IMG/VR virus record: IMGVR_UViG_2563366802_000014
Reading direction: 5' to 3' (one strand)
Length of the DNA: 39,173 bases
Source: a virus
Taxonomy: Duplodnaviria > Heunggongvirae > Uroviricota > Caudoviricetes
Shown: one piece after another, positions 1 through 39,173 of the stretch
How positions within the stretch are numbered: the stretch's first letter is position 1
Layout of the letters: each line of letters opens with the position of its first letter
Made by a program: the position numbers and the translations under genes
The notes under the pieces: generated by a model
The model's database searches: none
Told to the model about the DNA's origin: nothing
Seen by the model: the letters and a program-made list of their open reading frames with translations, nothing else

Positions 1-516
1 ATGAAATTTAAAAAATGTCTTCTGCCTGTAGCAATGTTAGCGTCATTCACTCTGGCAGGATGCCAGTCAAATGCTGACGATCATGCCGCCGATGTTTATC
101 AAACCGATCAACTGAATACCAAACAAGAAACTAAAACCGTTAATATTATTTCCATTCTTCCCGCAAAAGTTGCCGTAGACAACTCCCAAAATAAACGGAA
201 CGCACAAGCCTTCGGCGCGCTTATTGGCGCAGTCGCTGGCGGTGTTATCGGCCACAACGTCGGGTCTGGCAGCAATTCCGGAACGACGGCAGGTGCAGTT
301 GGCGGCGGAGCTGTAGGCGCGGCAGCGGGTTCTATGGTGAATGATAAAACCTTAGTGGAAGGTGTTTCTTTAACCTATAAGGAAGGCACCAAAGTGTATA
401 CCTCTACCCAGGTGGGTAAAGAGTGCCAGTTTACGACAGGTTTAGCCGTTGTTATTACCACGACGTATAACGAAACGCGTATTCAGCCAAATACCAAATG
501 TCCTGAAAAGAGCTAA
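1..516 (+). CDS. Host outer-membrane lipoprotein, glycine-zipper type (possibly YfgH-like)
   Basis: ORF from track; N-terminal signal peptide with lipobox LAGC; Gly/Ala-rich GxxxG-type segment (GALIGAVAGGVIGHNVG); resemblance to E. coli YfgH is from memory and unverified. Confidence 0.7.
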   Translation: MKFKKCLLPVAMLASFTLAGCQSNADDHAADVYQTDQLNTKQETKTVNIISILPAKVAVDNSQNKRNAQAFGALIGAVAGGVIGHNVGSGSNSGTTAGAVGGGAVGAAAGSMVNDKTLVEGVSLTYKEGTKVYTSTQVGKECQFTTGLAVVITTTYNETRIQPNTKCPEKS

Positions 517-531
517 TAATCAGGAGGAGTC

Positions 532-1071
532 ATGAAGAAAGTTTTTCTTTGCGCCATCTTAGCCTCCTTAAGCTATCCGGCTATCGCCTCATCATTGCAG
601 GATCAACTCTCTGCTGTCGCAGAAGCGGAACAGCAAGGTAAAAATGAAGAGCAAAGGCAGCATGACGAATGGGTCGCGGAGCGCAACAGGGAAATCCAGC
701 AAGAGAAGCAACGTCGCGCAAATGCCCAGGCCGCCGCTAACAAAAGAGCGGCAACGGCAGCGGCAAATAAGAAAGCTCGTCAGGATAAACTGGACGCCGA
801 AGCCTCTGCGGACAAAAAACGCGATCAAAGTTATGAAGATGAGCTACGCAGCTTAGAGATTCAGAAACAAAAACTGGCGCTGGCGAAAGAAGAAGCCCGC
901 GTTAAGCGAGAAAACGAATTTATCGATCAGGAACTGAAGCACAAAGCTGCGCAAACCGATGTGGTGCAATCTGAAGCTGACGCCAACAGAAATATGACTG
1001 AAGGCGGTCGCGATCTGATGAAAAGCGTGGGCAAAGCAGAAGAGAACAAATCGGACAGCTGGTTTAATTAA
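532..1071 (+). CDS. Host secreted coiled-coil protein (possibly YfgI-like)
   Basis: ORF from track; signal peptide (AIASS); highly charged Q/E/K/R-rich coiled-coil-like body; RBS AGGAGG about 8 nt upstream; identity with YfgI is from memory and unverified. Confidence 0.65.
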   Translation: MKKVFLCAILASLSYPAIASSLQDQLSAVAEAEQQGKNEEQRQHDEWVAERNREIQQEKQRRANAQAAANKRAATAAANKKARQDKLDAEASADKKRDQSYEDELRSLEIQKQKLALAKEEARVKRENEFIDQELKHKAAQTDVVQSEADANRNMTEGGRDLMKSVGKAEENKSDSWFN

Positions 1072-1110
1072 TCGATGTTAGTAACTTCAATCCTATAATT
1101 CTTGAAGATA

Positions 1111-1143
1111 AAAAACCCTCTGTAGTAACAGAGGGTTTTGTTC
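1111..1143. terminator. Rho-independent terminator, apparently bidirectional, at host-prophage boundary
   Basis: Stem CCCTCTG / CAGAGGG (1116-1122 / 1129-1135) with 6-nt loop, A-run upstream and T-run downstream. Confidence 0.6.
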
Positions 1144-1288
1144 ATTCATAGTGCAGGGTCAAATCATTCCCACTCAATTATTTACGGATACCATAACCAA
1201 TTGAGTGATAACACTTTTCCAAATCTCAATTTTCCTCGTACCGTTTTATATACCGTCACAGGAAATCAGTACCATGAAAAATGCTATG

Positions 1289-1771
1289 CTATCTGGTCAG
1301 GGTGTCATACTGTTTTTCGCAGACTCTTCCGGCTGCGGCTGCCCGGTCAGCATACTCTGCCAGTTGTCTGTTTCTCTCGAGAGATTTGCTGAGCACGTCG
1401 GCAAGCAAAACTCCGGTGTCTGCGGCTGACGTCCCAGCGCCGACAATGGCGTTATACTGCCTGAGCTGCTCACGGATGGCAAAGAGTTGTTGCTGCAACC
1501 TGCCAGCGCGAGCGGCAGCATCAAGAGCATCATTGCGCGCCTGGTCGATCCTCTGCTGAGCTTCACGTTCATTGGTCGCTTTCTCCTGTTCGTAGTGCTG
1601 ACGAACTCTCTCATCTTCAGCTTTGCGGTCTTCCTTCGCCTGCGCATACCCGGCATCGTACTGGCGACTGCCGTGTATATTCCAGGCAACCACTCCGACG
1701 ATGAACAGAGCAGCAAGCATCAACACAATAAGCATCTGTTTCCAATATGCTTTTACGAATGCCCAGATCAT
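1289..1771 (-). CDS. Spanin inner-membrane subunit (Rz-like i-spanin)
   Basis: N-terminal transmembrane helix (LIVLMLAALFIVGVVAW) then charged coiled-coil body; directly follows endolysin with ATGA start/stop overlap; contains a nested lipoprotein ORF. Confidence 0.75.
   Translation of the reverse strand: MIWAFVKAYWKQMLIVLMLAALFIVGVVAWNIHGSRQYDAGYAQAKEDRKAEDERVRQHYEQEKATNEREAQQRIDQARNDALDAAARAGRLQQQLFAIREQLRQYNAIVGAGTSAADTGVLLADVLSKSLERNRQLAEYADRAAAAGRVCEKQYDTLTR
1297..1533 (-). CDS. Spanin outer-membrane subunit (Rz1-like o-spanin), nested in the i-spanin gene in another frame
   Basis: Internal Met start in the 1297..1716 ORF gives MMLLMLPLALAGC with lipobox LAGC followed by a Pro-rich short body; nested architecture typical of Rz/Rz1. 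Confidence 0.6.
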   Translation of the reverse strand: MMLLMLPLALAGCSNNSLPSVSSSGSITPLSALGRQPQTPEFCLPTCSANLSRETDNWQSMLTGQPQPEESAKNSMTP

Positions 1772-2397
1772 ATAGCCAGCACCTTACTGGCAGTGACGTA
1801 CCGCGCGCGCCGGTCGTCGATGCCGTTCCGGCCACCATTGATAATCAGAGTTACACGTGCAATATCGCCGGTATACTTCATGCATCCTTTGCTGGCAAAG
1901 AACCACGCCGCGCTACGAGCCGCGTATTCGTCCTGCGCCAGCAGTTCAGGACTCTCCAGCAGGTCAACCTTAAGACCGTTTCCACAGTCACGATAGTTAT
2001 TCAAACCGGTAATCTGGATAAGTCCGCGACCACGGTAATTCCAGCCATCACCAGAGGCATTGTTACCCATGCGTTTGCTGTACACCAGATTTGCGATCGC
2101 GCGCTGGCGCTCAAGTGGCAATGGTGGCTCACCAGCACGGCGGCCCAGTGCGTTAGCCTGTCCCTGGGTGAGACGCCCAGCCCGAACGAAGTTAGCCAGT
2201 CCGGTGACGCTGTAGTTGAAATTTTCCTGCAACCGGTTGAAGCCACCAGACTCATGCCCGACCTGAGCAATAAACATTGCCTGATCTTCGGGTTTGCTGA
2301 TACCAAACTCTTTCATCGCAGAAGTTATATGCGAGAACCAGCGAGCGGCCAGCGCCTCGCTAATACCAGCAGCTCGCTGGAATTGTTTAATCTCCAT
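1768..2397 (-). CDS. Endolysin, glycoside hydrolase family 19 (chitinase-like lysozyme)
   Basis: Motifs QVGHESGGF and NYRGRGLIQITG typical of GH19 phage endolysins; start reassigned to internal ATG at 2397 (MEIKQF) with RBS GAGGT upstream; the track ORF extends to 2628. Confidence 0.85.
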   Translation of the reverse strand: MEIKQFQRAAGISEALAARWFSHITSAMKEFGISKPEDQAMFIAQVGHESGGFNRLQENFNYSVTGLANFVRAGRLTQGQANALGRRAGEPPLPLERQRAIANLVYSKRMGNNASGDGWNYRGRGLIQITGLNNYRDCGNGLKVDLLESPELLAQDEYAARSAAWFFASKGCMKYTGDIARVTLIINGGRNGIDDRRARYVTASKVLAI

Positions 2398-2695
2398 GTT
2401 TAGACCTCGATATTTTGAAAATATGAACAACGTTACCGCGTGTTTTAATAACCGCGGCAAGCATGACAGCGTTGATAATGACCTCAGATAAATCCACAGC
2501 CATTGGCGTGCGTAACCAGATTGCATAGACGACACGAACAGGAATACTTGCCGCAGCAACAATAAGGAAATAAGCAAGCCACCCTCCCCATCTTCGATGT
2601 TGAGAGCCGTTACGCCGGAATGTGACAACGCGAATTGCTATGCCAGTACAAATAACTGCATTGGTGATAAGCAAAAAAAACTCATGCGTTACCAT
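2387..2695 (-). CDS. Small membrane protein, holin or antiholin candidate
   Basis: 102 aa with 2-3 predicted hydrophobic helices; immediately upstream of and overlapping the endolysin start. Confidence 0.5.
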   Translation of the reverse strand: MVTHEFFLLITNAVICTGIAIRVVTFRRNGSQHRRWGGWLAYFLIVAAASIPVRVVYAIWLRTPMAVDLSEVIINAVMLAAVIKTRGNVVHIFKISRSKHGD

Positions 2696-3086
2696 CGTCT
2701 TTTCTCCCCGGAATTAACTCGCGTGGATTATCGGAACGGTGATAGAGCCAGATGCCAATACGCACGGCGACAATTGCTGACACGAATGCGCCTGCAGAAA
2801 AAACAATCCCTTTTTCAAAAGAGTCCTGCGTGATGGTAGGGATCAGGCTGGCTATGCCGATAAGAATTGATGCTGCTGGTTTGTAAAAGAGAAGGCCGCA
2901 AAGAAAGCTGATCATCGACAGGAGCACCCGGCGACGGATGGGGTACTCTACTGCAGAGGTAACAAAAATTACCGCCCCAGCCAAAGCCCCTAAAGCAACC
3001 TCCGGAGGGACACCTGCAATAACCGCAGCAAGAGAACTAACACTAAGCCACTGATTTGAAGTTTCATTGGTTAGTTGGAATGACAT
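2682..3086 (-). CDS. Membrane protein, putative holin
   Basis: 134 aa with about 4 hydrophobic segments and charged C-terminus; first gene of the lysis cassette by position. Confidence 0.5.
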   Translation of the reverse strand: MSFQLTNETSNQWLSVSSLAAVIAGVPPEVALGALAGAVIFVTSAVEYPIRRRVLLSMISFLCGLLFYKPAASILIGIASLIPTITQDSFEKGIVFSAGAFVSAIVAVRIGIWLYHRSDNPRELIPGRKDDGNA

Positions 3087-3158
3087 AACGAAACCCGTTT
3101 ATTTGCAAACACCCTGCTTCAGGAAAAGTATACCGCGCAACAACACACCATTTACGGT

Positions 3159-5621
3159 TCAATTCCCTGTTAATTGCAAAACTTGCTCTTCCAGCTTTTT
3201 AACCCTGCGTCTCATCATCGCAGATTCCAGAATCAGAGCCTCTTCATAACGGATACCGTAACATTCACCAGCCTCGACGGCTTCGCGTACCAGAACCTTT
3301 GTCTGTATAAGTGGGTAAACTCCTGCAGAATGCTCTTCTTCCGTCACATCCCTGTATTCTGCCGGGGTCTCATTCCACTTGTCATAACAGATAAATGCCA
3401 GTCGTGACACATCTATGCCTTCATTCTGAAATACACTGATAACATGCTGCGCAACTGCACCAAAGTGCCATCTTGCTCCGTCTTTACCTTTCACTTCGAT
3501 CCTGTCAAGGTACTGGTATGAAACCCATTCCACTCTTTCCCATGCGTCCAGTATTTTCTCATCAATAACCTCTGGAGCAGTCTTGAAACGCGCATCGGAC
3601 AGCACCGTAAACGCTGACTGGGTAAATCCCCCCGACCATGCACGACCAGCCAACCCAAGAGAATAAGTATTCGTTGTCGATGGTGTCATGGCTGAATCAG
3701 AAAACTGTATATATTCTGAATTTCCAGTAGATATTCGAATATTTCCATTTATTAGCGACATAGTGCCTTTAGTATTATCACTATTGAATAATTTCAATTG
3801 CGAACTTATACCGCCTCCCACAGCCAGAGATACATCGCCTTCAGCAAGCATTCTGAATTTATCTGCAGAAACAAGCGTCTGGTTAGCAAGGTTAAAATAT
3901 TTAACCCACCATTCAAAACGCCCTGACATAGTCCCAACGTACTGACCAAGCGCAGGGACGTGAACAACATTGCTATTTGTAGTGCCGTCTATACTGGAAA
4001 TACCAGTCACCGCTGATGCAGAACTCAGAATATTATTTCTGTCACCCGGATGTTTAATTTCAACAAAGTTCCTGATACACCCTTCCTCGAAGGTAACCAC
4101 GCCGGAAGAACTATACATGGGGAATATTGACGCATAATTACTGCGTGCAGCATCTAAGAAACGAATGGTTGTAGATGTCTGCAGATCTCCTGATTCATTT
4201 TTCCCATCACACCCAGTCATTAGAATATTACTGGCAATATTATTATTTCCCTGAACGGTGACGCCGTGCGCCTGCTTTGCGTCCGATTCAGAGTAATCAA
4301 CCAGCACATCCGAAATCAGGTTACCAGTCCCCTTGCCAACAACTACTGCGGCGTATTTTGGGTTGTTAGCCATTACACTGCTAATGATATTATTCGTTGG
4401 GGCAGTTTCCGTCTCAGTTCCATTGTAAACAACGTGCTGACACTCTTCACCAATAACATTGCTGACAATGTTATATTTTGCTGCTGTTTTAAGTTCCACT
4501 GCACCAAACTGAGGATAATTTCTGGCTATCACACCATCAATTAGCGTATTTTGCGATGAATCAAAAAGCACACAACCTGCTTTTTTATTATTTGCGAACC
4601 CTAAATACTCTCCTCTTATATCTCTAACAATGTAACCTGACGGAATACCATTATTCGGATAAGCGATCAAGCTAAATCCTGTTCCTCGCGTATTTGTAAA
4701 TCTGATATTTTTAACCGATACATCATGGCCACCTGAAAATGACACCTGGTGTCCCTGCACACTATCATCTGATTTATTTCCCATAATTGTTAGCGTACTA
4801 AGCATGCCACCATCGGGCATGTTAAAAACCAGATGATTACCATCTCTGTCATACTGTTTTATCGTTCCCCCACCTGTTCCGTACAAGCCACAACGTGAAA
4901 GAGAAACTAAAGATGTATTGAATACCCCTTCCGGAACAAAAACACTGCTAAACGAATGTAATGATTTTGTAAAAGCATCCTTGTTATCATTTAAGATTCC
5001 ATTTTGAGCTCCAAAATCCTTAATGCTGACACCATCACGCATCTTATCCTGGAACGTTCTGTATACCGCTCCAGAACCATACTGAATAAACCAACCAAAA
5101 CCACCAATAACTCCGGCGATTGCAGCATCGACATAATTACGCATTGAGCGATTATTTACAGCGTCCTGCTCAAGTGATGGATCGGCAAGGTTAGATATTC
5201 TGTTTTGCTTTGCATCGTAATATTTTGCAAGCAAAGATGGTTTCATCAATGCACGTCTGAACCACCCAAAACATCGCTGGATCAGCATCGTCAGGTAGTC
5301 AAATGCATCCTCATGAACTTCGGGGAAAAATTTTCCCTGATTGCGAAGATCAGTCTCCTGCACCACATCAAGCACACGCTCTATCGTGATTCGCCAGCCA
5401 GCAGCAAGCGGCGACGGAAGAACCACTGCACCGCCACTATAAGTTCCCGCCCCTGTTACCGTATAACCAGCATCCAGCACTAGTTTTGTAACGTTACCGT
5501 TAAGGTCAGACACCTGAACAACCAGGTCGGATTTTTTGAAAATACGGAAGGTATACGGAAATGATGTCGTAACGCCGTTACCTGTGTATTCGTTGTGGTC
5601 AACTTCGGTTGAGACCGTCAT
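3159..5621 (-). CDS. Tailspike / tail fiber, probable polysaccharide depolymerase with C-terminal S74-type intramolecular chaperone domain
   Basis: 820 aa; N-terminal particle-binding-like segment; central Gly/Asn-rich repeats suggestive of beta-helix; C-terminal motif LSDARFKTAPE matching the S-D-x-R-x-K autoproteolytic chaperone signature; RBS GGAG upstream. Confidence 0.75.
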   Translation of the reverse strand: MTVSTEVDHNEYTGNGVTTSFPYTFRIFKKSDLVVQVSDLNGNVTKLVLDAGYTVTGAGTYSGGAVVLPSPLAAGWRITIERVLDVVQETDLRNQGKFFPEVHEDAFDYLTMLIQRCFGWFRRALMKPSLLAKYYDAKQNRISNLADPSLEQDAVNNRSMRNYVDAAIAGVIGGFGWFIQYGSGAVYRTFQDKMRDGVSIKDFGAQNGILNDNKDAFTKSLHSFSSVFVPEGVFNTSLVSLSRCGLYGTGGGTIKQYDRDGNHLVFNMPDGGMLSTLTIMGNKSDDSVQGHQVSFSGGHDVSVKNIRFTNTRGTGFSLIAYPNNGIPSGYIVRDIRGEYLGFANNKKAGCVLFDSSQNTLIDGVIARNYPQFGAVELKTAAKYNIVSNVIGEECQHVVYNGTETETAPTNNIISSVMANNPKYAAVVVGKGTGNLISDVLVDYSESDAKQAHGVTVQGNNNIASNILMTGCDGKNESGDLQTSTTIRFLDAARSNYASIFPMYSSSGVVTFEEGCIRNFVEIKHPGDRNNILSSASAVTGISSIDGTTNSNVVHVPALGQYVGTMSGRFEWWVKYFNLANQTLVSADKFRMLAEGDVSLAVGGGISSQLKLFNSDNTKGTMSLINGNIRISTGNSEYIQFSDSAMTPSTTNTYSLGLAGRAWSGGFTQSAFTVLSDARFKTAPEVIDEKILDAWERVEWVSYQYLDRIEVKGKDGARWHFGAVAQHVISVFQNEGIDVSRLAFICYDKWNETPAEYRDVTEEEHSAGVYPLIQTKVLVREAVEAGECYGIRYEEALILESAMMRRRVKKLEEQVLQLTGN

Positions 5622-5725
5622 GTTAAATCTCCAGATAGTCGCAGCACCCGTTGCGCCGCATATCTGGTTATTCTATTACCCAAAAAACCATATATGGATA
5701 GAAAGACTGTGAATATGAATAGATA

Positions 5726-5740
5726 TTACCTTTCAGGTAA
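5726..5740. promoter_or_regulatory. Operator-like palindrome TTACCtttcaGGTAA
   Basis: Perfect TTACC-N5-GGTAA inverted repeat about 40 bp upstream of the LexA box. Confidence 0.6.
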
Positions 5741-5777
5741 TTTTCAAAACGTGCTGGATAGCAAACAAATTATTTGC

Positions 5778-5797
5778 TACTGTATAAATATACAGTT
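5778..5797. promoter_or_regulatory. LexA (SOS) box TACTGTATAAATATACAGTT
   Basis: CTGT-N8-ACAG core at 5780-5795 with AT-rich spacer, close match to the enterobacterial LexA consensus, about 20 bp upstream of the 5818 start codon. Confidence 0.8.
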
Positions 5798-5817
5798 ATT
5801 GCATGGAGAAGATTAAG

Positions 5818-6075
5818 ATGCAGCAGTATCACTATCCACTGGAAGAGGGATTTACCGAAAGGATTCACACGCCGGGAGGCGTCAGGTCACTGGTGGAGGG
5901 ATCGCACTTGATGAAATTACTCCGGGATCTCGATAAGGATGGATTTAATGTCGATGGCCCACTTGCCGAACTGACTGCACTGATTAACTACGTCACCAGC
6001 TCACAGATGTCTATGCGGGATCTGCAAACACATCTCGACTATTGTGCCGAACAATTACGAAAACAAACCAGATAA
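5818..6075 (+). CDS. Small antirepressor-domain protein, SOS-controlled candidate antirepressor
   Basis: 85 aa from ATG 5818 (RBS GGAG 9 nt upstream; alternative start 5803); clearly similar to the C-terminal part of the adjacent 231-aa Bro-N protein (shared pattern LLxxL..DG..V.G..AELT ... RD.QTH..Y); preceded by LexA box. Confidence 0.6.
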   Translation: MQQYHYPLEEGFTERIHTPGGVRSLVEGSHLMKLLRDLDKDGFNVDGPLAELTALINYVTSSQMSMRDLQTHLDYCAEQLRKQTR

Positions 6076-6106
6076 GGTTTGTAATTACCAAGTGGAGTGC
6101 TTATAT

Positions 6107-6121
6107 TTACCTTTGCGGTAA
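6107..6121. promoter_or_regulatory. Operator-like palindrome TTACCtttgcGGTAA
   Basis: Perfect copy of the motif, lying in the loop between 7-bp inverted repeats GGAGTGC / GCACTCC. Confidence 0.55.
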
Positions 6122-6212
6122 ATTTACATCGCACTCCTCTTGTGCCATAGTAATCGGGCACTGGCAAAATCCAGTGCCGGGATTGGCGTCCCGGATTACT
6201 AAAAGGCGCATT

Positions 6213-6233
6213 CACCGCGCAAGCGGTTTTTTT
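6213..6233 (+). terminator. Rho-independent terminator after the small antirepressor-domain gene
   Basis: CCGC-GCAA-GCGG hairpin followed by seven T; preceded by a compact multi-hairpin element at 6150-6199. Confidence 0.5.
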
Positions 6234-6390
6234 ATGCGTATAGCACGGCCACATTCGTATTATGGTGGGCTGTGTGGGGGCACCGAAAGGTGCGCCGGGT
6301 CCTTTTAGCCGGTTACGCCAACCCTGCACAGTTCACCACCAACCGATTGGCGTCGGTAGTGGTGATTAACCAGACTAAAAGGTAACCACT

Positions 6391-7086
6391 ATGACAGCTA
6401 CAAAAAGCACGTCCATTTTTTCTTTCGAATCTCAAGCCGATATACGGGTAATCGTCATTAATGGTGAGCCATGGTTTATCGCTTCAGATGTTTGTCGGGC
6501 TATAGGCATAGCAAACCATCGAGATGCTGTTCGAAAACTTGATGATGATGAGAAGGGCGTCGCTTCAACCGACACCCCTGGCGGTGAGCAAGAATCGATC
6601 ATTATCTCCGAGTCAGGCCTCTACACACTGATCCTCCGCTGCCGCGATGCGGTGACACCAGGCACTATCCCCTACCGCTTTCGCAAATGGGTTACAGGTG
6701 AGGTTCTTCCTCAGATCCGCCGCACCGGAAGTTACATTAAAAACTCGCTCCCGCAGGAAGAACGCATAAAGATGGTTGCCGACCAGGTAGCCAACGCCAC
6801 GGCGTCAGCAGTAATGCAGGCGATGAAGATAGAGAACAAAACCTACAGCGCCCCGCTGAAGCCCGGCTACCGCAGCCTGATTCACTCGCCGTCTGGTGTT
6901 CTCGGCCTGACGGAAAACTCACTGCTGATGAATCTGCTGAACCAGTTACAGGAAGACGGGCACGACGTATCGGGCGCGGCGGCGGAGCTGACCACCATGT
7001 TTTGCTACATCGTTGGTGTGAGCAAGTGCCTGCGTGATATCCAGACGCACGCGGAGTACATCAACGACAAGGCTGGGTTCTTCTGA
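6391..7086 (+). CDS. Antirepressor, Bro-N domain protein
   Basis: N-terminal segment FSFESQADIRVIVINGEPWFIASDVCRAIG matches the Bro-N / antirepressor domain; C-terminal domain paralogous to the 85-aa protein. Confidence 0.75.
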   Translation: MTATKSTSIFSFESQADIRVIVINGEPWFIASDVCRAIGIANHRDAVRKLDDDEKGVASTDTPGGEQESIIISESGLYTLILRCRDAVTPGTIPYRFRKWVTGEVLPQIRRTGSYIKNSLPQEERIKMVADQVANATASAVMQAMKIENKTYSAPLKPGYRSLIHSPSGVLGLTENSLLMNLLNQLQEDGHDVSGAAAELTTMFCYIVGVSKCLRDIQTHAEYINDKAGFF

Positions 7087-7153
7087 CGGGCGGCGGCACA
7101 GGGACGTGCCTTTAAAATAATCATTGGCGATGTGATGTAGATTCGCGTAATAT

Positions 7154-7168
7154 TACCTTACGGGTAAA
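7154..7168. promoter_or_regulatory. Operator-like palindrome TTACCttacgGGTAA
   Basis: Perfect copy about 20 bp upstream of a -10-like TATATT and the RBS GAGGTG of the 7206 gene. Confidence 0.6.
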
Positions 7169-7205
7169 CCCCGTTTAATGGCGTTTCTATATTATGAGGT
7201 GATGT

Positions 7206-7841
7206 ATGCCACAACAACTGCTGAATCCGGCAAAGGTTACTGAAGTTTTCGCTCATCTGAACGAAACTCCAGACAACCGCGCCCTGTATTCAGAGTTAGT
7301 GAACGGCAACGATGTCACATCTGATGTCAAAGGCGTTTCTCTGGCTCCTGGATACCGCGTTGTCCGTGTAGACGATCGTAAGAAAGGCGAGATTCCACAG
7401 GCGCACTTCGAACTGGCATTGATAAATGACCTCACCGAAGAGGTAGTGTATTACAATCGTGTCATTATCCAACCTGACAGCTATCTTAACTGCCGACCTG
7501 TCACGCAGATATTGGTATGGAGAACCCAGAAGCCTAAGCATCGTGCTGTGCTTCATGATTTCGCCGGCATCATCTTCATGAACTACCTCTTGGAACGGTA
7601 CGATATCATCGTGTCAGATCGCAACCAGACTCATGAAGGCATGTCGTTCTGGCAGGCTCGCATGTATGACGCACTGGAACTTGGCCTCCACCTCTATGGT
7701 TACGACATGATGACATGCGAGCTGATAGAGATGAATAACGAGGAAGAGCTTGAGAAAGGTGAAACCTGGTTGTGGGGTGATGCGGAAAACTTCCAAAACA
7801 GATTGGCCATAATTTCAAAGCATAAGCTGCCAATAAAATAG
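7206..7841 (+). CDS. Hypothetical protein (211 aa), accessory gene with own operator and terminator
   Basis: ORF from track; strong RBS GAGGTG; acidic soluble protein with no motif I recognise. Confidence 0.6.
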   Translation: MPQQLLNPAKVTEVFAHLNETPDNRALYSELVNGNDVTSDVKGVSLAPGYRVVRVDDRKKGEIPQAHFELALINDLTEEVVYYNRVIIQPDSYLNCRPVTQILVWRTQKPKHRAVLHDFAGIIFMNYLLERYDIIVSDRNQTHEGMSFWQARMYDALELGLHLYGYDMMTCELIEMNNEEELEKGETWLWGDAENFQNRLAIISKHKLPIK

Positions 7842-7847
7842 TTCTTT

Positions 7848-7872
7848 AAGCCCGCGCCGCGGGCTTTTTTGT
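7848..7872 (+). terminator. Rho-independent terminator
   Basis: GC-rich hairpin GCCCGCG..CGCGGGC followed by six T, just after the stop codon of the 7206..7841 gene. Confidence 0.7.
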
Positions 7873-7908
7873 GTCTGCGGATTCCCGCCCTGGCGGCGGT
7901 GGCATTCG

Positions 7909-7934
7909 TTAAAAACAAGGCCGCGAAAGCGGCC
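7909..7934 (-). terminator. Rho-independent terminator (minus strand)
   Basis: Hairpin GGCCGC-GAAA-GCGGCC with GNRA-type loop, followed on the minus strand by TTGTTTTTAA; convergent with the plus-strand terminator. Confidence 0.65.
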
Positions 7935-7935
7935 T

Positions 7936-7947
7936 GTGACATGTCAC
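7936..7947. repeat. 12-bp perfect palindrome GTGACATGTCAC (copy 1 of 3)
   Basis: Overlaps the TGA stop codon of the 98-aa membrane protein gene and abuts the terminator. Confidence 0.8.
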
Positions 7948-8240
7948 GTTCCTTTTCTGAATGATAGCCATTCGAAAAATGATGACATTCCACCGCAGAC
8001 AATAGCAAAGATGATCCCACCAAAGAAGAGAAGGCCAGCCTGCCACCACTCCCACCGCCATACATCCACAGCGCCAACCATACCAACAATCGCTCCAACA
8101 AATGGAATATAGCTCACGATGAAAGCAATGGGGGCTGCAATTATCCAGTGCAATCCCCACCATGATTCAAGCCCAGCCATAATTGCTGCCAACTGAAAAA
8201 GACCAACGACGATATAAACAATGAATCCTATAGCTTGCAT
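7944..8240 (-). CDS. Small integral membrane protein (98 aa)
   Basis: ORF from track; 3-4 hydrophobic helices rich in G/A/I/W; RBS AGGTGA upstream; follows the internal virion protein genes. Confidence 0.6.
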   Translation of the reverse strand: MQAIGFIVYIVVGLFQLAAIMAGLESWWGLHWIIAAPIAFIVSYIPFVGAIVGMVGAVDVWRWEWWQAGLLFFGGIIFAIVCGGMSSFFEWLSFRKGT

Positions 8241-8252
8241 GTAGTCACCTAT

Positions 8253-8426
8253 TTACCCAGTAAAAATCAGAGGCCTCCCCTCAATAAGGCTTGCAACAAG
8301 AACTACTCCCTGCACAACAAAGATGAACCAGCAAATAGCTTGAGTCTGAGGGTTAAGAAAATATTTGTAGCGGTCAATAAATAACAGCCCACCAGAAATT
8401 ATCACACTCAAAATAATTAAAAACAC
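8253..8426 (-). CDS. Very small hydrophobic protein (57 aa, GTG start), tentative
   Basis: Hand-translated minus-strand ORF below the 60-aa track cutoff; RBS AAGGAAG 4 nt upstream of GTG; stop 12 nt before the next start. Confidence 0.35.
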   Translation of the reverse strand: MFLIILSVIISGGLLFIDRYKYFLNPQTQAICWFIFVVQGVVLVASLIEGRPLIFTG

Positions 8427-8435
8427 AACACTTCC

Positions 8436-10910
8436 TTATTGCGGAGTGACATCCTGAGGTCGCCACCAGTATGTCTGGTTAAACTCTTTCTTCGAACGTT
8501 GCTCCATTTTACGCAAATAGCCTGGTGAAAAATACTCCTGCATCTGGTTAAAGATCATGTGATCAAGAGCTGCCTTCAAGTACCAGAGATTCGCACCTGG
8601 CATCAGCCCTTTCCCAAGTTTCACCAGATCACCACCAGTCTGCTCGTTCTTCCCTTCCACAGCATTTAATGGTATGCCCTGAGCTATCTTCACTACGTCA
8701 TCAATCAGGCCAGCTACCGGGCCAAGCATCGACGCCAGCGCGCCGCTTCCGTACCTAGTGTGATCTGACAATAAAAAGTCACCGTAAAGGCCAAGACCAC
8801 CACCTTTCAGTAGAGCACCAAGCCAAAATTTAGCAGCATCTTCTCCTGTCATCTCGCGAGGATTACGACCAGACGCAAGGTCGTTAAGTTGCTGCGACAA
8901 AGCGCCAAGAATGGTCGTACTGGCAATAAACGTCGCAATATATGCCGCACGCCCACCAGCAGACGGCATACCCATAGCGCGTGACCAGTGACGCATAACC
9001 ACCGAGATAGGGAACGATTTAAACAGGAAAACACTTCTCGTTAATTCACCTTTCCATGTTCCACGCTGAATACCAGAACCGGTTATCAGTTGCTCACGTG
9101 CTCCCGGTGTAATAACAGCCATATCAACTTCTTCAGTTACGGCACCGAGCAGTTTACGCATTGCCTCAAATTTCACGCGTTCAGGCTCACCAAGATGTTT
9201 AACTGCTGAATCAGGGATACGCATAATGCTTTCCGGTGTCAGCATCGTATTATTACCGTTCCCCCAGTCCTCCTGTTGCGCCAGCTTCCATACGCTCCAG
9301 TCTGTGTCAGTAATCCCTTTGCTTTTCAGGATACGAAAATCAGAGTCATCGAGGCTACGAAGGTCTGGTGTCCGTGACACTACTTCTCCCAGGCTTCCCA
9401 TCATGGTTACGCCATAGGCGCGCTTGTGCGCATCTGACCATGCTGTAAGCCCACTGGCACGCATTACCGCCGTTGCTGCCCAACGAGACACTGACGGCCC
9501 CATATTATCCATCGCCCAGCGGTTAACGCTGCCAAGTAGAGATTCCATTGCCAGACCAGCGCGGCGCGCCCGCGCAAGTTCTGTACGGTTCGTTGGGTCC
9601 ATAGCTTCAAGCTGGTTGCGGAATAACTGGTTCATTGGAAGGTTGGTCACCTTCGCAGACAGATACATGGTTCCAAGATCAGAGAACGATGATAGCAACG
9701 CGGATCCGAGTCTGCTGGCAACCAGCCAGTTGCGGATATTGTCAGACCATCGCGCGATGTGCGGATTCGCTACAGGCTGTGTCTTTCCGGAAATAAAGTT
9801 GTACAGATTCTCTGTGTTGTTCGCCAGCCGCTCGACTTTACCGGTTTTACTCGGGTTAGCTGTTGCCGTTTCTGCCTTAACCTGATCAAGAAGGGAGCGG
9901 AAAACATGATCGGGGTTTGGACCATATGTTTCCACCAGAGCAATATCTTTACTGATACCTTCCAGGTGACCGACCATGATTTCCCATAGAGAGCGATCGC
10001 CATAAAGTTGTTGATATTGGAGATAGGAATCAGCATCTTTGAAATGTATCTGTCGTGATGCATTACCACGGTTAGCACGTGCGCCGGAAATTCGCATTCC
10101 GGTATCAGTAAGCTTATTCAGCCCACCAGTAGCGATCGTGTTATAAGCCTCTCCAAGAAATGCAGACAACTCGGCACCGTTCATCAGTTGTCCATCGGCT
10201 CGGGTATAATATTTGCGATCCAGCTTACCTATAACATCGTTAACCCACTTATCCTTTGATACCGCCCCAACCTTTTCCATAGAATGATGTTGAGGGATCC
10301 CCCAGTTTTCGAGATAGCCAATGTCCCCACCAGCATCATTAAACCGGCGGCGCAGCAGCTCTGTAACTTCTCTCCACGCCTTAGCACCTTTTCTTGCTTT
10401 AGCATTGCCAGTATTTTGCCCCCGCATTTCATATACCAGGTCACGTACGCCCGCTTCATCTTCAAACAGACCAAAAAAGCGAGGATCAACTGCTTCGAAT
10501 GCCTCCTGCAATTGACTCAATGCATAATCACGGGTGGCTTTTGTTCTGGATTCAACAGAGAGGAAATTAGATTTACCGTCTGCATTAAAAGCTATAGTAC
10601 GGTTAAGAGCGCCAAGTTTCCCATCAGCCCCTTGATAGCTATTGATAAATTTATCCAATCTCTGACGCGCGGCTATAGTGAGAGCCACACGACGTTTCTT
10701 TAATGCCGCTTCTCGCTGTAATTCTTCAGATGCCAATTGTGCTGCTCGATATAGCCGCTCTGATTCGGAAAGTTGTCGCCACGACATCGGGTCATCACGA
10801 GCAATGGAGCGCATATTTCGATAAATGCGGTCTTCAATGTTCTGTATTTCTCGCGCCGTTAACATGCGCTGCGCCGCCTGCTGAACCGCCTGTATACATT
10901 CCTGTCTCAT
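8436..10910 (-). CDS. Large internal virion / ejection protein (824 aa)
   Basis: Large ORF in the run of virion genes between the tail-tube-like genes and the tailspike; role inferred from size and position only. Confidence 0.55.
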   Translation of the reverse strand: MRQECIQAVQQAAQRMLTAREIQNIEDRIYRNMRSIARDDPMSWRQLSESERLYRAAQLASEELQREAALKKRRVALTIAARQRLDKFINSYQGADGKLGALNRTIAFNADGKSNFLSVESRTKATRDYALSQLQEAFEAVDPRFFGLFEDEAGVRDLVYEMRGQNTGNAKARKGAKAWREVTELLRRRFNDAGGDIGYLENWGIPQHHSMEKVGAVSKDKWVNDVIGKLDRKYYTRADGQLMNGAELSAFLGEAYNTIATGGLNKLTDTGMRISGARANRGNASRQIHFKDADSYLQYQQLYGDRSLWEIMVGHLEGISKDIALVETYGPNPDHVFRSLLDQVKAETATANPSKTGKVERLANNTENLYNFISGKTQPVANPHIARWSDNIRNWLVASRLGSALLSSFSDLGTMYLSAKVTNLPMNQLFRNQLEAMDPTNRTELARARRAGLAMESLLGSVNRWAMDNMGPSVSRWAATAVMRASGLTAWSDAHKRAYGVTMMGSLGEVVSRTPDLRSLDDSDFRILKSKGITDTDWSVWKLAQQEDWGNGNNTMLTPESIMRIPDSAVKHLGEPERVKFEAMRKLLGAVTEEVDMAVITPGAREQLITGSGIQRGTWKGELTRSVFLFKSFPISVVMRHWSRAMGMPSAGGRAAYIATFIASTTILGALSQQLNDLASGRNPREMTGEDAAKFWLGALLKGGGLGLYGDFLLSDHTRYGSGALASMLGPVAGLIDDVVKIAQGIPLNAVEGKNEQTGGDLVKLGKGLMPGANLWYLKAALDHMIFNQMQEYFSPGYLRKMEQRSKKEFNQTYWWRPQDVTPQ

Positions 10911-10915
10911 TTAAT

Positions 10916-12718
10916 TTAACCTCTCAAGAAACACGCCACAGCGACATCAAACAGGCTGGAATCCTGTATTGCCTGCTCACTTTCCCTGTTCGCTTCATCC
11001 AGTACTTCACGCGCACTGCGCGATTGTGGATTACCATCATCATCCAGCACGGTGATTATCATGTCAGGTGATTCAAGCAGCGAGTCTTCAGCTATACGCA
11101 GATCAATATCTCCTGCCGGATCTGCCATCATTTTTTGTTCTGTCTGTTGCAATATCTTACCGGGCTCAAAAGGAGCTACTTCGTCTGGCGTCCTGACCTC
11201 TGCTGTTTTATAGAATGAAACAGCCTGAGCATTAAGTTCACTTTCTGCCTGCTGTCGTCGTGCCAGTTCTGCTCGAGCTTCAAAAAACTGACCGCCAGGC
11301 TCATGCGGTGCCAACGCGTTACGGGAAAATTCCAGGCGCTCTTGTGCCTGCCGGATTCGTTGGTCAATATCGCGAAGTCTGACCTGTTTATCTGATCGAG
11401 CACGAGACAAAGCTTTACCGCTACCGGTTGGCTCTTCTGCAAGAATTTGTGCGCGCTGTTCAGTGAGATTTTCAATAATTCGTTGGCTATTAGCGATTTC
11501 AGACTGGTAAACCTGTCTATCGCCACGCGGCAAAAGCTGCGCGGCCTGTTCTTCAAGCAACCGATTTTCTATAGCGCGCGCCGTTACTCCATCATCTACA
11601 GATGACAGAGCCTCATTAACTGCCTGAGACAGCAGACTCTTGCGCCCAGGAATTTCACTGAAAGATGCAGACTCAACAATGCTGGCAACGTCTACAGGTC
11701 TCCCCTGGCTAACATCAGACATAGCTTTTCGCAGAGCCTGAATGTGAGAATTGCGCGAAAGCACGTTGATCGGCACGCCGGGCGCAATATCAATTTCAGC
11801 ATGATGAGCGGCATTCGCCGCCAGTGCAGCATCAACATCAACTGGTGAAAAATTTGGTGCGCTTGTAGACTCGCCGCGAGAGTTCATAAATCTGCCGACA
11901 CCACCAAACGCCACCCCAAGAACAGCATCAATAGCAATTGCCTGTCGATCCAACACATCATACTGGTTAGCCATTTCGCTATAGCCACCATCACGAAGCG
12001 TTTTTGCAGTAAGCCCACGCTGTGCCATACCGAACGCAATATTTGTACCTGCGGCATAGGCAATATCTGGCGTTGCACGCACTGCTGTTGCTGCGGCGCG
12101 TCGCACTGAACTTTCACCCGTCCGCGCAAGCTGGGCCGCCACACCTTCCGCCAGCGCACCACCAGCACGTAACCCGAGGCTCATAGGGATCAGTGTTCCG
12201 GCACCAGCAGTAATACCCTGCACTAATCCCGCTTCCTGCGCCGTCCTGAAATCAACACCCTGTGCTGTCAGCCGTTCAAACTCAGAAAAACCCTGTAGAG
12301 AAGTTACCGCCGCAGCACCTCCGACCGGACCACCGAGCGTTGTACCGACAACAGCCTGCCCTCCCATATCGAACAACCCATAAAGGACCTGCCCGGCGGT
12401 TCCGGTTGTCGCGGCATCAGGCGTCAGCCGCTTAACCTGCTGCTCTGCTAGTTTTCTCTGCTCAGCAATGTATGAAACTGAAGTGTCATTAAGCGAGGTG
12501 TTTTCGTTAACAAACTGAGCAATCGGGGATACGATTTTATCCATCCCTGCCCATAGCAACTGATCTGGCTTTGCCACCAGCCCGGAGTACAAACCAGACA
12601 ATGCCGCTCCTACAGCATTGTCGAAAAAACCAACATTGCTGTTAAAGCCAGCTGGATTTGATGCTGCTTCGTCAAGCTGCTGATTCTGGCTTACTGGATT
12701 AAGGCCAAAGTAACTCAT
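10916..12718 (-). CDS. Internal virion / ejection protein (600 aa)
   Basis: Gly/Ala-rich large ORF translationally coupled to its neighbours; role inferred from position. Confidence 0.5.
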   Translation of the reverse strand: MSYFGLNPVSQNQQLDEAASNPAGFNSNVGFFDNAVGAALSGLYSGLVAKPDQLLWAGMDKIVSPIAQFVNENTSLNDTSVSYIAEQRKLAEQQVKRLTPDAATTGTAGQVLYGLFDMGGQAVVGTTLGGPVGGAAAVTSLQGFSEFERLTAQGVDFRTAQEAGLVQGITAGAGTLIPMSLGLRAGGALAEGVAAQLARTGESSVRRAAATAVRATPDIAYAAGTNIAFGMAQRGLTAKTLRDGGYSEMANQYDVLDRQAIAIDAVLGVAFGGVGRFMNSRGESTSAPNFSPVDVDAALAANAAHHAEIDIAPGVPINVLSRNSHIQALRKAMSDVSQGRPVDVASIVESASFSEIPGRKSLLSQAVNEALSSVDDGVTARAIENRLLEEQAAQLLPRGDRQVYQSEIANSQRIIENLTEQRAQILAEEPTGSGKALSRARSDKQVRLRDIDQRIRQAQERLEFSRNALAPHEPGGQFFEARAELARRQQAESELNAQAVSFYKTAEVRTPDEVAPFEPGKILQQTEQKMMADPAGDIDLRIAEDSLLESPDMIITVLDDDGNPQSRSAREVLDEANRESEQAIQDSSLFDVAVACFLRG

Positions 12719-15228
12719 TGCGGAATATCTCCGGAGAATCTCTGACGTTTCTGTGTCAGATTAAGAACAACGGGAGAACCATCATCTTTCAGCAGATAAC
12801 CAGTACCAAGTTTCACCAGGTACTGACTATCGCCGTAACTTTGCAAACCATACTGACCAGGCGGTGTTTTTATCCCGGAGCCGACAACTTGTTCATTCCA
12901 AGCCTGATTAACCTGCTTATCGAATTGCTCTGCAGACATTCCCCACGGCAAAAGGACATTCCCCATTCCGTTATAGTCATGCACGCCACCTGTAGCTACG
13001 TTAACAGCCTGTTTCCAGACATCATTGTCAATTTCGCCTGATACCACGCCTTTTTTCGCCATCACACCAGCGTAATAGTCCTTTGCGATCTCGTATGCCA
13101 TTGATGCCCCCTGAGCATCACCAGCAAATGCATCCTTCACCATGTCAGAAAACTCAAGGCGAAGATCAGCATCTTTAGGCATCGGAATACCTTTCGCATC
13201 ATCAGTACCTTTACGAGCCGCCGCGCCAGCAAGAATTGTCTGCGCAGCGGTTTCAGGAGACACGGAAACATCCGGATTAAACCAGTTTTTTTCTGCCAAA
13301 ATACCACCAGGCTTGTCCATCAGTATCCCGGCAACGGCAGCAGATGGAGCGTTGGCACTGATCTGCTGTAGTGCTGACATATACACCTGCCCACCACCAG
13401 TGCTCTGCCTGATGGTATCGAGATATGCTGCCTGTTGGGAAACTGGAGCATCACGAAAGAAAACACCGATCTGATTGGCCTCGTCTTTGGAAAAGAACGT
13501 CAGTGGAGTGCCATATGACTTAGCAAGGTCACTGACCTGAGCAGCACGCAAGGCAACGCTCTGTCCAAAGTTATCCTTATTGCTCATGTCGATAGGCTTT
13601 GCCTGTCCGGCGGCAAGAGAGAACTGTACAGGATCAGCCTGTCTCTGCTTTATCACCTGACTTGCAGCCGACACAACGTTGTCATAAAGAGCGGCTCGTG
13701 CCGCATAACCCTCCCCTGTCTCACCAGTATCCGGGCGTAATTGCTCAACATATGCTGTAATGCTGCTTGTCGGCATGTTGCGGAAAGAGCCTATATACTG
13801 TCCGGCGATTTGCGTATTTCTGAACTCGGTATATCGCAGGTTTCCTTCTCTGACTCCATAAGCTGCAATAAAATCAGCCTCACCAGGTGGGTTAGGAAAT
13901 TCAACGCCACGCATATACGCAGCTGTCGCATCGCGAACTTGGCTGTCAATCATCGTTTTATATTCAGCCTGCTGCTGCCGACGCAGTTGATCCGCCTGTC
14001 GCATAAAACTTGCCTGCGCCTCAGGAGATGCCGCATCGAATGCTGCATTACCGGTATAGCGTTTGGTGTTGGTTGGAATTGTTGATAAACCAAGTGCTGC
14101 ACTGACACCAGCAGTTAACTGCTGATCACTGTATGGCTGGCTACCGTTCTCATGATGGATAATGGCTGCACAAAGCGCCTTCAGGGTATCAGGATTAGAT
14201 GCATCGAGAGGCTCATCAGCAGAAACGCCAAGTTGTTCGCACACTGCTTTGATATACGACATAGTGTCATTTTTATCAGTAGGCGGTGCCCAGCGATTAA
14301 TTATCTCGCTGACGGTATCAATACCCTGTCTCTGATACGACATCAGGTTCCGCCCTAATGCACGAATCCCGTGTTCAGGTGTTTCGAATTTAGCAAATCG
14401 ACCATCATCACCGGTCTGGCCTACCCACGGATTGGTTTTGCTGTATTCGAGATTTCCTGGGTTATTGTTGCGTATGCCACGGGCACGCTCGGAAGAATCA
14501 CTATCTGCTACAGCACGGCGAGCTCCAGCAGCAGTATCACTTAACTCGCCATTACTTTGGATGAATGCGGTCGCATTGTTTGCCGACCACTGGGACAATG
14601 CTGCATCAGCAACCTTCTCTTTAAACTCGATTTTCTTGGCCTGGATTTGCTCGTCGCTCCAGCCATGCGCAATGCCGTAATCCTCAATTTGCTGGAAAGT
14701 TTGCTTATTAGCCAATACGTATGCGGCGTTGTCGCCATACAATGCTGCGGCATTTTTACCATTGTTCAGCAGCGTAGCCTGAAACTGGCCTTCTTCGTAG
14801 GCATTTATTTGCCCTATCTCGTGCCGCCCGGCCTGCGTAGTGAACTGAATGCGCTGCTGCTGCGCCTGCTGCATGAAAGCATTACGAGCCTGTTCATCCG
14901 GCAGCGACATAGCCAGTTGCTCGACCTTGGCATCAAACTGCTGCGTATACTCCTGACCTTTTCCAATAGCATTTTTCCCTTTCAGGTTAAGCAAACCTGT
15001 TTCAGGGTTATTCAGCAGATCGCTGCTTATCTGGCTTAAGCTAAGAGAAGCATCCTGAGCCATAGCAACATTCGCACGCTGTTTTGCCTGCGCAATAATA
15101 CCTGCATATTGCTCTGCAACATCGCCAAGTACATCACCGACATTTGGTGTCTGAAACGATGAGAATCCCTGCGTCGAAATCCCTCTGCTCTGAACCTGAC
15201 GGCCCGATGTTGTTGGTACAACTGGCAT
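12715..15228 (-). CDS. Large internal virion / ejection protein (837 aa)
   Basis: Large ORF in the virion gene run; contains the segment GIRNNNPGNLEYSKTNPWVGQ of unknown significance. Confidence 0.5.
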   Translation of the reverse strand: MPVVPTTSGRQVQSRGISTQGFSSFQTPNVGDVLGDVAEQYAGIIAQAKQRANVAMAQDASLSLSQISSDLLNNPETGLLNLKGKNAIGKGQEYTQQFDAKVEQLAMSLPDEQARNAFMQQAQQQRIQFTTQAGRHEIGQINAYEEGQFQATLLNNGKNAAALYGDNAAYVLANKQTFQQIEDYGIAHGWSDEQIQAKKIEFKEKVADAALSQWSANNATAFIQSNGELSDTAAGARRAVADSDSSERARGIRNNNPGNLEYSKTNPWVGQTGDDGRFAKFETPEHGIRALGRNLMSYQRQGIDTVSEIINRWAPPTDKNDTMSYIKAVCEQLGVSADEPLDASNPDTLKALCAAIIHHENGSQPYSDQQLTAGVSAALGLSTIPTNTKRYTGNAAFDAASPEAQASFMRQADQLRRQQQAEYKTMIDSQVRDATAAYMRGVEFPNPPGEADFIAAYGVREGNLRYTEFRNTQIAGQYIGSFRNMPTSSITAYVEQLRPDTGETGEGYAARAALYDNVVSAASQVIKQRQADPVQFSLAAGQAKPIDMSNKDNFGQSVALRAAQVSDLAKSYGTPLTFFSKDEANQIGVFFRDAPVSQQAAYLDTIRQSTGGGQVYMSALQQISANAPSAAVAGILMDKPGGILAEKNWFNPDVSVSPETAAQTILAGAAARKGTDDAKGIPMPKDADLRLEFSDMVKDAFAGDAQGASMAYEIAKDYYAGVMAKKGVVSGEIDNDVWKQAVNVATGGVHDYNGMGNVLLPWGMSAEQFDKQVNQAWNEQVVGSGIKTPPGQYGLQSYGDSQYLVKLGTGYLLKDDGSPVVLNLTQKRQRFSGDIPQ

Positions 15229-15240
15229 CTTATTATCCCC

Positions 15241-15780
15241 TTATCGACCGGTTGGAGTGCCAACAGCAGCAGAAATCGGCGCAGCCTTCTGAGAGAATGG
15301 GCTCCACGTTCCTCCGCCCATCTGGTATGCACCGTATGCTTTTAGTGGTGCCGTTAACAAAGTGCTGGTCATCGATGATTTAGCAGCCGACTGAGCAGCA
15401 GCCCCCTGTGCCTGAGCATTCATTCCCTGAACCTGATACCCATATGCCTCACGCTGAGCATTATTCACTGTCGTTAACGCATCAAGAGTGCCGAACTGAG
15501 CATTATCCGCAAAAACGTCAAGAGCTGTTCCGCTACTTAATTCCGCACCGGTAGCCCCCATAGTGGCCGCCGCAGTGCCTGAGCGTTGACGCATTTCACG
15601 ACGACGCTGATCCGCTTCAATATTCCCACGATTGATTGAATCCTGTGCCTGAGCTTCAGCAATTTCAGCATTCCGATCAGCTATGGCTGACTGGTATTTT
15701 GCCTGCTTGCTCTGGCTGTACATTGACGCGGCTGTGGATGCCACTGTGACGGCAACCAAAGCGATGGCTGGGTTACACAT
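15241..15780 (-). CDS. Internal virion protein, membrane-associated (179 aa)
   Basis: N-terminal hydrophobic segment then Ala/Gln/Gly-rich body; position comparable to small internal core proteins of podoviruses. Confidence 0.45.
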   Translation of the reverse strand: MCNPAIALVAVTVASTAASMYSQSKQAKYQSAIADRNAEIAEAQAQDSINRGNIEADQRRREMRQRSGTAAATMGATGAELSSGTALDVFADNAQFGTLDALTTVNNAQREAYGYQVQGMNAQAQGAAAQSAAKSSMTSTLLTAPLKAYGAYQMGGGTWSPFSQKAAPISAAVGTPTGR

Positions 15781-16244
15781 TATTTTCTCTCCATGTGAAA
15801 TCTGTGGAAATAAAGACCAAGAGCTCCATAAGGCGCGGCTTCTTCAAGCCTGAATCCAAGCCAGTGCAGCCATGCTTTGGCAACATGGTTTCGCTCGTCG
15901 ACGTAGTTTTCCAGGCGCGGATAAACTGCCAGCATCTGCTGCAATACAGGGCGGCAGTGGCGCAGAAATGTCTTCTGATATTTTTCAATACGGCTGGTTC
16001 CTACCAGCCAGGGCGTACCATTGCCACCGATCATTGACGCCGGAGATACACCAAACATGGTTACCAGTTCTCCGTTCGCGAACCCTGACCAGGCCATAGT
16101 CGCAGTGCGAAGACCAACAAGCAGCGCATCTTCGGTAGTCATCAGCGATACCGCATACAGTTCGTCAATATCAGCCTGACGAACATCCGGCAAAATCATC
16201 TGAAGATGCTCTTCGGTGGCGGGAATAATTCGAACATCGATCAT
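15780..16244 (-). CDS. Virion-associated protein (154 aa)
   Basis: ORF coupled between the tail-tube-B-like and internal protein genes; role from position only. Confidence 0.4.
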   Translation of the reverse strand: MIDVRIIPATEEHLQMILPDVRQADIDELYAVSLMTTEDALLVGLRTATMAWSGFANGELVTMFGVSPASMIGGNGTPWLVGTSRIEKYQKTFLRHCRPVLQQMLAVYPRLENYVDERNHVAKAWLHWLGFRLEEAAPYGALGLYFHRFHMERK

Positions 16245-18715
16245 CAGAACCCCCCAACAGTAAGGCGAGGAATAACGGCAAGAACAGACAGCGGCAACGG
16301 GTCAAGCTGACGGATTCTTACACGTCCGTTTTTGCCCCAGTTACTGTCCAGTTTCACTTCTACTTTTCCGGTAGCGTCATCAACAGGATCATCGTAGAAC
16401 TCGAATTCACGCTGTGGATATTCGTACCATTTACCGCCGGGCGTAGTCGCCCAGATGCCGCGACTGGCATTCACAACCAGAGTAACTGACGGGATCGCCT
16501 GTTTTTTGTCCAGCAGCGTTTCCTGTCCGTTAATGTTGATATCCAGTGTTTCGAATTCAGCAGTTATTGGCAGGCCGATGTGCACAACAGCCCCCGGTGA
16601 TTCCAGCGTGACGGCACCTCCGGAAACCACTTTTTGTGGTTCCACGTTCGCATCAGAGAGGATGTTTACGGTCTGGCCTTCAAGATGAGACAAGCCGCCA
16701 AATGTCCGGCGCGCCATCTGCCAGTTCGTGGTGGCCGCATTCCTGAGGGATGGCGGGACGTTCCTGTTGGCACGAACAACTACAGCGGTATTGCTTGTTA
16801 CAGAAATAATGTCGCAACGTAATTCTTTTGACACTTCATCGCCAGTACCAGGATCAGTTACGGTATAAGGGAACTGTAGTTGCGCACCGACATCACTACT
16901 GGTGAAGTACGCACCACCAGAAACACTGATTGTATATTCCGCGCTGTAATCCCATTCACCAGAACCACCAGTGATGGTCATCGTTCTGTCAGACGTATTT
17001 CTTCCATCATAGCTAAGGCCAGAATCAACAAAGAAAGCATCTTCATCGCTGGTAAATAAACGGCTGGACAGTCTCTCGATGTATCTCACTGTTTGCCCGT
17101 TAACGATTCGGTTAACGACGAAATACACCGCATCTTCATTTCCTTCGCTGATACTGCATGTGCTTTCATATTTTCCGGTACTGGACTGTGGTGCCCATGC
17201 AAAAACCTGTTGATCACGCAAATAGGTCATCACCAGTAATTTACCGTCATCACGAATGCAGAAGGCGCTGGAGTAAGGGACAATAGAGAAGCACCAGTCA
17301 ACAATGCTGTGCTTCTGAAAAAGATGATTAGCAAGGATGGTCAGGTCGTTCCCCTGATAGCCGTCAACATCGAATGAGTAGGCCAGATCACGGACAACGC
17401 TGCCTTTCTCCTGGACGAACAGAGCAATATTCGCCACAGCAATTGGTGGGACGTTGCTTGAGCCATTTGATCCCTGAGAGCTGAATGCAAATGATGATGG
17501 GGTTAACACTTTGTTCTGGTCGCCGGTGATGACGTACTCACCTCCGGAAGTCAGTGCCACCAGCGAACCGACATCAATCAGGTGGCGGATCTCATTAACC
17601 TGACGCCCGGCATAGGTGTAGATAATTCTGTCGTCATCCTGCGTAGGATTGCTTTTGCCAAAATCCTTATAATCCCCGGTACGGCTGGCCCAGATAGTCT
17701 GAGGGAACGCAGTCGATGCGGCGAAGTAAAGACGTTGTTGATAATAAACAACAGTGCCAGGATAACCATTAACACTGTTCCAGGCATATTTAGCCCATTT
17801 ATAGCTGGCATTATCCTCGCCAACGACCTGCGAAGGGATATAGGAAATCACCTCGGCAGTTGCAGTAGTGCCATTTACAGCAGTTATACGGGCAATGCCA
17901 AAACCACTGTGCAGATACTCCCACTCAATGCCAGTATCATCATCACCGGAGCCGCCCCAGCCATCCCATGATGTGCCTTCTGTATGCGAAGGGCGCAAAG
18001 TGCCTGTTTTGCCTGCTGTAACGGCGCGATAGTAGTTACTGTCTGCACGGCGAATATCGCCAATCGACGTACTCTTACTGGTTTCCCATACCGGTACTGA
18101 ATCCACTGCTGGCTGTTCCAGATAGAACAATTTGCCTACCTGCTCCGCGCCAAAAATAGAGGCGCTTGCCGTTAACGTAATTGTCCCGGTGCTGGCGCTG
18201 GCATAAACCGTCACTGACTCGTCAATATTGATATCTTCAAATGGCCCGTTCTTCGTTACCACATCAACCAGTTGCCAGTTGTCATGCGCATAGCGGCGCA
18301 ACTCTTTCGGCGGGTATGCCGGATGAACCAGCGTAAGCACGTCTGCGCTTTGCGTGAATTTAATTCTGAACAGATCGGCTTCAGTATATGGCGTGGCAAT
18401 TTCATAAATAACATTGCTGCTGTTCAGCACCAACGCACCATCTTTGATAACGCGCATGTACTGGTGTCCGAACTCCAGAGCATAGGTCTGAACCGTCGAG
18501 AACTGGAACGGGATCAGGCGGCATTTCCGATTTGGGTATTTGGCGGCACCAACAAAACGCGTACCAGGTCGATTCTCAACGCCGCCATACTGCCGCACGA
18601 TAAAGTTATCGCACTTGCGCAATGCCACCTGGTACTTCGCCATGTCGATACGACCATACAACGATGGTCCAATCTCACCACCGGCAAAGCTGGGCTGGAT
18701 CCAACTGATAGCCAT
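16244..18715 (-). CDS. Tail tubular protein B-like (nozzle) protein (823 aa)
   Basis: Size and position after a roughly 200-aa adaptor-like gene, as in T7-type gp11/gp12 pairs; weak N-terminal resemblance; function inferred. Confidence 0.5.
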   Translation of the reverse strand: MAISWIQPSFAGGEIGPSLYGRIDMAKYQVALRKCDNFIVRQYGGVENRPGTRFVGAAKYPNRKCRLIPFQFSTVQTYALEFGHQYMRVIKDGALVLNSSNVIYEIATPYTEADLFRIKFTQSADVLTLVHPAYPPKELRRYAHDNWQLVDVVTKNGPFEDINIDESVTVYASASTGTITLTASASIFGAEQVGKLFYLEQPAVDSVPVWETSKSTSIGDIRRADSNYYRAVTAGKTGTLRPSHTEGTSWDGWGGSGDDDTGIEWEYLHSGFGIARITAVNGTTATAEVISYIPSQVVGEDNASYKWAKYAWNSVNGYPGTVVYYQQRLYFAASTAFPQTIWASRTGDYKDFGKSNPTQDDDRIIYTYAGRQVNEIRHLIDVGSLVALTSGGEYVITGDQNKVLTPSSFAFSSQGSNGSSNVPPIAVANIALFVQEKGSVVRDLAYSFDVDGYQGNDLTILANHLFQKHSIVDWCFSIVPYSSAFCIRDDGKLLVMTYLRDQQVFAWAPQSSTGKYESTCSISEGNEDAVYFVVNRIVNGQTVRYIERLSSRLFTSDEDAFFVDSGLSYDGRNTSDRTMTITGGSGEWDYSAEYTISVSGGAYFTSSDVGAQLQFPYTVTDPGTGDEVSKELRCDIISVTSNTAVVVRANRNVPPSLRNAATTNWQMARRTFGGLSHLEGQTVNILSDANVEPQKVVSGGAVTLESPGAVVHIGLPITAEFETLDININGQETLLDKKQAIPSVTLVVNASRGIWATTPGGKWYEYPQREFEFYDDPVDDATGKVEVKLDSNWGKNGRVRIRQLDPLPLSVLAVIPRLTVGGF

Positions 18716-19320
18716 CAGGACAACCTCGCAATGGTAAACTCGTCAACCGGTGGCTGTGGTTCCTGTGATTCATTCTGGCTATGCGAACCAGCACTAAGAA
18801 TCACGCGATTGTACATATTGAGAGCAAATGTACCGAGATCCGCATTCCCAGTCAGCGCCATGTTAATAGCTGCCGCAAGACGCCAGGCCAACGCCTCCAT
18901 AAAAATGGCATCAAACATGTTCACATCTGAAACGCGAGAGACATACTTGAGCCATGCCTGAGGCTGGTCTGTGTAGATCAACTTTCCTGTTCCGTTGGTG
19001 TCTGCACCAACTTCGTACTGAACGCGCATTGCTGCTGTTGGATTGCGTACACCAGGAAGCATAATTTCACTAATGCGCAGACAATCGGACGGGTACTGAT
19101 ACGCATATTCCCAGTCAGGCGGTGGATTGCTCGTATCTGCAAGCGCCACGCGTTTGGTAGCAAAGTTCCAGTCAAAATCAGAAAGCACAGCATCACGGCA
19201 GGCCTCAAAGTGCAGCGAACATTCCCCCGCTTCCTTGCTGGCTTCCGTCAGGCTGTTAATGCTGCGGCTATTGCCAATATTGGACAGCGCACGATTGCAG
19301 ATCTCTACTACAGAGGCCAT
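18715..19320 (-). CDS. Tail tubular protein A-like / adaptor protein (201 aa)
   Basis: Size and position upstream of the 823-aa gene; inferred by gene order. Confidence 0.45.
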   Translation of the reverse strand: MASVVEICNRALSNIGNSRSINSLTEASKEAGECSLHFEACRDAVLSDFDWNFATKRVALADTSNPPPDWEYAYQYPSDCLRISEIMLPGVRNPTAAMRVQYEVGADTNGTGKLIYTDQPQAWLKYVSRVSDVNMFDAIFMEALAWRLAAAINMALTGNADLGTFALNMYNRVILSAGSHSQNESQEPQPPVDEFTIARLS

Positions 19321-19643
19321 TACTCACCCCCATTGCCGTACAGGGTTTCAGCCGCTGATTTTTCTACATCCCCGGAAACAGGAGCGATCGCCATATCAGT
19401 GATCTGCAGATCGGCGCTGCGATTAACACCATCGTCAGTTTCTCTGGCAGACAGGCCTCGAATAACAGCCTTTGCAGTTATCATCACTTCTGTTCCGACG
19501 CCCTGAGGTTGCGCCTTCAGCTTATTCAATGTGTCGTTATTAAGAGTGATGCACAGCCCCCACGGGTATTCATCGCGAGTTCTGGTTTCTCCGCTCTCAT
19601 CCTGGTAGCTGTCAGTGCCGGTTTTGAGGTTTACGAGTTCCAT
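19320..19643 (-). CDS. Hypothetical virion protein (107 aa)
   Basis: Start reassigned to ATG 19643 with RBS AGGAG 5 nt upstream; possible small capsid-associated protein by position. Confidence 0.5.
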   Translation of the reverse strand: MELVNLKTGTDSYQDESGETRTRDEYPWGLCITLNNDTLNKLKAQPQGVGTEVMITAKAVIRGLSARETDDGVNRSADLQITDMAIAPVSGDVEKSAAETLYGNGGE

Positions 19644-19693
19644 ATACACTCCTGCAATAAAGGGGCCGAAGCCCCTTGTCTGATCCGCGAGGC

Positions 19694-20038
19694 TTACACG
19701 CCCAGTTCTTTACGCTTATCTGCGATCTTCTCGCGGAGCGTTTCGGCTTTGGCGTTATGGTGTGGCTTCTCGTTAAAGAGCAATTCGTACTCTTCACGGA
19801 GCTTATCCAGTTCACCATCATCTGACACATCGTTGATGATTTTGGTGCTGGTTGCTGCCATTGACACCTTTCCTGCAACTTTTGCTTTTGCCTGTCTGGC
19901 TGCATCGTTCACAGGTTCCAGTGCGCTACCAGGCTCACCTTCGTATTCGATTTCTGCCCCCTCCGGCCACAGAGTGTTATGGATATGAGAGAGGCGCAGA
20001 ACGCGGTATCTTGGTTTCTCACCTGACATCGATATCAC
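19694..20038 (-). CDS. Hypothetical head-module protein (114 aa)
   Basis: ORF from track within the head gene run; followed by a hairpin at 19661-19676. Confidence 0.5.
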   Translation of the reverse strand: MISMSGEKPRYRVLRLSHIHNTLWPEGAEIEYEGEPGSALEPVNDAARQAKAKVAGKVSMAATSTKIINDVSDDGELDKLREEYELLFNEKPHHNAKAETLREKIADKRKELGV

Positions 20039-20039
20039 C

Positions 20040-20477
20040 TTAACCAGTTACTTTTGAGCGGATCGGGTACGGCGTATTGGCATCAACATCCAGACTGATA
20101 CCCGCAGTGAATTTGCCGGCCGTTAGTGGGCCAGTTGCGACGGAGTAGTTAACACGCAGATATCGCTGAACACCGGCAGGCACCTTTGCAGAAACAACTC
20201 GTTTACCTGCTGCCAGGGCGGTCTTTGCCAGTGCGCCACTATCATAAATAGTGGTCCATGAGCTGTTATTCTCACTCGTCTGCAACTGGATGTTTACAGT
20301 TGCCTCACCACTTGCCGTGGCGGCTTCGTTAACCAGCACCCAAAACTCAAGCGGGTAACCCACACCGATATCGCGACGGTTTCCATCAATTGGACCGAGA
20401 TCGATTACGTCAGTAGAAGCCGCGGTATTCGTAACCGCCTGAGCTTCGGAGAACATCAACAGTTTGTCGGTGATCAT
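20040..20477 (-). CDS. Putative capsid decoration / cement protein (145 aa)
   Basis: Small gene directly downstream of the major capsid gene; role inferred from position. Confidence 0.4.
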   Translation of the reverse strand: MITDKLLMFSEAQAVTNTAASTDVIDLGPIDGNRRDIGVGYPLEFWVLVNEAATASGEATVNIQLQTSENNSSWTTIYDSGALAKTALAAGKRVVSAKVPAGVQRYLRVNYSVATGPLTAGKFTAGISLDVDANTPYPIRSKVTG

Positions 20478-20528
20478 CTTCTTTCTCCATTAGTGGGTCT
20501 GTTACGACCCACAGGTTAATAACAGGCG

Positions 20529-21521
20529 TTACACCACGCGGGCTTCTGTTTCCAGAAGCGCATCAGTTTCACGGATTGGTACACCACGGAATGAAGTCCA
20601 CCACTCGCCTTCTGTCTCTTTTACGCTGATCGCCAGAGATGTTTTCTCCAGAGATTGCAGATCAAGAGCCTGGCCTACAGTGCGGTTCATGTAGAACACC
20701 GGGCGACCCATGCCACGATTTGGAATGCGATGCAGTGCTTTAACCATCAACTTCGCAATATTTGCGGCAGAGGAAGGTTCTGAAAGATTGCTGACATCGA
20801 TGTTTGCAATGCGAACAACATAACGCCAGTCACGCAGAGCAAGTCCGTTGTCCCATTTGTAATGGGTACGGTAGCCTTCGTACTTGCCGCCATTCGCATC
20901 TTCCAGTGTCACCTGGCCTTTATCTTCCATCTGGATGCCAGCCTTCTGCCCTTTCGGGAAGATGCCATGCACGGTGTTTTCGCCCCACACCACTAACCAG
21001 ATTGAGGTGTTATCTGTACCCGTGCCACCAGCATCAATGATGTTCTGAGCATTACCCGCAGACAGGCTGGAATAGCGGGAGGACAGTCCCATAAACTGCT
21101 GAGGGTTAACGCTGGAATCACCATAAAACAGTGTCTGCGCCATCTGCTGATTCATCGCTTCAATAAATGCGCGGTCTTCAGACAGGCGGAATTCGGCGGT
21201 ATTACCGTTCAGATCAGCCAGTGACTTATCGACTTCAGCATAGGTTTCCAGCATGCCAACGGAATCGGTTACCTGCACTGTGGTTGATTTGCTTGGCTGT
21301 ACGCCATAGTTCAGCAAACGCCAGGTAGCTGAAGGTAAACCAGAACGAATGGTGGTTCGGTGTCCGGTAGGAAGGTTCCCTTCGACAAAAGGCATATCCT
21401 GAAGGATCGGGTTAGTTTGACCGAGAAGCTCGATAATCTTATCGACTTTCCCGTTTGGATCGACGCGCTTACCCCAGTCAGCCAGCGTTAGCGCAGTTAA
21501 GCCTTTAACAGCCATTGTCAT
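20529..21521 (-). CDS. Major capsid protein
   Basis: 330-aa ORF directly downstream of the scaffold gene in portal-scaffold-capsid order; followed by a stem-loop at 20493-20512. Confidence 0.7.
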   Translation of the reverse strand: MTMAVKGLTALTLADWGKRVDPNGKVDKIIELLGQTNPILQDMPFVEGNLPTGHRTTIRSGLPSATWRLLNYGVQPSKSTTVQVTDSVGMLETYAEVDKSLADLNGNTAEFRLSEDRAFIEAMNQQMAQTLFYGDSSVNPQQFMGLSSRYSSLSAGNAQNIIDAGGTGTDNTSIWLVVWGENTVHGIFPKGQKAGIQMEDKGQVTLEDANGGKYEGYRTHYKWDNGLALRDWRYVVRIANIDVSNLSEPSSAANIAKLMVKALHRIPNRGMGRPVFYMNRTVGQALDLQSLEKTSLAISVKETEGEWWTSFRGVPIRETDALLETEARVV

Positions 21522-21529
21522 TTCCTCTC

Positions 21530-22225
21530 TTATTTGCCATAGAGCACTTCGGCCGCACTACGCTGGCCTTCATTACCACCGGTGACCATGCCATCTTCAG
21601 ACATCGCCTTTCCGATTTTCACGAACGTTTTGACCAGATCAGGGTGATTACCCAGCCCGGTGGTGTTCAGATATTCTTTGAGTTCAGGTGTCCCGAACTG
21701 GTCAAGCGCACGCTGTGCGGCGCTAAGGTTAGAAATCAACTTGTCGCCACCGATTTCTTTGTCAGCTTTTACATCCGCAGCCCACTGCTCGGTTGTTTTC
21801 TGCCAGGCTTCTGCCTGGCGCTGCTGAACACCTGCCAGAATCTTCGGATAAGCATCAACCAGCTTTTGCGCTTGCTCGTTGGTCAGGTTAAGTTCTCGCG
21901 CCACCGGCTCGAATTCCTTCAACGCTTCTGTATCCAGTTCTACGCCTTCGGCAGCCTGAAACTCGTACTTCTCAGGCGCACCCTCTGGTTTATCGCCGTC
22001 CTTTTTTTCATCCTGCTTATCGTTTTCAGGCTTTTTGTCATCAGCAGGTTTATCGCCATCAGCAACAGGTTGTGGCTTATCACCTTCCTGTTGTGATGGA
22101 TCACCAACTGGAGCAGGGTTATCACCTGCAGGCGCTGACGGTTCTGACGCAGCCGGAGCTGCTCCACCATCGACTGGTTGCTCATTGCAAAGACGGCGAT
22201 ACAGCAAACGCTCAAATAAACTCAT
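21530..22225 (-). CDS. Scaffolding protein
   Basis: Acidic, Pro/Asp/Lys-rich low-complexity N-terminus with helical C-terminus, lying between portal and capsid genes; start set at ATG 22225 with RBS AGGAG. Confidence 0.65.
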   Translation of the reverse strand: MSLFERLLYRRLCNEQPVDGGAAPAASEPSAPAGDNPAPVGDPSQQEGDKPQPVADGDKPADDKKPENDKQDEKKDGDKPEGAPEKYEFQAAEGVELDTEALKEFEPVARELNLTNEQAQKLVDAYPKILAGVQQRQAEAWQKTTEQWAADVKADKEIGGDKLISNLSAAQRALDQFGTPELKEYLNTTGLGNHPDLVKTFVKIGKAMSEDGMVTGGNEGQRSAAEVLYGK

Positions 22226-22227
22226 GA

Positions 22228-22524
22228 TCACTCCTGTTCACTGGCCTCTTTGGCCATCTTCAAATACTGTTCAGGGCAATGCGCCATAACGCGCTGAAAC
22301 AGTTCCAGCGCCAGATTGCGTTGCCCCTCATTAAATGCCATTGCCATAGCGTCCATCGGTGAGATAGCGGAAAACACACGGCCTTTCTCCAGCACCGACC
22401 AGACAACGCGACGCCCCTGTTCGCTGCTCATGACAAAGCGAATGTCATCAATTTCACGCTGCGCCATGTCACGTTGCTTACGGGCGTTTTCTTCTTTCAG
22501 TTGATCGTCTTCGTAATCTGTCAT
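22228..22524 (-). CDS. Hypothetical head-module protein (98 aa)
   Basis: ORF from track between portal and scaffold genes, translationally coupled. Confidence 0.5.
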   Translation of the reverse strand: MTDYEDDQLKEENARKQRDMAQREIDDIRFVMSSEQGRRVVWSVLEKGRVFSAISPMDAMAMAFNEGQRNLALELFQRVMAHCPEQYLKMAKEASEQE

Positions 22525-24200
22525 TGTGATTGCCCACCCTGACCACTAACTGCATTCGCCATAGCTGACAAAACACTCGGATCCGAAGTTTTAGCTTCGC
22601 TTAGCGTCTTGGCACCCTGTGCCGCCGCCATCCCCATCGCCATCATTTGTTGCTGCTGTTGCTGCTGTGCCCGTTGCTGGCGAGCATGCTCAACCTGTTC
22701 CTGCGGAACAATGACGGTTGGAGACACTCCGGACATATCAGCGAATGCATCGATCGCCTGATCAACGTTGAGTTTGTCGAGAGCTTCTGGTTTCGCTTGC
22801 GCAAGTTGACCAATGAAGTTAACCGTGGACGCCAGACTGGACAGGCCGATAGACTTCTGCGCCTGAGCCATGACGGAAATGTATTCGACCTTCAGGGGCA
22901 TGCCTTCCATCGCGTCAGGCGGTGGCGGCAGCATGTTTTTACGCACCATCATAGAGAAAGCGCGGTCAATGAGAGGATTAAGACATTCGTCGTTCAGACG
23001 CTCCAGAACCGGCCCCAACATCAGAAGTTTTTCTTCTTTCATTTCGATCACCGCTTCAACAGGCATCGAGCGGGTATTGATGTTCTGCAACATCATGAAC
23101 AGATCGACAAAGTAGGCGCTGTTAATGATTTGGCGAGTGTCCTGAATGTCTGCCACCAGATCTGCTGTACTGGGGTTAACCAGATAAGCAGGCCTGAAAC
23201 CATCCTGACCAGTAATCTGATCGATATACGTGATGTCGCCAGGAAGAAGGGAGGCGCGCTGATTCTTGAGGGAAGTCGGAGCAACCATCGGCGGATTGGT
23301 GGCTTTATCAATCAACTGCGACTTGCGCTTCTGGAGAAGCTGCAATGCCTTAACAGGTCCAAGCGCCAGCATACCCGGGCATGATGATCCATAAACATCT
23401 TCGCCGTTAACTTCCCAGCGCGGAGCCATAATTGGAAACTCATCGAATCCGGACTCACGCAACAACTTGTCGTTATCGCCGCCAACCTCGTAATAAACCG
23501 ATTTGAATGGCTTGTTCTTGCTATCCAGCTTCGATGTATCGCGGTCAATGTTCGGGTAAACCGAATGCATCACTTCGATCCACTTCTCGTAGGTGCCGCT
23601 TTCCCACATGCTTTTTACGGATTCGCTGACGTTATTTAGCCCGAACTCCTGAACAAGCTGACGAACAGTCATAGAGAACTTGCGAAAACAGGTGTCAACA
23701 CTGCCACGAGGTGAGTTAGCCAGGTAGTAACTGCCTATCGGGAATGGCATTGTGCGAATGATGTCCTCGTCATCCTCCAGCACTGCCATTGCACCAGTGC
23801 TGTATGTGCCGAGGCTTCCGTATAACTGCGGAAGAGACTGGTAGAGATTCGACTTATTGAACATATCGTTCATGCGGTTCTGCACCGCCTCAAGCCACAA
23901 CTTAACAGGGCCATAATCCATCATTTCAGGATCTGGCGTAGCCAGGCGAAACCACGGACGCGCGGGGCTTGTGATGCCTGACATCATGCCGCTGGCGAGA
24001 GTGCGCGCCGCCATAGTCCCGGTCGAATCAATAATGCGTGTATTGCGTCGATCGTTACGGTTGACCTCTGAAGTCAGAAAGCGGGAACCACGCGGGTTGA
24101 TGTAATCACTCAACTCGCGCCAGTGCGGCTCGAACGACTGACGCTCGCTTTCAAGTTGTGCGAACTGTTTGTTCAATCGCTCTTTAGTTGTTTCCGCCAT
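22521..24200 (-). CDS. Portal protein
   Basis: 559-aa ORF downstream of the terminase genes; Gln-rich C-terminal tail; function by position and size. Confidence 0.7.
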   Translation of the reverse strand: MAETTKERLNKQFAQLESERQSFEPHWRELSDYINPRGSRFLTSEVNRNDRRNTRIIDSTGTMAARTLASGMMSGITSPARPWFRLATPDPEMMDYGPVKLWLEAVQNRMNDMFNKSNLYQSLPQLYGSLGTYSTGAMAVLEDDEDIIRTMPFPIGSYYLANSPRGSVDTCFRKFSMTVRQLVQEFGLNNVSESVKSMWESGTYEKWIEVMHSVYPNIDRDTSKLDSKNKPFKSVYYEVGGDNDKLLRESGFDEFPIMAPRWEVNGEDVYGSSCPGMLALGPVKALQLLQKRKSQLIDKATNPPMVAPTSLKNQRASLLPGDITYIDQITGQDGFRPAYLVNPSTADLVADIQDTRQIINSAYFVDLFMMLQNINTRSMPVEAVIEMKEEKLLMLGPVLERLNDECLNPLIDRAFSMMVRKNMLPPPPDAMEGMPLKVEYISVMAQAQKSIGLSSLASTVNFIGQLAQAKPEALDKLNVDQAIDAFADMSGVSPTVIVPQEQVEHARQQRAQQQQQQQMMAMGMAAAQGAKTLSEAKTSDPSVLSAMANAVSGQGGQSQ

Positions 24201-24214
24201 TTCAATGACTCCGG

Positions 24215-24421
24215 TTACTGACCAAGCAGCGTTTTACCGCTGGTATTAGCGGTTGATGTGTCGCCCTGAGAACCAGTAAGCAGCGTAGAACTACGACCAG
24301 CAGCAGCGCGACGGCGACGTGTTTCTTCGTCGCGGGCATCAACAACGGCGGCATCCTGCTCCTGTGGTGCTGCCTGAACTTCTGGTGTTGCAGGCACTGA
24401 TGGTGAGCTACCCATGCACAT
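24215..24421 (-). CDS. Small hypothetical protein (68 aa)
   Basis: Ala/Arg/Glu-rich ORF with RBS GGAG 8 nt upstream, ending 15 nt before the portal start. Confidence 0.35.
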   Translation of the reverse strand: MCMGSSPSVPATPEVQAAPQEQDAAVVDARDEETRRRRAAAGRSSTLLTGSQGDTSTANTSGKTLLGQ

Positions 24422-24511
24422 ATCAATGACTCCGTACGCAATTAAATTATTACCAATTTAACCACATATGATTTATTTATCGTAGGTAGTTGACATTTAA
24501 CGCACGAATTA

Positions 24512-24526
24512 TTACCTTTAAGGTAA
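24512..24526. promoter_or_regulatory. Operator-like palindrome TTACCtttaaGGTAA next to a TTGACA -35-like hexamer
   Basis: Perfect copy; TTGACA at 24490-24495 on the plus strand. Confidence 0.55.
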
Positions 24527-24848
24527 CCAAAGAGCTCATTCCGGTTACTAACCTGACTGGCTTGTCGTTAAATTGAACAGGTGGAGTGAGCTTTTATTTT
24601 GAGCAGTACGGCGTATGGCACATGCGACGATAGCGGTCTGGATACGTTTAAGGGGCACCCTCCCTTGCTCGGGCAAACGAACCAGGTAGCCGGAATGTGC
24701 AAGTCGAGCGGTTTTATTCCGCGCACGGGGATACACCATCCCGGCGATTCGGTGTGACGCCTCGGAAGAGGCGAGGGTACAACGATGAGAGCATTTATGG
24801 AGCCGCGACAAAGTGTGGCGCCTTAACAGGCTAAGTGCTCTCAGCGTT

Positions 24849-24925
24849 GTGGCATTAGCTCAGTCGGACAGAGCAACCGCCTTCTAAGCGGTTGGTCGCA
24901 GGTTCGAATCCTGCATGCCACGCCA
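24849..24925 (+). tRNA. tRNA-Arg (anticodon UCU)
   Basis: Hand-folded cloverleaf: 7-bp acceptor stem GTGGCAT/ATGCCAC, D-arm GCTC..GAGC, anticodon stem ACCGC/GCGGT with loop CTTCTAA (anticodon TCT), T-arm GCAGG-TTCGAAT-CCTGC, discriminator G and encoded CCA. Confidence 0.85.
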
Positions 24926-24968
24926 GAATCACGCCTAAGGACCGTGATGCCAGAAGTTCCAGGTGCTT

Positions 24969-25010
24969 GGCGGTGATGGTTTCCCTTGAAGGACTATCAC
25001 CGCCCTTTTT
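24969..25010 (+). terminator. Rho-independent terminator downstream of the tRNA
   Basis: 9-bp stem GGCGGTGAT / ATCACCGCC followed by CTTTTT; the loop is long (18 nt). Confidence 0.5.
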
Positions 25011-25123
25011 ACAGCAGGACGCCATTGCGATGACTTCATGCTGTAAACCCGTACAGCCACGGAAGGCATAACTCATTGCTTCCAGTTCGCCCGGTTCGCC
25101 GGGCATTTTTTTAAGGTGAGATT

Positions 25124-25480
25124 ATGAACGACCAGCAAATCGAAAAAGAAATCGTTGAGAAAGGCAAAACCGCTCCGCGAGTTACGCCTCAATATATCGA
25201 AAGCATCATTCTTGAAGAGCATTTCTTTACTGCTTATGACGGCATTCGTGCTGCCAATATGGGCGTTGGCGATTCATGGACAGCGCATAAATCTACAGAC
25301 CTCCTGACTTTCTGCGTACTGGTGCTGAAGAATGGCTTCACCGTCACCGGAGAAAGCGCCTGTGCAAGCACGGAAAACTTTGATGCAGAAATTGGTCGGA
25401 AGATTGCCCGGCAGAATGCTGTAAACAAAATCTGGATGCTCGAAGGTTACTTGCTGAAGCAGAAGCTAAGCGAGCAATAA
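25124..25480 (+). CDS. Hypothetical phage protein (118 aa), oriented against the flanking packaging genes
   Basis: ORF from track with RBS AAGGTGAG; tentatively resembles a small phage protein family of the Gp49 type, from memory only. Confidence 0.55.
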   Translation: MNDQQIEKEIVEKGKTAPRVTPQYIESIILEEHFFTAYDGIRAANMGVGDSWTAHKSTDLLTFCVLVLKNGFTVTGESACASTENFDAEIGRKIARQNAVNKIWMLEGYLLKQKLSEQ

Positions 25481-25484
25481 CACC

Positions 25485-25496
25485 GTGACATGTCAC
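25485..25496. repeat. 12-bp perfect palindrome GTGACATGTCAC (copy 2 of 3)
   Basis: Begins 5 nt after the TAA stop of the 25124..25480 gene and 4 nt before the terminator. Confidence 0.8.
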
Positions 25497-25500
25497 AAAC

Positions 25501-25528
25501 AGCCAGCCTATGAGCTGGCTTTGTTTTA
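25501..25528 (+). terminator. Rho-independent terminator
   Basis: Stem AGCCAGC / GCTGGCT with 6-nt loop followed by TTGTTTTA. Confidence 0.7.
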
Positions 25529-25570
25529 TCCTCACCAGAGGATATCAACGACATTATCCCCACCAGCGGA

Positions 25571-27046
25571 TTAAGCATAAGGGTCATAATCCGTTATGGC
25601 CCTTCCCTGCTGGCTTTGCTGTCCTGGTATATTTATGCGTTTCGAGACCGGGAAAGCAAACGTCAGCAATAGCGCATCGCCTTTCCCCGGCGAACGCCCA
25701 AGTCGCTCCTTGATATCTTCCTTCGGTTCGATAACGATTTTACCGTCCACGCGAACTTTGTACTCTGCCGTCGACAGGTCGTCCGCTGTTTCCTGGTCAT
25801 CCAGCATGCCGCCGAGCCTCAGCCATGTCTTGCATGAGTTGAACATCTCCCCACGCTTGTTGAGCATCTGCGGGTCAGTAGACGCGCCACCGAACGGAAC
25901 AAGTTGCCATGTACGACCCCAGCCGTCACCGATTGACTTCAGACCAGTTCCGTAACCGAAGTCGATGAACACTGCGTCAGCCTGGTACTGGTCTTCAAAG
26001 TCAGCGATACGCTTCGCCATAATCAGATCGTCAGTGGTCTTGTTGCCGGTCCACAGCACCTTACTATGCAGCCCCTGCCGCAGGTATATCACAGCATCAT
26101 CAACACCGGAGTATGCCGGGTCAACGCCGATTATCACCGGAGCATGTGCCACCTGCGCAGCGGTTATCACCCGTTTCATTGCCTCGTCAGTAAGTCCGGT
26201 AGGGATAAACTGCAATTCAGATGCATCAGGGAATATGCCGCGCACACGGATTTTAACGAAGTCACTGTCTTCCCCGTAGTCATCAACCCATTTCTGCAAC
26301 TGCTGTTTGTTGGTGCCTTCCACCGTCCGGCTGTCAATCTGCGCAGTTTTCCAGCGGTGTTTATACTTGCGGAAACATTCACGGAATCGCCCGGTATTAC
26401 GCGTCGGGTTTCCGAACGCCACCCAAATAATCTCAGTGTCTTCGTCCGTAAGCGCACCCTCGGCAACTTCCCACACCAGATCCGCAATGTTCGACGCTTC
26501 ATCGAATACCACGATAATGCGTTTGCGCTCGTTGTGTAGTCCTGCGAATGCCTCAGTGTTGTGCTCAGACCAGGGGATTGCGTCAGCTCGCCACCGCTTG
26601 TCGTGTCCAGGATCATTGCTGTACATCGCGGTAGCGGTGCAGGTGAACCAGTCTTTCGTGATAGCAAGGTTCGACCACTTGATAATTTCAGGCCAGGTCT
26701 TCGTTCGTAGTTGGTTGTCGGTGTTGGCGGTCACCACGACCTTACAATCCTCGCAAGTGGACATGCCCCAGTTGATCAGCATTGAGATGAATGCGGATTT
26801 ACCAATACCGTGACCAGAAGCACGTGCCAGCATAAGCGGCTGATATCGCGTCTCTGGATTCTGCAGGTGATCACGTATCTCTCGGAACGCATCGGCCTGC
26901 CACTGACGTGGACCGGTGGCATGTGCCAGTTCAGTACCCTCTTCCCCCCACGGGAACGCATAGAGGGCATAGCCAAGCGGATCGTGAGTGAACCCTGCAA
27001 TATCCTCGATTAACTGCTCTTCAGGAGATAACGCTGTATCTGTCAC
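25571..27046 (-). CDS. Terminase large subunit
   Basis: 491 aa; N-terminal ATPase-like region with a candidate Walker A (GHGIGKS); overlaps the small subunit gene end; precedes portal. Confidence 0.85.
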   Translation of the reverse strand: MTDTALSPEEQLIEDIAGFTHDPLGYALYAFPWGEEGTELAHATGPRQWQADAFREIRDHLQNPETRYQPLMLARASGHGIGKSAFISMLINWGMSTCEDCKVVVTANTDNQLRTKTWPEIIKWSNLAITKDWFTCTATAMYSNDPGHDKRWRADAIPWSEHNTEAFAGLHNERKRIIVVFDEASNIADLVWEVAEGALTDEDTEIIWVAFGNPTRNTGRFRECFRKYKHRWKTAQIDSRTVEGTNKQQLQKWVDDYGEDSDFVKIRVRGIFPDASELQFIPTGLTDEAMKRVITAAQVAHAPVIIGVDPAYSGVDDAVIYLRQGLHSKVLWTGNKTTDDLIMAKRIADFEDQYQADAVFIDFGYGTGLKSIGDGWGRTWQLVPFGGASTDPQMLNKRGEMFNSCKTWLRLGGMLDDQETADDLSTAEYKVRVDGKIVIEPKEDIKERLGRSPGKGDALLLTFAFPVSKRINIPGQQSQQGRAITDYDPYA

Positions 27047-27639
27047 TGATTGCCATCCTGACGTTCTTTCAGTCTCTTCCTGGCTGCCGCTATGCGATCA
27101 GCAATTGTCACATTCACATTAACATCCAGGCGTTCTTTGAATGCGTTGACGTCGACGTGCTTACCAATCAGTTCGAGGTTCTTCACCTTGTCAGGCCATT
27201 TAATTTTTTTGAGGATTGTCTCTATCGAATCCTCGTTCATGTTCATGATGGTCGATGACAGATCAAAGCCGCTAAGCGTAGTGCGCCAGATTTTCGGCCA
27301 CTCTCGGATTGGCTTAAGGCTCCCATCGTCGTTGAGGATGTCGATCACGTCCATCTGGTCGATCTCCACCAGACGCATGAGAACGTAATCAGCACTGACG
27401 CGCATTCGTTTGTTGCGCTCCTCCATCAGCTCGGCAATCCGTTTTTGAATGCGTTCATCGCGCATCATGACACTGGCTTTAACTGCTGCTGTATTTGGGG
27501 AGAATCCTGCGTTAATCGCTGCCTGAGTCTGGTTTTCAGGCGTTTTGATGTATGACTGGCAATAAGCCTCCTGCATTGCTGTTAGTGGCTTAAATTGCGT
27601 TGATTTGCGTTTATAGGTTTTAGGTTCAGCAGGCATCAT
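27043..27639 (-). CDS. Terminase small subunit
   Basis: Resembles small terminase proteins and is translationally coupled to the large subunit; start reassigned to ATG 27639 (MMPAEPKTYKRK) rather than the track start 27717. Confidence 0.75.
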   Translation of the reverse strand: MMPAEPKTYKRKSTQFKPLTAMQEAYCQSYIKTPENQTQAAINAGFSPNTAAVKASVMMRDERIQKRIAELMEERNKRMRVSADYVLMRLVEIDQMDVIDILNDDGSLKPIREWPKIWRTTLSGFDLSSTIMNMNEDSIETILKKIKWPDKVKNLELIGKHVDVNAFKERLDVNVNVTIADRIAAARKRLKERQDGNQ

Positions 27640-27671
27640 AACCACCGTGGTAATAGTTACCGTTGTGGTAA
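27639..27671. promoter_or_regulatory. Two adjacent operator-like sites at the terminase small subunit start
   Basis: TaACCaccgtGGTAA (27639-27653, one mismatch) and perfect TTACCgttgtGGTAA (27657-27671), overlapping the start codon and 5' leader. Confidence 0.55.
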
Positions 27672-27681
27672 TAGTACCATG

Positions 27682-27708
27682 CAAAATAAAGCCGCCATAG
27701 TTGGCGGC
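27682..27708 (-). terminator. Rho-independent terminator between the 113-aa gene and the packaging genes
   Basis: Minus-strand hairpin GCCGCC-aactat-GGCGGC followed by TTTATTTTG. Confidence 0.65.
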
Positions 27709-27749
27709 AGTATTCAAAACACATCAAATTCATCATGCATAATCTACTC

Positions 27750-27761
27750 GTGACATGTCAC
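27750..27761. repeat. 12-bp perfect palindrome GTGACATGTCAC (copy 3 of 3)
   Basis: Overlaps the TGA stop codon of the 113-aa gene, about 40 nt upstream of the terminator. Confidence 0.8.
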
Positions 27762-28099
27762 ACTATTAATTTCGTTTCATGCCAGCCTTTAGTCACCCAG
27801 CATTGCGAGTCACCATTACACGGGCATGAATTCACAGGAACTCTCTCGCCGCACTTACCGCAACGTTTTCTGCTGATCGATTTTATACGCCCGCGCACGC
27901 GTGCATCATCCTGGCGGATCAGTAACGCTATATACTCACCAAATTCGTAAGGCGCACGCCCGGGGCGACGCGTGGCACAGTTACGCTCCAGCATTTCAAT
28001 TTCCTGAGCATCAAGCACAATCTCCAGCTTACGTACACCGGATTCAGCTTGTCTGGCTCTCTGAGCGGCTTTGCGCTCTGCTGCTGATTTAGCCATCAA
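27758..28099 (-). CDS. Small basic protein with C-terminal Cys-rich zinc-ribbon-like motif (113 aa), candidate late-gene regulator
   Basis: ORF from track; C-terminus CGKCG...CPCNGDSQC; last gene before the terminator and packaging genes; role is speculative. Confidence 0.45.
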   Translation of the reverse strand: MMAKSAAERKAAQRARQAESGVRKLEIVLDAQEIEMLERNCATRRPGRAPYEFGEYIALLIRQDDARVRGRIKSISRKRCGKCGERVPVNSCPCNGDSQCWVTKGWHETKLIV

Positions 28100-28123
28100 T
28101 ATTCACCTTTATTGCGAACATAC

Positions 28124-28345
28124 TTAGCTGTGTGTTGCCGATGTGCGGAGATTCTCTTCTATCAATTCCACGCATTCTGACCGACGAACAAATAATTCGT
28201 CTCCGTTATGAATTACGACATAGCCGTAAGCGGTTTTACGCATCACATCGAACTCATCCCATACGGAAATACCGCACTCTGCTAACGAGCAATCCAAATA
28301 ATCTTCCGGATGCTTGTCGGTGTTATTAATGATGCGAATCCTCAA
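28124..28345 (-). CDS. Hypothetical protein (73 aa)
   Basis: ORF from track in the nin-like early-right region. Confidence 0.45.
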   Translation of the reverse strand: MRIRIINNTDKHPEDYLDCSLAECGISVWDEFDVMRKTAYGYVVIHNGDELFVRRSECVELIEENLRTSATHS

Positions 28346-28375
28346 ATCTTTTCACCTTTAAGGATAAGTTGCAGG

Positions 28376-29116
28376 TTAGCCACGGTTAACCTCCTGCGGC
28401 GGTTCCGGTAGCGGCATCCAGTGAGTTGCTTGCTCAATACCATTACCCGGCTTAATCGTTGCATCTCCTCTCCGAAAGGTGCTTCCGGTATAGCGTGCGG
28501 AGCATATTAGCGGTTCAACCAGAGAGCTATCGAAATTCACCGAAATAAGCACGTTCTGGCCCTTTTCAGGCATTCGATCACTACAGCTTATCCAACTATC
28601 CGGAGTTCCCGGAGAGTTGCCATTTACATCGAAGTTTGGCTCTGCGTCCTGAACCAAGAGGATGTAACCATTCTTGGCTGTATCAAGTTCTAACGCCTCG
28701 GTGACGGTGCCGAAATAGCGATTACCTAAATCAGCATCACAAGTGCTTATATCAATGGAAACTTCCATGCCTTCGATTAATTCTGGCAAGTTGTAAGTTT
28801 GGCTTACAGGTTGGCTACCCTGAAGCATGGCGGCGCGGTGACACCAGATAATCCAGCCAAGCGCCATATCCCATGCCATGTATTCTCTATCGCCATTTTT
28901 TGCCCTACGGCGATCTACAGATTCCCCGAAACGCTTCTCCATAAATAATTCATAGGCTGCTCGTTCATCCGATACTGCTGCCAGTGATGCCTGTGCAATT
29001 TTTAATGCGGTAAGCATGTTGTTTTGATCTTCATCGAGTCCGAACGGTATTTCATCCCGTGCTGACTCAATGCTGGTAATCGTGTTCTGTAACCATTCTT
29101 TGGTAAGAGTATTCAT
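28376..29116 (-). CDS. Phage protein with C-terminal DUF551-like domain (246 aa)
   Basis: C-terminal motif THWMPLPEPP typical of DUF551 proteins of lambdoid nin regions (from memory). Confidence 0.55.
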   Translation of the reverse strand: MNTLTKEWLQNTITSIESARDEIPFGLDEDQNNMLTALKIAQASLAAVSDERAAYELFMEKRFGESVDRRRAKNGDREYMAWDMALGWIIWCHRAAMLQGSQPVSQTYNLPELIEGMEVSIDISTCDADLGNRYFGTVTEALELDTAKNGYILLVQDAEPNFDVNGNSPGTPDSWISCSDRMPEKGQNVLISVNFDSSLVEPLICSARYTGSTFRRGDATIKPGNGIEQATHWMPLPEPPQEVNRG

Positions 29117-29118
29117 AA

Positions 29119-29331
29119 CTATTTCACCTTAATCTCAACATTTCGCAGCTTTAGCTCTACTGGCAAGTCTGACTTTCCTGTTAATGCTAATGCGAGATTT
29201 TCAGGAGTAATGAGAGCAGTTATTGTTTTCCCCATCGCCAGACGAATAATCATTCGTATCTCGCGATCGTCACATGCTCCCGGTCGAACAATTGATATTT
29301 GTCCGTTCATCTCACTCTCCTTTGATGCCAA
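29119..29331 (-). CDS. Hypothetical protein (70 aa)
   Basis: ORF from track, overlapping its upstream neighbour by 20 nt. Confidence 0.4.
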   Translation of the reverse strand: MASKESEMNGQISIVRPGACDDREIRMIIRLAMGKTITALITPENLALALTGKSDLPVELKLRNVEIKVK

Positions 29332-29977
29332 TGTTTACAGCCTGACAAGCCTCTTTGAGCACCCAGTCAACAGCGTCTTTCCATGCTCCGGTTTCGACTG
29401 GCGGATTCTCACGTTTTACCTGCTCATAGAAGCGCACAGCTTTAACCAGTCCTTCCGGCACTACTGGCGATGGCTGTTTAGCTTCTAAATCAGCAATTCT
29501 GTCAACCACGGCATCGACAGCATCTGAAAAGCCGAACCAGTTGCTCCACTCCGGCCTGTTACCGGTTGCTGCAAAGTACATATCAGCTAAAGCAGACTCA
29601 GCATGGTCACGCTCGTTAATGAGTTGCTCTTCGCTTTTCTCCAGTTCAGCAATACGCTTACTCCCATCAGAGATAACGCCTTCGTAATACTCACGCTGCT
29701 CGTTGAGTTTTGATTTTGCTGCCTCCAGTTCGTCCAGTAGTGCAATCACATCAGGGTCACTGTCATCAACTACTGTTACGCGTGATTTTTCATAATGCTC
29801 GTCGGCAAGTGTGCGACCAATTTTGAAATCTCCATCACCACCATAACCGGAGCAGGCATAAGTGACATGTGCTCCAGATATACGCTGTATTGACATTTCC
29901 TCGCCACAAACAGAGCATTCAGGTACTGGCTTAGGTGAATAACGTTCCCGTAGCGCCTGATAATCAATCTCGCTCAC
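29312..29977 (-). CDS. Hypothetical early protein, possibly Ead/Ea22-like (221 aa)
   Basis: ORF from track; acidic, coiled-coil-rich; family assignment is tentative. Confidence 0.45.
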   Translation of the reverse strand: MSEIDYQALRERYSPKPVPECSVCGEEMSIQRISGAHVTYACSGYGGDGDFKIGRTLADEHYEKSRVTVVDDSDPDVIALLDELEAAKSKLNEQREYYEGVISDGSKRIAELEKSEEQLINERDHAESALADMYFAATGNRPEWSNWFGFSDAVDAVVDRIADLEAKQPSPVVPEGLVKAVRFYEQVKRENPPVETGAWKDAVDWVLKEACQAVNIGIKGE

Positions 29978-30414
29978 TGGTTGCCTCCTTTGCGAAGCTG
30001 TTCAGCAATACTTACGCATATCTCTGCGCCTCTAATCAGCCCCGGAACGTTCTTGTTTGGCCCAACTTCACCATCGACAAAATCAATCATCGCGTTACGA
30101 GCCATATCCACACCCTGCGCCCGCACTTCAGCAAGGGAGGCGTCGGTGGCTGGGGTTTCTGGCATACAGTCAGCAGCGTCGAAATACTCTTCACTTTTGT
30201 CATCCCAAATCCAGCAATCATCTTTGATGAACTTGTTCAGCCCCGCATTCTCCGCTGCCAGCGCATTAGCACGCACCAGTTGCACTTCCAGTTGCGTTGC
30301 CAAATCGCTGATCAGCTTTGCCACACTGCGCATATCAACGGCACCACATTCTGCTTTCAGTTCCGAAGCCATCTCATGCCCGGCGGCAACTAACCCTTTG
30401 ATATTACTTTCCAT
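29974..30414 (-). CDS. Hypothetical early protein (146 aa)
   Basis: ORF from track, translationally coupled to its downstream neighbour. Confidence 0.45.
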   Translation of the reverse strand: MESNIKGLVAAGHEMASELKAECGAVDMRSVAKLISDLATQLEVQLVRANALAAENAGLNKFIKDDCWIWDDKSEEYFDAADCMPETPATDASLAEVRAQGVDMARNAMIDFVDGEVGPNKNVPGLIRGAEICVSIAEQLRKGGNQ

Positions 30415-30475
30415 CTTTACCCTCGCTTATCCACATAACTTATTGATTACACTGATAACTAAAAAGATCGTCGAT

Positions 30476-30820
30476 TCAGAACTCTTCGATGTTCCAGCCA
30501 CCACCTGCTTTCTTTGGTTTAACCGTTACCCCGATGATTCGGAACGGATACTGATCTGCGGCGACTTTGGTTTTCACCCTGGCGTCGTCGGTCCAGAAAC
30601 CTTTCACTTCGTGCAGTTCCATCTCGCCGGTGGCGAGCATCACAGCAAAATCGGGCGTATAGAACGTGTTGTCAGCTAACCGTAGCTTGATACCCTCGAA
30701 TCGATACCAGGCGATTTCCCCTGCACGTTTACGAAGCTCAAGGTGCTGGCAATACGCAGATTCTGTTTTGTTCATCTGGCCTGTTTTGAGTCGACCAAGA
30801 GCCTGTATCTGTTTTCTCAT
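30476..30820 (-). CDS. Small PD-(D/E)XK-like nuclease-fold protein (114 aa), possible junction-resolving or replication-associated nuclease
   Basis: Motif TPDF...GEMELHEVKG consistent with a D...E.K nuclease core; own promoter region flanked by two operator sites. Confidence 0.45.
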   Translation of the reverse strand: MRKQIQALGRLKTGQMNKTESAYCQHLELRKRAGEIAWYRFEGIKLRLADNTFYTPDFAVMLATGEMELHEVKGFWTDDARVKTKVAADQYPFRIIGVTVKPKKAGGGWNIEEF

Positions 30821-30823
30821 GAT

Positions 30824-30900
30824 TTACCCCTGAGGTAATTAAAAACCACATAAGACACGAAATCAATAGATCTTAGAACATTTTATTACCTAGCAGGTAA
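30824..30900. promoter_or_regulatory. Promoter region flanked by two perfect operator-like sites
   Basis: TTACCcctgaGGTAA (30824-30838) overlapping the RBS of the 30820 gene and TTACCtagcaGGTAA (30886-30900); minus-strand TTGATT, 17 bp, TTTAAT promoter-like hexamers between them. Confidence 0.55.
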
Positions 30901-30937
30901 TTATCAAGACGTAAAAAAATGCGCTATCGCGCTGGTA

Positions 30938-31738
30938 TTACTTGATAAATCCTGCCGCCTTTCCCCGCCTGTATTCCTCCATCAGCCACTGCGCCGGTGT
31001 TATTCCCCCCAGGGTAGCGGCGTTAGGCATACACCCGAAACTTCGCCCTGGTGGATGGTAAACGTCTCTCCCTGTGTCCGGAGGCGTACTCATGGGTTCT
31101 GGCTTTGCCTGTATGCTGATCACCGGATCGGGTATCTGCTGTCCGGAAGCCACCTTTTTCGCCCAATCATCGAGCAGCCTGCGCGCGTGTTTCTCAACCT
31201 CAATCTCGCTAAGCTGGCGCTGATACATTGCACGGCGGGTATCACATACGACCCAGTACATAACCGGATGTCGCCACGGGAATCTTTCGGGACCACCAGG
31301 ATATAAACTTTTTTCCTTGCTGTACCGGTGAAACTCCGCCATCACATCGTCAATGGTGACGCCAAGAACCATCTTGCTGTCTTTACACCACTTGATGAAT
31401 TGCCCTGGCGACGGCCAGAACGGAGACTCACTGGCGCGGGCGTGGCGCATACCAGCAGAAACCTGTTCACGGGTTCGGATCCCCCCTTCGGCAAACGCAG
31501 CAATCCACTGCTGTTTTGCAGCGACTTCCTGCTCTGGCGTCTTCAGGTTGGTTACCACTGCCGCCGGAAACAGTTGTTTCAGCTGTTTGAAAAGGGCATC
31601 AACAAGCCTCTCTGCTGACATGTTCACCACGTTGTCATTGTTGGTGTACTGATGCTCATAACCTGACATGCGAGAAAGGGCTTCTCCGTCACGGTTTTGT
31701 ATCGCGGTAAAAACGTTGTTCACAAGAAATCCTCCCAT
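30938..31738 (-). CDS. Replication protein P-like (helicase loader)
   Basis: Segment LFPAAVVTNLKTPEQEVAAKQQWIAAFAEGGIRTREQVSAGMRHARASESPFWPSPGQFIKWC aligns by eye with phage lambda P. Confidence 0.75.
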   Translation of the reverse strand: MGGFLVNNVFTAIQNRDGEALSRMSGYEHQYTNNDNVVNMSAERLVDALFKQLKQLFPAAVVTNLKTPEQEVAAKQQWIAAFAEGGIRTREQVSAGMRHARASESPFWPSPGQFIKWCKDSKMVLGVTIDDVMAEFHRYSKEKSLYPGGPERFPWRHPVMYWVVCDTRRAMYQRQLSEIEVEKHARRLLDDWAKKVASGQQIPDPVISIQAKPEPMSTPPDTGRDVYHPPGRSFGCMPNAATLGGITPAQWLMEEYRRGKAAGFIK

Positions 31739-32535
31739 GCTTCAGGGCTGTTCCAGTGCGGAACGTTGTTATCAGGTAATGTTGATTGCTTCTGTCTGCT
31801 AATCTGCAGCCGCCTTGCCAGCTTCTGCTCCCACTGTGCCTGATGGTATGCCTTACCCTCAGCCATCCAGTAAATTCTGAACTCTGCAAGTTCCTGTGCC
31901 GTTGGCAGACTGTCCAGGTAGATCCCCTGCAATGAGCTTTTCCGAAGAAAGTCATCTGATGGCTGCCATTGTTCATGCATGACAAATTTGCCTAATTGCC
32001 CTGGCCCACCAGGAGGAACAAAGTTATTCATCACGGCGTTGTTTGCGCCGGGGTCATGAGGCACAGAATCCCCGCTTTTTGTCCTGCTCTCCCTCTCTTG
32101 GTTAAATGACTGGTTATATGACTGGTTCTGGATCCCGTTTTTGGGATCATTCAACATCCCGTTTTTGGGATCATTCAACATCCCGTTTTTGGGTATATTC
32201 CCGTTTTCGGTAACATTACCGTTTTCGGGTTCATAACCCCCTTCCCGGTTGCCTTTAATGTTCCCGTTTTTGGTTATATTAAGAGAGAAAACCCGCACTC
32301 TTTTCGTCGCTCCCTTTCTCTCTCCGGTATCTGAAATAAGCCCCATTTTCATGAGCGATATAAGCCCGGCCTGCACGGTTTTTTTATTCAGGCAAGTGTC
32401 TTTAACGAGGCGTTCTATGCTGGGGTAGCAGAGGTTATATTCATCGGCTCTGTCAGCCATCGAGAGCAGTATGAGCTTTAATGACGAGCTACCTGGATCT
32501 GTCTCCCAGGCCCAATCTGTTGCATGTCTGCTCAT
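31720..32535 (-). CDS. Replication initiator, O-like, with embedded origin iterons
   Basis: Position between Cro-like and P-like genes; internal direct DNA repeats encoding PKNGMLNDPKNG; N-terminal DNA-binding-like region. Confidence 0.65.
   Translation of the reverse strand: MSRHATDWAWETDPGSSSLKLILLSMADRADEYNLCYPSIERLVKDTCLNKKTVQAGLISLMKMGLISDTGERKGATKRVRVFSLNITKNGNIKGNREGGYEPENGNVTENGNIPKNGMLNDPKNGMLNDPKNGIQNQSYNQSFNQERESRTKSGDSVPHDPGANNAVMNNFVPPGGPGQLGKFVMHEQWQPSDDFLRKSSLQGIYLDSLPTAQELAEFRIYWMAEGKAYHQAQWEQKLARRLQISRQKQSTLPDNNVPHWNSPEAWEDFL
32095..32290. repeat. Origin-like iteron array inside the O-like gene
   Basis: Tandem repeats ATCCCGTTTTTGGGATCATTCAAC (two to three full copies), further CCCGTTTT(C/T)GG variants, and TGACTGGTT duplicated upstream. 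Confidence 0.7.
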
Positions 32536-32550
32536 GATTAATCTCCGCTA

Positions 32551-32751
32551 TCAGCTTGAATGTTGTGGGGAGGAATTAATCATGATCTGCTTAATCTCTG
32601 CCCTGATACGACGGTTTGATTCCATGGTGCACTCAACACAGTGTCCGTTGTAAACCCAGCGTTCACTGTCATGTCCGTGCTTACATGTTTTTCCGGTGTA
32701 GTAGCGTTTAAGTCCGCGCTTTGCGGCATCAATACGTGTAATGATTTCCAT
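32551..32751 (-). CDS. Small Cys/His-rich protein (66 aa), possible zinc-binding regulator
   Basis: Start reassigned to ATG 32751 (MEIITRID); motif CKHGHDSERWVYNGHCVEC; sits where cII-like genes occur in lambdoid maps. Confidence 0.45.
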   Translation of the reverse strand: MEIITRIDAAKRGLKRYYTGKTCKHGHDSERWVYNGHCVECTMESNRRIRAEIKQIMINSSPQHSS

Positions 32752-32831
32752 GGTAAGCCCTGTTATTAGTATTGGGATTACGGTCATTTTGTGCTGACAC
32801 AAAAAAAAGATCAACCAGATTTGGTTTTTTA

Positions 32832-32846
32832 TTACCTTTGAGGTAC
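32832..32846. promoter_or_regulatory. Operator-like site TTACCtttgaGGTAc downstream of the Cro-like gene
   Basis: One mismatch to the motif; adjacent hairpin AGACCGCC..GGCGGTCT. Confidence 0.4.
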
Positions 32847-32901
32847 GAATAGATATGAAAAGACCGCCGGATGGCGGTCTACAGAGGGTTGTAGCTGGAT
32901 A

Positions 32902-33132
32902 TCATGAGTAGAAGAAGTATGCCAGTTCTGCTTTTGAGCGCAGCCATTGTCTTGTTTTACAGGCTTTAAAAAGCCCATTCATCAATACTTTACCTGGCAT
33001 TTTGCGCTTACCTGTTAAGTGAGTCTGGATATAGTGACTCGTCGTTCCGGCTTCCTGTGCGAAGGCTTCACGCTCATCCGGAGTAAGTGCAAGCCAGTGC
33101 TTTTTGAAATCGAAATGTCCGTTATCGCTCAT
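32902..33132 (-). CDS. Cro-like small HTH regulator
   Basis: 76 aa, divergent from the repressor gene across an operator-bearing intergenic region; HTH-like segment AFAQEAGTTSHYIQTHLTGKRK. Confidence 0.55.
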   Translation of the reverse strand: MSDNGHFDFKKHWLALTPDEREAFAQEAGTTSHYIQTHLTGKRKMPGKVLMNGLFKACKTRQWLRSKAELAYFFYS

Positions 33133-33168
33133 AGCTATTGCCTGATATTTATTTCAGATAATAAATAT

Positions 33169-33231
33169 TCACCCATAAGGTAACAAAAATCAAGGATAGT
33201 TACCTATGAGGTGCATTTACCTGTTGGGTAA
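33169..33231. promoter_or_regulatory. Divergent promoter region with three operator-like sites (OR-like)
   Basis: TcACCcataaGGTAA (33169-33183), TTACCtatgaGGTgc (33200-33214) and perfect TTACCtgttgGGTAA (33217-33231) between the Cro-like and repressor genes. Confidence 0.65.
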
Positions 33232-33286
33232 TATTGCTTTAAATTGAATCATCTACTGATTCATATATGAGGCGATTTTTCAGAAA

Positions 33287-33871
33287 ATGAAAAGTATCCA
33301 GGACGTCCGCAGGCAAAATCTCAACGACTTGATCGACCGTGAATTCAATGGTGTTCAGACGCGGATGGCAGAAAAACTTGGAACTCAGGCAAATCTGGTA
33401 AACCGCTGGGCTCTTGGCAAGAAGGTTATCGGCGACCAGGTTGCGCGAAAAATTGAAGCTGCCGCCAATAAACCCCGTAACTGGCTTGATATCGATCGCT
33501 CGCTTTCTCAGGAAGGTTTTCAGCCTGTCGGCCCAAGCGATATTGGTCAGCTGGCAGCTCACAACCTGGAACGCTGGATGAGTGAAAGCCGCGACCTTTC
33601 AACTCAGGGAAAACTTCACCGCGCATCCGGCGTCGCCCAGGTGACAATAAGCCGCCTGTTAAACAATGAGGTCAGCGTTTCCATTTCCACCCTGGAGAAT
33701 GTTGCATCTGCATTCGGGCGTCACGGATATGAACTACTGATTCATCCGCATGACCCTGCAACTATCAACTATGACCGCTCGCGCTACGCATTGTTACCTG
33801 AAACAGAGAAGGCAAAGATCGAAAGTTACATTGAATTTGTCATCAACCAGAACGAAAAAAACAAACAATAA
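33287..33871 (+). CDS. Prophage repressor candidate, tandem-HTH protein without recognisable autocleavage domain
   Basis: N-terminal HTH (QTRMAEKLGTQANLVNRWALGKK) and a second HTH-like segment (ASGVAQVTISRLLNNEVSVSISTLENVASAFG); no Ala-Gly / Ser-Lys peptidase signature seen; divergent from Cro-like gene. Confidence 0.6.
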   Translation: MKSIQDVRRQNLNDLIDREFNGVQTRMAEKLGTQANLVNRWALGKKVIGDQVARKIEAAANKPRNWLDIDRSLSQEGFQPVGPSDIGQLAAHNLERWMSESRDLSTQGKLHRASGVAQVTISRLLNNEVSVSISTLENVASAFGRHGYELLIHPHDPATINYDRSRYALLPETEKAKIESYIEFVINQNEKNKQ

Positions 33872-33891
33872 AATCATATTTTTCAGTAAGT

Positions 33892-33916
33892 AAGCCGCCT
33901 TCTGGCGGCTTTTTTA
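33892..33916 (+). terminator. Rho-independent terminator after the repressor gene
   Basis: Stem AAGCCGCC / GGCGGCTT with loop TTCT followed by a T-run. Confidence 0.7.
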
Positions 33917-33928
33917 TTGCCTATTTGA

Positions 33929-34005
33929 TTACCTAACGGGTAATTTTTTTAACTCATATCTATTGACATCAAACCAGATACGCATAATTATTACCTCAAC
34001 GGTAA
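33929..34005 (+). promoter_or_regulatory. Early-left promoter (PL-like) flanked by two perfect operator-like sites
   Basis: TTACCtaacgGGTAA (33929-33943), TTGACA at 33963-33968, AT-rich -10 region around 33983-33991, TTACCtcaacGGTAA (33991-34005). Confidence 0.6.
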
Positions 34006-34024
34006 CAGACCGAGGTAACAAGTT

Positions 34025-34177
34025 ATGCAGTGGAAAATCATCAACGGTTGGTACTGCGTTACTGCATGCGGATTCATGAGCTGGAAGTTCCGCACCTTAC
34101 AGGAAGGCATTAAGTGGGCTTTCGTCAGCAAAGAAGCTCGCGATGTGGCCAACGATAACGAGATATGGGAGGGCTGA
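34025..34177 (+). CDS. Small ORF (50 aa), first gene of the early-left operon, tentative
   Basis: Hand-translated; RBS GAGGT 9 nt upstream of ATG 34025; below the track cutoff. Confidence 0.3.
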   Translation: MQWKIINGWYCVTACGFMSWKFRTLQEGIKWAFVSKEARDVANDNEIWEG

Positions 34178-34179
34178 TA

Positions 34180-34479
34180 ATGAACGTTAATCAGCAGAAA
34201 AATCTTCAAAAAATCATGCTGGCATTCGACAAGGACTACCGCCTGTCAGAACAGCTATATGACCGACAAGTTGAACTGATTGAGAGTATCCGGCTTCATC
34301 AACTGGCATCAACTTTCGACGTTGTAACAGTTAAAGGCGTTCGCCAGGAAGTACTGGAGGCCGCTAAAGACAGTCCAGAGTTCGAAGAACTGATGGATTC
34401 CTACCGGCGCGAGGCAATGGCAATTATCGCCCGCTGGGATCTGGCTGATCAGCTTGATGGGCAGAGGGACGCGGCATGA
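34180..34479 (+). CDS. Hypothetical early protein (99 aa)
   Basis: ATG 34180 preceded by RBS GGGAGGG; the track ORF starts at 34165. Confidence 0.5.
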   Translation: MNVNQQKNLQKIMLAFDKDYRLSEQLYDRQVELIESIRLHQLASTFDVVTVKGVRQEVLEAAKDSPEFEELMDSYRREAMAIIARWDLADQLDGQRDAA

Positions 34480-34682
34480 AACCAACACTCCTCTCATTGC
34501 TGCGAGGTGGAAAACACAGCATCCGAGATATGGCAAAGATTCTTGGTATCTCAAGATCGAAGGTTTCTTGGTTCATCGCTGAGCTTGAACGTCGCAAATG
34601 GGTAGAGGTAACCAGGAGCGCAATATATTTCCACGATGGAACCAGATCCAACAAGCAGAACGAATACAAGGTTAAGTTATGA
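34476..34682 (+). CDS. Small winged-helix / HTH DNA-binding protein (68 aa)
   Basis: HTH-like segment SIRDMAKILGISRSKVSWFIAELERRKWV; translationally coupled on both sides. Confidence 0.5.
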   Translation: MKPTLLSLLRGGKHSIRDMAKILGISRSKVSWFIAELERRKWVEVTRSAIYFHDGTRSNKQNEYKVKL

Positions 34683-35500
34683 ATACTGGCATCTATTTCG
34701 ACATCAGCAATGAGGACTACCACGCCGGTGACGGCGTGAGTAAGTCGCAACTAGACATGGTTGCCAAGAATCCGGCGCTTCTTAAATGGGTTCAGGCAGC
34801 ACCAGAAGACGAAGAGAAAAAGTCTGCACTGGATATGGGAACCGCATTGCACTGTCTGCTTCTGGAGCCTGGAGAGTTCGACAAACGCTTCATTGTTTCA
34901 CCGAAATTCGATCGTCGGACGAAACAAGGTAAAGCTGACGAAGAGGCATTTCTTCGTGATGTGGCGGATATGGGGATTACGGTACTTGATGCCGAGCAGT
35001 GGCGGAAACTGGAGCTGATGCGTGATAGCGCAATGGCTCACCCGGCGGCACGCTGGATGCTGGAAGCACCTGGTTACTGCGAAGCATCAATGTACTGGAA
35101 CGATGAAGATACTGGTGAGTTGTGCCGCATTCGTCCAGACAAATGGCTGAACGAGCACAACGTGATCGTCGACGTGAAAAAGGTTGCAGATATGGACCGT
35201 TTTGCACGCCACATCGAGGAATTCCGCTACCACGTGCAGGACGCAATGTACCGCGAAGGCGCAATGAGGGTTACTGGTCAGCCGCATGGTTTTTTCTTTC
35301 TTGCCGTGAGCGAAAGCATTGATTGTGGTCGGTATCCGGTACGCGTGTTCGAGCTGGATGCGCCGGATGTCGATGCCGGGCACGCTCTGTTCCGCCGGGA
35401 TCTGAATACCTATCACGAATGCCGCATCAATGATGAATGGGGCGGCGTGGAAATTATTAAACGCCCTGACTGGGCACGTAAACAGGATATGTACGTATGA
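34679..35500 (+). CDS. Recombination exonuclease, RecE C-terminal-domain-like (PD-(D/E)XK)
   Basis: Motifs GIYFDISNEDYHAG, YHVQDAMY and DCGRYPV match my recollection of the RecE nuclease domain. Confidence 0.7.
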   Translation: MNTGIYFDISNEDYHAGDGVSKSQLDMVAKNPALLKWVQAAPEDEEKKSALDMGTALHCLLLEPGEFDKRFIVSPKFDRRTKQGKADEEAFLRDVADMGITVLDAEQWRKLELMRDSAMAHPAARWMLEAPGYCEASMYWNDEDTGELCRIRPDKWLNEHNVIVDVKKVADMDRFARHIEEFRYHVQDAMYREGAMRVTGQPHGFFFLAVSESIDCGRYPVRVFELDAPDVDAGHALFRRDLNTYHECRINDEWGGVEIIKRPDWARKQDMYV

Positions 35501-36378
35501 GCAATGATATCGCAATCACATCACAACCAGGCGCAACTGTAGGTACTGCTGCGGCAATCTTCAGCCCGGAGGGCATGAATCAACTGGTGCGTTTCGCGGA
35601 GTTGATGTCACAAAGCAAAGCGACTGTACCGAAACATCTTGAAGGCAAACCTGCCGATTGTCTGGCGGTGACCATGCAGGCGGCACAGTGGGGAATGAAC
35701 CCTTTCGCCGTGGCGCAGAAAACGCATGTGGTAAACGGAACGTTAGGCTACGAAGCACAGTTGGTAAATGCGGTCGTATCCTCTTCCAGCCTGCTAGCGA
35801 CACGCCTGAATTATCGCTGGAGCGGTGACTGGTCGAATGTTAACGGCAAAACAGATAAATCACCGAATCTGACGGTAACTGTGTCAGCAGTTCTTAAAGG
35901 AGAAGCAGAACCCCGTGAGCTTACCATCAGTATGGCGCAAGCCGGAGTGCGTAACTCTCCATTGTGGGAACAGGATCCGCGCCAGCAACTTGCCTATCTT
36001 TGCACGAAACGATGGGCTCGCCTGCACGCTCCTGATGTACTTCTTGGTGTTTACACCCCTGACGAATTACAGGAAACGGCACCGCGCGTTGAGCGAGACA
36101 TTACTCCGCAAACAACTACTGCTGCGGGAATGAACAGTCTGATCAACGCTAAACCAGTGAAAAAGCCTGATGAGCAAACGCGTAAAGCGGATAGCCGTGA
36201 TCCAGAAGAAATGCTGATGGCCTTTACCAGCGCAGCGATGAATTACAGCACTGTCTCCGAACTGGATAAGGCTTACAAATACATTGCACAAAAACTTTCA
36301 GATGATGACGAACTGCTGGCAAAAGCCACCGACGTTTACAGCGTTCGTCGGGAAGAATTAAACGAAACATCTATGTAA
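35497..36378 (+). CDS. Single-strand annealing protein, Red-beta (Bet)-like
   Basis: By-eye similarity to lambda Bet (GMNPF, PLWEQDPRQQLAYLCTKRWARL, ERDITP); coupled to the exonuclease gene. Confidence 0.65.
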   Translation: MSNDIAITSQPGATVGTAAAIFSPEGMNQLVRFAELMSQSKATVPKHLEGKPADCLAVTMQAAQWGMNPFAVAQKTHVVNGTLGYEAQLVNAVVSSSSLLATRLNYRWSGDWSNVNGKTDKSPNLTVTVSAVLKGEAEPRELTISMAQAGVRNSPLWEQDPRQQLAYLCTKRWARLHAPDVLLGVYTPDELQETAPRVERDITPQTTTAAGMNSLINAKPVKKPDEQTRKADSRDPEEMLMAFTSAAMNYSTVSELDKAYKYIAQKLSDDDELLAKATDVYSVRREELNETSM

Positions 36379-36427
36379 CCACCACCGCGGCGCCACGCGC
36401 GCCGCACTGCAACCAAGAGAGGTATTT

Positions 36428-36676
36428 ATGAAAGGTGCATTAGGTAAGAAGGAACTCCTGGCGGTGGTGCCACTGTCATGGAGCACTATCGACCGTATGG
36501 AGCGCGCAGGTGAATTTCCTAAACGCTGGTATATCACTGACAAACGCTGCGCATGGAACCGTGACGAAGTTGAGCGTTGGCTTGATGAACGTCAGGCAGC
36601 AAGCCCGGCAGAGTTCCAGGGTAAAAAACCTCCTGTTCAGCAACGTGTATATCGTCCCGTGAGCAACGCTGCATGA
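36428..36676 (+). CDS. AlpA-like DNA-binding protein, possible excisionase or regulator
   Basis: Segment LSWSTIDRMERAGEFPKRWYITDKRCAWNRDEVERWL resembles the AlpA/Xis-type HTH family. Confidence 0.6.
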   Translation: MKGALGKKELLAVVPLSWSTIDRMERAGEFPKRWYITDKRCAWNRDEVERWLDERQAASPAEFQGKKPPVQQRVYRPVSNAA

Positions 36677-36833
36677 GTGCGCTGCTAAGGCACTGGATCA
36701 AATGGTCAGGATGGTACTTATTCCTGGCCTCTGTTTCAGCATGGCTTTATCTGCTGGCATTAATTTTCAGAGAGGGTTGGATTAAGTGAGAAAGTTAAGC
36801 CGACTTGAAAAATATCACATGAATAAGGTTTCA

Positions 36834-37085
36834 ATGCGCAGTCCGTCAAAGATTGTCGCCGTTACTCCTGCGGCGATAGAGATCGAAAAACGCGCGATTG
36901 AAAGAGAGAAAAAAGGGCAGTTCCGCATTGCCGCTCACCTTTGGCTTCAGTGTATGGATGTTGCTTCTGGTGATGTTGAGCGTGCAAGGATCGCGGTTCG
37001 CAGGGACCAATGTATCACAAAAGGTAACGGCCTTCGCCGTGGAGACTATAGCGGTATAGGATGTTGCGGGGTGGTTTGTGACTAA
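36834..37085 (+). CDS. PerC-like small transcriptional regulator, tentative
   Basis: Start set at ATG 36834 with RBS AAGGT (track start is GTG 36786); segment FRIAAHLWLQCMDVASGDVERARIAVRRDQC resembles PerC-type proteins from memory. Confidence 0.4.
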   Translation: MRSPSKIVAVTPAAIEIEKRAIEREKKGQFRIAAHLWLQCMDVASGDVERARIAVRRDQCITKGNGLRRGDYSGIGCCGVVCD

Positions 37086-37728
37086 GAAATACACACTAAT
37101 CTATGCAGATCCACCCTGGGTATACCGGGACAAAGCCGCAGATGGTAATCGCGGTGCCAGTTTTAAATATCCGGTTATGAGTGTGATGGATATCTGCCGC
37201 CTTCCTGTGTGGGATTTGGCCGATGAAAACTGTCTGTTGGCCATGTGGTGGGTGCCAACACAACCACTCGAAGCGCTAAAAGTTGTTGAAGCCTGGGGAT
37301 TCCGTCTGATGACCATGAAGGGCTTCACGTGGATAAAATGTGGTAGTCGACAACCAGATAAACTGGTTATGGGTATGGGGCACATGACTCGCGCCAATAG
37401 TGAAGATTGCCTGTTTGCGGTAAAGGGAAAACTACCTACGCGCATTAATGCAGGGATCGTTCAGTCATTTACCGCACCGCGGCTTGAGCATTCAAGAAAA
37501 CCAGATATCGTTCGTGAAAAACTTGTGCAATTGTTAGGCGATGTTTCTCGCATTGAACTGTTCGCCAGACAGACGTCTCATGGCTTCGATGTTTGGGGTA
37601 ATCAGTGCGAAGACCCGGCAGTGCAACTACACCCTGGATACGCGTTGGATATTGCCGGATTAACAAATGCATTCAGCAATGCTCCGCTGTCACCAACAGA
37701 CAACCAGGGGCGGGAGCGTGCAGCATGA
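37078..37728 (+). CDS. MT-A70 family DNA N6-adenine methyltransferase
   Basis: Hallmark DPPW motif in IYADPPWVY near the N-terminus; GTG start overlapping the previous stop. Confidence 0.8.
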   Translation: MTKKYTLIYADPPWVYRDKAADGNRGASFKYPVMSVMDICRLPVWDLADENCLLAMWWVPTQPLEALKVVEAWGFRLMTMKGFTWIKCGSRQPDKLVMGMGHMTRANSEDCLFAVKGKLPTRINAGIVQSFTAPRLEHSRKPDIVREKLVQLLGDVSRIELFARQTSHGFDVWGNQCEDPAVQLHPGYALDIAGLTNAFSNAPLSPTDNQGRERAA

Positions 37729-37919
37729 ACAGGGCATCACCAGCAGATTTAAGGAAATGCCTTGAAACTGCAAACATGCTTGCACACAGCGGGATCAGGT
37801 TTGTTCCAATTCCCGCTGTCACTGATGCTGAATTTGCAACGCTGTCAGCAATATTCGCAGACAAAATTGAATCACTGGCAGCAGAAGCCGAGATGGAAGA
37901 AAATCAGCAGAACTATTAA
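37725..37919 (+). CDS. Small hypothetical protein (64 aa)
   Basis: ATG 37725 overlaps the methyltransferase stop (ATGA); the longer track ORF from 37605 is probably not the real start. Confidence 0.45.
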   Translation: MNRASPADLRKCLETANMLAHSGIRFVPIPAVTDAEFATLSAIFADKIESLAAEAEMEENQQNY

Positions 37920-37922
37920 ACG

Positions 37923-39173
37923 TTATTCTCCCGCCATCCACTTCTCAAACTTCGACGGGGAGAACGGAATCAGATCCGTATGCTCCCCGTCAATCCAGGA
38001 ATCAATCATATCTGCCCACTGCTGCAACATGTAGGCGCGCTGTCTGGCGTATTCCGCTTTGTTATATACGGCGCGCACACCTTTCTGCTCATGTGCCAGA
38101 GCCTTTTCAATCCAGTCTGAAGGATAACCAGCCTCATGCAACAACGTACTGGCTGTACGGCGCATATCGTGTACGGTGAAGTCCTGAATATGCTCACCAT
38201 CTTCATTTATTATTTTCACCGTTCTGTCGATCAGTGAGTTCAACGCGGCATTAGATAATGGCTTCCGGAAATTGTAACGACCAGGAACCAGGTATTCACT
38301 TCCACCAGCGCACATCTGCAACCCAACCAATATATCCTGTGCTTGTTTAGGCAGGTAAATAACGTGCGCCCGGCTTCCCTTCATGCGGTCTGAAGGAATT
38401 GTCCATGTCCATTTTTTAAAATCTATTTCATCCCACGTTGCATTGGTGAATTCGCCTTTACGAACCATAGTGATAAGCACCAGCTTTAAAGCCATTTTCA
38501 TAGTGCCCATAGCACCAATGGCATCCAGCGTGCGGAAGAACAGACCAATTTCTTCTGGTGTCAGTGTTCGCTCTCGTGGTTTAAATATGGCGATAGACGA
38601 AGGTTTAATGTCAGCCGCAGGATTAAACAAACCATGACCACGGTCATTGGCATGACGGTATACGCTGCTGATGATCTCCCTGGCCTGCACTGCTGTTGCC
38701 AGGCCGCCGCGTTCGACAATCCGGTCACACAAATCACGAACCATCGATGTGGTAATTTCAGTCATCATTTTGTTGCCAAGAACCGGAAGTATGTCACGGT
38801 CGATCACCGCCTGCTTCATTGCGCGGGTACTGTCAGCCAGGATGACATGTTTCATATAACTGTCGGTATGTACCGCAAACGTCTCGGCACCACGAATCTT
38901 TTTGATACCGTCACGTTTAGCCGCAGCCGGTGACTGGCCTGCTTTAAGCAGCTTCTTTGCAGCAATCAGTTCTTCTCGCGCTTCTGCCAGGCTGATACCG
39001 TCACGCCCATACTGCCCGATTACCAGTGTTTCGCGGCGACCGTTGATACGGTAGTCATAGCGAAACGAGACCGTGCCTGACGTAAGCACAGCTACATACA
39101 GCCCGTCACGATCGGAGACCTTGTACAGTTTGTCCTGCGGCTTGAGGTTTTTTAATTTTGTATCGGTAAGCAC
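37923..39173 (-). CDS. int: Tyrosine integrase (P4-type); N-terminus at or just beyond the window edge
   Basis: C-terminal catalytic region HDMRRTASTLLHEAGYPSDWIEKALAH and a downstream Tyr in VYNKAEY; N-terminal arm-binding-like segment; ORF runs to the window end with GTG at the edge, so the true start may lie outside. Confidence 0.85.
   Translation of the reverse strand: MLTDTKLKNLKPQDKLYKVSDRDGLYVAVLTSGTVSFRYDYRINGRRETLVIGQYGRDGISLAEAREELIAAKKLLKAGQSPAAAKRDGIKKIRGAETFAVHTDSYMKHVILADSTRAMKQAVIDRDILPVLGNKMMTEITTSMVRDLCDRIVERGGLATAVQAREIISSVYRHANDRGHGLFNPAADIKPSSIAIFKPRERTLTPEEIGLFFRTLDAIGAMGTMKMALKLVLITMVRKGEFTNATWDEIDFKKWTWTIPSDRMKGSRAHVIYLPKQAQDILVGLQMCAGGSEYLVPGRYNFRKPLSNAALNSLIDRTVKIINEDGEHIQDFTVHDMRRTASTLLHEAGYPSDWIEKALAHEQKGVRAVYNKAEYARQRAYMLQQWADMIDSWIDGEHTDLIPFSPSKFEKWMAGE

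Follow-up and report, generated by a model that had tools for sequence, protein, structure and literature searches.

The DNA analysed here (the window, 39,173 nucleotides) carries a replication initiator gene and a helicase loader gene that follow each other on the minus strand, beyond a cro-like gene. The genes and signals of this region are the following.

30938..31738, minus strand: gene of a lambda P family helicase loader (PF06992, E 1.5e-56; phrog_109, E 2.4e-92)
31720..32535, minus strand: replication initiator gene, 271 aa, with an HTH_36 N-terminus, a repeat-encoding linker (about aa 86-180) and a DnaT-CTD-like C-terminus (aa 180-265)
32861..32880, minus strand: hairpin resembling an intrinsic terminator, in a tR1-like position that separates the cro-like gene from the replication genes
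33158..33186, minus strand: possible pR-like promoter ahead of the cro-like gene, recognised only by its match to the consensus

The loader gene lies directly downstream of the initiator gene, whose end is overlapped by its first 19 bases. The gene order is repressor (divergent), cro-like gene, terminator, a small conserved gene, initiator and P, and the annotation of phage phiV10 has a cro-like gene and a terminator at the matching places. This order corresponds to the lambdoid early-right layout, and the predicted early operon reads through the putative origin considered below. The DNA of the initiator gene is 97-99% identical to that of phiV10, phiv142-3, EC.W1-9 and others, the phage being phiV10-like (genus Uetakevirus). 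Just past the P-like gene, a DUF1064 gene (phrog_190, 'Holliday junction resolvase') occupies positions 30476-30820 on the minus strand, and it is found at the same place in phiV10. Between positions 31000 and 33500, neither an Rfam match nor a DnaA box (TTATCCACA, at most one mismatch) was detected.

Regarding the initiator itself, the whole length of the protein is covered by a match to phrog_1032 ('replication initiation protein', E 8.8e-108). Its Pfam matches are only two, a winged-helix-type HTH_36 domain at aa 18-67 (E 1.8e-10) and the DnaT domain PF17948 at aa 184-252 (E 1.1e-15); the N-terminal Phage_rep_O domain (PF04492) was not found among them. Residues 180-265 align to the C-terminal domain of E. 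coli DnaT (PDB 9zbt_D residues 85-170, E 6.4e-21), and the DnaT match covers residues 85-170 only, the N-terminal oligomerisation domain and the acidic PriB-binding linker of DnaT being absent. Profile comparison with lambda O (hhalign) gave no significant similarity (probability 2.6%). By sequence, the initiator is therefore outside the lambda O family, having neither a Phage_rep_O N-terminus nor a lambda O-type C-terminus. The initial annotation had described an 'O-like initiator': the protein does have the parts of an initiator (HTH_36, the DnaT-type C-terminus and the phrog_1032 match), whereas membership of the lambda O family is contradicted by both Pfam and the profile comparison. An AlphaFold2 prediction from the single initiator sequence had a mean pLDDT of 36 and was unusable, and a five-sequence profile search for diverse homologues returned close E. 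coli relatives only.

Repeats in the linker-coding part of the initiator gene

The part of the gene that encodes the inter-domain linker, between HTH_36 and the DnaT domain, contains the repeats. The core CCGTTTTYGG is present in exactly six copies, all on the plus strand, with starts at 32135, 32159, 32183, 32201, 32219 and 32264 and start-to-start spacings of 24, 24, 18, 18 and 45. These copies are confined to 32135-32273 and the core is absent from the rest of the 39,173 bases, where 0.20 copies would be expected by chance in the whole window and none of 100 shuffles reached six. The longer form CCCGTTTTYGG fits five of the six copies, the remaining one being ACCGTTTTCGG. Tandem Repeats Finder, which the initial annotation had proposed as a check, was run and delimited three arrays; together with the six cores, they bear out the tandem direct repeats that had been noticed inside the coding sequence. 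The arrays, the individual repeat units (referred to as iterons a to f, in gene orientation) and the adjoining elements are listed below.

32132-32193: array of ATCCCGTTTTTGGGATCATTCAAC, period 24, 2.6 copies, 100% matches (Tandem Repeats Finder)
32181-32234: 18-bp array, 3 copies (Tandem Repeats Finder)
32099-32127: 12-bp array, 2.4 copies (Tandem Repeats Finder)
32261..32276, minus strand: iteron a, plus-strand sequence TTCCCGTTTTTGGTTA, the most promoter-proximal, degenerate, 45 bp from iteron b
32216..32231, minus strand: iteron b, plus-strand sequence TTACCGTTTTCGGGTT
32198..32213, minus strand: iteron c, plus-strand sequence TTCCCGTTTTCGGTAA, 18 bp from iteron b
32180..32195, minus strand: iteron d, plus-strand sequence ATCCCGTTTTTGGGTA, 18 bp from iteron c
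32156..32171, minus strand: iteron e, perfect dyad ATCCC-N6-GGGAT, 24 bp from iteron d
32132..32147, minus strand: iteron f, perfect dyad ATCCC-N6-GGGAT, the last in gene orientation, adjoining the 12-mers
32209..32220, no strand assigned: palindrome GGTAACATTACC, one occurrence, formed by the right arm of iteron b and the left arm of iteron c (gene orientation)
32099..32127, minus strand: three 12-bp units, coding strand AACCAGTCATAT AACCAGTCATTT AACCA, the window version of the GAAYC 12/13-mers of the family
32060..32098, minus strand: tract AGAGAGGGAGAGCAGGACAAAAAGCGGGGA, purine-rich on the coding strand, at the position of the A-rich tract of most relatives

The iteron unit is a 16-bp imperfect dyad, which reads (A/T)(T/A)(C/A)CC-(A/G)AAAAC-GG(G/T)A(T/A) on the coding strand. 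Perfect 5-bp arms (ATCCC-AAAAAC-GGGAT) are found in three of the six iterons, those with 24-bp spacing nearest to the 12-mers. The dyad is only partial in the other three, the degenerate copies further upstream, a point that counts against an origin. On the antisense strand, the dyads give rise to terminator-like matches (plus strand, 32142-32185), which were rejected as artefacts. GATC (Dam) sites lie at 32131, 32145 and 32169, in or beside iterons e and f, the one at 32131 being at the edge of iteron f; across the window, GATC is not enriched (154 sites against about 153 expected).

Translation of the minus-strand ORF 31720-32535 through the repeats reads ...NGNVTENGNIPKNGMLNDPKNGMLNDPKNGIQNQSYNQSFNQ... 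and ...ENGNVTENGNIPKNGMLNDPKNGMLNDPKNGIQNQSYNQSFNQ..., and the repeated peptide PKNGMLNDPKNG that the initial annotation had attributed to the repeats is real. As all six iterons share one reading frame in this phage (peptide PKNG), the window taken alone leaves a peptide repeat possible, and the case for a DNA element rests on the relatives.

The stability of the DNA was also calculated with nearest-neighbour parameters. At either end of the iteron array lies one of the two 30-mers with the lowest stability in the gene: the least stable (32253-32283, in the top 1.2% of the window) overlaps iteron a, and the second (32093-32123, in the top 3.1%) covers the 12-mers.

The repeat region in homologous initiator genes

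The homologue set comprised 80 loci from different bacterial species (L088-L167) that share the N-terminal domain at 34-71% identity and include Superficieibacter, Providencia, Vibrio, Acinetobacter, Pseudoalteromonas, Marinomonas, Edwardsiella and Desulfovibrionaceae. Repeats were counted as 10-mers, with one mismatch allowed, over the 360 nt past the HTH domain, for which 73 genes were long enough. At least three copies of a 10-mer were present in 67 of these 73 genes and at least four in 59, with up to 10 copies, compared to a mean of 2.0 in codon-shuffled controls and never more than three in the upstream flank. In 57 of the 67 homologues, the copies were not confined to one reading frame but spread over two or three, the commonest spacings being 17 bp (66 cases) and 22 bp (42 cases), followed by 24 and 18. 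The motif thus keeps its position while its frame changes, which argues for selection on the DNA and not on the peptide. On the evidence of these relatives, the repeats are to be regarded as DNA-level elements, and a purely protein-level repeat is ruled out. The core itself varies by clade (CCAAAAACGG, CCGAAAACGG, CCAAAAGTGG, CCAACAATGG, AATACCCCCA and CGCCCCCGAA), as would fit sites read by a linked DNA-binding domain that diverges with them.

With spacings of 18, 24 and 45 bp against a family mode of 17 and 22 bp, the array of the window has a geometry unlike that of most relatives; spacings that are all multiples of three are found throughout this phage clade and in the homologous locus L088. 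Among near-identical genes of E. coli prophages, the number of 24-bp iteron copies differs, with three (271 aa, as in the window), four (279 aa), five (287 aa) or eight (311 aa), and larger internal duplications occur as well (proteins P0002 and P0003). Polymorphism was examined in near-identical genes of 80 viral contigs, among which 71 were distinct. Three sites were polymorphic in the 96 nt with iterons d-f, compared to 14 in the 48 nt of gene positions 289-336, which hold spacer and degenerate iterons. Polymorphism was lower in the cores than in the spacers, also at third codon positions.

The homologues also bear on the palindrome at 32209-32220. There the initial annotation had singled out an outward-facing half-site pair, GGTAAcaTTACC, as unusual; it is present once, but it is the junction of adjacent dyad iterons and it recurs in relatives. 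Analogous junctions are found in homologues with 17- or 18-bp spacing (GGAACAGTTCC eight times, GGTAACGTTACC four times and GGGAACATTACC twice), and at least four of five positions are complementary at 56 of the 80 adjacent iteron pairs of homologues, the shuffled mean being 3.17. Four positions of GGTAACATTACC are polymorphic among close relatives. The palindrome is a by-product of packing two dyad iterons 18 bp apart and no separate element. It should be noted that a strict test counts against a general dyad, as perfect arms of at least 4 bp were found in the iteron consensus of only 18 of 60 homologues; the dyad symmetry of the family as a whole therefore rests on the softer junction-palindrome test.

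Right after the last iteron (within about 0-70 nt), exactly three GAAYC pentamers are present in 44 of 60 loci. They are spaced by 12 bp (46 cases) or 13 bp (36 cases), and because of this mixed spacing the units have no fixed reading frame. Their density there is 3.76 per 100 nt, compared to 0.22 in the rest of the gene, a 17-fold enrichment, and they stay whichever C-terminal domain the initiator carries. At most loci an A-rich tract comes next, the mean A+T content of 60 relatives rising from 0.55 to 0.65-0.66 at +20 to +60. In the window, the 12-mer copy number is one lower than in phiV10, and a purine-rich tract that contains G replaces the A-rich tract of the relatives, which counts against an origin.

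The same N-terminus and repeats are joined to different C-terminal modules, namely DnaT in seven cases, Phg_2220_C in five and DnaA_N in two (PF11638, best E 5e-9), the majority of homologue C-termini having no Pfam match. The initiator of Edwardsiella phage GF-2 (L003 1501-2343), annotated as 'replication initiation O-like', is a natural chimera. Its N-terminus belongs to the family of the window initiator (about 50% identity) and is followed by three perfect 24-bp copies of ATCCCAAAATTGGGAT with degenerate copies and then by GAAYC 12/13-mers, so that the two genes have these parts in common; by contrast with the window gene, its C-terminus is of the true lambda O type, with 62% identity to residues 156-299 of lambda O (E 2e-67). 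The two parts meet just past the 12/13-mers, and the DNA at the joint, GAGAATTCTGACGAATCCTC, resembles lambda GAGAATTCTGGCGAATCCTC. This position of the joint indicates that the block of N-terminus, iterons and 12/13-mers replaces the lambda block of N-terminus, iterons and AT-rich region as a unit. Such a mosaic pattern has long been known for the O genes of lambdoid phages, and in hybrids of lambda, phi80, 82 and P22 origin specificity goes with the N-terminus.

Epsilon15-like phages (SPN1S), Tyrion and TL-2011b have the DnaT-type C-terminus in common with the window initiator; their N-termini are other ones and window-type iterons are absent from them. The SPN1S gene (L168 1030-1845) has an inverted array, GTCCGC twice and then GCGGAC twice, at about gene nt 345-375 where the window gene has its iterons, possibly an origin of another type in the sister phage group. 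Furthermore, AAACCCCACACATAG (peptide KTPHI / NPTH) recurs past the repeat region of genes with unrelated N-termini, at about gene nt 430-450 in SPN1S (L168) and also in TL-2011b (L170), L131, L133 and L142.

A putative origin of replication and its alternatives

Taken together, these observations suggest, with a probability that we put at about 0.8, that positions 32099-32276 are the replication origin of this phiV10-like (Uetakevirus) temperate phage, lying inside its own initiator gene, in the part that codes for the linker. The repeats would most likely be initiator-binding iterons of a lambda-style origin. The analogy with ori-lambda inside gene O, which the initial annotation had drawn, gains support from the position of the repeats in the linker, the adjacent P gene, the frame-shifting repeats of the homologues and the GF-2 chimera. 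The 12-mers are a candidate DNA-unwinding element, suggested by their position and by comparison with the AT-rich region of lambda and the 13-mers of oriC and RK2; the signal is weak in this phage.

A mechanism can be proposed by analogy with lambda O/ori-lambda and with iteron plasmids, from which protein binding, the unwinding site, the coating of single-stranded DNA, helicase loading and origin activity itself are inferred; what has been observed are the repeats with their clustering, position and conservation, and the modular exchange with a lambda O C-terminus. Dimers of the initiator would bind the dyad iterons through their N-terminal HTH_36 domains and assemble into a multi-protein complex, which would destabilise the adjoining 12-mer region and cause it to melt. 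The tethered DnaT-CTD-like domains, concentrated at this place, may then cover the exposed strand as a mark of the site at which the lambda P-like loader would deliver the host DnaB.

The likeness to ori-lambda, O and P lies in iterons with an internal dyad and an A-tract centre, placed within the initiator gene between a DNA-binding N-terminus and a C-terminus (PMC7466680), and in the P-type loader gene that comes next and the place in the early rightward operon; downstream of the iterons, the window has a candidate for the easily melted region of lambda. The form of the iterons is ATCCCAAAAACGGGAT here and ATCCCTCAAAACGAGGGA in lambda, the half-sites being 3 bp closer here. Lambda has four iterons with spacings of 20, 24 and 23, whereas there are six here, with all spacings multiples of 3; lambda O has a Phage_rep_O N-terminus and its own type of C-terminus in place of HTH_36 and the DnaT-CTD-like domain. 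Lambda has an AT-rich tract of roughly 40 bp, and the three 12-mers at 32099-32127, with about 66% A+T, are far weaker in this respect, which counts against an origin. The Stx phages P27 and 933W resemble the window in having six iterons, of which the less canonical ones are distal from the unwinding region; their two extra iterons are weakly bound and yet needed (PMC7466680). The O proteins and iterons of the Stx phages are close to those of lambda, unlike the initiator family of the window.

Iteron plasmids (RK2 oriV, F ori2, pPS10 and R6K gamma) share with the window an iteron array, a winged-helix initiator and an adjoining unwinding element of repeated 13-mers (PMC4980987, PMC10602881), and a putative element of this 12/13-mer type is present here next to the iterons (the three 12-bp units at 32099-32127). 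In the plasmids, the iterons are found outside the rep gene, as a rule together with DnaA boxes, whereas those of the window lie inside the gene, with no DnaA box within 31000-33500. As for E. coli DnaT (primosomal protein I), a cryo-EM study has shown that its C-terminal domain, to which the last 85 residues of the window protein can be aligned, assembles into filaments on single-stranded DNA and marks the place where the helicase is loaded (PMC13377028), and DnaT and DnaA_N are both tied to helicase loading (PMC13377028). DnaT has an N-terminal domain of its own, where the window protein has HTH_36 and the iteron-coding linker instead.

Other explanations of the repeats have to be weighed against an origin. 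They might matter in the protein only, as a flexible low-complexity linker (PKNG/ENG) that arose by replication slippage and has no function at the DNA level. Such a linker would agree with the single frame of all six window copies at spacings of 24, 24, 18, 18 and 45 and with the number of 24-bp units, which varies freely in the E. coli relatives (271, 279, 287 and 311 aa) as slippage typically produces in a linker that tolerates it. We consider it very improbable nevertheless, as the motif stands in differing frames in 57 of the 67 homologues, mostly with 17- or 22-bp spacing, as a peptide repeat has no need of units with dyad symmetry, and as the lower polymorphism of the cores compared to the spacers extends to third codon positions.

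If the repeats do act as DNA, they could be initiator-binding sites that serve control (titration, handcuffing, autoregulation or exclusion of related phages), with the true origin elsewhere. Plasmid iterons have such control roles (PMC4980987), cloned iterons from lambda ori are inhibitory to related phages (PMC3349717), and the degenerate upstream iterons may play an accessory part, comparable to that of the extra, weakly bound ones in the Stx phages (PMC7466680). However, the window has no other iteron cluster, the succession of the array, conserved 12/13-mers and usually an A-rich tract is the layout of an origin, and the GF-2 chimera puts the block exactly at the place of ori-lambda, which makes control sites an unlikely explanation. 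It is also conceivable, at a probability that we regard as slight indeed, that the repeats are the target of another protein, such as a host factor or one involved in partition or packaging. Nothing specific speaks in favour of such a binder; the repeats accompany the HTH_36 N-terminus in many genera with a clade-specific core, which fits a linked domain better than a conserved host factor, and there is no DnaA box within 31000-33500.

Implications for phiV10-type phages and for the initiator family

An origin inside the initiator gene is of a textbook kind, and the version of this phage family seems to be unannotated: the phiV10 RefSeq record carries no annotation of an origin, and no description of this one was found in the literature searched, an earlier mention being possible. 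Of 5,426 complete E. coli genomes, 424 contain the block of N-terminus and putative origin. The gene is named only 'DnaT-like ssDNA-binding domain-containing protein' in the E. coli records sampled and 'primosomal protein' in phage records, and the database names 'primosomal protein I' and 'DnaT' cover one domain only. Current understanding is not overturned by any of the points made here.

The GAAYC 12/13-mers are newly noticed and might be the only part of interest to replication specialists. We tentatively propose, at somewhat less than even odds, that the HTH_36 initiators form a large family with a conserved two-part origin in the linker-coding DNA, made of clade-specific dyad iterons and a far more conserved GAAYC trio that stays fixed whatever the C-terminal module. 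The trio would then be an undescribed sequence-specific element for unwinding or for recognition of single-stranded DNA, comparable to the 13-mers of oriC and RK2 or to DnaA-trios, and read by the N-terminal part of the initiator or by a host factor. Such a family could extend over phages and prophages of Enterobacterales, Vibrio, Acinetobacter, Pseudoalteromonas, Marinomonas and Desulfovibrionaceae, with the DnaT-CTD, the lambda O C-terminus, DnaA domain I and Phg_2220_C as modules.

For annotation, the finding places the putative origin of phiV10-type phages. Derivatives of phiV10 serve as reporter phages for E. coli O157:H7 (PMC9689055), and an origin within gene 43 would show which DNA is not to be recoded in engineering, while about 240 bp could make a phage-dependent replicon. 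The family would also offer dozens of natural pairs of N-terminus and iterons for studies of the recognition of DNA by initiators. Finally, the fusion of an iteron-binding domain to a DnaT-type domain that forms filaments on single-stranded DNA suggests a testable way in which the helicase-loading site may be marked.

Follow-up and report, generated by a model that had tools for sequence, protein, structure and literature searches.

A putatively SOS-controlled antirepressor predicted to act on an SPC32H-type repressor in the immunity region of a phiV10-like prophage

How a temperate phage might leave lysogeny when its repressor shows no sign of an autocleavage domain is the question raised by positions 32902-34005 of a 39,173-nucleotide stretch of viral DNA, which we refer to as the window. 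The window is approximately 98% identical to phage phiV10 (Uetakevirus), with a DNA identity of 98.3% across 32800-34100. Its source is a phiV10/epsilon15-type temperate podophage (Uetakevirus), a common Escherichia coli prophage, and the immunity region was found in 562 of the 5426 complete E. coli genomes. The phiV10 record already labels the repressor 'two helix-turn-helix motifs; putative repressor'. Operators and a LexA box are not annotated in the phiV10 and ZX5 records, where the small open reading frame that we assign below as ant is called 'hypothetical' (PhiV10p24 in phiV10). A preliminary description of the window had proposed a 194-aa plus-strand ORF encoding the repressor and a divergent 76-aa minus-strand ORF, and an ORF check returned both as described. 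The region contains the following features:

33287..33871, plus strand: rep, encoding a 194-aa prophage repressor with an N-terminal helix-turn-helix (HTH) DNA-binding domain (residues ~1-60), a linker, a second HTH-like domain (~83-151) and a C-terminal strand/helix region (~155-193)
32902..33132, minus strand: Cro-like gene (76 aa), divergent from rep and first of the PR-like operon
33158..33193, minus strand: predicted PR-like promoter, given by the promoter tool as TTGTTA-N17-TATTAT at 33186..33158
33169-33183: operator Oa, TCACCCATAAGGTAA, centre 33176, in the spacer of the PR-like promoter (16.9 bits)
33200-33214: operator Ob, TTACCTATGAGGTGC, centre 33207, the weakest of these operators, kept in position in four phages (10.3 bits)
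33217-33231: operator Oc, TTACCTGTTGGGTAA, centre 33224, nearest rep; its core is perfect and does not vary among four phages (22.8 bits)
33892..33921, plus strand: intrinsic terminator after rep, also annotated in phiV10
33929..34005, plus strand: putative PL-like promoter (TTGACA at 33963-33968, N17, AATTAT at 33986-33991) with enclosing operators
32880..32861, minus strand: terminator after the Cro-like gene
32832-32846: one-mismatch operator ahead of the replication genes (18.0 bits)

Two HTH-like segments had been read from the 33287..33871 protein, and both were recovered by domain searches and structure prediction. Pfam HTH_3 matches two stretches of Rep (best at residues 106-147) and a YdaS-like HTH matches residues 21-61, with the second HTH outscoring the first against Pfam, while the AlphaFold model contains two five-helix XRE-like bundles at residues 4-59 and 83-151. 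A recent tandem duplication within Rep was rejected, as BLAST found no similarity between the N-terminal and C-terminal halves. The same domain search detected no Peptidase_S24 domain in Rep at E ≤ 1, in agreement with the earlier view that the protein has no autocleavage domain. Read directly, the Rep sequence contains no Ala-Gly or Cys-Gly dipeptide, and the C-terminal half of the model consists of the HTH-like domain and a helix.

Rep is 100% identical to the repressors of phiV10 and ZX5, and overexpression of the ZX5 repressor blocked lytic growth, abolished free phage and brought transcripts of the lysis genes down by over 99.9% (PMC9782041). The top Foldseek matches for Rep are 5D50 and 5D4Z, structures of Rep from the Salmonella phage SPC32H. 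At the sequence level, residues 1-190 of Rep align with residues 2-197 of 5D50_A (E = 4e-42), an alignment that spans all three domains (DBD, MDD and CAD), with identities of 42% over the full length, 34% in the middle domain and 43% in the C-terminal part. With no more than 42% identity between the two repressors, the oligomeric state and the Ant interface are extrapolated from the SPC32H homologue. Searches yielded 86 Rep homologues whose precomputed Pfam domains all belong to HTH-type families; 85 of them are at most 214 aa long and the longest has 235 aa. Residues N36, R40 and W41 of the recognition helix do not vary across 23 homologues with 52-88% identity. NCBIfam gave no above-threshold match for Rep, the Cro-like protein, or the Ant and Bro-N proteins introduced below.

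The divergent 76-aa protein matches phrog_35 'transcriptional repressor' (E = 5.6e-13) and is 76% identical to SPC32H_042, with no sequence match in Pfam, NCBIfam or the PDB. Its model has five helices (pLDDT 86), and the nearest folds are the DNA-binding domains of YdaS-N, 434 and P22 c2, at TM scores of 0.55-0.62 but E-values of about 1. Between this gene and rep, the three operator-like sites were found exactly as proposed, with centres 31 and 17 bp apart. They are palindromic, and the positions of Oa, Ob and Oc are conserved in SPC32H, Tyrion and BUCT711. The reading of this locus as an immunity region that carries three OR-like sites is supported. The PR-like promoter may alternatively use a -35 element TTGATT (33193..33188) from the invariant block AAAAATCAA.

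The start of rep had been described as having a weak and distant ribosome-binding site, recalling the leaderless cI message of lambda. The first part of this holds: the sole Shine-Dalgarno-like element is GAGG (33269-33272), which lies 14 nt ahead of the ATG and shows little conservation among relatives. A sigma-70 scan of the plus strand from 33133 to 33287 returned no rep promoter at threshold. TTTACC-N18-TAAATT and an invariant TAATAT (33229-33234), both of them conserved, are weaker candidates. Judged from their positions, these promoter-like elements would yield a leader of approximately 35-46 nt and not a leaderless mRNA.

Beyond rep, the PL-like promoter has an exact operator on either side (33929-33943 and 33991-34005; 62 bp apart), a layout conserved in SPC32H, Tyrion and BUCT711. 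These two operators fall inside the region covered by the preliminary description, which did not list them. Across the whole window, the exact core TTACC-N5-GGTAA occurs ten times, compared to 0.02 expected from shuffles, with a further five near sites; most are at intergenic promoters. A position weight matrix found 15 sites of at least 8 bits, versus about 0.65 in shuffles, and the core ranked first among palindromes in each of the four genomes analysed (the window phage and three relatives). We considered whether the dispersed sites form a repeat family and rejected this, as each site has its own central 5 bp and its own flanks; in addition, the sites are at promoters, and their positions are conserved despite diverged flanking sequence. 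The operators outside the immunity region are:

5726..5740: exact operator upstream of the ant promoter
6079..6121, plus strand: promoter-like TTGTAA-N17-TATATT with an exact operator (6107-6121) that overlaps the end of the -10 element and the +1 position
7153..7167: exact operator upstream of a 211-aa ORF (7206..7841; phrog_1349, function unknown)
24490..24526, plus strand: TTGACA promoter whose -10 element is covered by an exact operator (24512-24526), upstream of tRNA-Arg (24849-24925)
27639..27671, minus strand: an exact and a one-mismatch operator, spaced by 18 bp, at the beginning of a 224-aa ORF and just past a terminator
30824..30900, minus strand: second predicted promoter enclosed by two exact operators (30886-30900 and 30824-30838), 62 bp apart

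The position of the 5726..5740 operator is kept in all five aligned phages, being exact in four and carrying one mismatch (GGTGA) in phiV10. The 30824..30900 promoter lies directly upstream of the DUF1064 gene in the late-early region, and its operator pair with 62-bp spacing is also present in SPC32H, Tyrion and BUCT711.

The partner expected of an SPC32H-type repressor is encoded at the other end of the window, where a small antirepressor gene is followed by two RNA elements and a larger ORF:

5778-5797: predicted LexA (SOS) box, TACTGTATAAATATACAGTT, immediately upstream of the ant ribosome-binding site, with 18 of 20 matches to the 20-nt consensus
5818..6075, plus strand: ant, small antirepressor (85 aa)
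6158-6233, plus strand: isrK-like sRNA (RF01394; 77.9 bits, Rfam gathering score 50)
6258-6343, plus strand: C4 antisense RNA (RF01695; 77.7 bits, Rfam gathering score 45)
6391..7086, plus strand: Bro-N protein, candidate second antirepressor (231 aa)

Ant shares 75 of its 85 residues (88%) with SPC32H Ant (5D50_E, E = 5.6e-47), and its gene is syntenic with that of SPC32H, beside the tail-fibre gene. Pfam returned nothing significant for Ant, the only hit being DUF724 far below the curated cut-off. The predicted LexA box is conserved in five phages, and the window's sole AT-rich exact match to CTGT-N8-ACAG is directly upstream of ant. Two LexA-like sites with one mismatch, at 32947 (Cro-like gene) and 33791 (rep), lack the CTGT half and were rejected; the total number of matches in the window (19, compared to 14 expected) is also no higher than chance would produce. 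With a full-length SPC32H Rep homologue and a cognate ant gene behind a predicted LexA box, the sequence points to the kind of antirepressor-driven switch that had been suggested.

The isrK and C4 elements sit in the leader of the Bro-N gene, whose product ends in 80 residues with homology to Ant (43% identity, E = 2e-16). In ZX5, overexpression of the Bro-N 'anti-repressor' reduced lysogeny approximately 1000-fold (PMC9782041). That study reported spontaneous induction only and tested the Bro-N protein but not the small Ant (PMC9782041).

Taken as a whole, the immunity region very likely works like the SPC32H Rep/Ant switch, in which a non-cleavable repressor is countered by a small SOS-induced antirepressor. 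The N-terminal HTH of Rep would read the 15-bp palindrome TTACC-N5-GGTAA, and Rep would oligomerise via its second HTH-like domain and C-terminal domain. By filling the three sites between rep and the Cro-like gene, the two PL-like sites and about ten other promoter sites, it would keep the prophage silent, and in a Rep without a protease domain cleavage is not expected. Upon DNA damage, LexA would be cleaved and leave the SOS box at 5778-5797, allowing the 85-aa Ant to be made. Ant would then bind the C-terminal region of Rep and take the Rep oligomer off the DNA, derepressing PR, PL and the other operator-controlled promoters. The Bro-N fusion, under a Rep operator and with its isrK and C4 RNAs, probably reinforces or modulates the switch. 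The sequence itself shows the homologies, the operator sites with their statistics and conservation, the LexA box and the lack of an S24 domain. Tetramer binding, the Ant-Rep contact and the lack of cleavage are inferred from the SPC32H homologue, and the assignment of promoters and the part played by the Bro-N fusion are inferences of our own. Speaking against the proposed switch, the perfect and invariant Oc adjoins rep instead of covering PR, which departs from the logic of lambda, and the rep promoter and autoregulation are not accounted for.

The arrangement of divergent rep and Cro-like genes, three operators and a PL-like promoter with operators would also suit a lambda-type switch, in which RecA stimulates repressor self-cleavage and the operators act as OR1-3. 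Nevertheless, this reading is extremely improbable: Rep has neither an S24 domain nor an Ala-Gly or Cys-Gly site, its C-terminal part combines an HTH-like domain with a short module for oligomerisation that has its homologue in 5D4Z, and the 86 homologues carry HTH-type Pfam domains only, all but one being no longer than 214 aa. Another possibility is that Rep is a true tandem-HTH reader, with both HTH domains of one chain (a monomer, or the two domains within a dimer) reading composite operators, as both match HTH_3 and both fold as five-helix XRE-like bundles. We nevertheless find this very unlikely. Palindromic operators with identical half-sites are unexpected for two unrelated heads, which the two halves of Rep appear to be from their lack of BLAST similarity, and the residues of the recognition helix that are invariant across the family lie in the N-terminal domain. 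Moreover, the second HTH-like domain of the SPC32H repressor is described as serving dimerisation (MDD), with tetramerisation and Ant binding assigned to the C-terminal domain that follows it (PMC9986798). The preliminary term 'tandem-HTH' is thus apt for two HTH-like domains but not for two DNA-reading heads, given the role of the second domain in the homologue and the symmetry of the operators.

The remaining alternative concerns the inducer. The ZX5 paper assumed that it is the Bro-N protein (6391..7086), rather than the small Ant, and both the 1000-fold effect of its overexpression on lysogeny (PMC9782041) and its Ant-like C-terminal domain favour this. Conversely, no LexA box was found before 6391..7086, whereas a Rep operator overlaps its promoter and its leader carries the isrK and C4 RNAs, so the gene would be repressed by Rep and unable to start induction. 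The SPC32H annotation contains no Bro-N gene, yet published accounts have the SPC32H switch driven by the small Ant (PMC9638917, PMC9986798), and the Bro-N proteins of ZX5 and phiV10 share only 39% identity (PMC9782041). That Bro-N is the physiological inducer is therefore unlikely, and we favour the small Ant in this role.

If the SPC32H-like switch is adopted, three further features may be read jointly as promoter clamping, shared specificity of operators and Ant, and feed-forward by a second Ant, although we consider this combined reading less likely than not. With approximately 15 operators governed genome-wide, a Rep tetramer would bridge operator pairs on the same face of the DNA: the spacings of 31 bp (OR) and 62 bp (PL-like and DUF1064 promoters) correspond to about three and six helical turns and are conserved in four phages. 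Across the genus, Ant is 60-88% identical and the operator core is conserved, compared to only 42-78% identity for Rep. As the operator core and Ant are far more conserved than Rep, members of the genus might share immunity specificity or cross-induce. The Rep-repressed, C4/isrK-gated second Ant could provide a feed-forward commitment step. Parts of this joint reading may already stand in the two SPC32H papers.

The immunity module of the window is very likely the already known SPC32H Rep/Ant switch, in what is essentially phage phiV10, and the main value of these results is in annotation. In phiV10-type records the predicted SOS-controlled antirepressor is called 'hypothetical' and the operators and LexA box are unlabelled. 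The ZX5 work names Bro-N as the source of antirepression. With the operator map, the Rep regulon and SOS inducibility could be predicted for a very common prophage type associated with E. coli O157.

Among known systems, lambda cI/cro resembles the window in its divergent repressor and cro genes, three intervening operators, PL-like operators and a terminator after the repressor gene. The window differs in that its repressor has no S24 domain, its operators are 15 bp long and spaced 31 and 17 bp from centre to centre, compared to 24 and 23 in lambda, its best operator adjoins rep, and many extra operators are found elsewhere in the genome. The Escherichia phages phiV10 and vB_EcoP_ZX5 have about 98% DNA identity in the region and an identical repressor protein; the antirepressor named in the ZX5 paper is the Bro-N protein (PMC9782041).

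For SPC32H, a tetrameric Rep that binds DNA and an Ant that breaks up the tetramer have been described (PMC9986798, PMC9638917), and a LexA-controlled Ant directed against the repressor is credited to Kim and Ryu 2013 (PMC7380047). This SPC32H switch (Kim and Ryu 2013; Kim et al. 2016; 5D4Z, 5D50) comes from the same genus with the same gene order, and shares with the window a full-length Rep homologue, an 88% identical Ant, a LexA box at the ant promoter, the identical operator core TTACC-N5-GGTAA and equal site spacings of 17 and 62 bp. The differences are a Rep identity of only 42%, the additional gene for a Bro-N-fused Ant domain with isrK/C4 RNAs in the window phage, not annotated in SPC32H, and a third operator downstream of PL in SPC32H that is missing from the window.

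In 2013, Kim and Ryu reportedly described SPC32H Ant as structurally distinct from the Tum and Gifsy antirepressors. Phage 186 (Tum) and the Gifsy/Fels-2 prophages follow a logic like that proposed for the window, namely a non-cleavable repressor that is inactivated by protein-protein contact with a small antirepressor behind an SOS box (PMC7380047, PMC3121763). The P1/P7 immI (c4-icd-ant) and Gifsy-1 isrK-orf45-anrP modules likewise place C4 and isrK upstream of an antirepressor-type gene whose promoter is overlapped by the operator of the main repressor (PMC7313666, PMC4825925). In contrast to these, the module in the window would be accessory to a LexA/Ant switch, and its predicted product is a fusion of Bro-N to an SPC32H-type Ant.

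The window is the genome of a Uetakevirus, an epsilon15-like podophage. In DNA comparisons, the immunity region (32800-34100) shared 98.3% identity with Escherichia phage phiV10 and 95-99% with 16 further E. coli phage records, and of 5426 complete E. coli genomes 562 carried this stretch. The repressor encoded there (Rep, 33287..33871, plus strand, 194 aa) is 100% identical to those of phiV10, whose record labels it 'two helix-turn-helix motifs ... putative repressor', and of vB_EcoP_ZX5. The features first described were confirmed, and their reading is supported once two points are corrected. The switch itself is not new: sequence and annotation exist for a near-identical phage, overexpression experiments have been done with the identical repressor of ZX5, and the mechanism and structures have been solved for a homologue from the same genus, that of Salmonella phage SPC32H. 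What we add is annotation, namely an operator map, the true antirepressor gene ant with its LexA box, and a second Ant gene gated by isrK/C4.

Rep had been proposed to be a tandem-HTH repressor lacking an autocleavage domain. Two HTH-like segments are indeed present: Pfam HTH_3 matched two stretches (best at 106-147), a YdaS-type HTH matched residues 21-61, and an AlphaFold model (23 homologues, pLDDT 78.6) contains two bundles of five helices each (4-59 and 83-151) with a low-confidence linker between them and a long C-terminal helix after the second. The lack of an autocleavage domain also held, as the domain search returned no S24 peptidase match in Rep at E<=1 and its sequence lacks Ala-Gly and Cys-Gly. 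The two segments should not, however, be taken for a pair of DNA-reading heads. The operators are truly palindromic, no sequence similarity was detected between one half of Rep and the other, and the positions that never vary among 23 homologues (52-88% identity) are concentrated in the N-terminal recognition helix (N36, R40, W41). Rep aligned end to end with SPC32H Rep (PDB 5D50 chain A, E=4e-42), identity being 54% for the DNA-binding domain, 34% for the middle domain and 43% for the C-terminal part, and Foldseek ranked 5D50 and 5D4Z (SPC32H Rep 92-198) first. PMC9986798 and PMC9638917 describe three domains in SPC32H Rep: one at the N-terminus for DNA binding, a middle one for dimerisation (MDD), and one at the C-terminus for tetramerisation and Ant binding (CAD). 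DNA is bound by a Rep tetramer, which is broken when an Ant tetramer binds two Rep dimers. In this solved homologue the second HTH-like domain is the dimerisation domain (PMC9986798).

The cognate switch parts lie in the window, 27 kb from the immunity region. The 85-aa ORF 5818..6075 shares 88% identity with SPC32H Ant (5D50_E, E=5.6e-47) and has a good GGAG RBS. Directly upstream, TACTGTATAAATATACAGTT (5778-5797) agrees with the LexA consensus in 18 of 20 bases; no other exact CTGT-N8-ACAG in the window is AT-rich. The window, phiV10, SPC32H, Tyrion and Klebsiella phage BUCT711 all keep the predicted Rep operator, LexA box and RBS in collinear order, with one mismatch (GGTGA) in the phiV10 operator. 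According to PMC7380047, which credits Kim and Ryu 2013, LexA self-cleavage allows Ant to be made, and Ant inhibits the repressor by protein-protein contact. Because all cognate SPC32H parts are encoded in the window, the preliminary description was right to infer an antirepressor-driven switch, and the switch is a known one. In Tyrion (21439-21700, minus strand), gp21 as annotated (54 aa) is an N-terminally truncated call; the full Ant homologue has 86 aa, and its start codon is the conserved ATG that follows the LexA box.

A second candidate antirepressor (6391..7086) carries a Bro-N domain fused to a C-terminal domain that resembles Ant (43% identical, E=2e-16). As its C-terminal 80 residues and Ant are paralogous, the phage has two Ant domains under separate controls, one under LexA and the other under a Rep operator together with RNAs. 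The 270-nt leader of the Bro-N gene holds, back to back, an isrK-like Hfq-binding sRNA (6158-6233; RF01394, 77.9 bits) and a C4 antisense RNA (6258-6343; RF01695, 77.7 bits), both well above the Rfam gathering scores. The phiV10 record labels 6158-6343 only 'terminator' and misc_feature. Overexpression of the ZX5 Bro-N protein lowers lysogeny about 1000-fold (PMC9782041), so a Bro-N antirepressor is plausibly active. The window's protein is nonetheless unlikely to be the induction trigger, since no LexA box precedes its gene and it is itself under Rep control.

Predicted operators and the genes around them were located as follows.

Cro-like gene and Rep operators of the window and its relatives
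32902..33132, minus strand: 76-aa Cro-like ORF, divergent from rep, first gene of a rightward-type operon
33169-33183: operator Oa
33200-33214: operator Ob
33217-33231: operator Oc
33929-34005: exact OL-like pair, 62 bp apart, enclosing a TTGACA-N17-AATTAT promoter that closely follows the rep terminator
30824-30900, minus strand: second exact 62-bp pair, conserved, enclosing the promoter upstream of a DUF1064 gene
32832: operator after the cro terminator
24512: operator at the promoter upstream of tRNA-Arg
27639 and 27657: operators at the start of a 224-aa ORF
7153: exact operator upstream of a 211-aa ORF beside the antirepressor genes
5726: operator upstream of ant
6107: exact operator over the promoter of the Bro-N gene
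33604/33666 and 35972/36034: 62-bp pairs in relative L003
34195/34257 and 37265/37327: 62-bp pairs in Tyrion (L004)
4210/4272 and 7124/7187: pairs in relative L005

Oa, Ob and Oc reproduce exactly the described centre spacings of 31 and 17 bp, and their positions are kept in SPC32H, Tyrion and BUCT711. The window holds 10 copies of the exact core TTACC-N5-GGTAA where 0.02 would be expected, and with a PWM from the four genomes 15 of its sites scored 8 bits or more, compared with about 0.65 in shuffles. This core is identical in all four phages, among which identity is 42-78% for Rep, 54-84% for the Cro-like protein and 60-88% for Ant; this pattern raises the possibility that operator specificity is shared and that Ant proteins may act across the genus. 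The OL-like operator/promoter arrangement is also kept in all four. In each, pairs 62 bp apart (63 bp once) enclose a promoter with a TTGAC/TTGAT -35 at two loci, and this spacing is kept although the intervening sequence is not conserved. The 31-bp (Oa-Ob) and 62-bp spacings, about three and six helical turns, would fit a tetramer on two same-face sites. Between Oa and Ob, AAAAATCAA (33185-33193) is invariant in the four phages despite variable flanks; read on the minus strand as TTGATT, it probably represents the true -35 of the PR-like promoter.

Since most operons in the window have a terminator at the end and their own operator-overlapped promoter at the start, each early or accessory operon appears to be repressed by Rep itself rather than via an antitermination cascade, which is the likely reason that the operators are so widely spread. 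At 24490-24925, a TTGACA promoter with a predicted Rep operator over its -10 is aimed at tRNA-Arg(TCT) (24849-24925), so that this phage tRNA would appear to be under direct repressor control. The 211-aa ORF within 7153-7841 matches phrog_1349 and has no Pfam or NCBIfam match.

The RBS of rep had been called weak and distant, fairly so: the sole SD-like element is a GAGG 14 nt upstream of the ATG, not well conserved among relatives. A promoter scan found no strong promoter for rep. The only conserved candidates, TTTACC-N18-TAAATT and the invariant TAATAT at 33229-33234, would both imply a leader of 35-46 nt, and we found nothing in support of a leaderless message.

The 76-aa protein matches phrog_35 but no curated family. 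Its model is a confident five-helix fold, whose best structural neighbours are the YdaS-N, 434 repressor and P22 c2 DNA-binding domains (TM ~0.6 but E ~1). Based on position, phrog_35 and the model, the Cro-like label is reasonable but unproven. Downstream come a terminator and a small Zn-finger-like ORF, then the O-like and P-like replication genes. The 66-aa ORF after the terminator (32551-32751, minus strand), which carries the Cys/His pattern CKHGH...CVEC, strongly matches phrog_1081 (unannotated function) and weakly an endonuclease VII family (phrog_1035).

The 66-aa ORF occupies the position of lambda cII. Unlike in lambda, the best site, the perfect and invariant Oc, adjoins rep, whereas the site within PR (Oa) is imperfect in all four phages. 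Finally, the isrK/C4/Bro-N cassette is of the same type as those of P1/P7 immI and Gifsy-1 isrK (PMC7313666, PMC4825925).

Follow-up and report, generated by a model that had tools for sequence, protein, structure and literature searches.

Which of the known exonuclease-annealase systems does the recombination module of this phage belong to, and is its combination of families unusual? In the window, by which we mean the whole 39,173-nt stretch of DNA analyzed, two adjacent genes encode a predicted exonuclease and a predicted single-strand annealing protein (hereafter, the annealase). A first-pass annotation had read them as a RecE-type nuclease domain beside a Red-beta-type annealase, an unusual mixture of the canonical pairs RecE/RecT and Exo/Bet. 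The gene pair lies at 34679-36378, both open reading frames (ORFs) being exactly where that annotation had placed them. We conclude that the module is very probably a two-component, RecA-independent recombination system that works by single-strand annealing, and that it combines a RecE-type exonuclease with an annealase from a third, Bet-proximal clade. All of these elements have precedents: earlier work has reported the annealase family and its association with RecE-type nucleases, the genetic function of the Gifsy counterpart and the UvsW.1-like C-terminal fold.

Genomic context

The element that carries the module is a temperate phage of the epsilon15/phiV10 type, a Uetakevirus-like prophage of E. 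coli. The nuclease ORF (34679..35500, forward strand, 273 aa) and the annealase ORF (35497..36378, forward strand, 293 aa) would be the last two of four genes in an early operon downstream of a repressor gene, and the 4-nt overlaps that join all four are consistent with translational coupling. The chain begins with orf104 (34165..34479, forward strand), which matches PHROG 856, a family of unknown function, with E = 7e-55. This gene overlaps by 4 nt the next, orf68 (34476..34682, forward strand), which has a weak match (E = 4e-5) to PHROG 23131, also of unknown function. The stop codon of orf68 overlaps the start codon of the nuclease gene within an ATGA (junction sequence GTTATGAATACT), and an ATGA likewise joins the nuclease stop to the annealase start. 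None of the six operon ORFs that flank the pair was recognized as Gam-like.

A cI-like repressor gene (33287..33871) lies upstream of the operon and is followed directly by a terminator-like hairpin (33892..33911, forward strand), with an 8-bp stem that includes six GC pairs and is followed by TTTTATT. A rho-independent terminator is annotated at the equivalent place in phiV10; the hairpin in the window is a consensus match only, and hairpins in the region are no more numerous than in shuffled sequence. A sigma-70 promoter-like site at 33963..33991 on the forward strand (TTGACA-17-AATTAT, 10/12 matches to the consensus) lies upstream of the first ORF and is a plausible candidate for the early operon promoter, although the two such sites in the region do not exceed the 3.0 expected from shuffling. 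Since the genes lie in an early operon downstream of a repressor gene, induction would be expected to switch the module on.

A compact RecE-type nuclease

The product of the first gene of the pair (34679..35500, forward strand; 31.6 kDa) is a compact RecE-type PD-(D/E)XK nuclease and a predicted 5'-3' exonuclease. It aligns without gaps to about residues 594-862 of Rac RecE, with 48% identity (BLASTP, E = 4e-89), and its residues 12-268 align with residues 5-261 of 3H4R (phmmer, E = 1.9e-77), the crystal structure of the RecE C-terminal nuclease domain. Its score with Pfam PF12684 (DUF3799) is 79.2 bits (cut-off 26), over profile positions 1-220 of 233; Rac RecE scores 99.2 bits as a control. 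It also matches PHROG 412, "exonuclease VIII", with E = 1e-125. These matches fully confirm the earlier proposal that the exonuclease corresponds to the RecE C-terminal nuclease domain.

The catalytic residues, all encoded on the forward strand, are H58 (34850-34852), D154 (35138-35140), D165 (35171-35173) and K167 (35177-35179). The last three are invariant across 10 aligned RecE-type nucleases, and the histidine is kept in seven of the 10, Rac RecE among them. Membership in the lambda Exo family, which would have contradicted the first-pass annotation, was not found: BLASTP detected no similarity between lambda Exo and the nuclease (E = 0.11), and the YqaJ models PF09588 and TIGR03033 gave no Pfam or NCBIfam match at E<=1, while the lambda Exo control scores 106 bits with PF09588.

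How much of RecE is present? The model for full-length exodeoxyribonuclease VIII (NF007259) gives 305.9 bits, below its cut-off of 1269, and is matched at profile positions 606-873 only. PF06630 (Exonuc_VIII), which covers the N-terminal ~590 residues of RecE, has no match in the nuclease in the Pfam search. Judged by these alignments, the protein is a compact stand-alone form, equivalent to the nuclease domain at the C-terminus of Rac RecE. A C-terminal fragment of Rac RecE suffices for RecET recombination, and the 273-aa nuclease is its counterpart; it is likewise equivalent to the truncated RecE, starting at about residue 588, with which recombineering is done in the laboratory.

Family placement of the annealase

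The second gene (35497..36378, forward strand) encodes a predicted single-strand annealing protein of 32.1 kDa that belongs to the RecT/Red-beta superfamily and matches PHROG 561 with E = 1.7e-145. Is it simply a true RecT, which would make the module a canonical RecE/RecT pair? The PGAP, NCBI and PHROG names all say so ("RecT family recombinase", "recombinase RecT"), the protein scores 110.3 bits with Pfam PF03837 "RecT" (cut-off 24), and the nuclease gene precedes the annealase gene, as in Rac. However, the PF03837 label is non-discriminating and applies at the level of the superfamily, because lambda Bet passes it equally well (115.6 bits; Rac RecT, 188.9 bits). Hence, to be called "RecT family" by PF03837 says nothing about RecT versus Red-beta. 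The Pfam and PGAP names formally contradict the first-pass annotation, which had set the annealase apart from RecT, but for the same reason they are uninformative on this point.

The more specific models argue against a true RecT. The annealase has no match at E<=1 to the RecT-proper models TIGR00616 and NF007351, which recognize the Rac, Bordetella, phi346 and Erwinia proteins but miss the Gifsy, Rac-SA53 and other relatives of the annealase. BLASTP against Rac RecT gives E = 0.56. In profile-profile comparisons (hhalign), the annealase family aligns to a RecT profile with a probability of 1.6-3.9% (E 0.01-0.03), which is the level of the Erf and reversed-sequence negative controls and thus noise. 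Among 142 members of the annealase family, none exceeds 10 bits with the RecT HMM. We therefore regard a canonical RecE/RecT pair as very unlikely.

The same comparisons place the annealase nearer to Bet. Against a clean Bet profile, hhalign gives probabilities of 89.5-94.9% (E 2e-6 to 4.5e-8) over 141 columns; this signal is robust to the choice of Bet subset and exceeds both the Erf and the reversed-sequence controls. The Bet HMM scores above 10 bits for 34/142 family members, and the three secondary PHROG matches of the annealase (4171, 2449 and 10056) are all common to Bet, with none common to RecT. In the reciprocal direction, the annealase-family HMM scores 6.5 bits for lambda Bet and -1.7 bits for RecT. 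A Foldseek search with the annealase model returned lambda Red-beta (7UJL) as its sole meaningful PDB match. Neither phmmer nor a family-profile hmmsearch found Red-beta or LiRecT among PDB sequences, and the Red-beta match is thus one of fold comparison only.

Closeness to Bet is not the same as membership. The annealase has no match to the curated Bet model TIGR01913 at E<=1 or to the Bet PHROG, 252, at E<=0.01. The similarity to Bet covers the second half of the annealase N-terminal domain (NTD), and an ERDITP motif aligns with Bet residues 190-195 in both BLASTP and hhalign; the N-terminal half and the C-terminal domain (CTD) show no Bet similarity. The hhalign signal is best read as proximity to the Bet N-terminal domain rather than as Bet membership. 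Hence, the description of the annealase as Bet-like rather than RecT stands insofar as the protein is nearer to Bet and does not qualify as RecT when that name is used strictly. The label "Red-beta-type" holds for the leaning toward Bet seen by hhalign and in the 7UJL match; it does not hold for the family models or for the CTD, which is unrelated to that of Bet.

A search for proteins homologous to the annealase yielded nothing beyond E. coli copies at 99-100% identity, and related-locus searches of viral contigs, run with lambda Bet and with Rac RecT, recovered identical copies only. The diverse annealase-family profile was built from representatives clustered at 50% identity, and the diverse Bet and RecT members were drawn from tblastn matches spread over annotated phages. 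When the Bet set included two "Bet-family" proteins, those of phi346 and Erwinia Midgardsormr38, the annealase family seemed to be the outlier, with Bet and RecT as the closest of the three. This was an artefact, since both proteins pass TIGR00616 and resemble RecT except in a C-terminal part that is Bet-like. With the clean Bet set, the ranking is reversed.

Taken together, the profile comparisons indicate that the annealase belongs to a third clade of the superfamily, separate from RecT proper and Bet proper and nearer to Bet. The clade includes the "RecT" proteins of Gifsy-1/2, HK225 and Rac-SA53, and the PHROG 561-type family comprises 6,939 clusters of 50% identity at E<=1e-3, spanning phages of Vibrio, Burkholderia and Sodalis, with weaker matches in Gordonia. 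The very common "RecT" of E. coli and Salmonella prophages of the phiV10/Gifsy type is thus a third lineage, nearer to Bet.

The PHROG 561 clade probably corresponds to the "EHAP1/enterohemolysin" family (Iyer et al. 2002). PMC8093625 treats EHAP1-like proteins as a subgroup of their own within the superfamily, from E. coli and Salmonella; compared with that range, the PHROG 561-type family is far larger and taxonomically broader. Orthologs of the annealase carry the labels "enterohemolysin 1", "putative enterohemolysin" and "RecT family enterohemolysin" in some phage records. Could the gene then encode a hemolysis factor and not a recombination protein? The Ehly phage-associated determinants are RecT recombinases and not hemolysins per se, according to PMC8767327, which cites Oscarsson et al. 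2002. Moreover, the predicted fold is that of a Rad52-like annealase, the gene sits within a recombination operon, and the model has no evident secretion or pore-forming features. We consider a hemolysis factor to be so improbable as to be negligible.

Domain structure of the annealase

The predicted structure of the annealase has three parts, all encoded on the forward strand. The N-terminal alpha/beta core (aa 17-192; 35545..36072) has a Rad52-like annealase fold and is predicted to bind DNA and to oligomerize. It is followed by a low-confidence, probably disordered linker (aa 193-235; 36073..36201), whose first residues are the ERDITP motif also present in lambda Bet; pLDDT is 47-68 over residues ~190-230. 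The protein ends in a three-helix bundle (aa 236-292; 36202..36372), modeled by AF2 with a pLDDT of ~97 in the full protein and 87 for the domain alone.

What is the C-terminal bundle? A profile of the CTD matches PDB 2JPN (T4 UvsW.1) over 50 positions with E = 3.7e-5; UvsW.1 is the C-terminal three-helix piece of the T4 UvsW helicase. The CTD is also 45% identical to the C-termini of the Erf proteins of Salmonella phages Oslo and S107 (tblastn). These matches suggest a portable module, similar to T4 UvsW.1, that is also carried by Erf-family annealases. A fold-level likeness of some RecT C-terminal extensions to UvsW.1 has been reported previously (PMC13490951). Foldseek with the CTD-only model is non-specific for so small a bundle: 2JPN appears at rank 29 with E = 7, and the top 50 matches include no Red-beta CTD entries.

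The CTD of Red-beta is the domain that binds lambda Exo and SSB. We considered whether the annealase CTD is of this type, and sequence profiles rule it out (E = 0.19 for the CTD profile against Bet; hhalign probability of 4.3% against the Bet-family CTD). Both CTDs fall within the three-helix-bundle fold class, which is non-specific. No similarity was found between the annealase CTD and the C-terminal region of RecT. We also rejected the idea that the type of CTD follows the RecE partner: the same CTD is found on the Erf of phage Oslo, which lacks RecE, and the BLASTP matches of the RecE-partnered annealases of Gifsy-2 and HK225 stop before the CTD.

Pairing of the two families

The premise of an unusual mixed pairing is not borne out. 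Across related viral loci in which annealase identity goes as low as 50%, a RecE-type nuclease accompanies the annealase in every case (80/80), and none of these 80 loci has a lambda-Exo-like ORF within 4 kb. This conservation, together with the extreme E-values, indicates that the homology is not due to chance. Near-identical DNA of the module region is present in 568/5,426 complete E. coli genomes. In Gifsy-2, Rac-SA53 and HK225, too, an annealase of the same clade adjoins a RecE gene; the clade is thus habitually found beside RecE-type nucleases. The Gifsy pair type has been named recET and is genetically functional, suppressing recombination defects when activated (PMC3121763). Furthermore, the shuffling of nuclease and annealase families is known (PMC8093625; PMC2896510), and all four combinations of Bet or RecT with YqaJ or RecE occur. 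Since our survey finds the two families freely re-assorted, the "canonical pairs" are a textbook simplification.

A related proposal is that the module is a chimera, in which an ortholog of lambda Bet has recently recombined beside a RecE nuclease to make an unusual, non-cognate pair. The leaning toward Bet (in the ERDITP motif, in the second half of the NTD and in the top Foldseek match) would be expected in this case, as would the Red-beta-like architecture, in which a long linker joins the NTD to a three-helix CTD. The nucleases also differ: that of the window is of the K-12 RecE type (48% identity), whereas the Gifsy, HK225 and SA53 partners of the same annealase clade are of a divergent type. 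Differing nuclease types beside one annealase clade mean that some re-assortment has occurred. Nonetheless, the annealase matches neither TIGR01913 nor PHROG 252, its family HMM gives Bet only 6.5 bits, and its N-terminal half and CTD do not resemble Bet. The pairing, conserved as it is across the 80 loci, is ancient and stable rather than recent, and true Bet-like plus RecE-type pairs exist separately, in Serratia phage Eta and Vibrio phage 1.100.O. We consider a recent chimera even less probable than a canonical RecE/RecT pair, and favor a long-standing association between a RecE-type exonuclease and the third-clade annealase.

What do these pairings say about specificity? The specificity of exonuclease-annealase partnerships is classically shown for RecE/RecT versus Exo/Bet. 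Three annealase lineages occur next to one and the same compact RecE nuclease domain of the K-12 type, whose representatives are 34-48% identical to one another: RecT proper in Rac of K-12 and a Bordetella phage, Bet-like proteins in Serratia phage Eta and Vibrio phage 1.100.O, and the EHAP1-type protein of the window. One nuclease type thus meets three annealase lineages, and the CTD is shared with RecE-less Erf and with T4 UvsW. If all these pairs are functional, we suggest, as a speculation that we think unlikely, that pair specificity is not a co-evolved property at the family level, borne by a dedicated CTD. It might instead be rapidly re-evolved on small surfaces or be dispensable, with the CTD serving as an adaptor to the host (SSB). 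In that case, the epsilon15-like pair would be a handy natural test case for exonuclease-annealase specificity.

Proposed mechanism and use

How might the two proteins act together? A putative physical interaction between them and dsDNA recombination activity have indirect support from the genetics of Gifsy recET (PMC3121763) and from the conservation and translational coupling of the gene pair. By analogy with RecE, the nuclease would load onto the ends of double-stranded DNA and resect the 5' strand, leaving a 3' single-stranded tail. The N-terminal core of the annealase would bind this tail, oligomerize, and anneal it to a complementary strand. The flexible linker carries the three-helix C-terminal module, which most likely recruits a partner, such as host SSB. 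For recombineering, the pair represents a natural minimal system from an E. coli phage, a 273-aa nuclease with a 293-aa annealase, that could be benchmarked against Red and RecET.

Comparison with known systems

Rac RecE/RecT shares with the module the DUF3799 domain and its PD-(D/E)XK residues, the order of nuclease then annealase with an overlapping stop and start, and, presumably, the mechanism of 5'-3' resection followed by annealing. The window nuclease differs in having 273 aa where RecE has 866 aa, without the ~590-residue N-terminal region (Exonuc_VIII). The window annealase differs in not being RecT proper and in having a long linker and a three-helix CTD.

The likeness to lambda Red is in the annealase. 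Among PDB entries, 7UJL best matches its Rad52-like core, and it shares with Red-beta the second half of the NTD, the ERDITP linker motif, and the layout of NTD, linker and three-helix CTD. In contrast to lambda Red, the nuclease is RecE-type and not of the YqaJ/lambda-Exo type, and the gene order is reversed, lambda having bet then exo. The annealase fails TIGR01913 and PHROG 252, and its CTD is unrelated by sequence to that of Bet.

The annealases of Gifsy-1/Gifsy-2, HK225 and Rac-SA53 are members of the window annealase's clade, to which the NTD attests with 45-47% identity (E about 1e-68), and those of Gifsy, HK225 and Rac-SA53 lie immediately downstream of a RecE-type gene, as in the window. 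BLASTP matches of the Gifsy-2, HK225 and Rac-SA53 annealases end at about window residue 198-204, before the CTD; by tblastn, the Rac-SA53 match reaches window residue 289. At 961-1129 aa, the nucleases of Gifsy, HK225 and SA53 are full-length; they represent a divergent subtype and align with the window nuclease only in fragments, at 25-32% identity.

[quoted passage not shown] Unlike in the window, a small or medium ORF separates the two genes. The Eta and Vibrio annealases are only marginally similar to that of the window (E 6e-5 to 0.01) and are real relatives of Bet, with 35% identity to lambda Bet (E about 1e-35); their TIGR01913 scores are 50.8 and 47.3 bits, respectively (E about 1e-13, below the curated cut-off; lambda Bet, 169.5 bits). 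It is these two phages that have true "RecE-type plus Bet-type" pairs.

Organization of the recombination module

The first-pass annotation described a RecE-type nuclease beside a Red-beta-type annealase, and both ORFs are present exactly where it placed them, at 34679..35500 (273 aa) and 35497..36378 (293 aa) on the + strand. The nuclease stop overlaps the annealase start at the junction GTATGAGC. An ATGA overlap also connects the nuclease to a 68-aa ORF upstream of it, which in turn shares a 4-nt overlap with a 104-aa ORF. Hence, these genes form a four-gene translationally coupled chain. The two small ORFs (34165-34682, + strand), which match PHROG 856 (104 aa) and, weakly, PHROG 23131 (68 aa), could be accessory recombination factors or have anti-RecBCD functions; ORFs occupy the equivalent positions in phiV10. 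Among the six scanned ORFs flanking the pair, none matched Gam-like or other nuclease inhibitors.

A cI-like repressor gene lies upstream of the chain. A terminator-like hairpin between the two (33892-33911) and a promoter-like site upstream of the chain (33963-33991) are consensus matches that do not rise above background. The pair is followed by genes for an AlpA-like regulator, a PerC-like activator and, last in the same operon, an MT-A70-family adenine methyltransferase (37078-37728; PHROG 359, E=5e-120), and then by a tyrosine-integrase-like ORF on the opposite (−) strand (37923-39173), which reaches the window edge and whose true start may fall outside it. The DNA around the pair is 95–99% identical to epsilon15/phiV10-type temperate phages (TL-2011b, phiv142-3, ZX5 and phiV10), and 568 of 5,426 complete E. 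coli genomes carry DNA nearly identical to the 34000-37800 region.

In phiV10 itself, nuclease and annealase are annotated as a single 586-aa “recET fusion” CDS, PhiV10p37 (DQ126339.2; phiV10 locus L263:682-2442). The fusion site is equivalent to window 35470-35500, about 20 nt before the nuclease stop, and is due to one extra A in a homopolymer run (CGCAAAACAGG); the form that lacks it, CGCAAACAGG, is that of the window and of three phiV10-type IMG/VR loci. The extra A probably reflects either a sequencing error or a frameshift specific to the strain. The fusion accounts for the span of the PHROG 561 profile, whose 633 positions cover both proteins.

The nuclease is a stand-alone RecE C-terminal nuclease domain, which upholds the first-pass annotation on this point. 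It aligns without gaps to residues 594-861 of Rac RecE (48% identity, E=4e-89), matches the crystallised RecE domain 3H4R (E=1.9e-77), and passes the Pfam model DUF3799, which covers RecE 614-849; its PHROG is 412, “exonuclease VIII”. The PD-(D/E)XK residues D154, D165 and K167 are invariant among ten RecE-type nucleases, and H58 is conserved with Rac RecE. Pfam and NCBIfam searches and comparison to lambda Exo gave no lambda Exo/YqaJ signal. Unlike Rac RecE, the protein lacks the ~590-residue N-terminal part, and consequently does not pass the full-length exoVIII equivalog model (305.9 vs 1269 bits). For RecET recombineering, the part of RecE from about residue 588 to the end is enough. De Paepe et al. 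worked with exactly this fragment (PMC3945230).

Placement of the annealase

Is the annealase a RecT? It passes the Pfam model PF03837 “RecT” (110 bits), and PGAP names it a “RecT family recombinase”. As controls, lambda Bet and Rac RecT were put through the same model libraries. Both score on PF03837 (115.6 and 188.9 bits, respectively), so this model is superfamily-wide. The NCBIfam models for Bet proper (TIGR01913) and RecT proper (TIGR00616) detect their own references, at 169.5 and 413.6 bits, and neither matches the window annealase at E<=1. Both are likewise unmatched by relatives from Gifsy-2, Rac-SA53, and one Pseudomonas, one Gordonia and one Vibrio phage.

These relatives are numerous: among 1.84 billion 50%-identity cluster representatives, 6,939 clusters match the annealase at E<=1e-3, of which 773 reach E<=1e-30. 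Among annotated phages, members come from epsilon15-like phages, HK225, mEp237, Rac-SA53 (“recT”), Sodalis phiSG1, and Vibrio and Burkholderia phages, and also include the “RecT” of Gifsy-1/2 (47% identity over the N-terminal domain), with weaker matches in Gordonia and Pseudomonas phages.

Four independent lines, including PHROG cross-hits, profile-profile comparison and HMM cross-scores, say that Bet is nearer than RecT. All secondary PHROG matches of the annealase (phrog_4171, 2449 and 10056) are common to lambda Bet (7e-63 for phrog_10056), which also weakly matches phrog_561; a PHROG search with Rac RecT returned none of the four. For profile-profile comparison, Bet-family and RecT-family sets were drawn from annotated phages. 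The clean Bet set (lambda, Ralstonia, Pasteurella, Vibrio 1.100.O and Serratia Eta) left out phi346 and Erwinia Midgardsormr38, which pass the RecT model and so inflated the Bet-RecT score when included. Against clean Bet, the window family scored a probability of 89.5–94.9% (E 2e-6 to 4.5e-8) over 141 columns, most of the N-terminal domain. Bet against RecT gave 28% (E 6e-4), and the window family against RecT 1.6–3.9% (E 0.01–0.03). The last value is at noise level, since controls with an Erf protein, reversed Bet and reversed RecT gave E values of 0.011, 0.053 and 0.31. The Bet match persisted with only the three YqaJ-partnered Bet proteins (78%, E 1.9e-5) and with only the two RecE-partnered ones (43%, E 2.4e-4).

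The HMM scores point the same way. The Bet HMM scored 34 of 142 window-family members above 10 bits (maximum 30.1; window annealase 10.8), and the RecT HMM scored none of the 142 above 3.2 bits. Conversely, an HMM built from the 142 cluster representatives scored lambda Bet at 6.5 bits and Rac RecT at -1.7 bits. The sequence signal shared with Bet comes from the second half of the N-terminal domain together with the first part of the linker (W..P helix, ARL, G[IV]Y..DE, ERDITP); in profile comparison, the first half of that domain matched neither family. Judged by sequence, the annealase is thus placed in a third, Bet-proximal clade, neither Bet ortholog nor RecT proper, with reference profiles that are small (5 and 7 sequences). 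The “Red-beta-type” label was right in direction, but it concealed a separate, long-recognised clade.

Several orthologs are annotated “enterohemolysin 1”, and this obsolete enterohemolysin label is still carried in JQ011317.1, JQ691610.1, MK416013.1 and MK422450.1. [quoted passage not shown] 2002). From these labels and citing papers, we think that the window family is the EHAP1 family.

Nuclease-annealase pairing

The first-pass annotation also regarded the pairing as an unusual mixture, and this does not hold. All 80 IMG/VR loci encoding annealase relatives (50–100% identity) have a ~273-aa RecE-type nuclease directly upstream on the same strand, and no lambda-Exo-like ORF occurs within 4 kb in any of them. 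More distant annealases of the clade adjoin full-length RecE genes (Gifsy-2, Rac-SA53, HK225) or a DUF3799 nuclease (Gordonia phage TillyBobJoe). The Gifsy-1/2 “recET orthologs”, once activated, suppress recombination defects (PMC3121763). Serratia phage Eta and Vibrio phage 1.100.O each have a true Bet relative (35% identity to lambda Bet, E~1e-35; TIGR01913 E~1e-13) close to a compact DUF3799 nuclease, and Bet accompanies YqaJ nucleases in lambda and in Pasteurella and Ralstonia phages. RecT proper accompanies DUF3799 nucleases in Bordetella and Mycobacterium phages and a YqaJ nuclease in a Bacillus phage. Hence, all four Bet/RecT and YqaJ/RecE combinations exist, and published surveys agree (PMC8093625, PMC2896510). 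The “mixed pair” framing takes an over-simple view of canonical pairs.

Part of that intuition survives at the level of subtypes. The Gifsy-2, HK225 and Rac-SA53 nucleases are a divergent subtype, with 25–32% identity over fragments to the window nuclease, which is of the K-12 RecE type (48%). The same annealase clade therefore occurs with either subtype, and nuclease and annealase subtypes have re-assorted. Hundreds of database entries carry proteins identical to those of the module, modules of this type have been characterised genetically, and the family has been described.

Three other arrangements were seen. Rac-SA53 RecE (recE-recT locus L163:828-5077) shares 65% identity with K-12 RecE in residues 1-760 and continues as a Gifsy/HK225-type C-terminal nuclease part (51% identity to HK225); the protein encoded next is an EHAP1-clade annealase in place of classical RecT. 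The arrangement suggests that cassettes were swapped at a breakpoint within recE, so that Rac prophages have two alternative nuclease-end-plus-annealase cassettes. The annealases of phi346 (L250:2360-3310), Midgardsormr38 (L251:2228-3160) and Stx2a phages H54-58 and H97-99 pass TIGR00616 in their N-terminal part, match lambda Bet ~135-260 in their C-terminal part (31–42% identity), and precede a gene annotated “exonuclease”. These proteins seem to be RecT-NTD/Bet-CTD hybrids, and offer a better test of whether the C-terminal domain (CTD) travels with exonuclease type. In Vibrio phage 1.259.O (L259:697-2916), a 739-aa protein without Pfam domains stands ahead of a window-clade annealase (44% identity), in the place of a recognisable RecE or YqaJ nuclease; this protein could be a partner nuclease of a divergent or novel kind.

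Proposed function and the C-terminal domain

How might the module act? Upon induction, the early operon would express the coupled genes. The nuclease, which like RecE presumably forms a ring oligomer, would resect 5ʹ strands from dsDNA ends, and the annealase's Rad52-like core would coat the 3ʹ tail and anneal it to complementary ssDNA. This could lead to genome circularisation or concatemer formation, and to RecA-independent exchange with related prophages. The CTD would recruit a host or phage partner.

In the annealase model, a low-confidence linker (~193-232) precedes a three-helix bundle (236-292); the C-terminal module is taken as aa 224-293 (window 36166-36375). A profile built from 24 window-family CTDs matched T4 UvsW.1 (PDB 2JPN; E=3.7e-5, 50 of 63 positions), which also turned up, without significance, in both fold searches. 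In Salmonella phages Oslo and S107, the Erf-family annealases end in the same CTD (45% identity), and Oslo has Arf and Abc2 and no RecE nuclease. Hence, the CTD is a portable module: three different kinds of recombination protein carry it, and its occurrence is not bound to a RecE partner. That some RecT C-terminal extensions resemble UvsW.1 at the fold level is already published (PMC13490951). Profile comparisons found no Bet-like sequence in the window CTD, and yet its layout of linker and three helices is common to Red-beta. The Red-beta CTD binds SSB as well as Exo, as cited in PMC11611040 and PMC13490951, and by analogy the window CTD is most likely a host-SSB adaptor.

Follow-up and report, generated by a model that had tools for sequence, protein, structure and literature searches.

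The stretch from position 36,428 to 39,173 of the window (the whole 39,173-nucleotide DNA of the Caudoviricetes record IMGVR_UViG_2563366802_000014) is very probably the distal part of the early-left operon of an E. coli prophage of the phiV10/epsilon15 type (genus Uetakevirus), together with a separately transcribed integrase gene (int), and the same explanation puts the prophage's insertion site at the guaA 3' end. The cluster is real and already known: reference phage genomes and hundreds of E. coli genomes carry annotations of it. Six ORFs make up the stretch:

36428..36676, + strand, AlpA-family helix-turn-helix protein, 82 aa, ATG to TGA (PF05930)
36673..36789, + strand, 38-aa ORF with one hydrophobic helix (phrog_17484)
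36786..37085, + strand, PerC-family small regulator, 99 aa from GTG (PF06069)
37078..37728, + strand, MT-A70 (class beta) N6-adenine methyltransferase, putative activity, 216 aa (PF05063, DPPW)
37725..37919, + strand, homologue of lambda Orf63 (DUF1382), 64 aa, last gene of the operon (PF07131)
37923..39173, − strand, P4-type tyrosine integrase, 416 aa, GTG start at the window's last base

Prophage identity and gene layout

Phage phiV10 (NC_007804) matches the whole stretch at 98.2% nucleotide identity over 2874 nt, corresponding to its genes p31–p36, and related nucleotide matches at 80–81% were found in epsilon15 and Tyrion. Among complete E. coli genomes, 569 of 5426 carry the stretch, with guaA adjoining and PGAP annotation alike. 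A 17-bp att core, AATCATTCCCACTCAAT, lies at window positions 1162–1178, with a second copy past int in the closest genome. The same gene order and convergent int recur in prophages of Citrobacter, Klebsiella, Kluyvera, Superficieibacter, Scandinavium and Pseudescherichia, and the cluster is conserved across Uetakevirus phages. It resembles phiV10 (p36–p31) and epsilon15 in gene content, order, orientation and the convergent integrase, and the AlpA, 38-aa, PerC and methyltransferase proteins are 76–85% identical to their epsilon15 counterparts. Epsilon15 differs in having an additional small ORF ahead of the methyltransferase gene and an unrelated 60-aa gene in place of the Orf63-like gene, followed by about 150 nt before int; in PAS61, a NinI-type phosphatase occupies this slot. 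The epsilon15 "transacetylase repressor" was considered as an Orf63-like homologue and rejected, since no homology was found between the two proteins, and the slot next to int therefore holds unrelated genes.

Recomputing the ORFs, start and stop codons and junctions reproduced the positions and codon geometry of the first-pass annotation in every checkable detail. The operon junctions overlap in turn as ATGA (alpA-like stop with the start of the 38-aa ORF), GTGA (38-aa ORF stop with the PerC-like GTG start), GTGACTAA (an 8-nt overlap of the PerC-like stop with the GTG start of the methyltransferase gene) and ATGA (methyltransferase stop with the start of the 64-aa ORF), the last two being the overlaps already described on either side of the methyltransferase gene. 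The AlpA-like, PerC-like, MT-A70 and integrase family assignments also stand, all with profile matches above the Pfam curated thresholds and well outside what chance would give. The operon had been said to end in the MT-A70 gene, which is wrong: the Orf63-like gene comes last.

Candidate promoter region and expected expression

A candidate control region precedes these genes:

33892-33911, + strand, terminator-like hairpin 3' of the repressor gene (consensus scan)
33929-33945, + strand, operator-like palindrome ATTACCTAACGGGTAAT (consensus scan, sequence read directly)
33963-33991, + strand, promoter-like site TTGACA-17-AATTAT (consensus scan, sequence read directly)
33990-34006, + strand, operator-like palindrome ATTACCTCAACGGTAAC (consensus scan, sequence read directly)

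The palindromes flanking the promoter-like site have the form TTACC-N-GGTAA, and the epsilon15 annotation treats similar TTACC..GGTAA sequences as repressor binding sites. Positions 33892..34006 (+ strand) probably form the beginning of the early-left operon to which the cluster belongs, and "early-left operon" was a fair label, the genes lying downstream of the repressor gene, the terminator and the operator-flanked promoter-like site. No terminator-like site was found on the + strand from 33921 to 38939; this absence, like the promoter and operators, is called from consensus scans. Upon induction or infection, transcription would begin at the operator-controlled promoter near 33963-33991, and the transcript would pass the exonuclease and RecT genes before reaching the five tightly packed genes, whose translation is expected to be coupled through their stop/start overlaps.

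Because it lies behind an operator-flanked promoter, the cluster should be silent, or repressed, in lysogens, and a lysogen methylome without a new motif would therefore not refute methyltransferase activity. The methylome of an uninduced lysogen would be uninformative on this point; DNA from virions or from a plasmid clone would be the sample to use.

AlpA-like protein and 38-aa ORF

The AlpA-like protein only just exceeds the threshold in the Pfam profile search (PF05930, 24.2 bits against a cut-off of 21), matches phrog_66 "excisionase and transcriptional regulator" (E = 2e-16) and is 85% identical to epsilon15 gp33. A P4-type integrase (Arm-DNA-bind_3) is encoded 1.2 kb downstream, a pairing conserved in eight other species, and AlpA homologues are known as excisionases or int activators alongside such integrases (PMC9376610). 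From its sequence, the protein is most likely a phage excisionase (recombination directionality factor) working with the integrase; possibly it is an activator of int, too or instead. The two proteins together would drive excision, possibly with higher int expression as well. AlpA of CP4-57, Hef of HPI and AlpA of GIsul2 are likewise PF05930 helix-turn-helix proteins encoded with a P4-type integrase, and GIsul2 is also inserted at guaA (PMC9376610). Their genes sit directly beside int, whereas here the gene lies in the early operon, 1.2 kb from int and converging with it.

The 38-aa ORF, which the first-pass annotation did not contain, is p35 in the phiV10 annotation. It is matched over its full length by phrog_17484 "membrane protein" (E = 2.5e-26), was found by tblastn in seven of eight related prophages from other species (54–82% identity) and is conserved across the genus. 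As the second coupled gene it would supply a 38-aa membrane peptide.

PerC-like regulator

The HMM search proposed earlier for the PerC-like protein returned a family match above the curated threshold (PF06069, 30.1 bits against 22.6), covering only profile positions 5–50 of 90, the N-terminal half of the model. The protein is matched over its full length (residues 1–99) by phrog_868 "transcriptional activator" (E = 5e-61), and PGAP names the gene PerC family regulator. Some annotations start it at a later ATG, 36819 or 36834; N-terminal conservation beginning at residue 1 in epsilon15 and other species supports the long GTG-start form. Membership of the ANR (AraC negative regulator) family, NF033650, was also considered and rejected, the score being 23.6 bits against a cut-off of 32.

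The third coupled gene would encode a PerC-family small regulator, and the suggested effect on host genes is plausible. PerC of EPEC and PchA–E of EHEC are also small proteins encoded on a prophage or plasmid and scoring above threshold for Pfam PerC, and Pch genes too are carried by horizontally acquired elements (PMC7369912). The present protein differs in matching only the N-terminal half of the model, in its sub-threshold ANR resemblance and in having hosts without LEE.

MT-A70 methyltransferase

The fourth protein aligns with the entire PF05063 profile (1–172 of 172, on residues 5–176; E = 1.1e-22, 81.2 bits against 23.9). The DPPW motif noticed in the first pass is present at residues 11–14; this motif IV lies N-terminal to the AdoMet-binding segment, which is the class beta motif order, and the segment IELFARQ...WGNQ at 159–176 aligns with its counterpart in ciliate MT-A70 chains. 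Among solved structures, ciliate MT-A70 family proteins come closest (7f4r, 2.3e-13), followed by METTL3 (4e-6). In PADLOC, the methyltransferase matched generic Type II methyltransferase models only ("Type II methyltransferase", 4.6e-78), and the other cluster proteins had no match. Homologues in epsilon15 and SPN1S end at 192–197 aa, and the enzyme is, by prediction, a catalytic domain with a dispensable C-terminal tail.

No second MT-A70 copy or partner subunit was found in the window, and no restriction partner either there or in 28 related loci. The gene is flanked by the PerC-like and Orf63-like genes; in other members of the Enterobacterales, homologues with 64–74% identity occupy different prophage regions, beside RusA, NinB, SSB or DnaC-like genes, with an HNH homing-type nuclease also among the neighbours in other loci. 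None of the examined neighbours of these homologues was identified as a restriction enzyme gene, and the methyltransferase is an orphan (solitary) enzyme. In the searchable literature, we found no experiments that address this methyltransferase, the sequence it targets or its timing. The proposal that it shields phage DNA from restriction is plausible: a stand-alone MT-A70 enzyme most likely methylates replicating phage DNA, and progeny would thus escape adenine-methylation-sensitive restriction in the next host. As a counter-point, a catalytic-domain-only MT-A70 may not be a classical site-specific anti-restriction enzyme.

With METTL3, ciliate MTA1 and the bacterial and phage MT-A70 lineage, the protein shares the DPPW catalytic domain, the C-terminal ELFAR...WGNQ segment and the class beta order; what sets it apart is that it is a phage-borne orphan of 216 aa, lacking both a partner subunit and additional domains. 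M.EcoGII-type enzymes are similar in being prophage beta-class adenine methyltransferases with no restriction partner and expected silence in the lysogen (PMC7544214); this likeness is drawn without sequence comparison, and the non-specific activity of M.EcoGII is not transferable to the protein studied here.

Orf63-like protein and the convergent integrase gene

The small ORF that had been left unnamed is the lambda Orf63/DUF1382 homologue. It matches PF07131 over the whole profile (1–60 of 60; E = 1.3e-30, 105.7 bits against 27) and PDB 8DSB, lambda Orf63 (E = 6e-13), with a central strand, GIRFVPIP, identical to that of lambda. As the fifth coupled gene it would supply an Orf63-like protein; in lambda, Orf63 drives development toward lysis. 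The position resembles that of lambda orf63 in the exo-xis region, in an early-left operon between the recombination genes and int, but here the gene is last and stands tail to tail with int. In lambda, int and xis are co-directional with orf63. The Orf63/DUF1382 family has been described in PMC10869804, according to which lambda Orf63 lowers the numbers of survivors and lysogens, and residues F28, V29 and P32 of its central beta-strand are intolerant of variation.

The integrase carries Arm-DNA-bind_3 (PF13356, 3.8e-20), Phage_int_M (PF22022, 4.7e-12) and Phage_integrase (PF00589, 1.5e-19) domains, matches the integrase family phrog_1 (6.5e-87) and shows HDMRR and LAH...VYNK segments in its translation; this 1251-nt gene is likewise annotated in phiV10 and E. 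coli genomes. The gene is read from the att side toward the operon, and the convergence described in the first-pass annotation was recovered on recomputation, the stops (TAA at 37917-37919 and TTA at 37923-37925) being separated by exactly 3 nt (ACG). Since no intrinsic terminator lies between the genes, early-left transcripts probably continue antisense into int unless Rho stops them, and such read-through would lower int expression in lytic growth. One further feature was predicted near this junction:

37954..37991, no strand assigned, strong hairpin in the 3' coding end of int, GACGGGGAG...CTCCCCGTC (RNA folding)

On the int-sense strand, the fold gave z = -2.97 in a 151-nt piece, and a consensus fold of 11 relatives kept the stem with a covariation term of only -0.24 kcal/mol. 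The hairpin could be an RNA element where the two transcripts meet. We do not claim RNA structure conservation there as a finding, since the stem is stable but shows almost no covariation.

Alternative readings

Four alternatives bear on individual parts of the cluster. That the tail-to-tail packing is a regulatory device, with antisense or RNase III control of the integrase like lambda sib retroregulation, seems to us somewhat unlikely. The gap between operon and int is 3 nt in the window and phiV10, 4 in Tyrion, 2 in PAS61 and -4 in SPN1S, the consensus scan placed no terminator in it, and the strong hairpin lies close by; the last ~110 nt of int show higher codon identity to three relatives (against epsilon15, 25 of 28 same-amino-acid codons match there, compared with roughly 60% elsewhere), and the epsilon15 annotation places a predicted RNase III site at the corresponding junction. 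However, epsilon15 and several other relatives have gaps of at least 140 nt, such tight convergent packing is frequent in compact genomes, and the hairpin has negligible covariation, an inner stem that is not conserved and a stem that encodes conserved residues (GE...FSP). For the AlpA-like protein, a role purely as a transcription factor that activates int or other phage genes, with no excisionase function, is improbable. CP4-57 AlpA was originally characterised as a regulator raising intA expression (cited in PMC9376610), yet Hef and similar homologues have direct excisionase activity (PMC9376610), PHROG 66 places the protein among excisionases and the cluster showed no further Xis-like gene; an excisionase remains our preferred assignment.

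The methyltransferase might instead be of low specificity, or act on ssDNA or RNA, and modify recombination or replication intermediates or transcripts in lytic growth. Consistent with this are a protein that is essentially the catalytic domain alone, an operon shared with exonuclease and RecT, solved relatives that are eukaryotic MT-A70 enzymes needing partner subunits where the window holds no partner paralogue, and the precedent of M.EcoGII, another prophage beta-class enzyme, which is sequence non-specific and also active on RNA (PMC7544214). Against it, beta-class enzymes are commonly homodimers without a separate recognition domain (PMC7544214) and the closest PADLOC model is a Type II methyltransferase, and we regard this reading as unlikely. 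Less likely again is a more far-reaching version, in which the MT-A70 enzyme, cotranscribed with the exonuclease and RecT genes, has low specificity or prefers single strands, a bacterial parallel to the preference of METTL3-METTL14 for ssDNA/RNA; residues 86–98, the patch in which the phiV10 and epsilon15 versions differ, could then set its substrate preference, and, separately, convergent early-left transcription through the conserved int hairpin could act as an antisense switch on the integrase. We give least credence to the methyltransferase and PerC-like genes being lysogenic-conversion genes, expressed from the prophage and altering host expression through epigenetic marks and a Pch-like activator. 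Prophage PerC/Pch homologues do control LEE, flagella and adhesins in EHEC (PMC7369912), and the int-adjacent slot holds cargo-like genes in relatives, one of them called a serotype-conversion gene by the epsilon15 annotators. Yet the two genes belong to a translationally coupled operon preceded by operator-like sites and a terminator, the consensus scan found no promoter-like site of their own, and both are conserved in phages of Salmonella, Enterobacter and Klebsiella, none of which are LEE-reported hosts, LEE being reported only from a few attaching-and-effacing species (PMC4332760). An early-left operon with an orphan methyltransferase and an excisionase candidate is the reading that we retain.

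Occurrence of the methyltransferase

The cluster matters little as a discovery. As a bacterial relative of the eukaryotic m6A writers, its MT-A70 enzyme is minimal, and it is very common in phages; with its target known, E. coli methylomes and phage host-range barriers would be easier to interpret. Roughly one complete E. coli genome in ten carries the enzyme, as do at least 599 viral contigs.

Gene layout and origin of the cluster

Recomputing the ORF positions resolved 36428-39173 into six ORFs with almost no non-coding DNA.

Features of the integrase-proximal cluster
36428-36676, + strand: AlpA-like, 82 aa
36673-36789, + strand: 38-aa ORF
36786-37085, + strand: PerC-like, 99 aa
37078-37728, + strand: MT-A70 methyltransferase, 216 aa
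37725-37919, + strand: Orf63-like, 64 aa
37923-39173, - strand: integrase (int), 416 aa, whose GTG start is the window's last codon

In gene order, the stop/start junctions are ATGA, GTGA, GTGACTAA and ATGA, the third being an 8-nt overlap of the PerC-like and methyltransferase genes, and 3 nt separate the convergent stops of the Orf63-like gene and int (TAA-ACG-TTA). The first-pass annotation's positions, overlapping codons and 3-nt convergent spacing were all reproduced, and each of its family calls (AlpA-like, PerC-like, MT-A70, integrase) was matched by Pfam with PHROGs in agreement. Its claim that the operon ends in the methyltransferase was incorrect, as the 64-aa ORF (37725-37919) is the last gene. 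The 38-aa ORF (36673-36789), labeled "membrane protein" in PHROGs, was absent from its description.

Phage phiV10, in which the genes are p36 to p31, shares 98.2% identity with the stretch, and epsilon15 and Tyrion share 80–81%; among 5426 complete E. coli genomes, 569 contain the stretch. In the closest of these it adjoins guaA, and the PGAP gene names agree with ours. A 17-bp att core, AATCATTCCCACTCAAT, lies at window 1162-1178, and the identical 17 bases recur ~190 nt past int in the closest genome (region L001 8875-9081), at the final guaA codons (IEWE*). The element is thus a Uetakevirus prophage with int at its right end. A 10-bp repeat, ATACCGTCAC, present on both arms, may be an arm-type integrase site. 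Window 1-1288 opens with two host-like ORFs (1-516 and 532-1071), which by K-12 gene order may be yfgH/yfgI.

Every part falls into a known family, and reference genomes already carry annotation for the whole cluster. The AlpA, 38-aa ORF, PerC and methyltransferase of this prophage are 76–85% identical to those of epsilon15. The order AlpA, 38-aa ORF, PerC, (variable), methyltransferase, (variable), convergent int is also found in Tyrion, SPN1S and PAS61, as well as in prophages of Superficieibacter, Pseudescherichia, Scandinavium, Citrobacter, Kluyvera and Klebsiella.

AlpA-like and PerC-like proteins

The 82-aa protein matched Pfam AlpA (PF05930, 24.2 bits against a cut-off of 21) and is labeled "excisionase and transcriptional regulator" in PHROGs. 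Where AlpA-family proteins are paired with P4-type integrases, as with AlpA of CP4-57, Hef and AlpA of GIsul2, they serve as excisionases or increase int expression (PMC9376610). GIsul2, a genomic island that encodes an integrase as well as alpA, likewise uses guaA as its insertion site (PMC9376610). By analogy, and because the cluster holds no second Xis-like gene, the recombination directionality factor is most likely the 82-aa protein.

An HMM search upheld the PerC-like call for the 99-aa protein (PF06069, 30.1 bits against a cut-off of 22.6, spanning profile positions 5–50 of 90), and the PHROGs match, labeled "transcriptional activator", spans residues 1–99. The ANR (AraC negative regulator) family was rejected at 23.6 bits, below its cut-off of 32; this sub-threshold resemblance covers the same residues (35–77) as the PerC match. 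Annotations place the start of the gene at three different codons, of which the GTG at 36786 is favored since the protein is conserved from residue 1. In EPEC and EHEC, PerC and Pch proteins control LEE as well as flagella and adhesins (PMC7369912). Because hosts of the phage family also include Salmonella, Enterobacter and Klebsiella, we speculate that LEE control is no likelier than a role that is general or internal to the phage, such as countering H-NS silencing.

An Orf63-like gene in a variable slot next to the integrase

The 64-aa protein, left unnamed in the first-pass annotation, matched DUF1382 over its full length (PF07131, E = 1.3e-30) and, among solved structures, PDB 8DSB (6e-13). 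That entry was solved by NMR and shows lambda Orf63, a dimer-forming early protein from the exo-xis region (PMC10869804). On the strength of the 8DSB match, the 64-aa protein is an Orf63 homologue. Its RFVPIP strand, reported to be intolerant to change, is identical in lambda Orf63, whose expression leads to fewer survivors and lysogens (PMC10869804). The slot between methyltransferase and int holds the Orf63-like gene in the window and phiV10, a NinI-type phosphatase in PAS61 (L005 2926-3585), an unrelated 60-aa gene annotated "transacetylase repressor" in epsilon15 (L003 4558-4740) and hypothetical ORFs in two further relatives (L004 3320-3526, L006 3801-3980), and is apparently empty in the Scandinavium locus. 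No similarity was found between the epsilon15 60-aa gene and the Orf63-like protein. The slot behaves as a cargo insertion point.

The integrase carries Arm-DNA-bind_3, Phage_int_M and Phage_integrase domains in Pfam and matches phrog_1. Tight 3'-3' packing is common yet not universal, since the gap runs from 3 nt in the window and phiV10, 4 nt in Tyrion, 2 nt in PAS61 and -4 nt in SPN1S to ~150 nt in epsilon15 and more in some other relatives. No intrinsic terminator lies between the Orf63-like gene and int, so read-through from the cluster would be antisense to int. A strong predicted hairpin (37954-37991) sits in the 3' coding end of int, and the final ~110 nt of the gene have more identical codons against three diverged relatives than the rest. 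Across 11 relatives the hairpin showed almost no covariation, its inner stem is not conserved, and conserved residues are encoded there. Int may be under control of an antisense or RNase III type.

An orphan methyltransferase

The 216-aa protein, flanked by the PerC-like and Orf63-like genes, carries the entire MT-A70 domain on residues 5–176 (PF05063, E = 1.1e-22) and little else; PHROGs labels it "DNA methyltransferase". Its closest solved structures are ciliate MT-A70 family proteins (7f4r, 2.3e-13), with METTL3 at 4e-6, and the window has no further MT-A70 copy. Homologues in 19 other species-level loci, mostly 64–78% identical, occupy different prophage regions, where the neighbors checked were RusA, NinB, SSB, a DnaC-like loader and an HNH homing-type nuclease, with no restriction enzyme recognized among them. 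The methyltransferase is an orphan. As with other phage orphan adenine methyltransferases, its role is most likely to shield progeny DNA from restriction, as first proposed.

Residues 86–98 (37333-37371) form a 13-residue patch that differs wholly between phiV10-type and epsilon15-type enzymes, which are 75–80% identical outside it. Only the phiV10 and Tyrion versions have the C-terminal 24 residues (37657-37728), which those of epsilon15 and SPN1S lack. Both differences may bear on target choice. The searchable literature yielded no report of the target sequence of this very common minimal MT-A70 enzyme.

Expression of the cluster

Several elements lie upstream of the cluster, given here in order.

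Upstream elements
33287-33871: repressor gene
33892-33911: terminator-like hairpin after the repressor gene
33963-33991: predicted promoter-like site

Two TTACC-N-GGTAA palindromes bracket the promoter-like site, and similar sites in epsilon15 are annotated as repressor binding sites. The region 33892-34006, ahead of the first early-left ORF, is probably the operator/promoter controlling the whole cluster. From the promoter-like site to 37919 all genes are on the + strand, mostly with overlapping stops and starts, and a scan of that strand found no terminator-like site before 38939. Given these upstream elements and the terminator-free run, the cluster is most likely expressed only upon induction or infection. 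It would then probably be off in the lysogen, so the sequencing of uninduced lysogens proposed earlier for methylation could yield a false negative; M.EcoGII, a prophage methyltransferase silent in its host, is a precedent (PMC7544214).

The alpA-like gene lies 49 nt from recT, and the gap contains a GC-rich 7-bp stem-loop lacking a T run (36387-36405, GCGGCGC-CACGC-GCGCCGC); at the equivalent place, the epsilon15 annotation marks a stem-loop as "transcriptional pausing". Exonuclease and RecT are two genes with an ATGA overlap (34679-35500, 35497-36378) in the window and the closest E. coli genome; the phiV10 RefSeq record has a single 1761-nt fusion gene (L002 2319-4079, compare window 34679-36378), which is either a real fusion or a frameshift in the record.
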